Origin: Saccostrea echinata
Lineage: Eukaryota
Direction: 5' to 3'
DNA: 64,000 nt
Assembly: GCF_033153115.1 (NCBI RefSeq)
Contig: NW_026889778.1
Coordinates: 44,454,001-44,518,000 of the forward strand
Shown: in pieces, positions 1 through 64,000 of the stretch
Position numbering within the stretch: position 1 is the first letter of the stretch
Layout of the letters: the number at the start of each line of letters is the position of its first letter
The notes under the pieces: generated by a model
What the model saw: only the letters and a program-made list of their open reading frames with translations
Database searches by the model: none
Told to the model about the DNA's origin: nothing
Position numbers and translations under genes: made by a program

Positions 1-1272
1 ATAAAAGGAAAGGGGTGGGGGTAAATATCACATTCTACTTTATCTTCGCTTTTGTGATAATTAACGGTGAAAATTGGAGCTCAGTATTATTTTTCCAAAA
101 TCGCCTAATATGCTTGCAGAAAAAGAATATGTAATATCTTCTACAATGACAAACCTTTGTTTTACCTTATATGGCTATTGTTCTTTATATGCACAGCGGA
201 TTTTACCACGAACAATTGAGCAATCGTTGACTGAATAGCAACGTTTACTGGACAACTACATGTTTACATTTTACTTCGAACACATGGTTCAGGTCAATCT
301 ACGATCCAATATTAAAAGGACTGCAAAAAAATAATAATAATTGTTGTTTTTATGGGGAAAAGAAAAGAACAAAGACCAAAACTTAAGAAGGAATTAAGTC
401 ATGGGCGTTTATAATTTGCTGTTATGTTCACTTGTAAACTAGAAAATATACATAATGAAATGTAGTCTGTGCCACGTTCAGAACACCAGCGCTGCAAGGA
501 TAAGGAAAACGAACATCATCGGGCATTTAAATGGACAACAAAGGTTTTTGGTATCGGCTTCGGCCGATCTCAGTTGATTCCATATGAGGTATCCGGAAAA
601 TTTAACTGCGCACACATTACGACATGCGGTACTTTGTTTACTATGCACTTACAGGTTCAAATAAAACTTTCAGAACATGTTAAGTACTAAAAAACATTAT
701 TTTAATGCATTTACCTTGAGATACAGAGGTTTATTCAGTTCCAAGGTGAATACACTTACAATTGAACTCCAACAAGCTAAGTATCCTGACATAATCAAGT
801 GTGGATCTTTCTCTATGTATAGATCCATTTATAATATTATATGCATTGAAAGCAGCTGATCATGACATTGTGAAGTCATTTAAGCAAGACGGGTTTAAGT
901 CCTTACTTACCTCCAGGTAACCTCATCAAGATAAGTGTTTGAGGCAGTGAGAGCAGACATTAGGAAACAATGACATTGTCGGACGTCATGAAACTAAACG
1001 GCGACAGCGCCGGGTGATCATATAATGTCTCTTTTATTTAGAATAATTTGGAAAGTTATCAACGTATCAAGCTAAAATTCTCAACATTTCTTAATCTTTC
1101 TTAATCTTTTGTTGTTTTATGTTTCTTATAAATTTTGTAAGCACAGACTACATAGAATCAATTTTAGCGCATCAGTCCACGAATTATTTGATAACCTCTC
1201 ATGTATAACCTCATGTAGTTAAATTTTTTTTCAATTTTTTAATGCTATGAATGAAATAACCATCCTTTAAGG

Positions 1273-2229
1273 GTCGCCAGCGTGGCGCAGTGGTTGGAGC
1301 GTCTGCTCTAGAGTCGCGGATTAAGAAGTTGACAGGGGCGTAGCTTGACTTAAAATTCTAGTGAGGCAAAACCATAGGGACAGGAGGTATGGGGCCACCT
1401 AAGGCCCCAAGTAGGTCAGGGCAGCGCCAGGGTGGTGGTGGGTGGGGGGGGGGGGGGTAGAGGGGGGCACCACACACCCCTCCGGACAGAATATGGATTT
1501 GGGTGTTTTATCAGACTTCTGCACAGAAGTATAATGAATTTTACCAGTTTCATAGCGTGGATATGATACCACATATTATTAAAATATCTAAAGGAGCATC
1601 GTTAGAAACCCACGAGGCAAGAGAAGCTAGACCACCACAGGTTTTCGACGATGGTTAAAGAGTTAATAAATATGTTTTCTAAAACTAACACATTTTAAAA
1701 TGAATACACTTTTTTTTAATTTTGTTTTTATTTCGTCAAAACTAATAATTGTCCAACATTTATCAGTTTTTAATTTTTTTCCAATCATTGCCTACTTGGA
1801 GTTTTCAGTAATGGAGGTAGAGCCCAAACCTTGATGGTATGAACGTACATTATAGAATTGCATAAATTACAATTTTTACAAGATATTTTCTGCAATGTAT
1901 TATTAACTATGGGAGGGAGTGTTGGTGGTTAAAAATCTAGTGAGGCAGTTGCCTCATTGCCACAATGGAAGCTACGCTCCTGGTTGATCCTTACGTCGCG
2001 GGTTCGAATCCCACTGTGGGACGTGGAGACCGGACCTTCGGATGAGACCGTATAAACCGAGGTCCCGTGTCGCAGTAGGTGTTGGCACGAAAAAGATCCC
2101 TCACTGCTCAATGGCCGTAAGTGCCGAGTATAGGACAAAATTTGCAGCTCTCCACCGGCAAATAGGTGGCGTCTCCATATGAGTGAAAAATTCTCGAGAG
2201 GGACATTAAACAACAAACAAACAAACAAA
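1273..2229 (+). mobile_element. Full-length tRNA-derived SINE (resembles bivalve Meta-core SINEs), split by a DNA-transposon insertion
   Basis: A-box TGGCGCAGTGG, B-box GGTTCGAATCCC, (AAAC)n tail, 15-bp TSD aaccatcctttaagg at 1258-1272 and 2230-2244; homologous copies elsewhere in the window. Confidence 0.9.
1333..1982. mobile_element. Non-autonomous DNA transposon (MITE) nested in the SINE head
   Basis: TIRs caggggcgtagctt / aagctacgctcctg (13/14 match); 5-bp TSD gttga at 1328-1332 and 1983-1987. Confidence 0.85.
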
Positions 2230-2469
2230 AACCATCCTTTAAGGTTTAGCCTAATCGTGTTTTGCGTTTATCGAGAAGACCGATGAAGACCGTTTATCCT
2301 TATCTTGGTCATCCAATCGTATCCTTACCTATCATGAATGTGTCATATCCTATCGTGTATCAAGTCAAGAATTATGTTGTGGGTATTGTACAACCAGGGC
2401 CATGACTTTAAAAAAAATAATTGTGCAGTACTAGAGGATGTTAGCATCCTTACATTAAAAAAGCAAATT

Positions 2470-3108
2470 CAAAGAATTGTGGTCCCCCGCTTTCGGTGTC
2501 TTAGTGAATGGGATGCCATTATTTATAGCATACTGTGTCAAATATGTACACCCTATCATATGTCATGCAAAAGTAATCACAAAAGTTGAATTTTTTGAAA
2601 ATTAGATCAAACATGAAGGTCAAAGTCAATAGGTAAAAAATAAAAGCATGCTCGAAAATATCTTGTTACAGGTAATGCACATGTCAAATATGAAAGCCCT
2701 ATCTCTCTCTCTATCAAAAGTTATAAGGTAAGATAACATTTTTGATAAGTAGGTCAAACTTCAAGGTCAAGGTCACACGGTCAAAAAATCATAGTGTATT
2801 AAGAAAGGTGTTGTGATGCACTTGAGTAATATGAAAGCCCTACCTTTTCTCTTTCAAAAGTTATGGCCAATTGAAAGTAAGTTTAAATTTTTGAAAAGTA
2901 GGTCAAACTTCAAGGTCATGGTCACAGGGTCAAAAATCATAATGAATTTAGAAAGGTCTTGTCACATGTAATACACATGTGTAATATGAAAAGCCCTACA
3001 TATCTCTTCTTATTCAAAAGTTATGCCCAAGGTTAATGTTTTTGTGACAGACGGACAGGCGAATGAGATTTAATGTCCCCCTCGCTTTCGCGAAAGCGGG
3101 GAACAACA
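2470..3108 (-). mobile_element. Helentron-type non-autonomous element with internal ~150-170-bp tandem repeats
   Basis: Repeated 'taggtcaaacttcaaggtca..ggtcaca..ggtcaaaaatcat' units, gacagacggac microsatellite remnant, terminal hairpin cgctttcgcgaaagcg. Confidence 0.7.
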
Positions 3109-3250
3109 ATAATTGACTGAGTTCAAAGGCAACATGCGTTTTGTCGGACCTAAGAAACAAACTGTTTGCCTGAAGCCGATGGCAAACAGTTTAGTTCGAG
3201 GAGTCGGCAAAATGCATTGTGCTTGAGAACACAGTCAATAAATGTTCTGT
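3109..3250. repeat. Imperfect palindrome (Crypton-like or foldback element end)
   Basis: attgactg...aaactgtttgcc...ggcaaacagttt...cagtcaat nested inverted arms. Confidence 0.5.
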
Positions 3251-4849
3251 TATACTTTTTCTTGGTGATTCTTAAGACGTCAAGCGCGGTGTTTAATAGC
3301 GCAGCGGAAGCATAGACGTAGCGCCTCTATAAGTGCTTCAAGCGGCTTCTCTATCTTTGTTCTTGAAATAAGCGTAAAAGTCATTGACTAATAAGACTAA
3401 TAAACAAAAATGGTGCACTCGATCTGTTAATGATAAAGTTTGCTTACTCATAATCTAATATTACTCTTATATACGCACTTTCAAACTATTCTTAATATTT
3501 TTCAAGACCATTAACTACACAATCCGCTGAGTCAGACTCATTTTTGAATATTCATTTATTCTTAAATAAGGACACCTTTCTTTACAATAAATTCTATATT
3601 TCACCACGTATTTTCTTAGTTATTAAAGCACGGAGATTTAGACCAGTGATCCCCACAGAGACGTTACTTATATAAAAACATCGTGGGAATCTGTCTAAAG
3701 CCATACTTTTTCTCATTTAAAATTCTTACCTTTTTAAACACCTTTTTTTTATTTCTTATAAAGGGTTGTGAAATTTCTCTCAGTCATAGATCTTAAATGA
3801 ACGTCTATTTTTGTTTATAAAAAAAAAAAGACGATGAGAATGTAATTCGTGAACTGTAAAAAACGTAATCATATTCTATTTTTCGTGTAGATATAGCATA
3901 GAACACTTTGAAACCAAGACAGTGTTACTCGATATAGGTGTTCACACCTGCAGTGAGCTACGGTGGATAGACGTAAGTTATATAAGTATATACATCTAAT
4001 CAATTTAATACCTTGACATTTAATCATTTCAATACTTAAACATTTGTTATGTCTGCACTGCATAGTTAATGTCTAATAAAATGTCCCTTCTATCTCAATA
4101 AAATGCATGTACGTGCATTGACTAGAACTAAAACGATGCATATACGGAAAGGAAAAATTAAGAAACGCAGTGTAACATTGTATGTTTATGTTTAATATGT
4201 TTATGTGAACTGGTCAAAGGGGCATGTCGGTTAATTTGCACTAATACCAGTGTTCAGAATTATTCAACCCTAAAATGTATGACGTCACGTAGGGAAATTG
4301 GTAAAACGCTGATAACACGTGCATATTGATGATGACAGGTTTTTTTTACACATCTCGTTTTACCACTTGATGCACTTGAGGTATACACCTTGTTTTCGAT
4401 ATTTACAGACGATATGAATTTCTTGCAATCATGGTACAGTCGACGGAAGTTCCATGGTGTCTAGCTATTACATTACCTAAGTAAGGACAAAGGCAACAGC
4501 GGGTTGCTGTGTAGTTTGTTGTAAATTTCCGACAAAAGAACGTCTTATCTGTCGTCAGAGAGGGTTTCCAACCAATTGTGACGATGACGCTGACGCTTAA
4601 CAGCGTAAGCACGTCAAATTCGGGTTATTCATCCTGCCACCTGTATAATCGCCACCTTGCTATCACTTAAACTGCTATTAATACTGTAGGCTATCGTTTG
4701 CCTAATTTTTTCGGCATGTAAACCAAATGAAATGCGTGTGGGTTAAAGTCATCGACAAGAACGAAATCTATAAGCTTTCGAAGAGGCTTAAATCGATCTT
4801 GGCTTTATAAGTATTTGCTATAATTATGATGAAGTGTTCCTTTCCTAGA

Positions 4850-5755
4850 TCTCTAATGTGTCCACACCTTACCCACGAAGATTTTCTTTAAACAAATTCG
4901 AGTCTTGACAGCCTAAGGATGGTTGCATTTTAATATGACTGCTCATGGGCGTTTTTGAAAAGAGGATTTTGGAAAGAATTTTCCCTATATATATGTATCT
5001 ATATATAAACCTTTTACCTCCTATCGAGGCCCAAACCTAACCACAAGTGCCATAAAATGAACAAATTTGGATCTGCACTACCTGAGGATGCTTTCATATT
5101 GATATCAATTTTTATAGTCCTGTTGTAGTTGAAGATTTTTATGAAAATATTTTTGTTATGCATTCCATACATAATTATTGTAAAACTGAGGCTCCAACTT
5201 AGAAAATCTTGAATCTGCAGTTCCTAAGTATGGTTAAAAATTAATGTATTTTGTGGTCCAACTTTTCTGCAAAGATTTTGATAATTTTGTTCTCCTTTAC
5301 ATTGCCATGTGAACTTTTATCGGCTATTGTGCCCCCTACTCCCCATCGGGGAGGGGAAGGGGGGCATGATTTCAACGCATTTGAATCTACTCAGAAATCT
5401 CTCGCATAAGTTTAAGCTTTCCTTTTTTTTCTTGAGAAGAATTCGAAATGTTCCAGCCAAAATTCCCTACATTTTCACTCAATTTCTTAATTAGATATCT
5501 CCTCATTTTCACTTTATTACATTGTAGTTATCTCCCCTAGGAGGAAGGTTTGACCATCGTTTGAATTAAGTTGAATCCCCTTCATTCAATGATACTGCAT
5601 GCCAAGTTAGATTGAAAATGACCCAGTAGATCTTGAAAAAATGAAAATGTGGAAAAAAATCTTAATTATATGGACGTCAATGACAACCACAACGGCAACG
5701 GACATTTTTTAAAAGAAAAACTCACTTGAGCTATTGCCTCAGGAGAGTTTTAAAA
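4850..5755 (-). mobile_element. Degenerate Helentron-type element with satellite units
   Basis: Reverse-strand similarity to the 41375-42845 family (ctcacttgagc..ctcagg end; gaatctgcactacctgaggatgc units). Confidence 0.55.
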
Positions 5756-6150
5756 GAGGACACACGAAAGTCAATGGAACAAAGTTGCATGTATTTTAAT
5801 CTTTTTAACTTTAAAGTTTGAATGCACACTTGGAATGAATCCTACTTTCAATATGATAAATACGCGCATACATGTATGACAAATCAGGATGGTTTTATCT
5901 ATATAAAAGAAAACAAAACAGATTATCTGAGAAAAACATTTTTTTCAGTTTTAAAAATCAAAATTATTTTCAGCTATCAAAATTGTTCATGATTTCCTGT
6001 AGATAATGGTTATTAAGGTATTTAGAAATTATTCATAATGTAGGAACAAAATATTTTCTTAATTTATACACGTCTCTCACTATAAAATAACATTTAATCT
6101 TTTCAGACGTAACAACATAATCAAAATCTGATTAATTTATTTCTCATTCA

Positions 6151-8202
6151 TTACAGTAGAGTAACATTCTGATTTTCAATCAAGCGATTAACTCTTTCTT
6201 TAGTAGCGTTTGTAATTCATTGAAGAGGTTCCTCTCCGAGCGATTTCTTGTAAGACTGTAGTGCCGTTTGAAGGTTACCGACAGTTTGCTGACAAATTCC
6301 TAGTATTTGCCAAGCAAAGTCTCCCTGAAAAAAGGGTGCTTTTTTACCATCATCTTCACGTAGCAGTTTTTCTAAATTTGTCATTGTCTGGAAAGACATT
6401 GATATGTGACCTAATCTGTAGTTTGCTAACACAGAAATAACTTCAGTCATAACAAATGGTGAAATGAATAGAACAAGACAACCATTTCTTCTACCCTCCT
6501 CTTGCTCTAAAACCAGCTCGTCAATATAGGAGATATCGCTAAATAATCGAACTTCTTGTGTCCAGGCAAATCTCCTTTTAGACAGAGGCATGTTACCTAC
6601 AGCTTTAATGTATTTAGGTCCATCGACCTGCCCATCATACATTACAAACGGTTTTGAAAGTCTTTCCTCTGTTAGTTAAATAATGCGAAGGGCTTTACTA
6701 TATCTATCTGTTTTATAGTAATAGAAAGCTAGACAAAGAAAATGGGAGATGTCCCCTAGATTTCCCGCTATTTTCAGTATTTTTAAAAGCGTTCTGTCCA
6801 CGGCGTACGATGTTTTATGTGCGCAACATGAGTTTATGCTTAAACGTTTAAATGCCATGACGACAAGGACGTCGGCTGTGAGAGACTGTAACGTTACCGC
6901 TTGATATTTTGAGAGAGATGTCTCAGATAACATAAAGAATGACTTCAAGTATATTGAGATGTGTTTTAGCGATCCAAAAGGTAATCTGATACTATTGTGT
7001 GCTATTTCATTTAGAACGCACCCATCTAAAATGTCTAAGTCCTTCACTCCTAAAACATCTCCTCTGAAAAAGTTTAGAGACCGATATCTGAATGCCAATT
7101 TTAAGAAAGGTTCCAGAGTAGGACTGAGCAAAAGACAAGACACACCCATTCTGTAACACTGAAACAGTTGTACTAATAAAGATTAACGAGCGTAACCATA
7201 AACTATACCTCTAAACATGTTGTTCTGTGGAATAAAAAAGTTTGGACAAGCTTCATTATATACGCAGTGAATGAGATATTTAAAACACTTCCAGAAACAG
7301 TTCAATAAAGTATCAGGATTCCAATGCAAATTGCCGACCTGCACCATCCAGAAAATGATTGTTTTCATAAAATATGAACACAATAACGGTTTTTCCTTTT
7401 TGTTGTTAATTATCTCCTTTAAAAAGAGTTTTAAAAGCCCATAGCAAAGAAATTGAGTATGATTCATTTCATAAACAAGTTTTTGTTCAGCTTGAGAAAA
7501 CGACAGTCTCCATTCTCTCTCTAATTTCTGTTTATCAGTTGTAATTTTACTCGCAATCGGTACACAGTGGCACTCCTCCCTTAAAATTTCTGCACACACT
7601 TGTGAAGAGGGCCAAGTATGATAAAGACATCTTTTAGTCCAACCATCTGCCATTTTTGGCCAAAATGAAGAGGCAAAACAAAAAAGAAGGTCAAATTCAC
7701 CACCTCCAACCTTGCCAGTTGCACATGGACCGTGATGATGAACCTTAAGGAAGATTTTATGATCATCTACTGATTTCAAATGAACTAGTCTCCATAACAA
7801 ATTTGACAAATAAGATTTATCATTGAAAGTTATTGAGACAAATATGTGACCTTCTGGGGATGACAGAAGCTGCAATGTCACAAATCCAGGTGGTGTATCG
7901 TTAGCTTCCATAAGGATAATAGTATGCTTTGACTCATCATAAATTCTACGCTGAGAGATGTCATTTATTACCTTACTATTATACTCCCATCGCATAATGT
8001 CTGCATCAGATGAATTAAATCTGAATCCTTCCCTTCTACTGCCACTAGTTATACATTTCCATCCTTCATATTTATCTTTAACTTCTGCCATCTTAATTGC
8101 CATGTCCAACACATCTCTTCTTATGGTCACCTCTTCCTGTGACCCAATCGTACGACACAATTCAGCGTACACCACATTTGACAAACCGGAAATATAATCC
8201 AT
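6151..8202 (-). pseudogene. Mab-21/cGAS-like receptor (cGLR) nucleotidyltransferase with a C-terminal helical/TPR-like extension; single coding exon interrupted by three in-frame stops
   Basis: ORFs 7183-8202, 6676-7149 and 6217-6642 share one frame, separated by single stops (TAA 7183-7185, TAA 6676-6678, TGA 6217-6219), and the frame continues to TAA 6151-6153. Motifs: NTase SGSRREG..SSDADIM, third acidic residue in EFDLLFCF, Mab-21 motifs EWRLSFSQAEQKL, CSYFMKT and CPNFFIPQNNMF. A splice acceptor (ttatag|G ATG) lies just before the ATG. Confidence 0.88.
7183..8202 (-). CDS. 339-aa open portion of the cGLR/Mab-21 gene (NTase core plus Mab-21 C-terminal lobe)
   Basis: Uninterrupted ORF with GS, DxD and third-Asp catalytic motifs retained; ends at the first premature TAA. 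Confidence 0.7.
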   Translation of the reverse strand: MDYISGLSNVVYAELCRTIGSQEEVTIRRDVLDMAIKMAEVKDKYEGWKCITSGSRREGFRFNSSDADIMRWEYNSKVINDISQRRIYDESKHTIILMEANDTPPGFVTLQLLSSPEGHIFVSITFNDKSYLSNLLWRLVHLKSVDDHKIFLKVHHHGPCATGKVGGGEFDLLFCFASSFWPKMADGWTKRCLYHTWPSSQVCAEILREECHCVPIASKITTDKQKLEREWRLSFSQAEQKLVYEMNHTQFLCYGLLKLFLKEIINNKKEKPLLCSYFMKTIIFWMVQVGNLHWNPDTLLNCFWKCFKYLIHCVYNEACPNFFIPQNNMFRGIVYGYAR

Positions 8203-9271
8203 CCTATAATTTAAAACACAAAGAATTCTTCATTGTGCATTCCTTACTAAATAAAAAAACGAGATTTTGATACTTTGTATATATATATTAAATGAATAAC
8301 TACATTACCCTAATTTGTTCTTTTCTGTTTTGTAAATAATTTCGAAATATCGTTTTATTTTGTATGTCAAATATTTGTAATATATAATTTGTTCTTTCAA
8401 TTAAACTGATTGTTTAAAAAATCGCAAACACAGCGGAAATAATGTTATATGCCCAAAATTTCAATTTGGATATGTGACTTATGTTGACATAATGTAAACA
8501 AAGCGTACTGTAGCACTAATTCGTAAGAATAAATTTATATTAGACTTTCCTGTCTATCGTATGCAGTAATAGAGGATTTCTGCTATTTGAGGTAAAATTT
8601 TGTTGATGACTATACTTTTTACCTGTTTTGACCTTATTATTGTCTGCCGTTGTACATTGTAAAATATGAAAAAAGCAGTCCAAATATTTTTTCTCACGAT
8701 ATATGGTGCAGCAGCGGACACTCCAGGAAAATAAAAGGGCACGATTCCAGGACTATAATGAATGAAGGACCTCCAACGATAATTGATTCAGAGTACTCAT
8801 GGATATTATCATGAAAATATGCCAACAAAGAATAATATTTACCTTAGTGATGACTTTTGTTGACTTGTGTGAATTAGTTCACCCTGCCACTAAAAAGTTT
8901 GGTTTCGGAATTTTGATTTTTACCCTAGGGGTCAAATTAGGTAGAAAAACGACTTTTTTCTTCGGAAAAAAAACCCTAGGTCCCAGAACTTCTCTTAAAT
9001 TTTATACAATAGCCAAATTATCATTTGAAAGATGATTGATGATGTCCTGTAGATGTGCAATTAGGTTTCGGAATTTTCATTTCACCCTGATCAGTGTATG
9101 AAAATACACTTTTTCTCAACTTAATGATTTCAGAGCTATGTATCCAGCAATAAAAGCAGCCAAATGTGCCTGTTTAATTTTTATTTTTGTTTTTAGCAGA
9201 TTAGTATCTTTTTATTATATCCTGAAAAATATTTATAAATACTTGAAGAGCCAAATAAATAAACATTTTAA

Positions 9272-9715
9272 GAGGCAGTCCACCAAAAAAAAAACAGGCA
9301 ATGAATGACACATCGCATGTCATGGATTTTAATTTAAATTTCATACAAAAGACCGTCTATTTTGTAAAAAAAAAATATTATTGAAAAATAATATTTCCCA
9401 CTGATTTTATTTTTTTAAATAATAAGATGAAATATTTCTTGATTTAGTTCAAAGTAATTATAGATCTGTTGATAATGTATTAGAATTTTCAGTACTTTGT
9501 TTCCGATCTACACTCAATGTTTTATTTGGTTAATTCAAGAACACGAAACAAAACGGTATTTTAGTGAATATTAGGTTATTTTTTAAACAAACCTTCAATT
9601 ACATAATTCCATATGGATTACATTAATATCATTTTCATTAAAATATCAAATATTCTTAGCACTCGATGTGCCGCCTATTAATACAATACTATCTTGTTTT
9701 CTGGTGGATTGCCTC
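9272..9715. mobile_element. TTAA-flanked Kolobok-like MITE
   Basis: ttaa|gaggcagtccacca ... tggtggattgcctc|ttaa. Confidence 0.8.
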
Positions 9716-11279
9716 TTAAGGTTATAATTTGATATCTAAGGATTCTGTTAGCAGACTGAAGTTATGAATTTAGATTGATTGAACTTCAAAATTGGTTTTT
9801 CTACAAAAATGGCTATACAAATTTGCCTGCAGACATATAAACATGACCTTTATGTTACTTAGGGAGAAATCACAATGTCATTCTTACACCGTGTAAGTAA
9901 GGAGGGTAAACAAAAAGAAACCATCTCAGAGATTTACATCTATATAGTGGGCTTCTGAATGGTTATTAACAATACCACGCACTTATATATGTAATGCCAC
10001 GTCTGCAGTGTCAGACAATCTGTGTAGTATCGCTAAATCGAATTAAGCAAGCTTTCATATTATGTACTCTATCTACCAAACTTACTTTTTAACTGAATCT
10101 TACCACTAGCTGATATAATTGAAGCTTAATTAGCTGCTCTCTTTCATGTTTCTTTATGGATTTTCCGGAGCAGCGTACGCAGTCTGAAGATTTCCATTGC
10201 TAAGAAAAACACAGAAATTCTAAATGTAAATTCTAAGAAAAACACAGAAATAAATAGACCTATGTTAAAAGCATTATCTTACACCAAATCAAATATACTA
10301 GCATTTGATGAATTTGCTAAAGTGACATTCAGAATATGTTTATAATTGTCACAGAAATGAGACTTTCAAGTATCAGATCTGTTTAAAAAAGATTTAAAAG
10401 AAAGAAATCAGTTGGAATTCGTTGATCTGTGGAAACACATCATACACTTATATCAAAGAAGTTACGTGATAGACTACAGAATATCAAATTGGAATTTCTA
10501 GTGGGTTTTTTTGGGGGGTAGGGGGTGGGTGGAGTGTCTTTGAATTGAATTCAAATGATTCTCAAAACAGTGCACTTGTGTTTAGGACAATAATATTTTA
10601 TAATATATACTTTAAATTTAATAATAAAACTTTATTATATTTTATACTTTAAATTTTGACATAATATCACCAATTCATCATCTTAAATTGTTAACCCAAA
10701 CCTTTACATTGCTGGAGATAACTTTGAAAAATTTGTGTGCTTTGAACCTAAGTTAACAATTTACAAAGTTTTCATAACATCTATTTCAAGATTGATTGTA
10801 TTGGTGACGATCTATTCTAAGTACAACAGCATAAACAATCAAAAAGTTTTTCGTTAAAATATTCTGTTTCCGTCATTTAGTGATCAAACAATTTAAAATC
10901 TGTCCAAAATTGCCAAATTTGGTCTATAAATTACGGATTATGTACAAAAATAATAAATTATAAAAGGAACTGTTTTTCCCTGTCTGTCCTGTTTGCAAAA
11001 ACTTTAACAATAGAACTCTAGGCGGTATATTCCACTCTCGATGACCTTACAACAGAACTGATATTACAATATGACTGATCCTCAATAGTTTTAATTTTTT
11101 TTTTACAATTTATTCTTTATCATACCAGAGATTCCTATGCTGTATTTTATTTATTCTTTATATATGGTTTTGAACATTAATGGCAGACTTGGTAATCCAT
11201 GAATGACTTTGTCACATATGGAACAGTTCTTGCACTCTCGATTACATAATAATAATTGAAATTGAACAACATGGGACAC

Positions 11280-12060
11280 ACTAGACATCAAGTGTATTGT
11301 TAAAACACAAAGTCATCATACCCTGAAAATTAGGGGAAAATCATTCTTGTTTGTTGTACCCTTGGTCTAGATGGAAATGAAATCTGTGAAGAAATTACTC
11401 GGATATGTAAGGAGTGGTTTATTTCAGTCAACAATGAGTTTCCATAAGGAAAAGCAAATGTTAGAGTGATAGAAGACGTGTTTCCACACACATTCCGGGA
11501 GATCATCTAGTGTTTTCAAAAATAAAATCTCAAAAGCCCCTGACCTTCTAAAAAAAAACGATGCAAGACTTACTGTCCAAGAATTAACCATAAGTCTTAG
11601 AATACCAACAGGAGGGTTTTTAGATTTAAGGATGCTGGGGGGTTAACAAATTAACCACAAATTAACCACCAGATTTAACTTATTTTTTTAGATATGATAT
11701 CTTAAGCTGTCAACTATCATTTGGCAAAGAAAAATTTCAAAAATTTTAGTTTTAAAATTTGATCATTTTCTATATCTTCATATGGAGCTCTTCTTCTAAA
11801 GGAGATCAATATAGTCTAAAAATGGCCACAACCCCCCAGCCTCTTTAAAATTTAAATTTGTGCAAGGTGAATACCAATGTTCTTACCAAGCAGAAGAGGG
11901 TTCCTTATCAAAAAAACTAAAACAAAAAAAATCAAATTGTGTTTTAAAATATGGGCAAAAGGATACTAATGAGATTGTTGGAGGTAATAAAATGTGCACA
12001 TTTTTTTTCCATCCAGAAAGAAAGGTAAAGAATTGAGTCTTGTTGGAGAAAGTATTTTAT
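11280..12060 (+). mobile_element. Highly decayed mariner-type transposase remnant
   Basis: Fragmentary translations DARLTVQELTISLRIPTG (HTH-like), AR*IPMFL (ARWVP motif) and EIVGGNKMC..HPERK (TGDETW..EPE-like); interrupted by the MITE at 11630-11844. Confidence 0.55.
11630..11844. mobile_element. TTAA-flanked Kolobok-like MITE
   Basis: ttaa|ggatgctggggggtt ... aaccccccagcctct|ttaa. Confidence 0.75.
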
Positions 12061-13904
12061 TTTAAGGTGAGTCAATATCCACTTACAAGGAAGTCACAAG
12101 GCAATGTTGTTCCTGAAAGCTTCCATGTTTCAATATAATACCGAAACTTCATGTTTTACCTAATTTAACTTCCAAATGCTGGGTACATAAAATTTCAGTT
12201 TCTTTCCGACAATGTTCCAGCCCATAACATGCATAAGGCATAGCTCACACAGGATTATCTGTAACGCACAAGGTATCCTGCATATTTATCAGATCTTCTG
12301 CAGTATTTTTTTCCGAATTGCAATTAAACAAAACAAGAGAGCAATCGCAGTCAGTAAAAGGTTTTGCTATGTTTCTGAATCTGAGGGGTATACCAAGAAA
12401 AAGGGTGTTAACTTTTTTGCTGGATTAAACGACTTAGCTCCTCATGAAATACAGGAGAGGCTACCTTGAGGTATGTTATAAATGTACTAGTATTCTACAT
12501 GTGCTTTGGGCAAAATATCGTGTAACAAAAGTGTTGTTCAAGAAATTATTGAACGCTCCTCGTATAAACGTCGCCTCTTACTATGAAACTGTATTTGTCA
12601 AAATCATTTTATAACTTTAACAAAAAATTCAGCTGTCTAAGTTTTAATATGATACTTGGTGCTGATGGACTTTGAGCAGTGATGGTTCCTTCACCTGCCA
12701 CAGTGACACCTGTTCTGACAATTGTCATAATGTTTTGTTTGTTTATGTGTCTGTTACAAATTTTAAAAAGTCTTATTAAACATATTTTTGAATATTCTAT
12801 TTTTAATTTCAAAACATAATGGGGGAAAATCTTCTACGAAAATATTTCTTTTGTCATGAAATTAAGAAACAAGGAATTAATAAAATTTATATTAGTATAT
12901 TTCGGATGTACTAGTCAAGTACATACTTCAAACCAACAAAGAATTCTTCCGCTTTCTCTCCAAAAATGAACACATAAATTTTACGACCACAGTCTTTTGC
13001 ACTGAGATCTATATGTTTTAAAACCGAGTGAGTGAATCGTTATCATTTTTTCATTAACAGGTGTTGGTATCGGTACTGAAAGTATTTTTGGATAATTTTA
13101 TGCTATGGTGACGATATTTGACGTTCTTTTTCTTACTTTCAACATGTTTATTTCTTCTTAAAAAACAGTGAACCAATCTGAACGAATCTTGATTTTAAAA
13201 AAATTGATGATTTGCCATTAATCATATTCCGTTAATCAAAGGAATGCAGGAACAAAATTCTTAGTTGAGCAAAGACCAAAGAATGAGTAGAAATTTAAAC
13301 ATGCATTTAGCTACCTTGCTAACATCATTTTTTGCATTCGATTCAAAGAGCAGGATATTGAAAAAAAATTCCAATCTATGGACTAAAAGCCAATGGTTAA
13401 AGGATATTAATGTGAGAGTTATTTTACATATATAGCAAGTTTTCAATAACTAAAGTTGCCTACATATACCTGAATGATCCAATAGGGGTATCATATTGAT
13501 AGTAATGATTGTTTTTTCTCTATAAAATTTGTTCTATTTTTACGAAAGTATTCTGGACATTGACTTCAAGATATTTACATAAAATATGAAAACTTGTAGC
13601 TTGAATATGTTAATTAATGTAAAAAGAATTGTGTAATTTATGAAAATCTTTCTATTTAGCTAATGCAACATGAACATTGTTTTTAATAAGCAATCTATAA
13701 GATACTGAAACTATTATCATGTTACATAGCATATATGTTTCAAGGCAATTTTACCATTATATGGTATATACACTTAGACGTATTTGTTCATGTAAATGTA
13801 ATCTATGAACACCTCCTGCCGCTAATAAACTGAAAACTTAAGAATTAACCCTTATAACAGATCAAAACTTAACGAAATTAAAATGCCTTTTATTTGATAA
13901 AAAT

Positions 13905-14813
13905 AAACCAGAAGTCTCTGATAAGACTGTAGCTCTACTGGTTTGTACTTAAAAAAGTAGCGTTTGGACTTGAAACTATGCAACAGCAATAAATAGAATA
14001 CTATAACGATTCCTGTTGAGTTTCTTTTTGTAGCAAGATTTATTGCAATCAGACTAAAACTGTAGGAGGAGTAGCCCTTCTAAAGGATTTTACAGAATTT
14101 TTTTTATTTTTAGTAACCATGGCAAGACTGTTCATTAAAAACTTAAACCATTAAACTATATAATTGTAAATCATACTGTATTCCACTTGAGTGCCAAGTT
14201 ACACTGTTATCAGACCAAATCTGTACGAGCATTAGCATTTTGAAAGTACATGTATTTCACAAAAATTTCTATTTTTTAATCATGGCAAATACCGTTCATC
14301 AAAATTAAAAAAAAAAACAATATACAGAATTATGAATCTTAGTGTAATCTATTTGTGTGCCAAGTAATATTGAAATCAGACCAAAACTGCAGGAGTAGCA
14401 TTTTGAAAGTATTTCACAGAGATTTCTATTTTTCATAACCATGGCAACACCGTTCAACGAAATAAAAAAAAAAGGATACATAGAATTTTGCATATAACAG
14501 TAGTCTACTTGTGTGCCAAGTTACATTGAAATCATACCAAAACTGACTGAGGAGCAGCATTGAAAGTATTTCACAGAAATTTCATTTTTATTAACTATGA
14601 AACACCGTTCATGGAAATCAAAAACCGAAATACAGAATTATGCATCTTAGTGTAGTGTACATGTGTGCCAAGTTATACTGAAATCAGACCAAAATTGTGG
14701 AAGGAATAGCAATCTGAAATTTTTTTACAGGAAGACAGAAAGACAGCTAAACTGACGGTTGACATTTTACTATTGCATTAAGCTCTTCTGGTCTCTGACC
14801 AGTAGAGCTAAAA
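13905..14813 (-). mobile_element. Helentron-type element with ~5 tandem ~160-bp units
   Basis: Inverted ends agctctactggt / accagtagagct; repeated 'gtgccaagttacattgaaatcagaccaaaactg..ggagtagcatt' units. Confidence 0.75.
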
Positions 14814-15205
14814 TAGTGCATAAACAATTTATTATTTTCTTTGCAAAATGCTGCCACTGAAGAATGCTAAAGTTTTGTTGCTTGAAATAGTATAGTTATT
14901 ACCTCATCTTCAGTAATTAACATTAACATCATCTGTTATCACAATTTATTAAACATGTGGTACACTGTAGCACCTTGATTATTAATGATAAAAGGTAAAA
15001 ATTGTCCTTAAAAAAGCAAGTTGTATCATATTTAGACAATTATTCAGATAAGTCATAAAATAATTCTTTCATAAGAATGAATGCATCAACCACATGCATG
15101 AAAGAAACATGTAAATTAGGGTTTAACTACAAAACTTCATAAAGTACAAAAACAACCGATTCATTTAATATTATGATTTCAAGATTCCATAATAATTATT
15201 ATATT

Positions 15206-15617
15206 AAACAAGATGTGTTTGTGAAACAATGATGCCCCTGTATGGCAACCTGTGGTGAAGGTCAAAGTTCTCAAATGCAAATCAAACTCCAAGGTCAAGA
15301 GATCAAAAATGTTGGTACCCAAAGAAAGGTCTTGTCACAAGGAATACACCTGTGAAAGATGAAAGCCCTAGCACCAACCATTTAAAGGTTATGACCAAGG
15401 TTTAAGTTTTTCAAAATAGGTCAAACTCCAAGGTCAAGGTAAAAGGTCAAAAATTGCTGTACCCTAGGACAGGTCTTATCACAAGGAATATACATGTGAA
15501 ATAAGAAAGCCATAGCTCCAACCAAACAAAAGTTATGGGCAAGGTTAAAAAAGACAGACAGACAGTCAGGGCAAAAACTATATGCCCCCAAATCTTCCAT
15601 TAGAGGGGCATAAAAAC
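15206..15617 (-). mobile_element. Helentron-type non-autonomous element in the COQ2 3' flank/UTR
   Basis: aacaagatgtgtttgtgaaac start, two 'tcaaactccaaggtcaag' units, gacagacag tract, hairpin tatgcccc..ggggcata. Confidence 0.7.
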
Positions 15618-15717
15618 TATGCCTTAATACATGCACTTGCAAAAAACATGTACATAAAAACATTAATAAATTCTTTATAATTTGACTTTCAATAATAATG
15701 CAATATCTTAGTTTTGC

Positions 15718-15867
15718 TCAAACTGTCTTCTTTTGGTTTGAATTCCCTTCCTCCTGCTTTAAAAGAGTTCCTAAAACAATTCCAAGGAACATTACACAAC
15801 CAAGTTGGGTGTTGGAGCGGAATTTTTTAGCGCAGTCGTCAGGATTTTCCAAGTCTACTGTGTACAA
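15718..15867 (-). CDS. COQ2: COQ2 last coding exon ([49 protein letters not shown])
   Basis: Acceptor tttttcag|TTG; 150 nt to TGA 15718-15720. Confidence 0.93.
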   Translation of the reverse strand: MYTVDLENPDDCAKKFRSNTQLGCVMFLGIVLGTLLKQEEGNSNQKKTV

Positions 15868-18800
15868 CTGAAAAACAGAATATCATGATTACATAATGAT
15901 CATTTCAACACAAAGGATCATACTTGGTAGTCCACTATATAGTAATTGTGCTCATCTTTTATGTGTACTTGTACATGTTGTATATCCTATCTCTTAAATT
16001 AAACAGTTTTGATAACTACAAACATGTACTTGGTATGATCCCTGCCAAAATAGAAATTATCATAAGATAATAATTATATGTCAAGTACCTTTTTTATGTA
16101 CAATAAATGAAACATATATCACTTAGCCTTAATTACATGTTTGTACAGAACAAACCTTGACCTAAAATCTTGCTTCCTTTTGATATGCTGAAAGCACACA
16201 TACAATAAAAGAAAAAAAGACCTATAGGACCTACCTGGTGAGCAATATGAGCAGCTGTCAGTGACACAGCTGTGTAATAAGGCCAGGTCTGATCACACAT
16301 CTTCCCTGTAAGAACCAGTAATGACACCATGCCTGTCCCAAATCCGGCCAACCACGTCTTGGTTTGATCCCCAAACTTCAGAGCTGTAGACTTCACGCCT
16401 ATCAGCATGTCATCATATTTATCCTGATTCAAGACAAATCAATTTCTTGCAAGCCAAAGTTTTTAATAATAATTCAGTAATACAACTTAACAAAATTCTG
16501 TAAGTTGTTAACTTAGTTCAGTAGATTTTTTTTTTTTAATTCAAGATTTGAGTCTGAAAGAAATTACAAGTAATTTTACATATTAACTGATTTGTTAGAA
16601 TGTATTTTTTATATAATCTTGTTGCAAGTATATGTCAAACAAAAATTAATCAGTGCTAAATGCTGAACAAGGCAAATTATATTTTTAAGCAGGTTATGTA
16701 CATTAAAGCAATTGGACATACATGTATATGTTATGTATGTATTATGTGTAATTCTAAAATGACAAGGTATGGTCATTTTAATTAGGGAATTATTTAAAGA
16801 AACCAATGTTACTTAAATTAAATAAGAATGGTAAACATGCATGCATTCTAATAGAGTTTCTAAATCATTGAATAATTGACCCATGGATCACAGTGCTCAC
16901 CTGTGTCAGTTTGTCAGTGAAATATTCATCTTATGCACACTTTATTAGAAATAAAAGTGACCTTGTTTGAGTCTGACTTGGAAGATGGTATACAGAGTTG
17001 AAGCAATTTACAGTCTTCGGACTATGCTCTTCCTCTCTTTTGTGATTGGTAGAACTTGCATGGTAAAAATTTTCAATTATTTCATTTGTTGAAATGTTAT
17101 TCCAGGCAAGGGAGTAAATTTTCTGATGATCTAATTTTCATATGACTTAACAATTTTTCAAGATTTTCAATCTTAAAAAAAATTAACAAAACAAACAGAG
17201 GGAAAATAGCAATAAATAAATCTAAATAACACTTTATTCTTTTATAACAATTACTAAAATGTGTTAACTTTCTATATTTTCATTGTAAACAGAAATGTTC
17301 TTTATTGCATGCAGGCTTTAGGGCTTCTACTTATTCTTTTTTCCCCTGTTTTGCACTGTCTTCATCCAGATGCTCTGTTTTCTCCATAAACTCTGACCAG
17401 CACAGTCAGAATTTACGGAGACAGGCGAGCGTCTAGTTGAACAAGACAAACTGTCTTTCACGTGGTAGGGCTAAATGACGGTAAAAAGCTGATGAAGGAA
17501 ATGCTCAAGAATAATACGGCCTGATAAGTGTAGGTTTTTAACTGTTTAAGGTTGTTGCTAAAATCCCTTTGAAAACTTTTATGCCTTTGTTCATAGAACT
17601 TTTATGACAACATTCCTAACTAGATGTCTGACTTTTCTGGAGATTCCAATTGCCTTAAAATAGGTTATAATGAGACTAAGCTCTGCTGACCATTCAGAGC
17701 TACATCTTTTTATTCAGTGAAATCAATGTAATATTTTAATGTTTTGGTGCCTTTAGTTATATAAATCTCTCAGAAAATCAGAACATATGTTAAAACATAT
17801 AATTGTTCTACATGTAATAAACTGTGTTTAAAACCACTTCTCAAAATGTAAAAATCTGAATAAAAAAATTAATTTTTTAAGACATGGAGCTTACTGACAA
17901 ATGACAAATTTCGAAAAATTTTAACTGAAATAAACAATCAAAATATAATATTTCATTCGTAAAAGAAATTTAAAAGAAAAATAATTTTTTGAAAAAAAAA
18001 AAACAAGCCTGATAGTAATTCAACACACACACAATGAATAGCATGCACTCACTTGATGGGCATATATGGTGTCATAAACCATGGTCCAGCAAAAGCCACT
18101 TAAATACAGAGGTAGGACAGAGAGAGGATCTAGCGAACCTGTGACAGCCGACCAGCCTAGCAGGGCTCCGTAGTTAAATGTAAGCCCTAGAGAAACAAAT
18201 GTAGAGGTTAAAGCATCAGCTTGAACTTGGCAGTTAAATGCTCAAATTCTGAGGAGTGGATGGCCACCACTAAGGCTAGAGGTTTTAAAAGAAATGCAGT
18301 TAATTGTTTAGTAACAATTTAATTTGGAGGAACAAGAAATTAAAGTTTAATGTGGTGCTTATAAAACATCACAGTCTTGTTAAAGAAGCTACTTTGTGCC
18401 TAGAAAGAAAAAGAGGAAAGCTCAGCAATTTTAGTACTTACTGCTAAGTTTATAGCCTAGCTGATATTTTAACACAGAAAACTCTAAAAGTCTGCAGTTT
18501 TAGCAGAGAGGCTTCTGATTAGGAGGAAAATTTTAATAAATGGAAATGATCTTTTCAAAACATGTTATGTATGTAAAAAATATAGTTCAATATTTCCCTG
18601 CAGTTTTTTCTGCATGTTAGAGAAATGATTGCCATGCTCAAGATATACATGGCTGCCACAGGTTGTACATGTACATGTATAGGATGTGGTTATTAAAGTT
18701 TAAATATTTTCTATCAGCTTAAGCCTTTAAAGTATAAAAAATCAATTGGTATAGATTTTCACATGGTAACATTCATACTAATCTGACATTTACTAAAAAG

Positions 18801-21800
18801 ATGCCCTTACTATACACTAAGAATTTCACTTGCACACACTTCTAAACAAATTGCATAATTATGTGGTTTTACTCTAAAATTTGAAAGCACACAGTTTTAA
18901 ATTAATGTAGTTTGATTTTTTTTTCATGCTTAAAACCATATCTAGCAATATTGTAATTAGTATTATCAATACTTTTTACAAATTGTCATTTATCATCAAT
19001 TCTAAGTGATGGGGATACTTTACAAGATTAATATTAATTAAATAATTTCCAACATTACTTGTTTGCCTTGTATTATGACATCTAAAATAGCTTAAAATGA
19101 AATTTTAAAAGAATGTATCAAAGAAAAATAGTACCTGTAGGAAAAATCAGGAAGCAAAAAGTTTATGTATATTGCAAAGTCCACTCTCTAAATAAATGTA
19201 TGCCACACATGGATATTTGCCTACACTCATTATGAACTTTAAGTATTATTGCCTATATCAAACAAAAAGGGCAAATGCATGTTATGTCAACATGGTCGTT
19301 GTGTTTTAAGCTTTCCTTTCTTTCAATGTCCTTTCCCCTTTTTTCCTATTTACTTAATACACAACAATTTGAAGCTGAATCAGACATTTTTTTCACCAAA
19401 ATGAGTTGACTGTTGTGATTTAACCCAAATAATATATCCATTAGAAATATGCATGGACATGGTGAATAAATATAATTGACAAACATGCAAAGGGAAAATA
19501 ATTTCTACCTGAAATTTTATGTAAAAATAGTAAAGAACATGCATACTAAAAAGGGTGCCCTAAAAAGAAGGAAACAATCATGCCTATTAAGAATAATAAT
19601 TATGGAAGTGAACTCCATGCATGCTGCATTTAAGGGTGCAACATACATGTAACTGATGTGCAATATGTACTACACATATGGAAATGTAAACAAATATATT
19701 TGCACTTATGCAATGAAAATTGTTTTTAGAAAAATCTTCTACCTCATTCTGTCACTAAAGGCATTAAAAGTTTGGCAAAAGCATTAATTCTGTGTTAAAA
19801 GGGAAGCAACTGATACCTGATGGGAATAAATGGTATCATAGGTGATAGTGTAAAGAATGCAGGCCAAGTAAAGGGGGATAACTGGTAACTGTAAGCAGCC
19901 GTGTATACCCGACCAGGCAATCAGGACACCCCAGTTCAGGGTCACTCCTGTCAAATTAGAAACACTCTATCAACATCTACGTAACCTGAGAGTTTTCTAC
20001 TTTTTTTTGTTTACACTTACATGTATTCTCACATTTCAAATTGATCAATTTAAACTACATGCTTTACAGTTTACATGAAATTAAAAAAAAAAATAGTTAT
20101 TAAAAGAAAGATTCTTGAATATATAAATTCATGTGCTTAGTATTTTCAGAACTTTTACATGTGAATTTGTTTTTACCTTTAAACTCAATGTATGGTAAAA
20201 CTTGCATTATATGAACACAGATAGAGAGAACTTATGAATATAATGAAGTTCTTTGGGTCCCTGACAACACTCTAAGCAATTCCTTTTAAAATTTCATGGT
20301 TATAGTGAATTCTGATTTAACAAATTTACAGATATAGTGATTTTCTATTCCACAGAAATTACAAATAATGAAATTTACATCTTTCATGATAACAACTTCT
20401 CAAATTTCCAATTTAAAAAATATCTGACATTATTTTTGCAAGTATTTATAATAGAAATTTCATGAAACAAAAACTTAGGGGCCTGGACACAGTTGCATTG
20501 TTTACAATTTTAAATGTCTATATTTATTAAAAAAATAACTTCACTTCAATGATTTGAACTTTCATGAATACTCTAAGAATTTAATGACAACAACATTCTG
20601 CACAACATCACATCAAACACCTGTGTTTTAAACGGGCACGAGGTCTTTTATTGCTAGCGTTTACGTTTTTCCAGGTGTGTTCAAACTGATTAGTCTACAC
20701 ACATCACTGAACATGGACTCACAATACTGATTTTGTTTTCTGGCATTTCTTCTCTGAACTTTCTGGATTATAGTTTTCATATTTTTCATTAAAACACAAC
20801 AAAATTTCTACTGTCTTTTAAGTATTATGGATAAATTTTACTTTGTGAAAGTTCAAGGATATGTGTCAATCATGCCCGTCCCAAAAATTGTAGTTTTAAT
20901 AATTTCCAGACAGATAACAGAATTTTCTTAATAGGCTTTTAATATATTTTGGTGTGAAATGCTCTAGCAAAAGATAAGTCATGATATCATTTAGAAAATT
21001 TTAGAAAATATTAGATTCAAATATGTGTCCACGCCCCTTTAATACTTTACTGAGCACATTCAGTAGTCAAAAGAAAGAAAACATGTATATTGCTGATGCA
21101 ATCACTATATATATTTTTATTAATTCGTTATGCAGATACAACAAATAATGGATATAGCGAAGTAAATATACAGGTCCCCAGGACTTCCCTATAACTGAGT
21201 TTTACTGTATATCTAATAAAAGGAATTTGCTGTGTGTATTTTCCTCTTCTTTTGAGTCCCATATGATAGATGCATCTTTGCATCTATTCTGTGGGAACTG
21301 ACAGTTTTGGCCCAGTCACTATGGTTATTCATATCTTAACTTCATGAAAATTTCACATCACCAGAATTTTTTTGTGACAGTATTTTGATTAAACTATGTA
21401 AACAACCTAAAAATATATTATTGCAATTTACCATTAAAAAAAAAACATTTGAAGATGATCATTTGAAAAATATTCAAGGGAGAGAGAACATATGATTTGA
21501 TTGTGATTATGTACATGTAAATGTATCAATGGAAACTCCACGGTTATGAAATGAAAATAGCAAAAGTATGATTTGTAGTGTGAAACACTTCAAAAGCTTC
21601 CGAGGTAAAAACACTTGCCTAGTAATGCTTGTGGCCAGAATGTGTATCTCTTTGCGAGGGGATATGTGATCACCAGTCCCATTGATGCTGCTCCAAGGAC
21701 AACACTAAAAATTCATTATCAGATTAAGAACTTTCATTCAGAAAGGTAACATACTGACATGCTACTGAACAAACCATCTTTCCAAGGATGCACAACTTGA

Positions 21801-23010
21801 TTATACATTAATTATAAAATAATTCCAGATACAGATATATCCAGTTTTACTGGAATTACATAATGATTATTTTGATGGCAGAGCTATAATAATTTAAAAA
21901 AAATAACTTTTGGAAAATCTTTGACCTCTGCACACACTTTTATGTAACAACAACCCCCTTTATATACTCTACCTGTACCAGTTAAGCTGTAGAAGAATAC
22001 CCAGTGATATTGACAACATCCCAGCTAGACACACCAAACCCTGAAACTGAGACAACTCTCCACTGGCCAAGGGACGTAACTTTGTTCTCTCCACCTTCCG
22101 GTCAAAGTCTTTGTCCCACATGTCATTGATGATACACCCCGCCCCTCTCATGAAAAATGACCCCGCCCCAAACAATCCTAGTAGCCACAGGCTTGGCAGG
22201 CTGCCTGGGGCAGTGGCCAGGGCGATACTCCAAGTACAGGGCCAAAATAATAACCAGGTACCTGCAAATACAAATTGTAACTGTACAAATAATTTCAGAG
22301 AACTTATGAACAGAAGATGAATTACTTAAGTGTATGTTTAAGTTACTACTTTTAAATAATCACCACATAACTTTGAGGAAAAATCACTCTTTCTTTAAAA
22401 ATGAAAAAATACTCCACCCTACTATTATGACATACAAGATATATTGTAGGTACATGTAAACAGATAAATCATCTACAGCAAATTGAGATGGTGTTTATAA
22501 GAATCACAATAATTAGCACACTGTCATGTAAAAGTTCTTACCAATCGGTTTGTCAAATCGGATCAGTCTCATGTAGGGTTGTAAAACTGCTGGAGAAGCC
22601 TCTAAAATTCCTTGTGGGGAAAGCTTGAATCTTCTTTTCTGGATAATTCTACCATCATTTAAGCAATGAGAGTTCAATAATGATGACAATTTGTTAGTGT
22701 TATCTGTATTAAAATTCATCAGGTGAAAACTTGAGAACTGCCTCCAATGAACATTGTCTGTGGGTAAAACCTTATTCACTGAACTTGTTCTTTTTTCACT
22801 AAGTGTCCTGCACTGATCCACTGCATGGAATAACAAGATAGGTGTATAGCAGCTTAAATGCAATTGTCTATTGTTTATTTTATTTTCTTGGAATCTGACA
22901 TTTACACTGTGATTCCAATGGAAATTTGCAACTGCTCTTGCAAAATGCCCAAGGCATAATGATCTTGCTTGTAAACAAGATAGAGCTGGTATCTTTATTA
23001 TTTTCAGCAT
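15718..23010 (-). CDS. COQ2: COQ2, mitochondrial 4-hydroxybenzoate polyprenyltransferase (UbiA family), spliced. Coding exons 22542-23010, 21973-22261, 21619-21704, [19817-19947 OR 18053-18186], 16235-16423, 15718-15867; 437 or 438 aa
   Basis: Motifs [59 protein letters not shown] and YDTIY(A/S)[18 protein letters not shown]. All exon phases join in frame. The N-terminus is long and basic, like a mitochondrial targeting sequence. Confidence 0.97.
16235..16423 (-). CDS. COQ2: COQ2 penultimate exon ([18 protein letters not shown]...HIAHQ)
   Basis: Acceptor gaatcag|GAT; donor CAG|gtaggt; 189 nt. Confidence 0.95.
18053..18186 (-). CDS. COQ2: COQ2 alternative exon, 'a'/ubiquinone type ([45 protein letters not shown])
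   Basis: Acceptor tttctctag|GG CTT; donor CAT CAA|gtgagt; 134 nt, open, phase 1 to 0; Phe in TFNYG and Ala in IYAHQ. Confidence 0.95.
19817..19947 (-). CDS. COQ2: COQ2 alternative exon, 'e'/rhodoquinone type ([44 protein letters not shown])
   Basis: Acceptor tttgacag|GA GTG; donor CAT CAG|gtatca; 131 nt, open, phase 1 to 0; Leu in TLNWG and Ser in IYSHQ. Confidence 0.93.
20193..21207. mobile_element. Tc1/mariner-type MITE in a COQ2 intron, with a nested Kolobok-like MITE (~20477-21038)
   Basis: ta|tggtaaaact...agttttactg|ta degenerate TIRs with gtccc subterminal motif; inner ggggcctggacac / gtgtccacgcccc. Confidence 0.6.
21619..21704 (-). CDS. COQ2: COQ2 coding exon 3 ([30 protein letters not shown]), ending in a GC donor
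   Basis: Acceptor tttttag|T GTT; 86 nt; donor CTA G|gcaagt. Confidence 0.93.
21973..22261 (-). CDS. COQ2: COQ2 coding exon 2 (first aspartate-rich motif NDMWDKDFD)
   Basis: Acceptor tttgcag|GT ACC TGG; donor TAC AG|gtagag; 289 nt, phase 1 to phase 2. Confidence 0.96.
22542..23010 (-). CDS. COQ2: COQ2 first coding exon (targeting region through ...RFDKPI)
   Basis: ATG at 23010; donor ATT G|gtaag at 22541; upstream acceptor ttttttccag ending at 23088. Confidence 0.92.
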
Positions 23011-23264
23011 TATGACTTAATTAGCACAGACTTCAGTTTCTTTCAACATCAATCTTCTCTTTGAGGAAAGTGTTCACTCAATATCAACTGGAAAAAATAA
23101 AACATCTTCAAAATACATGTATATCGTGCAGTTATTTATTTCTTAATCATATTATTTCATAGAGCACACAGCACACCGCACAAATGGCCACAGAATTAGC
23201 TCTTTAAGCCTTCGGCTCAGAAGAGCTAAAAATGCACATTTAAGAAAAATGTATGATAAAATAG

Positions 23265-24379
23265 GAGTGTGACTAAAATGGGTAGTAAATCCCATGCTGG
23301 GCTTGGAATTTTGAAACTGAAAACTGGGATTTTGCTAATAACTGAGAAAATACTTTATCTATTCATCATGAAACTTTAATATAATTCATTATTACAATAT
23401 TTGTCTTGGCAGTGAGTTTTAACCCTAAATATGTGTTTCAATGATCATGATGATTATCACCGATTGTCATTTTCCCGATCACTAAAATGGGTAGCATGCA
23501 AACCCGGCTTACTCATTTAAAGGATTTAAAACTAATTCTACCCAGAAAATTGGAAATCTTTATGTTTTATTGTTGTTTATTAACTTGAAGTACTTAAATA
23601 TTACAACCATTGCAAAAATTAATGTTGATAATCAAATAACGATAAAAAAATTTTAATACCCAGGACAGGCCAAAACTGGATGCATTTGCTGTGGAAACTG
23701 AAAAATTCCAAAATATTGCCATATATCTTAGTGGCATTGAAAAGATAAAGTCTGCATCAGCCATCTAGCTTGGTATTCAAGTATTAATTTGGAATTATGT
23801 CTGAAGAACTAGCTTGGGATATGGGTACTTACTAAGATTCATAAAGTTACTACCAGTAAATAAATGTATGATAATTAAAATCTACAAAGCTGGCTTGGTA
23901 CATGGGTATTAACTTGGAATTAATTTTAAAATAACATTGATCCTCTTGTCATTATCTCTGAGGTTCATCCCGCGTATTTAAAAAAATGTGTACTTGGTAT
24001 ATTTTCTATAATTGGTTAACATTTATATAACAGTAAGAATTTTTTTGTTTACCGGTACTTAGTTTAAGTTAATTTTCATCGATCCAACACGCATAATTGC
24101 AATTACATCACTGATATTAAGTAATAAACACAAAAATAAGTAAACCAGGTTTACTACTCATTTTTACAACAGTGAAAATGGCAATTGAAAATAGTCATTG
24201 AAAAAACATAATATTTGGGGATAAAACTCTCAGCAAAGACAAATATTCTTATAATAAATTATATCAGTAAGTTTCATAACGAATAAATAAGTATTTTTTC
24301 AGTAATTTGCAAAAATCTGGTTTTCAGTTTCAAAATTCCCAGCCTGGCCCAGGTTTAGCTACCCATTTTAGCCACACTC
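23265..24379. mobile_element. Sola2-like non-autonomous DNA transposon
   Basis: GAG...CTC termini; ~100-bp imperfect TIRs (gagtgtgactaaaatgggtag...ggaattttgaaactgaaaac / gttttcagtttcaaaattcc...ctacccattttagccacactc); 4-bp flanks atag/ataa. Confidence 0.75.
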
Positions 24380-24442
24380 ATAAAATAGCTAAATCAAGCT
24401 ATTTCAAATAGCAGTTAATCAAGTGTAACAGGAAAGGAGAAA

Positions 24443-24520
24443 ATGTATAGCTGGACAGGGAATCGAACTTGGGACCCCTGCATCAATAGTCAGGTGCTCT
24501 AACGACTGAGCTACCAAGGC
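24443..24520 (-). repeat. tRNA-derived SINE head / tRNA pseudogene
   Basis: Reverse complement reads ggtagctcagtcgttagagca...agttcgattccc, with A/B-box-like motifs but an imperfect acceptor stem. Confidence 0.6.
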
Positions 24521-24597
24521 CAATATCCTCGGCCCAAACCATTACATCAAGTTATACTTATTAAATGAAAAGGCTATGCCTGACATGGTTGTATGTT

Positions 24598-25216
24598 TTT
24601 GTTCGCCCTAAAATTTGTTTGCCTTTGACGTTATTCGCCGTAATTCTCATTCGCCCAGAGTTCGCTCGCCCTAAAACTTATTCGCACAGGGTCCGTTCAC
24701 CTTATTTAGTTGAATAATGAACCAATGGATTTTTTAAAATAAATTATATGTACATTGGTACATAAATTGCACACAGTAGACAACAGACGTATGCATGTGG
24801 TCACACTAAATACCTGTCTTATCAAAAACTCAGCAGACCAACAGAAATTAACGTCTCAGTCCTTTAATTGTTTTCAAAACATAACGCAGATTGTAAACAC
24901 ACACGGATATGATCCCCTAAATTACAGTGAAATTATTAAGTATAATTATAACCAATTAAGCATGTAAAAAGCATTTATTTAATATCAAATTTGAATTATT
25001 TAATTAAGATTACGGTAAATAAAAAAAATACTGTTACAGTAGCAACATTTGGGAAAAAAATCACCAAGTCATGAAATATTGAATTGAATTGATATTAAAT
25101 GTTAATAATTACTATATACTGTATATATATCAGGGCGAGCGAGATATAGGGCGAACAAGAATAATGGCGAACGGACTCAGGCGAACAGGTAGATAAGGCG
25201 AATGTACCTGATACCC
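24598..25216. mobile_element. MITE with multiple inverted subterminal TTCGCCC/GGGCGAA motifs
   Basis: Cluster of ttcgccc at 24602-24700 mirrored by gggcgaa/ggcgaa at 25133-25202. Confidence 0.6.
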
Positions 25217-25614
25217 CCTGGCATAATATCTTGTTTCACTGTTTGGGTTACAACAGAGACATATGTCTCTGGTTAATTCCCAAATTGATCTACAAATTGA
25301 AAATAAAAATAATTTCGCTAAAATGTCATAAATCCGCATACATGATTATATGTTATGTACACTCATTAAATGCAACATGATTAGCAAGCAAGTTCTTCTG
25401 TGCTCCAAATTTTGTGAGATTGACTCCCAATAAGTTATTATCAATATTCAAAATAGTATGGATACAGAAAAAATGTTTACCAAAAGTTGTTGCTTTTCGT
25501 GCAATATATGCAGATTTAATCATTTACAATGAATCAATTTTTGGCACTGTAATTGTCCCATTTCCATTTAGGCGCGTGGTCTTAACCCGCTACTGTTAAT
25601 GCTGTGAATTTTAC

Positions 25615-25800
25615 CTGCACAAAATATGTCTGTAGGCCATTGACGATGTGCAGGGTAACAAACTTCACCATGCAATTACGAAAACAAGATGCAGATGCAA
25701 TACTTCATTATACTTGTGGACTGAAATTTTGAAACTTTAAAGAGAAAATTCAGAAATCGTCCTTCCCCCGGAAGTATATTTTTAACAACTCGTTCATTGG
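25615..25800 (-). promoter_or_regulatory. Candidate COQ2 promoter and non-coding first exon
   Basis: Donor-like GCAG|gtaaaa at 25614; ETS/GABP-type CCGGAAGT at 25768-25775; CCAAT on the minus strand at 25796-25800. The acceptor ending at 23088 implies an upstream UTR exon. Confidence 0.45.
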
Positions 25801-26002
25801 ATATGTCGGATTAATATCAACATGTTTATATTTGTTTAGGCAGCCAACTTTTTAGTTGCAGTACGATGAATTAAATTTGATGTACTTAAAATTTTAATTT
25901 AACGAAAATGAACAGCTGATGAAAGTGAGAACAAAGTTGCTAGGCCTTGTTTTTTCGAGTTTCGACACTTTCAAAACACCAGAACATGCAGAGCATCGTG
26001 TT

Positions 26003-26395
26003 CCCAGGTAGCACAAAACATTTTCATAACATTTTATTCCCGTTGTAATGATGTTATCTGAAAACGTTTTCAATAAAACGTTTATAAAATGTTTTTAAAA
26101 CGTTTTATTTTGGTTGTAAAGACGTTATTAGAAAACGTTCTAAACAATCATTTTAAAAATGTTTTTCATAACATTTTGTTCCTGTTGCAAGGAGGTTTTC
26201 AGAAAACATTTAGCATTTAACATGAATTTCTATAATGATAAAATATCGTGTAGCTATAAATTGAATAGAATGATTAAATAAAAATCATACCTTGTGTAAT
26301 AATTATTATAAATTTCATGAAATACAAATGTTACCAGAAAACATGAATACAACATTGTCTTAAAATGTTTGCAAAACATTGTAAAAACGTTACAG
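26003..26395 (+). mobile_element. CACTA/EnSpm-like element end fragment with AAAACGTT subterminal repeats
   Basis: cccaggtagcaca terminus followed by many aaaac(g/a)ttt motifs. Confidence 0.45.
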
Positions 26396-27594
26396 AAATA
26401 CCAACTCCAAGCATCAGAAGTTTTTAACTATTTAGTGTAGGGTGTTACATGTATATATATAAAACTTCTGTTTTCTTATAAATAGCTTAAAAGTTTGAGT
26501 TATCATTGATTTTGAGCTGTGATAATAAAATTTAGACCCCCAAAAATAAAAAAATTTAAAAAAAAAACACACGGAAATGTGTTCATATTTATCACTTATA
26601 CCATTGTAAAAAAAATATTTATATATAAAAGAGAGAGTAAAAGAAAAAAAAATTTCTAAAAAAATATTTGTTCAACAAAGTTCCTGAATTTAAATAATTC
26701 AGTGGAGTCATTTATTTGTGCTATGGGAATTAAGTCCCCCCTTTGATGATATGTTTATCGAGAGTTAATTGAGTGACACAGCAGGATGCCATGGCCAGGG
26801 CTGATGCAGCCGATCCTTGTTGCAAACTATTTCCATGTGATCTATATAGGTCAACATTATCACAGTTTTGTAAAACCTGGCGGCATTCTTGTAAAACAAA
26901 GAGAAGGAATAGGAGAATATCTTACAAATGTCAACGTATGGTATGTTAAATTTTAAATAGTATTCATTCTGTATATTTAGCAATCATATTAATTGTAGCT
27001 GTAAATACGTCTGCATTTAGAATCTTAGATCTTTCATTCTCATAGACTTAGGTGTATAACTATATATGTTTGTTGATTTTGAATTTATAAAGTTCAATGG
27101 CATTTGAATTAGACGGGCGATTTATTGTTTGAAAAGTTTGGTTTATTTACATGTATTTAAAATGTGTAAGGGGTTTCAAAACATAATTAAAACATACAGG
27201 AAATGTTGGGAATATGAATGGGAGTGGGAGGGGGTCTTAACAAGACAGGGTTAAATAATTCTTAAGAGATGTACATGAAAAATGATTTGTTAGATTTTTC
27301 CGAGTTTGTGTTATGTATTACAGAATACAATGCCACATTAAACCTATTTTCTTTTGGAAAGGAGAGTTTATGTATCAAAGACTAAGAGATTTAGAGAAAT
27401 TCTGAGACAGCTCCAGCATTGCTTAATACATATTTGGCAACAATTGGCTACTATGTCTCATGGTTATAATGGCAACATGCCCTAAAGTGTGAAAAATGAC
27501 ATTTTTTAACATGTTCAGAGTCCAATGGCAGCGTTTGCAGCAATGCAGAAAATGACAATGACTGTTTCCAAAAGGTGAAGCCTTGATGTCTTAA

Positions 27595-28617
27595 GGGGAT
27601 GATGGACACATGGTCACATGACTCTGTTTAACTACGACATAGTCTCCGTTTATATAAGTGCAAAACGTGTAAACCATCAATTCTTGTATAAGTCTTTGAC
27701 AATTTTTTAACTTTGATTACCATTTTATATAAAAAAATAAAAAAAAGTTTTAACATCCTTGTAAAGATTAACAAATTATGAAAAAGATTGATCCACTCCT
27801 CTGTTTCCCTAAACTGCGCGTCCAACAAGTCGGTGACGTCATACACGATCTGTTAGTACAACAAGATCATACTCGGTGAACACAGGGGTGGTATTATTAT
27901 GTAGAAACAGGACATAATCAGTATCTGATGAAATATTTTGAGAAACGGGGAACACAAAAATTATTTTTGCATGGCTGATGACAGAAATCATATGTAGGTA
28001 TATCATATTTCGCTTTTATAGCTTAAGTGTGACGTCATAGTTGGTTTTTCCCGTACTCGAGAAATGTAACATGACACGTTTTTGTCATGCTTATGTCCTC
28101 TTTAACGATGTCCTGTGAAATAATGAGGTCAGCTTCATCATTCGAAATTTTTACAGTTAATCAATAATTTGAAGGATTTGCATTTCAACGTAAATTAAAA
28201 AATATTGAATGATAGAATTTTTTGTAAATTACGTTTTTTATTGTTTAAGTTGTCTTAAAAAGTGCGTAATTTTCCCTATCCAGATGCAGTGTGATAGACA
28301 AAACTTGCTTTTTTTGAATTTTAAATCTTAGTTATACTCTGAAATAATTTAAAAGATACACGTCCACTTTGATATTTTTATATATAATTAAAAAATCTAA
28401 TTATGGACAGAGTAATGAGACCGGAAACATGGAGAATTAAAACTCCACTTAGATACGGTAGGGCATAGTATTTGTCAATCAATATCTCCAAAATAAGGTA
28501 AGAAACCTAATGATATAACTGCTTTAAGATATGTGGGACATACTTAATTAGAAATATACAAAATATGAAAAAAATTGAATGACAAGTATTTTTTTCAGCT
28601 CAAGGTCCTTCTCTTCC
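27595..28617. mobile_element. TTAA-flanked Kolobok-like element
   Basis: ttaa|ggggatgatggac ... gtccttctcttcc|ttaa (imperfect TIR). Confidence 0.5.
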
Positions 28618-29799
28618 TTAAGTGAATGATAAACATACTTGACACCAACTATTGCATACATAAATATTGTATGTAACTATGGAAACAAAGTATTCAAAAG
28701 AAATAATTTCATTTATTCATTCATTTATATAAAGTCATACATTTTTTTAATGATTTACATTTATGAACAAATAATTTAACTTGACTTTCAATTTTGGCTA
28801 CCACACAAAATTTTGCAATCTTCAACTGGGTGCAAGAAACTTATTGGCTTAAAATTTCCATGAAGTCAACAATATTGAGCATTTTCCCTTCTTGGTAACA
28901 AAAGCAATTAGCGATGTTATTTTCTTTATCAAAAGAAAGAGTAATGGTAATGGCTGAATCTGGCCCCTTATTGATGTAAAAATCGGAACACATTTAAAAC
29001 TTTGATATAGTTTGTTGTTAAGAACTTAAAATGATGCACGTGATGCTTGTTTTAAAACCAGTACTAATTTTACCTTTAAAGCTTACACGGAGGCCACAAG
29101 AGGGTGTAGAAGTAAGACATTTTCCCGAATTTCCTCAATTCTGGTGGAATTTCGTCAAATGTAAGATACTTTTCACTTCGGGAAATATAGAGCACAAGCT
29201 TGCCTATCTGAGATTTTTATACACAAGATGCATCTGATACTAGTGTATATGAAATTTATAATATATATAAATTTTTATTTAGATAGGCAAGCTTGTTCTC
29301 TGTGTTTTCTGAAACAAACTGTGCTGTAAAATCGATGAAAATTTGCATAAAAATGTGAAAATTCGGAAATTGACATATTTTCTGATCTTCCTGTGACCTC
29401 TGCGTACCCATAACTTAGAACCGATATACTCATTTCGTGGTAGGGGTGACAACAGGTTTTCATTGATAAACTGTTGCATCATTCTAAAAGACACGCCAAA
29501 CCAGGGGCCAAAAAGGGGTCTTAGCCTATCTTGTCCTTTAATCAATATATGATATTCAACTTTACACAGTTCTCTATCAGACAGGCATACAATTCAAGGT
29601 GAGTCAAATAATATGTTTCTTGATTACATGTAAAAGGTAACAAAATTCCTTTAGCAGCAAAAAAAAATTACTTTAAACTACTGTTTAAAGCTGTTTCCAT
29701 GGTTACACTATAATGTGGCAATAATTACCAGTTTTTTCTTAAAACTAACCAACAAATTTTGTGTGACTTCACTGTGTTACCATTGCAACCATGAAATAT

Positions 29800-30685
29800 A
29801 TTAGCTCACCTGAGCCAAAGGCTCAACTGAGCTTTTATGAAGAAGGAGTGTCCGGTGTCCGTCTGTCGTCCGACGTCTGTCGTCTGTAAACTTTTTATAT
29901 TTTCGACTTCTTCCAATTTTAGCCAAACTTGCCACAAAGCATCCTTGAGTAAAGGCAATTTAAGTTTGTTCACAGGAAGTGCCACACCCTCTTTCAAGGG
30001 GAGATAATTAAGAATTCGTGAAAATTTGGTAGCATCTTCTGAAAAATCTTCTTCTCAAGAACCACTGGGCAAGAAAAGATAAAACGTATGTGAAAACTTC
30101 ATTACATAACTTTTAAATTCAAGTTTTTTCATATCATAACCTCCGGGGGTAGGCGCGTCACAAGAGGGGGTTGAGGTTTTACATTGGAATATATAGAAAA
30201 TGTCTTTAAAAATTTCTTCTCAAAAACAGCAAAACCATGATTAGTCATATTTTCATAGAAGTATCCTCAGGTACATGCATGTAGTGAAGATTTAAGTTTG
30301 TTCCAATCATGACGCCTGAGGGTACATGTAGGACAGGACCACAACGGGAGGTCAAAGTTTACCATAGGAATATATAGAAAATATCTTTAAAAATCTTTTT
30401 TCTCAAGAACAGATAAGCCATTATTAGTCATATTTATAAAGAAGCAAGCATAGGTATTGTAGAATCAAGTTTGTTAAAATTATGACTCCAAGGGGTTGGG
30501 GGAACAACAGAGGGTCAAAGTTTTACAGAAGAATATATTAGAATCAGCTTTAAAAAATCTTCTTCTCAAGAACATGATTAGTCATGTTATTATAGATTAT
30601 AGAAGCATCCTCAGGTAGTGTAGATTCAAACATTTCAAATTTAGAGTGGGTAGGCTGGGTAGGTTGGGGCCACAAGGAGGGATCA
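29800..30685 (+). mobile_element. Helentron-type element with ~167-bp satellite units (degenerate, 3' truncated)
   Basis: ttagctcacctgagcc..aggctca start, gtcc/gtct tract, 'aaaatcttcttctcaagaac' units; closely similar to the copy starting at 59440. Confidence 0.8.
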
Positions 30686-32328
30686 GAGATATGATATGAC
30701 ACCACTGATATGGCCTAAAAAGATGGGATGAAATCGATATGAAAGGCATTAATTTTGCACGAAATGTAAAGGTATAAGTAACAGCTATCAAGCTCAAAAT
30801 TGGGAGCAGAGCAAATTACAAGGAACACCCTCGAAAATACTAAACTATAGGATGATTCGTCCGATAAGCAGAGTAATCCGAGGACGAATCAGTAACATTT
30901 ATAGAATTTACAAAATACTGACATTAAATGAACTAGTTGATACCTCTGTATATAACGACTAACATGTAATTGTCATTTTAGTTGTCATTATCATGTACAT
31001 GTAGCAGTTTGGAGACTTGTAGAGCATGCTCTTGCGTATCCAATCAATTTGTGATTTTGTTTGTTATGGTTGTTATAAAGCTCAGGAATGCATTATAAGC
31101 GTAGTCATTCAGATTCAATTTGGTGGTTTGGAATGTGGAAAATTCATGTATTTAAAACTAGAGTATGATTTTGAAGAATCAATTCCTTTCAAAGGGTAGT
31201 AGGAGTTCAATCTGGATTACAAGTAGTATAAATAAAACCAATCAGGTTCCTATGAAGCAATGTGAAACGTCATATAGAAATAGCTAGTATACATTGGTAT
31301 AACGTTTCAAATGTTACGTACCGTCAACATTGTTTGTCTCTTGTTACAGAGGTATCAACAATGCTCGTTGATAGCCACATGTCTCAACAATGATGTAATT
31401 TATATTTTATCTACTATATCATGTGTTATTATATAGAGTAAATAATTAAGATAAGTTAACTAACTATCACCCTGCAGAATTTACCCTTTTTACAAAGTTT
31501 CTTTTGAACTTTTATTTTGAACTTAAATATGTTTTATCAGTTATTTTCATTGAAATAAGTCATGGATCAATGTATTGTTCGACTATGAAATACTGGATTA
31601 TTTACTTTATTGCATATTGACAATCTTTGGACAATTGTTGAGAACTACAAAGGGACAGAGTGTTAATATAACACAATCACTCATTTCTTTATACCTTATA
31701 AAAACATTCATGTAATTGTTTTATTATCCTTCTTTCATGTCTATCTTATAAAAACTTTTCACATATTGTAATTTACTCAGCATATGACATTTTGTCACTC
31801 AATTTGCTAATTGTTGTCAAAGAACTCTTATATATACCAGCATCTGAATTGTATGTGGCAGTTCGGAGGCCTGACCCATTTCTGGCCACTTCCGTGTGTG
31901 TTCCCCGCATGCATTTCTTGTATGTTAAAATTGCTGTCCATCATTAAATTACATGCTTTTATTAATAAACTCGGAAACTAAATTACCCGTTACTTTGGAT
32001 TTATAATATGTGATCTCGGGAAGAGCCCTAGGAATACGGCACTACTTTTTCCGGCCTACAGCGCCACTCATTTACGCCAACATTCCCTCTTTCCCGATCA
32101 ACGACATATAATATTTATATCAACAAATTTTCCGTGTAGTGAGAGGAGACAATTCTGGCTATTCGCAGCTTGTTTTGCTTAACCTCTTATATATACATGT
32201 ATATAGTATTAAGAAAGAAACCTTGAGTGAAAATGTCATTTATTGAAACTAACAAATGAACATTTAGATATTACATAGACATATCACAATTAATTGGCTG
32301 GGCTTAAACCAAAATATATAGTATATAC

Positions 32329-32426
32329 AAATTGACTAGATAAACATACTGACTAGTCACATGACAAATTGACTAGTTAAACATGCTGACTAGTCACATG
32401 GCATAATTCTTACTAATCACATGACA
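32329..32426. repeat. Short tandem repeat (~37-bp unit, tgactagtcacatg core)
   Basis: aaattgactagataaacatactgactagtcacatgac repeated about 2.5 times. Confidence 0.7.
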
Positions 32427-34133
32427 AAAATATCCCTGCCAATAGTATAAATGGTAAAAAAAAAACACTTAAGAAGCAAAAAGGTGGTGCACAAAAAAGC
32501 CAGTGCACAAAAGGACATAAATGTTAAAACATGCAAATAATAACAAACATCTAATCTATACATTTTTCAAAATCAAAAATATACAAGTTAAATGAGGTAG
32601 ATTGCAAGGATCCAAACTACGCGGTCATATTGATATCGTTTTATATTTTAAAAGATAATATTCCTATATACACACTTTGGATGTATGACTACTGTCCCGG
32701 GATATCAGTAATTGGACTGTTGCCATCCAGCTAAATTTTTCATGTGCACTGAAATTTAAACAGCGATTAAAACACAGAAGGCTTTGAATTACAGGGTAGT
32801 CACAGTGTTGGAGACACATGAAGGATTTCTCGTATATCAGGTATAGGTATTGTTAACTATTGTTAAAATTGTTAAAATTTAGATTATTTACACACATGAA
32901 AATATTGTCATACTTAGGAGGTTTTTTTTATTTATCTAATCATCGGTCTAAAAGGACGTTCTTGCAACAAGCTACAGGTATCTGTGATTGAAATTAATAT
33001 TTATGTAATTATGTTCTTTATAATTGTAAATGTTGTTAGATTCCTTTGCTCAATTTTAACATCTACTTTCGTTTCGGATACAATTATTTCTCTCTCTCAA
33101 TCTTTGTGGATTCACTTTATACATGTACCAATTAATGGTTTATTTTACATGTTGCTTTTCAATGTTAAGTGTACTTTATCATGTTTTTTTCTCTTTATTT
33201 TACTCTCTCTTTCTCTGGATTCACCTTATGTATGTAGCAATCAATGATCTATTTTACATACTGTTTTTCAATGTTAAATGTACCAATAATTGTTATATGT
33301 ACCTTGACCTATGGAGAGAACGATTATAGGCATTATGCCTGCTGTTCAATCCATTTCATTTGTAATGAATAAATATATTTTAAACTAATTATTTTGATCA
33401 TTATATCTAGGTCAGTGAACATACATTTACATTACATCCTTTAGTATTTTCTTTAAAGTTGAAAAACTTTCTTAAAAATAAAACTTTTTAAGAAATTAAA
33501 TTTATGACTGTCACTAAATGTTTTGCACTAGCTCTGGAATTTGTGAAATATGGACGAAACGCCAAAACTCAAACAGATAGAGAAAGAAGCAGAATTGGCC
33601 TTGTACAAAAATGACACAAAATCAGCCTGGGAACTTTACTCGAAAGCGCTTCTGCTTAGTGAGAAATCTGGATTAAAGGATGAATATAGGCGAATCCTGG
33701 GTTATAAATCAATGGTAGCAGTAACTCTACAAAAGCAAGAGGAAGATTTAAGTGACTCCAAATCGTACATCTTGATGGATAATCAGAGTGAGGCGGTACG
33801 AAGTCCTATATACTACTTTATAAACTTTTTTTTTAAATTACAATACTTTATACTGAAGCATATATTTGTAGTTTACCAACCTGTTTATTGTTATAAAAAT
33901 AAGACATGTGAATGTATGTGGTCAATTTGAATACTTTTAGAGTTTTTGGTGTGCTGCAACCGCACTGAAAAAGCTTAATCTTTTGGATAAGGCATTAGAT
34001 CTCCTCATCAAAGGATTAAAAATGGCTGAAGACCCAAGTCCTTTCTTGACAGAAATTGTTCGCTTTATATCCACACAAAAACCGACAAAAGGTAATTGCT
34101 TAAATTTACATATATTTTAGTTTTTTGCTTATT

Positions 34134-34358
34134 CGTCACCTGCGGGGCGCAGTGGTTAGAGTGTCTGTAGAGTGTCTGTCTCGGAGTAAAGAGCAGATCC
34201 TTACGTCGCGGGTTCGAATCCACTGCGGGACGTGGAGACCGGTCCTTTGGATGAGACGGTATAAACAGAGGTCCCGTGTCGCAGTAGATGCTGGCACGAA
34301 AAAGATCCCTCACTGCTTAATGGCCCTGAGTGCCGAGTATAGGTATAAATTTGCAGCC
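34134..34358 (+). mobile_element. tRNA-derived SINE copy (3' truncated)
   Basis: Matches 1273-2229 once the nested MITE is removed. Confidence 0.85.
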
Positions 34359-35702
34359 TTTTGGATATACCATCGCATACAAAAACATTGACAATTCATT
34401 CAAGGATGAACTGCGTGTCTTAAAGTTTGTTCTGTAAAACAGTACAAAACGATATCGAAAAAATATGTAAAATTTCATTAAATTAAATGTACCTTAAACG
34501 GTTTCAATTATGGCGCCAGTCCGCGGATTTTTTTTTTTTTGATAACCCCTCATAAAGAAGAATTTGTTCTTTTTTCATATCACATATAAGTCTAAATTAA
34601 TCTTTCAGTATTGATTTGTTTGTAGATAAACTGGCATATATTAAAGTGTTGGATAACCACCCTGACCTGCCTACTAAACAGATCAGTGTTGAAGCACAGA
34701 AAATTGTCATTCAGAAACTCTGTGAAATAGACTGTTGGAAAGGTATTAGTTTGTTATATATCGGGATACATTCTGGTCCTAGAAGTGATTTTGACAATAT
34801 GTGTGCCGATTGCCCAGCTACACACGTGCCTGTGGGAAAACTTTTAAAAAACTCTTCGAGGAAAAATCTGAGAAACTTTGGTTTGCAGCTTGCTGTTGCT
34901 TTACTAAATAACGGTGCATCTGTGCTGCAGCTGGAAGAGGAAATGGGAATACCAATCATTCATATTGGACTTAAAATGTTCTTAGAGACAGGTGAGTATA
35001 AAGAATTTTCTTTTGATCTGGAAAATTTTATACCATTGTCAGATTGGCATTTTCGAAGACTGTAGCAGGAGAGAGACAATTGCGAAAAGCACAGAATATT
35101 TGCTTGTATGGAAAAAATTGCCCAAGAAGCTTTCGTTAACAAAACTATTTCTTTGTACATTATATGTTTTCATATTTCACAACTCGTAACCTTTTCCACT
35201 GTTGATACTCCATTCGAAAAAAACATCTATCACTTAATTTAAAGCTACAAAATTTGTTTTGAATTTACAATACTTGCATCCAAATTAATTTTGTCGTAAT
35301 TGTTTCAAAATATGAAACAAAAGAGTTGAAAAAATTACTAATGATGTGTAGCATTTCATGTGTAGTATGTGCAAATGAGTATTACAAATTATGACAATAA
35401 CTTTATTTTTCAGATAAAGACACCTTGCTTCAATGGTTCTTTAAGAATCCTATGAATGATCAATCAAAAAGAGACGCTTGTGATACCAAAGGAAATTCTG
35501 TAGTGCATGTCCTGGTCAAATACCCAGTAAAAGGAGAGAGGCGCATGATCAATATTTTGAATTATCTTCTAAAAAATGGATGTTCATCGGAACTTCGAGA
35601 TGAAGATGGAAATCTGCCAGTAGATTATATTTCACCCAACGATGCTTATTTTTCCATTTTAATGAAAGCAAAAGTCAGACAAGGTAGATAAAACAACCTT
35701 AA

Positions 35703-36260
35703 GGAGGTTGGATCCTGTTATCAAAAGTATTGAGAATTTTTTATTAAGTATATTTTTGAAATCTATACTTATAGCTTAATTAAAAATCAAAACCTAAAAT
35801 GGGGGTCAATGCGCTACTTTTGGCGCTATGGAGCATTTGATATTACCTTTTTGCACTGTAATTACGTCTAACACATAAATCAAATGTTTCAAAGTTTTTT
35901 TCTCTAATAGGCGTTGGCACGATAAAGGTCCCTCACCGCTCAATGGCCCTGAGTGCCGAGTAAAGGTCAAAATTTGAAGCCCTTCACCGGTATATAGTGA
36001 CGTCTCTATATGAGTGAAAATTCTCGAATGGGACGTTAAACAACATACAATCAATCAATCAATCTAAAAAAACCTTCCGCGACAAAATATAGTTCCTCAC
36101 TTAATGCTTTCGGTCTGGAATTTAATCATGGGGTTTTAATTGAATATAGTTTAATTAGCATTGTAGAATCCAAATTTATTGTAAGAACTATAACATAGTG
36201 CAGATTTTTTTAATAGAGGTCAAGACAAAAATCTGCTCAAAGGCTCAGGAACGAACCTCT
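35703..36260. mobile_element. TTAA-flanked Kolobok-like MITE containing a 5'-truncated SINE (35908-36064) with (CAAT)n tail
   Basis: ttaa|ggaggttggatcctg ... caggaacgaacctct|ttaa; SINE core taggcgttggcacgataaaggtccctc. Confidence 0.7.
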
Positions 36261-37377
36261 TTAAAGACTTAAAATGATGAATCATAGTTTGTATTCATTT
36301 TAGCGTAAATCAACGTGATTGCACCTTCACTTTCACATCTATCTAATTACATTTTGCAATAATTTCAGATCAGAAAAGTTCAACCACCATTGGAAATGAC
36401 GACGTACAAACCCTTACTACAAAGGATGAACTTGAGTTTTTAATCAAAAAGGGAAATGAGTATCTTGGTCAAAATGTTCTAAACAAGGCATTAGAAATGT
36501 TCTCAAAGGGCAAAAAACTTTTACGTAAAGAATCGGTTTTTGATGAGAGTAATAAGGAAACCTTGCATAACATCCAATGCTCGATTTTAGAGTGCTACCT
36601 TAGGAAGGGGGATTTTAAAACTGTACTTGAGAATGCTTTGGAAAGGTTTCATATTGACAATGAATCATCTAGGGTATGTTTATCTAAAATATGCTGGTTT
36701 GTTTTTTTTGTTTTTGTTTTTTTTTTTTTTTTTTTTTTTTTGTTGAAGAACTATCTTTGTTAATTTTCATATCGATTTACAAAATCAATATTTCCTTTTT
36801 AAAAACTAGTAAACGATGCAAATACCGGGTAACTTGCAGGTTTTTTATTTACTTGGTCGATCACATGCTGGGTTGCACAATTGGATAGAAGCTATAACGT
36901 CATTTGTTGGAGCTGCCGTTCAATTACAGGGCAATTTAGAGCTTGAAAAAGACATTATCTTCCGCATCTCTAAAGTATATGCAAAATATCTAGAAATTGA
37001 AAAAGGTAATAGTCTTTGTAGTCTTTATAAAACAAATCATGCAATATAAAGGAAGGGAAATTACTAAATTTACATGTCTTTTTATTAACTAGTCTTATCT
37101 TACAAAAATCATTGTTATTGACACTACTTTTATTGTCAAAAATTTAAAGAGAGATAATTTGAAAAAAAGCAAGGAAGAGTTGTTTTGAGAATATAAGATA
37201 CGTACTTTTATTTGACATGTAAGAAACGAACATTTTTATTCTTGATAATTCTTTAACTACATTTTTAAGCGAGAAAGGGGAAACCGATTAATTTATTTCA
37301 CTTTAATTAATATATGTACAAGCTTGAAGTATTTATAACACAAGGAAATATGTTTGTATTACGTTATTTACGTATGT

Positions 37378-37461
37378 AGGTCCGTGTTTGCTCTGCTCCT
37401 ATTTTGTATTGTTTAATGGACTTTTGAGCTTGAATACTGTTCGTTATCTCCATATATTTCA
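37378..37461 (+). repeat. 3'-end fragment of the Penelope-like element
   Basis: Closely similar to 47556-47638 (tccgtgtttgctctgctc...tgttcgttatctcca). Confidence 0.75.
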
Positions 37462-38515
37462 TTGTAAGAAAGGCATTAGACAAATAGAAATATGCAAAAA
37501 TAATCTCACATCACCAAAAGCTTTAAAACCCACATTAAGGGCATATAGCATTAAAGAATTGATAAGGGAAAAGGAAACTGTTGGATGCATCTCCAAAGAT
37601 TCACATCACTGTGTTTTCTTGAAAGACAGTACTGAAACAAAATAATTAATGTTTACGTGATCTTTAATTCTAGAAAATTTTATGCCATATTCCAATGTCA
37701 AAAAATGTTGCAATGTGTTTTTTCTCCTTTACATTTAATGATACCACTTTTCAGTATGAAAATGATTATACCAGTTACTTGAACCATTTGAGATATTTCT
37801 TTGTTATTCAGGAGACAAGGCCAGTTTAGAAGTTATGACACAACTCTCAGCAAGATTAAAATGCTCCATTGTTTTTGAACTCATTAAAACAACCAAATGG
37901 GAAGCCGCTTGCGTATTCTTTCACCATTTTTCTGCCAGCATGACAATGCCTAGGGATCCATGTGTGGAAGAAATATTTGACTTGAAAACCCTTTGCAATA
38001 TCGGTTTTATTTCCAAACGTCGATGGCTTCCAGAATTTATTAAAGTTTTGGTGGCCAACAATCTTGCCGATTTTCGTCAAATAATCTTGAAAAAGAAGGA
38101 ACCATACTTACACGCTTGTGTAAGAATTGCTTCAGTCACAGGTAAGGACTTCACGGACTGAATCTTTTCTTTAAGTCTTATTAAGAGCAATTCTCTATAA
38201 CCACTACATGTATTAAACATTTTTGTCATGCATGGTCACCGATTTCGGTGAAACGTTTAGTTTTTATAGTTTGACACCAGAAACATAAATGAGTCAAAAT
38301 TGGTTGATATATATTTTGGTTAACATGTTAACAGCCGGGAAAAAAAATGAGATTACTAGGTACTTTGAGTCTTTGTTGAGCCTAAAAACGACTAAGAAAA
38401 CTAAATTAACCACTCTCTAAAACACATTACACCTCATTGCCACTTGTATCATAAAGAAATTATTTAGAATATATGTCTAAGTAATAACCAAGGATACATT
38501 TTGCGTATCTTTTAA

Positions 38516-39536
38516 GGTGTAATGGGATACCAAACGAAACTTCTCCTACATATTTACATACCCAAATTAGGAGGATTTGAAATACCCCTACCTTTCAGTA
38601 TGTTAAGTTCTAACTTTAATATTTTTTTTATTATTTTAATGAGAAATACAAAATGATTTTTTCTTGTATAATTCTTTTTTTTATAAGCTTAATATTATAG
38701 ACAGGCGTTTACTAATGTAAAGTGTATATAAAAACAAAAATGACAAGAAATATGTCTTAGTATTTTTTTTAATTTTCAACAAAAAATAAGCGTAAAAAAC
38801 TGGGAACGCTTCATTTCTTGAAAACAGATGAATAATATTTCATGAAAGTCTACAATTAGAATGTATCTTAATATGTTAGCAAANNNNNNNNNNNNNNNNN
38901 NNNNNNNNNNNNNNNNNNNNNNNNNNNNNNNNNNNNNNNNNNNNNNNNNNNNNNNNNNNNNNNNNNNNNNNNNNNNNNNNNNNNNNNNNNNNNNNNNNNN
39001 NNNNNNNNNNNNNNNNNNNNAATTAAAAGATCCGAGCGGAAGAGTTATCTTTCTTCATTTTCCAAGGGTTGAAAAAAAACATGGGTGCTATTTCAGAAAT
39101 GATGAGCATTTTTTCCCAAGCACAAACAAAATCACACTTTGTAGTTTTCAACTTTGAACTGTTTTGAAAACAATGCATGGATAATCGCTTTCCAGAACGT
39201 GTCTTGTTCAGAGCAATTGCATTCATCTAAACGTTTTTGGACTATATACAACATCTAGCTGATTTCTGACCAAACAGTTACTTCTTGAATTAAATAACAA
39301 AGAAGTCCAGCTCTGGTTAACGTGATGATTGATTGGTGATAATTCAGCACAATGTGAGGTAATCGCACTTATCAATGCCTCACCGCACACAAGGTGCTGT
39401 ACAGTTACTCAAACAATTGAAATACAGCTTTTATTTGCTTAAAAGTGTTCAAAAGCAGCAATTTTGAAACTACCTTTTACAGGGGTTTGCTTTTTAAATG
39501 TCCGTTGTACAATTATAAGAAAATTTATATACTTGC

Positions 39537-39580
<44 letters not shown>

Positions 39581-39751
39581 TCTATTTTTACTTAAAATTC
39601 CGACTTGTGAGAACTTGCATTGAAATAGGCTTCAGAGTGTTCTTTTCAACGGGTGTATCTACAAATTTTGATCCGATAATAAGCATTCATGCAAATCAAA
39701 TCAATACTTCAAACGGAAATACGTCATAACGTGGAGGTATCCCATACTACC
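38516..39751. mobile_element. TTAA-flanked Kolobok-like element spanning an assembly gap
   Basis: ttaa|ggtgtaatgggatacc ... ggtatcccatactacc|ttaa. Confidence 0.75.
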
Positions 39752-51365: not shown

Positions 51366-54300
51366 TCTACTGAAACATGACACGAAGATATTATCATTAC
51401 GAGTTGTTAGAGTCTGCATTCATACAAGTATCCTCAAACTTTTTTGGCTTACCTGAGTTTTCTTTTTGGTCATTGTTCTTTCAAATCTTACAAGCATAAA
51501 CATCACATTAAGCTACAAATTTATTAAATTGCAATTTTTGTTTTCTTGTGTTACAATTCAAATCAAAATTATGTTTTATTGCGTTTGTCTTGTTTGCATA
51601 AATCCTCAAATACCGAGCAAGGTCGTTGAGCAATTCTAATAAAAATTTACAAAAACGAATTCTACGAACAATGTTTTAGCCTGCTTGGACCACTTGAACT
51701 TACTATTACAGCTGTATAGGGTAATGTAGAAGGACTGACGTATAGCGTACTCCTCTTGTTTTACATATTGTTGGACATAATACGAAGTGATCTAAAGCAA
51801 AAGGCCTCATTAATTCGAGAAATATTTTTAATTACCTGAAATACCGTTCTTCAGAATCAAATGCTAATGTAGTTAACATTTTTTTTATTTATGTGTATCG
51901 AATATTAATTGATTTAATTTGTTTACAATATCCTGCACTTGCTCATTTTTCCATCGCTGCGATTAAATTTGGATGATTTTTTATAGGATGAACAACTTAA
52001 TGATTATGAATTCTTAAAAAAGAGAAATTATGGGGTTTTTTTTAGAGTATTCATTATGGTCTCGGTATCTTTTTTTTCTTATTTGAAGAAATGCAGCCAA
52101 CTCTACTATTTTTCCTTAATTTTCGAAAAGTTCTTTTTCGTTATCACCAGAGAAAAATAGTTACTTTTATATTCAAAGGTTTCTAGGTTTATTTATGGTT
52201 ACGAGAGAAGCATTTTTACTTGTTTTATTTAGGCATTTCTGGACGATACTTAAAAATCAGTAGAAAAAAATTGCACATAATTAGGAAGAATGGAGGCATA
52301 TTTAAGAAATAAATGCATCTGATATCTGAATTTTATGTCTAATGACTTTAAAAGGCGATTGCTCAGATAATTGTTGAGAATAGAAAGCAACAATAAAATA
52401 TTTTTAGAATTGTGTACCAAGCCCACAATTTAAATTACCAAGGAGTTCCTTATTTTCATCAAAAGACTTGATGTTATAGGTTATAAAAATCTTATTTTTA
52501 TTTAAAACATTCTTCTAACTTTGCCTTTTTAGATTTTCCTGAATACGAATATACCTGTAGATGCAAACATTAAAAAGTTGAAGAAGCAAATTAAGCAGAA
52601 CATCTTAACACTTACTACCAGTGCCTCATCACCTACGCAATCAATGCATTGTAAAGGAAAGCAGAAAGACAAAGAGGTATAATTTTAATGTATGACAACA
52701 CAGTTTTGTATGGGTTCTAAGGTGCATTATATCATATAATGCATGTAGGTTTATGAATGTCTTATTTCTATATGAACATTTTTTATAGTGATTTTATCAT
52801 ACGCTCGTAGTTCCTCATGCTTTCATTTTTGTGTCTCTTATAATCATATTTTTACAGTCATTGTATGACATTTATTTTAACTACTAAGCACTTTAGAATA
52901 TATTTGTGATATATTAAATGGTAAAGAAATGTTTGTAGCAATAATGCGACAAAAATAATAATTACACATGTTTTCATATTTTTAAGAATCCTTTTGGTAA
53001 AAAAAAATATGCGTCATATTTCGTCCTGTAAAAAAAGCTGAACCATTAAATATTGTAATGTAAATACCATGCTTCAAAAATTTATTGAGTTCTCAAAGGC
53101 AAAGAGCAACTTTGAGAACAAATTCAGTATTCAATGGTTAATTTCAAAGGCCACTGATATGTATATTGCTAATAAATAAACTTATTTATTATTACTTAGT
53201 GATGCTGATACGGTTTACAATATACACAATCTATATGACTATATTTAAGCTTTGGAGAAACACTATTTTTGAAGATGGTAGATATCAAATTTATTGTAGA
53301 TTTGTTTGTGAAGTATCATTAAGGAAGGATTCTTCTCTGGTTTCTGACTAGATGAAATATTCAAAGTATATTTGCTTAAATGTCTTATATATTTAGATTT
53401 AAAAGATCAGATTTTCTTTCCTCATCGTAATTGTACAACTTTAAATAGAAATGGTAAACTTAGTTTGAAATCTAGCAGGGACTATATTTTTGGCGGAACG
53501 GCGGCGTATGAAAATATCTCCTTTTCTGCTTCTCAAAATCACTACAGAACAATGAATTTAGTTAAGATTTCTAAACAATTTAAGACTTAAAGAAAATTTC
53601 AAATGTAAGTAAAATTAATAATAATTGAACTGAAGTTTTAAAATATATCACATAAATATGATTTTCCAAACAAACTATAATTTTGTTTACTTTTAAAGGC
53701 TTCCAATCTAAGTACAGATTTGAGCAAAAACTCCGTAAAAAGTGTTTTTCTCTCATAGTAAACGGTCAAAACTTTTTGTTTTTCTATCAATTTGTATCTT
53801 TATATGAATACTTTACCATATGTGAAAATAAGAAAAATTTAAATATACGAAGCATATAGAAATAACTAATATATCTTAAAAATCTAAGAAAAATAGAGGA
53901 AATTTGGATTAGCCAATATCTAATTTAGTTAAATCATTCATGTCAATTTGGTACTATCATCTGATAGACCCTATATGGTAGTATCTTTTTATGCAAGAAG
54001 AAAAACATTTAATCTTTTGAAATAGAAGTAGGGTCGAATGATTGGCACCAGTAATTTTTTTTATTCTTAAGGTCAAGAAAAAACACAATGACCTTGACCT
54101 GACCTTTCTTTTAAAATAAAATGGTCAAATTTAATCTAATTGATACCATCACTTAATGATAATGTCATCTTCAATCTATGAAAATTTCATTAATTTTTGA
54201 ATAAGAGAAATATGAGAAGAATCCCTCCTTAAGAATAACATTTGGCTTTCCTTGTTATCAATTCAGGAAGATACTGGTCCACCTTGTAATTTACCACAAC

Positions 54301-54664
54301 ATAAAGACGTTTCTAAGAAGGAAAGCTTGGACCCTAATCAGACTGAAGTACGGTGAATAATACAGCATGACAAGACATCTGCATTGGGCTAAATTAGATT
54401 TTTTTAAAAGTTTATTCAATATGATATACCGGTACATTTTATGAACGTCATCGTAGTACGAAAAAATGGTTTTAAGCTAATGCATTGGTTTATTAACTTT
54501 TTTTTTATAAAACGATAATTCAAAACCTTTTTTTAAGGATTTGAACTTTAAGCATGGATATACATGTAGATCTGCATTTATGCATGGCTAATTGAATACT
54601 TTGTTGTGCAATGTTTGACACATATTTAAAGTAATGAATAACAATACATATTTGTATGACACAG

Positions 54665-55535
54665 ATTGGATTTGATGTAAAAGAATTCGACAATTTACCA
54701 TGGGAAATCGAATGTACACCATTATTTCTCAAAAAGATGACTAAACAAAAGATCTCGATGCAAATTAGACAAAAGACAGTTCAATGTATTAAAGATCTCT
54801 GAGAAGGGCATAGACGGCCAAATCTTTGTAAAAGATTAAAGCTTGAAGATTCGAAAGGCAGGACACTGTTTGAAATAAAATTGAACAAAGCAATCAGAAT
54901 TATCTGGGAGATAGCAAAAACTTTTTCACCAAGAATAAACCACACGGATGTCGCTTTTGAGGACAATGTCTTCATCTCAGAAGTTATTAGAATATGGGAC
55001 ATTGTTTTAGATCATGATAATCTAGATAGATGCGTTCAAAATATACTGAAGTCCTATTCAAGAAGCGAACAACCACAGCTACTCCATACGGGTGTAAAAG
55101 AAAAATACAAATATGATGGTGCTCAGTCTTGTCCTGTGGAAAAGCCCAAGATATTTAATTGTGATTTATCAGGAAATTATGACAAAACAGTACTTGCAGG
55201 ACTGAAAGGAGATTTTGAGAGTGTATATTTACCAATTAATCCAATTGAACATGAATTCAACATTATGAAATTTTATTCCCTCTCACCTGATTTAGTTTAT
55301 CACATAATAGAAAATCTAAATACTGAAATAGAATTCCCGTTCAAAGTGATTGACCTTGAACATACGATCATAAATATGAAAACTGAAGCCCCGATTCTTT
55401 TGGTTGGGAGGAGTGGGACAGGAAAAACAACATGCTGTTTATACAGACTTTGGAAAAAATTTGAGGTGTATTGGACACACATGGAAGGTTTAGATTTCAA
55501 TCATCAAACTTCTGATACAAACATGAAATCTAACG
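54665..55535 (+). CDS. TRANK1: TRANK1-like exon: putative RelE-like domain and helicase Walker A (contains in-frame TGA 54800-54802)
   Basis: acag|ATT GGA TTT ... AAC G|gtcagt; GRSGTGKT at 55406-55429. Confidence 0.85.
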
Positions 55536-55564
55536 GTCAGTACTAAACATTTCTTTTAAATATC

Positions 55565-57265
55565 TGATTGATTATATGTTGTTTAACGTCCCATTCGAGA
55601 ATTTTTCACTCATATACGCAGCACTGTTAAGGCCTACTTCAAAGAAATCAACAGAATATAAACGTGCATAAATACATACCTTTTTAAACTGAATTTATTT
55701 TTGTAAAGGTACTATATTATCTTATGACTTTAGCATTCTTTGAAATAACATTGTATACCCCGCTCGGTACTGAATTTGGTTTGGTCACGTTATTTGAAAG
55801 TCACGTGATAAATGCATGTAATGTGTACTGTATGTAGGTCACAAACAAATTTCAATATCGCAAGGGCATACCCTACTTAAAATTAAAAATTAAAGTAATA
55901 TATTGTTTCTACATAACTTGTAGTTTATGGAAAGTGCTGCTGCTTTAAATAGAATTCGCATTTTATTAGTTTAAATTTCAAGTTATCTGACTAATGTCGA
56001 AATATGTGTGACCTTTACCAAGTATTTTATGTATTTATTAAATTATGCTATCGATTTCAGGAAAGCAGCAGCACTTTTCAAGTTAAGGAATAAGTCCGTT
56101 ATGTGTATTCAAAAAATGGTCAAGATCTATTAAGTGTATGCCCTTGCGAAAAGGCGATTTAATGAGGCACCTCGGCGTGAACATGCACACCCTGTAGACA
56201 AAAACACGGTAGAATCAATTCAATACATTCTCTCGATATTTTTTAGATAATGGCACTAAACAAACGTTTCAGATTTGTATTAATGGTCTACCTAAGATTT
56301 GCAAATAATATTCTGTTTAATAATAAAATGCATTTTTCACTGTGAAAAAAATTATTTGATCCGCCTCTCACTGCACATAAAATGCGTCAAACTTTACCAT
56401 GATGACGTCATGTCGACAAGTGCATTGCGATCAGTGACTTGTTTATATCTTGCTGTGTGGGATTTAACTAGCGACAAAAATGAATGCAGTGGTAAGTTTT
56501 GATGTAGTTTATTACTCTTATGCAGTTTAGATTCGCGAATTATTTCATTTTCTGTTACTTTGAGGAATTGCTATATTTGTGTGATGTCACAGTAAACTTT
56601 TCCCGTAAAAATTAGGCCCCGCCCCCTTTATGCAGCCTTAAGGTCAGACGATACGTTCCTCAAATATCTGTTTTTTATATCTTCGAATTATGTGGAAAAT
56701 ATTCAAAATTTTAATTGCCTTCTGATTTATAAACAGGTTTCTTATTTTCTTTTAAAAAATGAAACACCAAAAAAATGTGATATTGGCTAATTAAGTTTTT
56801 CCCAAAAGGATTTTATAGGAAAAACATCTTCTGGTATCTTGCACAAATGCCTGGTAAGGTACCTCAATTTTTTGCAAGTAAACATGTTAGAGTATCAATA
56901 CTTCAATGACAAAATCTTAGAAAAAATTATATATTATTGAGGAACGTATCGTCTGTCCTTAACACAGCTGCGTAGGGACGTCACCATATACTGGTGAAGG
57001 GCTTCAAATTTAGACCTTTACTCGGCACTCAGGGCCATTGAGCAGTGAGTGGTTTTTTTTCGTGCCATTGCCTACCGTGACAGGGGCCTCGGTTTTTAAG
57101 GTCTCATCCGAAGGAACCGCAACTTTCACTTCAAAGTGCCAAGCGATTGGCGAAGGAACAGTTGCTACCCATTTTTATCGACTTAGGTCAGTCGCGGCTG
57201 TGATTCGAACACGCGACCTTCCGATCACGGAGTGAGCGCTTTACCGACTGAACTACCGTGACGGT
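55565..57265 (-). mobile_element. tRNA-derived SINE split by nested DNA elements (tail 55565-55616, body 56973-57265)
   Basis: Joining the halves at a TA restores ...cactcatatagggacgtcacc...; A/B-box-like motifs at 57200-57260 on the minus strand. Confidence 0.8.
56642..56958. mobile_element. TTAA-flanked Kolobok-like MITE
   Basis: ttaa|ggtcagacgatacgttcctcaa ... ttgaggaacgtatcgtctgtcc|ttaa (21/22 match). Confidence 0.9.
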
Positions 57266-57328
57266 TTAAATATTTGAAATTAAATGTTGACTGTTGTAAA
57301 AACATTATAACAATACTTTTTTTAATAG

Positions 57329-58992
57329 TTGGAGTAGAAAACAAAAAAGAAGACAACAAAGCCAATGACAACTCGATAACAGGTCCTGAAAAACATTTAC
57401 GGCAACTATTTGTAACTAAAAACCCTGTGCTTTGCCAGGAAGTCAGAAGAAATTTTATGGATATGAAGCAAGCCTGTCGAAAGTTGAAAAGTACTTTTTC
57501 ACCTAGACAACACCTTCCATCAAGGCTTCAAGATGTCGAAGATCACGAGTATCCATTATTTATGACGTTCAAAAAACTTTTAGAAGTTTTGGATGTATCC
57601 CTTGAGTTTCCTTTCTATCTACATGTAGCTAAAGATGATCTGACCGTATGTTCAGTTAAATGTTTTAAGTGTTCTTTATATTCACTAGGTTCCTTTTTTA
57701 TTCAATAATTGTTCGTGTTATATAAACATAGATCAAAAGGTGATAAAAAATATTTGAACTTTAAATGAATCCAGCATTATTTGTTTCATTCCAATTTCAT
57801 ACCTATCATTTCTTGACTTTTTTCTCTGTTTATGTCTTGAAATCATGAAGCATGCTATGAACTTTATTCTCTTCAAATTTTCCTATCTTATAGATCAACA
57901 TTCAGGGATGGAGAGTTCCTAACGATGTTGATGATCTCTCAAAGTTTCAAGATGTAGATTCAGACTTTGAAAACCTTTCAGAAGTTGATTCAGAAGATTA
58001 TACAGTAAATTCGGGTGACGAAAGGGATGCACGTAAATGTTCAGATTCTACAAATCGACGAAAAACAAGTTCCAATTATTATAAAAAACTTCTAACATAC
58101 GAAATTTTCGAGAAATGTTTTTGGACAAAGATTAACAAAGAAAAATTAAAATGTCACCCATCCCTTGTTTGGACGGAAATCATGTCATTTATTAAGGGAT
58201 CATTTGATGCTCTCTTGTCTCCAAACGGATATTTAGATCTGAAAAAGTACATGGAACTAGGAAGGAAAATGGCACCTGTTTTTACTGATGACAGGGAGAA
58301 AATATTTGAAATGTTTTTATCAGATGAAAAATTAAAGAAGCAAATGTTTTACACTGATGAAGCTGACATTGCTAGAAACATATTTCACAGGTATGTATGT
58401 ACATTTTACAATCACCCCAAACAACATTACCAACAGATTGACATAAGCACAAGAAAATAACTGGTTTCTATTTCGTTTTTTAGAATGACCAAACTAGAAA
58501 CTTCGGATTTGCTGATTCATGAGATTTATGTAGACGAAACACAAGATTTTACTCAAGCAGAAATTTGTATCCTAGTTAGAATGTGTCAAAATCCAAATGG
58601 GATTTTCTTAACAGGGGATACTGCCCAATGCATTATGCGTGGAATATCATTTAGATTTGAGGATCTTCGTTCCCTTTTCTTTCAAATAAAGAAGATCAGC
58701 CAGAGAAAGAAGGAGTTAATGTACCAGAGAAGGTTTTGAAACAAGATTCCAGTTCATATGAATTAGAAAATTAACTAAAATATTTATTACATATATAACT
58801 ATTGCACATGATTCATTTTCAGCTCTTTCACCTTACTCAAAATTATCGGTCACATGCAGGAATATTGAATCTGGCATCAAGTGTTCTTGAGGTATTAAAA
58901 GAATTTTTTCCGGAATCATATGATCACTTAGAGAAAGATGTTGCAATGATTGATGGTCCAAAACCTGTCATTTTAATCCATAGCAATTCAAA
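57329..58992 (+). CDS. TRANK1: TRANK1-like helicase core exons (four exons, SF1 motifs Ia-IV)
   Basis: QLFVTKNPVL, HPSLVWTEIMSFIKGS, VDETQD, TGDTAQ and NYRSH motifs. Confidence 0.85.
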
Positions 58993-59088
58993 GTAAGTGA
59001 CTAAGAAATATATAAACTGCATTTTAAAACTTTATAGTCACACACACACACACACCCTCACACACACACACACACATTTCATAAGAAG

Positions 59089-59289
59089 TGCGGGACCGGT
59101 CTTTCGGATGAGGCTGTATAAACCGAGGTCCCGTGTCGCAGTAGGTGCTGGCACGAAGAAGATCTCTCTCTGCTCAATGGCGCTACATGCCGAGTATAAA
59201 TTTAAATTTGTAGCCCTCCACCGGCAAGTGGTGGAGTCTCCATTTGAGTGAAAATTCTCGATGGGGACGTTAAATAACAAGAAACAAAC
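59089..59289 (+). mobile_element. 5'-truncated SINE copy next to a (CA)n microsatellite
   Basis: Matches 2025-2229; flanked by taagaagtgc on both sides (TSD). Confidence 0.85.
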
Positions 59290-59438
59290 TTAAGAAGTGC
59301 TTTTCTTCACAATTTCAAAAAATGCATCTTATGAGTCATGTTGCAATTGCTTGAAATGTGCACAGTGAGAGTGTTTCAAATATAAGCTTAGTCATACTAT
59401 TAGACGACATACATTTATTGCTCACTAACAAAACTGAA

Positions 59439-59485
<47 letters not shown>

Positions 59486-59542
59486 GAGTGTACGGCGTCC
59501 GTCTGTCGTCGATCGTCTGTAAACTTTTCACATATTCGACTT

Positions 59543-59579
<37 letters not shown>

Positions 59580-59580
59580 C

Positions 59581-59612
<32 letters not shown>

Positions 59613-60174
59613 CTTTTTCACAGGAAGTGTCGCACCCTGTTTCAAGGGGGGATATTTAATAATTCTAAAAAATTTTGTGGCATCTTTTAAAAATCTTCTT
59701 CTCAAGAACCACTGGGCAAGAAAAGATGAAACTTATGTGAAAGCTTCATTACATACTCTAGAATCAAATTTGTTCATATCATAACCCCCGGGGATAGCGT
59801 GGGGCCACAAGAGGGGGTCAAAGTTTTACATAGGAATATGTAAGAAATGTCTTTAAAAATCTTCTTCTTGAGAACAGCAAAGCCATGATTAATCATAATA
59901 TTACAGAAGTATCCTCTGGTAGTGCAGAAAGTTTGTTCCAATCAGGACTCCTGGGTTGGGCAGGGCCACAACAGGGGGGTCAAAGTTCAACATAGGAATA
60001 TACAGGAAATATCTTTAAAAATCTTCTTCTAAAGAACAGCTAAGCCATTATTAGACATATTAATAATACAGAAGTATCCTCAGGTAGTGTAGATTCAAGT
60101 TTGTTCAAAGCATGACCCCAGGGGATAAGGCGGGGCAACAGCAGTGGGTCAAGTTTTAAATAAGAATATATAGG

Positions 60175-61141
60175 TGTGATGGTTAAGGGGCATTTACGTA
60201 CAACGCATTGAAGACTTCAAATAGTGGAATGACCTGACATCCCTTCGAATGGACTAGCCTAAGGGTATATAAGACAAAGCCTTGGGAAAGTCAGGCATTC
60301 AGAAGGTAGTTGTAGAAGATGGATGATTCATCAGCAATAAAGAAGTTAAGGTATCCTATCCTAATAGCAAAAGATTCAATGAAATTGAATACATAATAAA
60401 TGGTAGGTGTTGAATACTCAGTATATTTAGACATGATTTCCATTTATTACTATTAGCATGTAAGGGTGGGATGGTCCTAATTTATGACCTTGAATTTTAG
60501 TAATTGTTATCTCCCTCTGTTTTTAATTAATTAAAAAAAATCAATTTTAAGAAACTTATCTGGTTAAAAAATCGTTTTAAGTTGTCCTTCTATTTCTAAT
60601 ATGTTTTAGTGCATTTTTCCACAAGTGAATTTATTGATATTCTTATTATTTGAATTTTTATTTTTAAAAAATTGCTCCATAGACTTCAAATCAATCTTTG
60701 TTAAATAGTTACTGCTTAGTTAAGTATATTTTTGAAACTTTCTCTTGGTAAATCCTTACTGTAAAATGCTTTAAATTAATATCAGAGTATGATGTATGTG
60801 ATGGATATTTAAGGATAGAGGATGGAAAACCTTAAGGTTAAGAGCAAAATAAAAGTTATGAACACCAGTGGCAAGTATCCTAGGGAATTGATGTTAAGCT
60901 CTGGGTGAAGTAAATCTGAAGAAGATTGACACAACTGGTTTTTATCTATCTGTGAACCTAGGGGAGAAAAACGGTGCAAGCAGTACCTTATCCACTCCTC
61001 ATCTCTAGATAAGAGAAAATTTAATTAATGTCTGATATACCCTTAGACAGACCTGTCATAATAATCATTCCAATCATTAATTCTGACAGAGTAAAAGGAA
61101 AACCTATATATCCCTTGTAAGAACCTGATCATACCATTACA
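60175..61141 (+). mobile_element. Probable solo LTR (Gypsy-like)
   Basis: TG...CA ends tgtgatggt / accattaca, 4-bp TSD tagg, TATA-like tatataa near 60266 and aataaa near 60336. Confidence 0.75.
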
Positions 61142-61344
61142 TAGGAAATATCTTTGAAATCTTCTTCCCAAGAACAACTAAGCCATTATTAGTCATATTT
61201 ATACCAAAGCATCCTTAGGTATTGTAAAATCAAGTTTGTTCAAATAATGACCCCTCAGGGGTTGGGGGCACAACAGAGAGTCAAAGTTTTTCATAAGAAT
61301 ATATAGGAATCATCTTGAAAAAATCTTTAGCCCAAGAACAGCAT

Positions 61345-62363
61345 TGTTACAAAGCAAAATGTACTAAACTGGGATTATTACATTTCATGTTATTATATTT
61401 TGCGTCGAGATCAACGCAAAATGTAATAATGCAAAATGTAATAACACGATATTTGGATTATTACGAGTGTTGGGGGGGGGGGGTCGTTGATCATTGTATC
61501 AGTTTTCTTTTGCTTTTTAATGGGCACATGCATGAAATTAGAAATCTATTTATTTATACTGGTAGGTGTAAATATAGCGGGAAGGGGATTTCTTGACAAT
61601 TAAAATTTCATACTGTTTTTCAAATCATGTGCATATCAGACCAGCAAAAATAAAATTCTCTCTCTCTTTCTCTCTCCCTAATAATAAAATGGATAGTTTC
61701 TGCATGCGCATAAAATACAATGATCAACAAATGAAGTAACCCTTACCTCCCGCTTCTCCTCGCCAGACACATACACATGCACTTCTAATTTGCTGACCGA
61801 TGTACTCATGCACGTCGTACATGCATATCAAGAGCTTTTCATGGACCCGTGGTCATTCTTTGGTAATTAAGAATTCAGTGATTCATATATAATACAGACT
61901 GGTCTATAAATAGACATGTCAATCAAAGTTAAGTTAATGTTTTAAAAGTATTAAATAAAAATTTTAGAAAAAGTTTTTTAAAAATATACAATTAGATTTA
62001 GTCATGTCCGTAAAAGCCGTAACGTTTGTCTCATAGTTATAGGTCTGTTTGTCTTTCTAGAAAATCGAGCTTCCCCATTGTTAAATCAATTTTGTGATGT
62101 TTCGCTTTGAACACAATACAAAAAAATAATTATATTTTGTTTTATTACATTTTGCGTTGTCCTCAACGCAGAAATTAAGTAACGCAAAATGTAAAAGCCA
62201 AAAAGTGCATTTTTACATTTTGCGTCGAGATCAACGCAAAATGTAATAATCCAAAAATCTTGTTATTACATTTTGCTTTTATTACATTCTGCGTTAAACT
62301 CGACGTAAAATATAATAATGCAAAATGTAATAATCCCATTTTATTACATTTTGCGTTGTAACA
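61345..62363. mobile_element. TIR DNA element with TGTTACA termini and repeated CGCAAAATGTAATAA subterminal motifs
   Basis: tgttacaaagcaaaatgta / tacattttgcgttgtaaca; flanks cagcat / tagcat. Confidence 0.8.
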
Positions 62364-64000
62364 TAGCATGATTAGTCATATTATTATAGAAGCATCCTGA
62401 GGTAGTGTAAATTTAAGTTTGCCCCCCCCCCCTCCCCTTAAAACTTTTCAATACTGAACTGATTTCTGCTTCTTCGTAGTCAGTGTGCTCTGGTGAACGA
62501 TGTGGCCCATTGGCCTCTTGTTAAAGTAAGTATTTGCAAAATTGCACGAGAGAGTAGTTTTCTTTTTCAGAACTGAATTATAAACAACAAACGTCTATAA
62601 CGGCTTGGTTTATCCTGTGCGGTATATATATCCTGGGACATTTGGTTATTTATGTATAAACATTTATGCATGAAATATATAAATGCCCTAAGGCTTATAC
62701 CATACAACTAGATGTTTATATTTGATATTTTATACAGAGATTTGAAACAACTACTGACCGGTAGGGAAAGGGAGACCTCTACTATAGAACTTGGAGCACA
62801 TCAAGTCATCCTTGTTGCAAATCAAGAGTCAAAAGAAAAACTGCAAGACAAATTCAACAAATGTCTCGTCATGACAATTGATCGTGCTAAGGGACTCGAA
62901 TTTGATGACGTTCTGCTTTACAATTTCTTTAAAGAATCTCATGTAAGAATTTATCCTTCTTATTATATTTAATTAAATAAAGAAAACAGAATATTTGGAA
63001 ATAGTTTAAAGAAAAAAATAAAATATGTAAAACTTTCTTGTATTTCATTTCTTTATGTTTTTCATACGATTCAGTGTAAATAAAACGTAGAAATATTTTG
63101 TATCTTATACATGATTTTTACCCCTTTATCGCCAGGTATTTTAGAATACATGTATAAAATTATCAAAAGCTCATGGAGACTTCCTTGACCAAAGTTTATC
63201 TTTTGGTCGTCAGTGTTTCTCTCTAACCTTAATTATCTTCTCAAGTGTAATACTTTCAAGATTATCCAGCTTTTCCTACCGAACTTCCACAAACCCACCT
63301 ATAACAGTTCTTTTTTGGCAAAAAATAAAGCTAAGGTTTTCGCATGGGATGGGACAAAACTTCCTCTATTACAGTAGTGCAAAGTAATATATAACACTAT
63401 GTTCTTATCCCAATTCATATCTACCAGGACAAGGGTGGGGTCACAATAAATAATTAGTTGATTTCAAATTTCTGCACTTAAGAATATTTTCAAAAATGGC
63501 TGGGCTCAATTAAATGAGGTCTTCATAATATAAAATAATTCTTATAAAGTATAAAGTTTGATTTCTTTACATTATGGCCCTTTTGGGCTAAGATGAGGCG
63601 CAATTGAAGGGGTTAAGTTATAAAATTTCAATATTTAAGAAAATTTCGATAAATATACTAGCATTTTTCATAGAGAACTACATGGCGAGAGTCAAATTAG
63701 CTGGCATTTATTCCGATATGTTGCATATATGAATCTTCATAATCAATCGTTTAGGGCTATTTAGGCGCTACAATGTGTTACAAAAGTTTGATAGGAAATA
63801 TTTAGTGTACGTGTATTTGAAATTTCTCAAAAAATATGGCAAAAGTTAGTTATTAAAATGTGCAGGCAACCCTATCTTGTGTATTTAAATCATATCCTAA
63901 GGATCAGTGTGGGCTACAACAGGGAGTCTTAATCAGGTTTACCACAAGAAAATATTGGATCGATTATTCTTTAAAAATTGTCAATGGTTACATACTTGCA

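What the first reader, a model, noticed from the sequence alone, without database searches (positions are those of the whole stretch)
18053..19947. COQ2 has two mutually exclusive paralogous exons: a ubiquinone/rhodoquinone splicing switch for anaerobic respiration
Seen: two open, homologous exons, both absent from the ORF track, encode the same COQ2 segment. 19817-19947 (131 nt) reads ..[13 protein letters not shown] and 18053-18186 (134 nt) reads ..[13 protein letters not shown]. Each has its own AG/GT sites and both run phase 1 to 0, so including both, or skipping both, shifts the frame. Known: in C. elegans, mutually exclusive coq-2 exons a and e differ at Phe/Leu and Ala/Ser next to the active site. 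The Leu/Ser form is required for rhodoquinone synthesis from kynurenine-pathway arylamines, and the arrangement was also reported in helminths, annelids and molluscs (Tan et al. 2020, eLife). Both diagnostic pairs are here: CTG 19937-19939 and TCC 19823-19825 versus TTT 18176-18178 and GCC 18059-18061. Inference: this animal makes rhodoquinone for fumarate reduction during hypoxia (shell closure, emersion) by exon choice. The mechanism class is described, but automated annotation could easily miss it at this locus.
Basis: partly seen in the sequence, partly recalled or inferred. Interest (0 to 1): 0.9.

Follow-up and report, generated by a model that had tools for sequence, protein, structure and literature searches.

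The report
Oyster COQ2 ubiquinone/rhodoquinone exon switch
This oyster's COQ2 gene carries two alternative copies of one exon, which would let it make either the normal quinone or the low-oxygen one (rhodoquinone); the reading is correct, but the same arrangement was published for oysters in 2020, so it is ordinary.

Summary
On the minus strand lies a six-exon COQ2 gene (4-hydroxybenzoate polyprenyltransferase, UbiA family). Two tandem exons, 19947-19817 (131 nt) and 18186-18053 (134 nt), encode the same enzyme segment. They are 50% identical (E 5e-15), have AG/GT sites, and run phase 1 to 0.

The upstream exon has the Leu/Ser "e" signature and the downstream exon the Phe/Ala "a" signature. 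Including both puts a stop at codon 10 of the second exon. Skipping both gives a stop at once.

The exon pieces tile Saccostrea cucullata RefSeq isoforms X1 (438 aa) and X2 (437 aa) exactly, so the animal is an oyster. Tan et al. 2020 (eLife) list the same layout (e 131 nt upstream of a 134 nt) for Crassostrea gigas, Biomphalaria and Capitella. RefSeq annotates such isoform pairs in nine mollusc species and two nemerteans checked here.

A decayed partial duplicate about 35 kb away serves as a neutral control. It lost its splice sites and reading frame, while the functional e exon took one conservative change.

Verdict: real, interpretation supported, already known, low interest.

The parts
22542..23010 (-). 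COQ2 coding exon 1 (ATG at 23010; fast-evolving N-terminal part, ends in phase 1)
   Evidence: Sequence read. Tiles residues 1-155 of Saccostrea COQ2 X1/X2 at 102/156 identity. No Pfam hit, as expected for a presequence.
21973..22261 (-). COQ2 exon 2, carrying the first Asp-rich motif (N-D-M-W-D-K-D-F-D)
   Evidence: Pfam UbiA positions 1-90, E 1.4e-25. TIGR01474 E 2.3e-37. 95/95 identical to Saccostrea COQ2. Single copy in the genome.
21619..21704 (-). COQ2 exon 3, the constitutive exon upstream of the alternative pair; ends in phase 1
   Evidence: Pfam UbiA positions 93-119. 26/28 identical to Saccostrea and 28/28 to Ostrea.
21613..21618 (-). Non-canonical GC donor (gcaagt) of the intron that leads to both alternative exons
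   Evidence: Read. Only this junction gives ...A-L-L-G followed by V-T-L-N-W-G, as in Saccostrea X2.
19817..19947 (-). Alternative exon 4e (131 nt, 43 full codons, phase 1 to 0), rhodoquinone-type; Leu codon 19939-19937, Ser codon 19825-19823
   Evidence: 40/43 identical to Saccostrea X2 and 39/43 to Ostrea X2. Sits on the e side of the a|e split. Same 131-nt length as C. gigas, Biomphalaria and Capitella e exons.
18187..19816 (-). Intron between the two alternative exons (1630 nt)
   Evidence: 1525 nt in C. gigas, computed from the published coordinates. No convincing long-range pairing found.
18053..18186 (-). Alternative exon 4a (134 nt, 44 full codons, phase 1 to 0), ubiquinone-type; Phe codon 18178-18176, Ala codon 18061-18059
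   Evidence: 42/44 identical to Saccostrea X1 and Ostrea X1. In a 99/99-supported oyster a-exon clade.
16235..16423 (-). COQ2 exon 5, starting with the second Asp-rich motif (D-K-Y-D-D); the acceptor used by both alternative exons
   Evidence: Pfam UbiA positions 165-226. TIGR01474 positions 185-247. 62/63 identical to Saccostrea.
15718..15867 (-). COQ2 last coding exon with TGA stop at 15720-15718
   Evidence: Read. 41/49 identical to Saccostrea.

Best explanation
This is the oyster ortholog of COQ2, the mitochondrial 4-hydroxybenzoate polyprenyltransferase that starts quinone synthesis. It has the known pair of mutually exclusive exons.

Exon 3 (GC donor at 21618) is spliced either to exon 4e (19947-19817) or to exon 4a (18186-18053), and each is then spliced to exon 5 (16423). 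The result is a 437-aa e isoform or a 438-aa a isoform. They differ only in the 43/44 residues just before the second Asp-rich motif.

By analogy with C. elegans, the Phe/Ala a isoform prenylates 4-hydroxybenzoate for ubiquinone. The Leu/Ser e isoform accepts the kynurenine-derived arylamine 3-hydroxyanthranilate for rhodoquinone, which supports fumarate reduction in low oxygen.

The reading frame enforces exclusivity: both exons together, or neither, gives an immediate premature stop.

Shown here: gene model, exon homology, e/a class membership, frame logic, conservation. Inferred: actual splicing in this species, substrate preference, regulation by oxygen.
For: - Exon anatomy and splice sites are read directly.
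- Profile matches are colinear, and both alternative exons fall on the same positions.
- The two exons are homologous, E 5e-15.
- The pieces tile Saccostrea cucullata RefSeq X1 (438 aa) and X2 (437 aa). Exactly one residue falls at each split codon, and the predicted lengths match.
- Aplysia X1/X2 differ in exactly this segment.
- Tan et al. 2020 report the mechanism, the two signature residues, and the same 131/134-nt, e-upstream layout in C. gigas, Biomphalaria and Capitella.
- Among 140 exon peptides from a search of 1.84 billion proteins, Leu goes with Ser (33) and Phe with Ala (82), with no Phe/Ser.
- A tree of 48 named exon peptides has a single a|e split: 93/83, or 90/79 without the signature columns.
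- Polarising changes against a decayed duplicate with oyster outgroups gives, for the e exon, 1 conservative change on the functional copy versus 5 non-synonymous changes, a frameshift and lost AG and GT on the dead copy. For the a exon it is 0 versus 7, including a stop.
- Kynureninase and tryptophan dioxygenase genes are present in the genome.
- RQ is reported in oysters.
Against:
- No protein of this species was found in the databases.
- Dependence of RQ on the e isoform has been shown genetically only in C. elegans.
- The Ser is not strictly invariant in e-type exons. Bradybaena and Tubulanus have Leu/Ala, and 6 of 140 peptides do.
- The presence of the kynurenine pathway does not discriminate, since most animals have it.
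Confidence: 0.88

Rival explanations
1. Both isoforms are made, but in molluscs the e isoform does something other than commit the pathway to rhodoquinone. It might tune ubiquinone synthesis or take another ring precursor, with RQ coming from a different route.
For: The functional proof is from C. elegans only. A 2026 preprint notes RQ in animals that have neither rquA nor coq2 splice variants, so other routes exist. Some e-type exons carry Ala instead of the 'invariant' Ser.
Against: According to Tan et al., e-type exons are found only in lineages that make RQ. Oysters are reported to contain RQ. The e class is conserved as a distinct clade well beyond the two signature residues.
Confidence: 0.07
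2. The 131-nt exon is an unused relic (pseudo-exon) in this species, and only the a isoform is made.
For: No transcript evidence could be obtained for this species. Its splice sites look weaker than those of the a exon by eye: an interrupted pyrimidine tract and donor gtatca, against gtgagt.
Against: It has an open frame and intact AG and GT. It is 40/43 identical to the annotated Saccostrea X2 exon, while exon 1 is only 102/156. Only one conservative change arose since the local duplication, whereas the truly dead copy lost both splice sites and its frame.
Confidence: 0.03
3. The pair is not strictly exclusive. Transcripts with both or neither exon are made on purpose, as unproductive, degraded forms that set COQ2 dosage.
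For: Both combinations give immediate stops, the usual substrate for nonsense-mediated decay. The shared upstream donor is a weak GC type.
Against: Nothing shows such transcripts. Relatives are annotated with the two productive forms. This would be an addition to the main explanation, not a replacement for it.
Confidence: 0.02

Closest known systems
Crassostrea (Magallana) gigas COQ2, gene CGI_10026525, a/e exons (Tan et al. 2020, eLife 9:e56376, Supplementary file 3)
   Same: Same family of animals and same gene. The e exon is 131 nt and lies upstream of the 134-nt a exon on the same strand. The intron between them is similar in size (1525 vs 1630 nt). Leu/Ser versus Phe/Ala. The window's a exon is 98% identical to the M. 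gigas a exon.
   Different: A different oyster species: constitutive exons are about 69% identical overall to M. gigas proteins. M. gigas and C. virginica each have two COQ2 entries with X1/X2 pairs. This genome has one intact gene plus a decayed 3' partial copy.
Saccostrea cucullata RefSeq XP_062596609.1 (isoform X1, 438 aa) and XP_062596610.1 (isoform X2, 437 aa)
   Same: Closest named proteins. The window's exon pieces tile them end to end with the same predicted lengths: e 40/43, a 42/44, exon 2 95/95.
   Different: Exon 1 is only 102/156 identical, so this is not the same species. Those records are annotated proteins, while this locus is read from raw DNA.
Caenorhabditis elegans coq-2 exons 6a/6e
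   Same: Mutually exclusive homologous exons with e upstream of a. The Phe-to-Leu and Ala-to-Ser signature is the same, as is the position just before the second Asp-rich motif.
   Different: The worm exons are both 134 nt, while the molluscan e exon is one codon shorter. The worm case has genetic proof (exon deletions, RQ measurements, cyanide survival). The oyster case has none here.

Membership tests
COQ2 / UbiA-family 4-hydroxybenzoate polyprenyltransferase | UbiA prenyltransferase domain, colinear across the exons | tested here: met
   Pfam PF01040: exon 2 at 1-90 (E 1.4e-25), exon 3 at 93-119, 4e at 124-164, 4a at 123-164, exon 5 at 165-226.
COQ2 / UbiA-family 4-hydroxybenzoate polyprenyltransferase | Two Asp-rich motifs (NDxxDxxxD and DxxDD) | tested here: met
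   N-D-M-W-D-K-D-F-D in exon 2. D-K-Y-D-D at the start of exon 5, directly after either alternative exon.
COQ2 / UbiA-family 4-hydroxybenzoate polyprenyltransferase | Belongs to the 4-hydroxybenzoate subfamily rather than heme O synthase, UBIAD1 or similar | tested here: met
TIGR01474 is the best NCBIfam model for every piece tested. Each piece alone scores below the whole-protein cut-off, as it must. The pieces tile RefSeq COQ2 of Saccostrea and Ostrea.
coq-2 a/e mutually exclusive exon switch (Tan et al. 2020) | Two tandem homologous exons encoding the same segment, e upstream of a | tested here: met
   The order and the 131/134-nt lengths match C. gigas, Biomphalaria and Capitella.
coq-2 a/e mutually exclusive exon switch (Tan et al. 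2020) | Signature residues: Leu and Ser in e, Phe and Ala in a | tested here: met
   CTG 19939-19937 and TCC 19825-19823; TTT 18178-18176 and GCC 18061-18059. Signature as stated in the paper.
coq-2 a/e mutually exclusive exon switch (Tan et al. 2020) | The e exon is orthologous to e exons of other RQ-making animals, not a recent local copy of a | tested here: met
   Single a|e split in a 48-row tree, 90/79 with the signature columns removed. The nearest rows to the window's e exon are oyster e exons.
coq-2 a/e mutually exclusive exon switch (Tan et al. 2020) | The frame makes inclusion of both or neither exon unproductive | tested here: met
   131 and 134 are both 2 mod 3. There is a stop at codon 10 of 4a when it is read after 4e, and g+ga then taa when both are skipped.
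coq-2 a/e mutually exclusive exon switch (Tan et al. 2020) | mRNAs use one exon or the other | not testable with these tools
Indirect support only: RefSeq X1/X2 pairs in four oyster species and the C. gigas RNA-seq analysed by Tan et al..
coq-2 a/e mutually exclusive exon switch (Tan et al. 2020) | The e isoform is needed for rhodoquinone, and the organism makes rhodoquinone | not tested
   Genetic proof exists only for C. elegans. RQ in oysters is cited in the literature. Precursor-pathway genes are present.

The most novel reading that the evidence does not exclude
The a/e exon duplication may be one ancient event shared by molluscs, nemerteans, annelids and nematodes, rather than several independent inventions. 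Tan et al. left that question open. Here all e-type exons fall on one side of a single branch even without the signature residues, and two nemerteans (a phylum not on the published RQ list) have annotated e-type isoforms. This oyster locus would be one well-preserved witness. Its decayed partial duplicate offers a built-in neutral clock for the constraint on each exon.
Probability: 0.3. Interest if true: 0.45.

Novelty: already known. Interest (0 to 1): 0.15.

Why it matters
The switch lets a sessile intertidal animal keep complex I working with fumarate as electron acceptor when the shell is closed. That makes the locus a useful marker for hypoxia physiology in oyster biology and aquaculture. 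As a discovery it adds nothing new. The same exon pair, with the same lengths and order, was published for oysters in 2020, and current RefSeq annotates both isoforms in many molluscs. Its value here is correct annotation of this genome, where both exons should be kept as alternative forms and the nearby partial copy marked as a pseudogene.

Tried and rejected
- **A protein of this species in the databases.** Two searches, seeded with the Aplysia and Saccostrea e isoforms, found none. The nearest Logan-derived e-form fragment (P0306) is another oyster.
- **Long-range RNA pairing that could enforce exon choice.** Ten inverted repeats of 16-29 nt and 72-94% complementarity turned up in AT-rich intron sequence. 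Among them, one pair flanks the e exon (19678-19694 / 20006-20022) and one would loop out the a exon (17742-17764 / 19747-19769). None stood out by eye; no shuffle or chance control was run.
- **A third alternative exon in the gene.** None found.
- **Earlier scan notes on COQ2 in this genome.** None by words.
- **Joined spliced protein.** All searches used single exons by reference or proteins returned by the tools.
Full report
**What is at the coordinates.** On the minus strand, 19947-19817 (131 nt) is preceded by an AG (…gacag) and followed by GT (gtatca). The two peptides align over their whole length with 22/44 identities and one gap, E 5e-15. That is far beyond chance.

**The gene.** Reading outwards gives a six-exon coding model on the minus strand:

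| Exon | Coordinates | Note |
|---|---|---|
| 1 | 23010-22542 | ATG at 23010 |
| 2 | 22261-21973 | first Asp-rich motif |
| 3 | 21704-21619 | GC donor |
| 4e or 4a | 19947-19817 or 18186-18053 | alternative pair |
| 5 | 16423-16235 | second Asp-rich motif |
| 6 | 15867-15718 | TGA stop |

- Each piece was searched on its own by reference. I did not build or search the joined protein.
- Pfam UbiA matches are colinear: exon 2 at 1-90, exon 3 at 93-119, exon 5 at 165-226. Both alternative exons fall on 123/124-164.
- The best NCBIfam model for every piece tested is TIGR01474, 4-hydroxybenzoate polyprenyltransferase, and both alternative exons map to 142-184 of 282.
- Exon 2 has the N-D-x-x-D-x-x-x-D motif. 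Exon 5 opens with D-K-Y-D-D, so the alternative segment sits directly before the second catalytic motif.
- The donor of exon 3 is GC (gcaagt), not GT. Only this junction gives the …A-L-L-G/V-T-L-N-W-G sequence seen in relatives.

**Frame logic.** Exon 3 ends in phase 1, and both alternative exons run phase 1 to 0. If both are included, the 134-nt exon is read from its first base and hits a stop at codon 10. If both are skipped, the last g of exon 3 joins "ga taa" of exon 5 and stops at once. Only one-or-the-other gives a full protein, of 437 aa (e) or 438 aa (a).

**What is known.** Tan et al. 2020 (PMC7434440) describe mutually exclusive coq-2 exons a and e. The two signature changes are Phe to Leu and Ala to Ser, near the substrate sites. 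C. elegans needs the e form for rhodoquinone, and the arrangement is also present in annelids and molluscs. Their Supplementary file 3 lists, for Crassostrea gigas, an e exon of 131 nt upstream of an a exon of 134 nt on the same strand. The numbers are the same for Biomphalaria and Capitella, and e is upstream of a in every species listed. The window shows exactly this layout.

**Which animal.**
- A search of the 1.84-billion-protein library with the e peptide gave 423 hits. The best were 43-residue e-type exon ORFs at 60-86% identity.
- Word-based searches seeded with annotated e isoforms and cluster look-ups gave named proteins.
- The window's pieces tile Saccostrea cucullata isoforms X1 (438 aa) and X2 (437 aa) end to end, with one residue at each split codon. 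Identities are exon 2 95/95, exon 3 26/28, e 40/43, a 42/44, exon 5 62/63 and exon 1 102/156.
- Ostrea edulis, Crassostrea virginica and Magallana gigas follow.
- So this is an oyster, but none of the named species. No protein of its own was found in the databases.

**How common the annotation is.** RefSeq holds X1/X2 pairs that differ by one residue in length and only in this segment. They exist for Saccostrea, Ostrea, C. virginica, M. gigas, Mytilus californianus, Mizuhopecten, Patella, Aplysia and Bradybaena, and for the nemerteans Tubulanus and Lineus. Pecten, Argopecten, Ruditapes, Pomacea, Gigantopelta and others carry an isoform X2 with the e-type exon. Modern pipelines therefore do catch it.

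**Class membership.** Among 140 exon peptides taken from the hits, Leu/Ser occurs 33 times, Phe/Ala 82 times, Leu/Ala 6 times and Phe/Ser never. In a tree of 48 named exon peptides, all a-type rows and all e-type rows are separated by one branch. Support is 93/83, and 90/79 after removing the two signature columns. The window's e exon sits next to the oyster e exons. Its a exon sits in a 99/99 oyster a clade. The alignment is only 42-44 columns and the site is under functional selection, so convergence cannot be excluded. The result shows which class each exon belongs to. It only suggests an old common origin.

**An internal neutral control.** The genome holds a second, partial copy about 34.7 kb away on the same strand, outside the window at G000:C29:44433896-44439777. 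It covers exons 4e to 6 and lacks exon 2, whose search found only the one copy; the DNA match stops inside intron 3, so exons 1 and 3 are not covered either. It is 80-85% identical at the DNA level.
- In it the e exon has AA for AG at the acceptor and GC for GT at the donor, and a 1-nt insertion.
- The a exon has TGG changed to TGA.
- Exon 5 has a 1-nt deletion, and exon 6 a 17-nt deletion.

I polarised the differences with four oyster species as outgroups. For the e exon, the functional copy took one change (Val to Ile). The dead copy took five non-synonymous changes plus the frameshift. For the a exon the counts are zero and seven. The numbers are small but point one way: both exons of the intact gene have been kept by selection. 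The copy shares this species' own Thr in Y-T-I-T-Y-D, so the duplication is recent and lineage-specific.

**Context for the pathway.** A kynureninase gene (five colinear exon matches on contig 1) and tryptophan dioxygenase matches at several loci are present. This is expected in most animals and so is weak support. Rhodoquinone is cited as present in oysters, mussels and snails.

**What could not be done.** Splicing, exclusivity and oxygen response in this species therefore remain inferred. A look for intron pairing that might steer exon choice found only short AT-rich inverted repeats; no chance control was run on them.

**Verdict.** It is the ortholog of a case already published for oysters and already annotated in close relatives. 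It is a good annotation, not a discovery.

Noticed in passing
outside the window: G000:C29:44433896-44439777 (loci L010, L012; also L002, L004, L007, L008): Decayed partial tandem duplicate of COQ2 exons 4e, 4a, 5 and 6, about 34.7 kb from the intact gene on the same strand and 80-85% identical at the DNA level. It lacks exon 2 and the DNA match stops inside intron 3. It has lost the AG and GT of the e exon and carries frameshifts, a TGG-to-TGA stop and a 17-nt deletion. It should be annotated as a pseudogene.
   Followed up: yes
window 21613-21618 (-): The intron leading from exon 3 to both alternative exons starts with GC (gcaagt) instead of GT. Protein tiling against Saccostrea confirms the junction. 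Whether the GC donor is conserved in other oysters could not be checked.
   Followed up: partly
proteins P0197/P0299 (Tubulanus polymorphus) and P0201/P0301 (Lineus longissimus): Two nemerteans have RefSeq COQ2 isoform pairs with an e-type exon of 43 residues. Nemertea is not among the phyla listed as making rhodoquinone in Tan et al. 2020.
   Followed up: partly
proteins P0037 (Bradybaena similaris), P0197 (Tubulanus), P0014 and others: Some clearly e-type exons carry Leu with Ala rather than Ser (6 of 140 peptides). The Ser described as invariant is therefore not universal.
   Followed up: partly
proteins P0284/P0285 and P0289/P0294 (Magallana gigas); P0227/P0278 and P0280/P0281 (Crassostrea virginica): Both Crassostrea-group oysters have two sets of COQ2 X1/X2 isoform pairs, pointing to two loci or haplotype copies. 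This genome has one intact gene and one broken partial copy.
   Followed up: no
window 17742-17764 with 19747-19769; 19678-19694 with 20006-20022: Short imperfect inverted repeats that would loop out the a exon or the e exon respectively (23 nt at 78% and 17 nt at 88% complementarity). The sequence is AT-rich and no chance control was run.
   Followed up: partly
G000:C43:810851-1022202: Tryptophan 2,3-dioxygenase profile matches at several separate places on one contig, some with stops. This suggests a cluster of copies.
   Followed up: no
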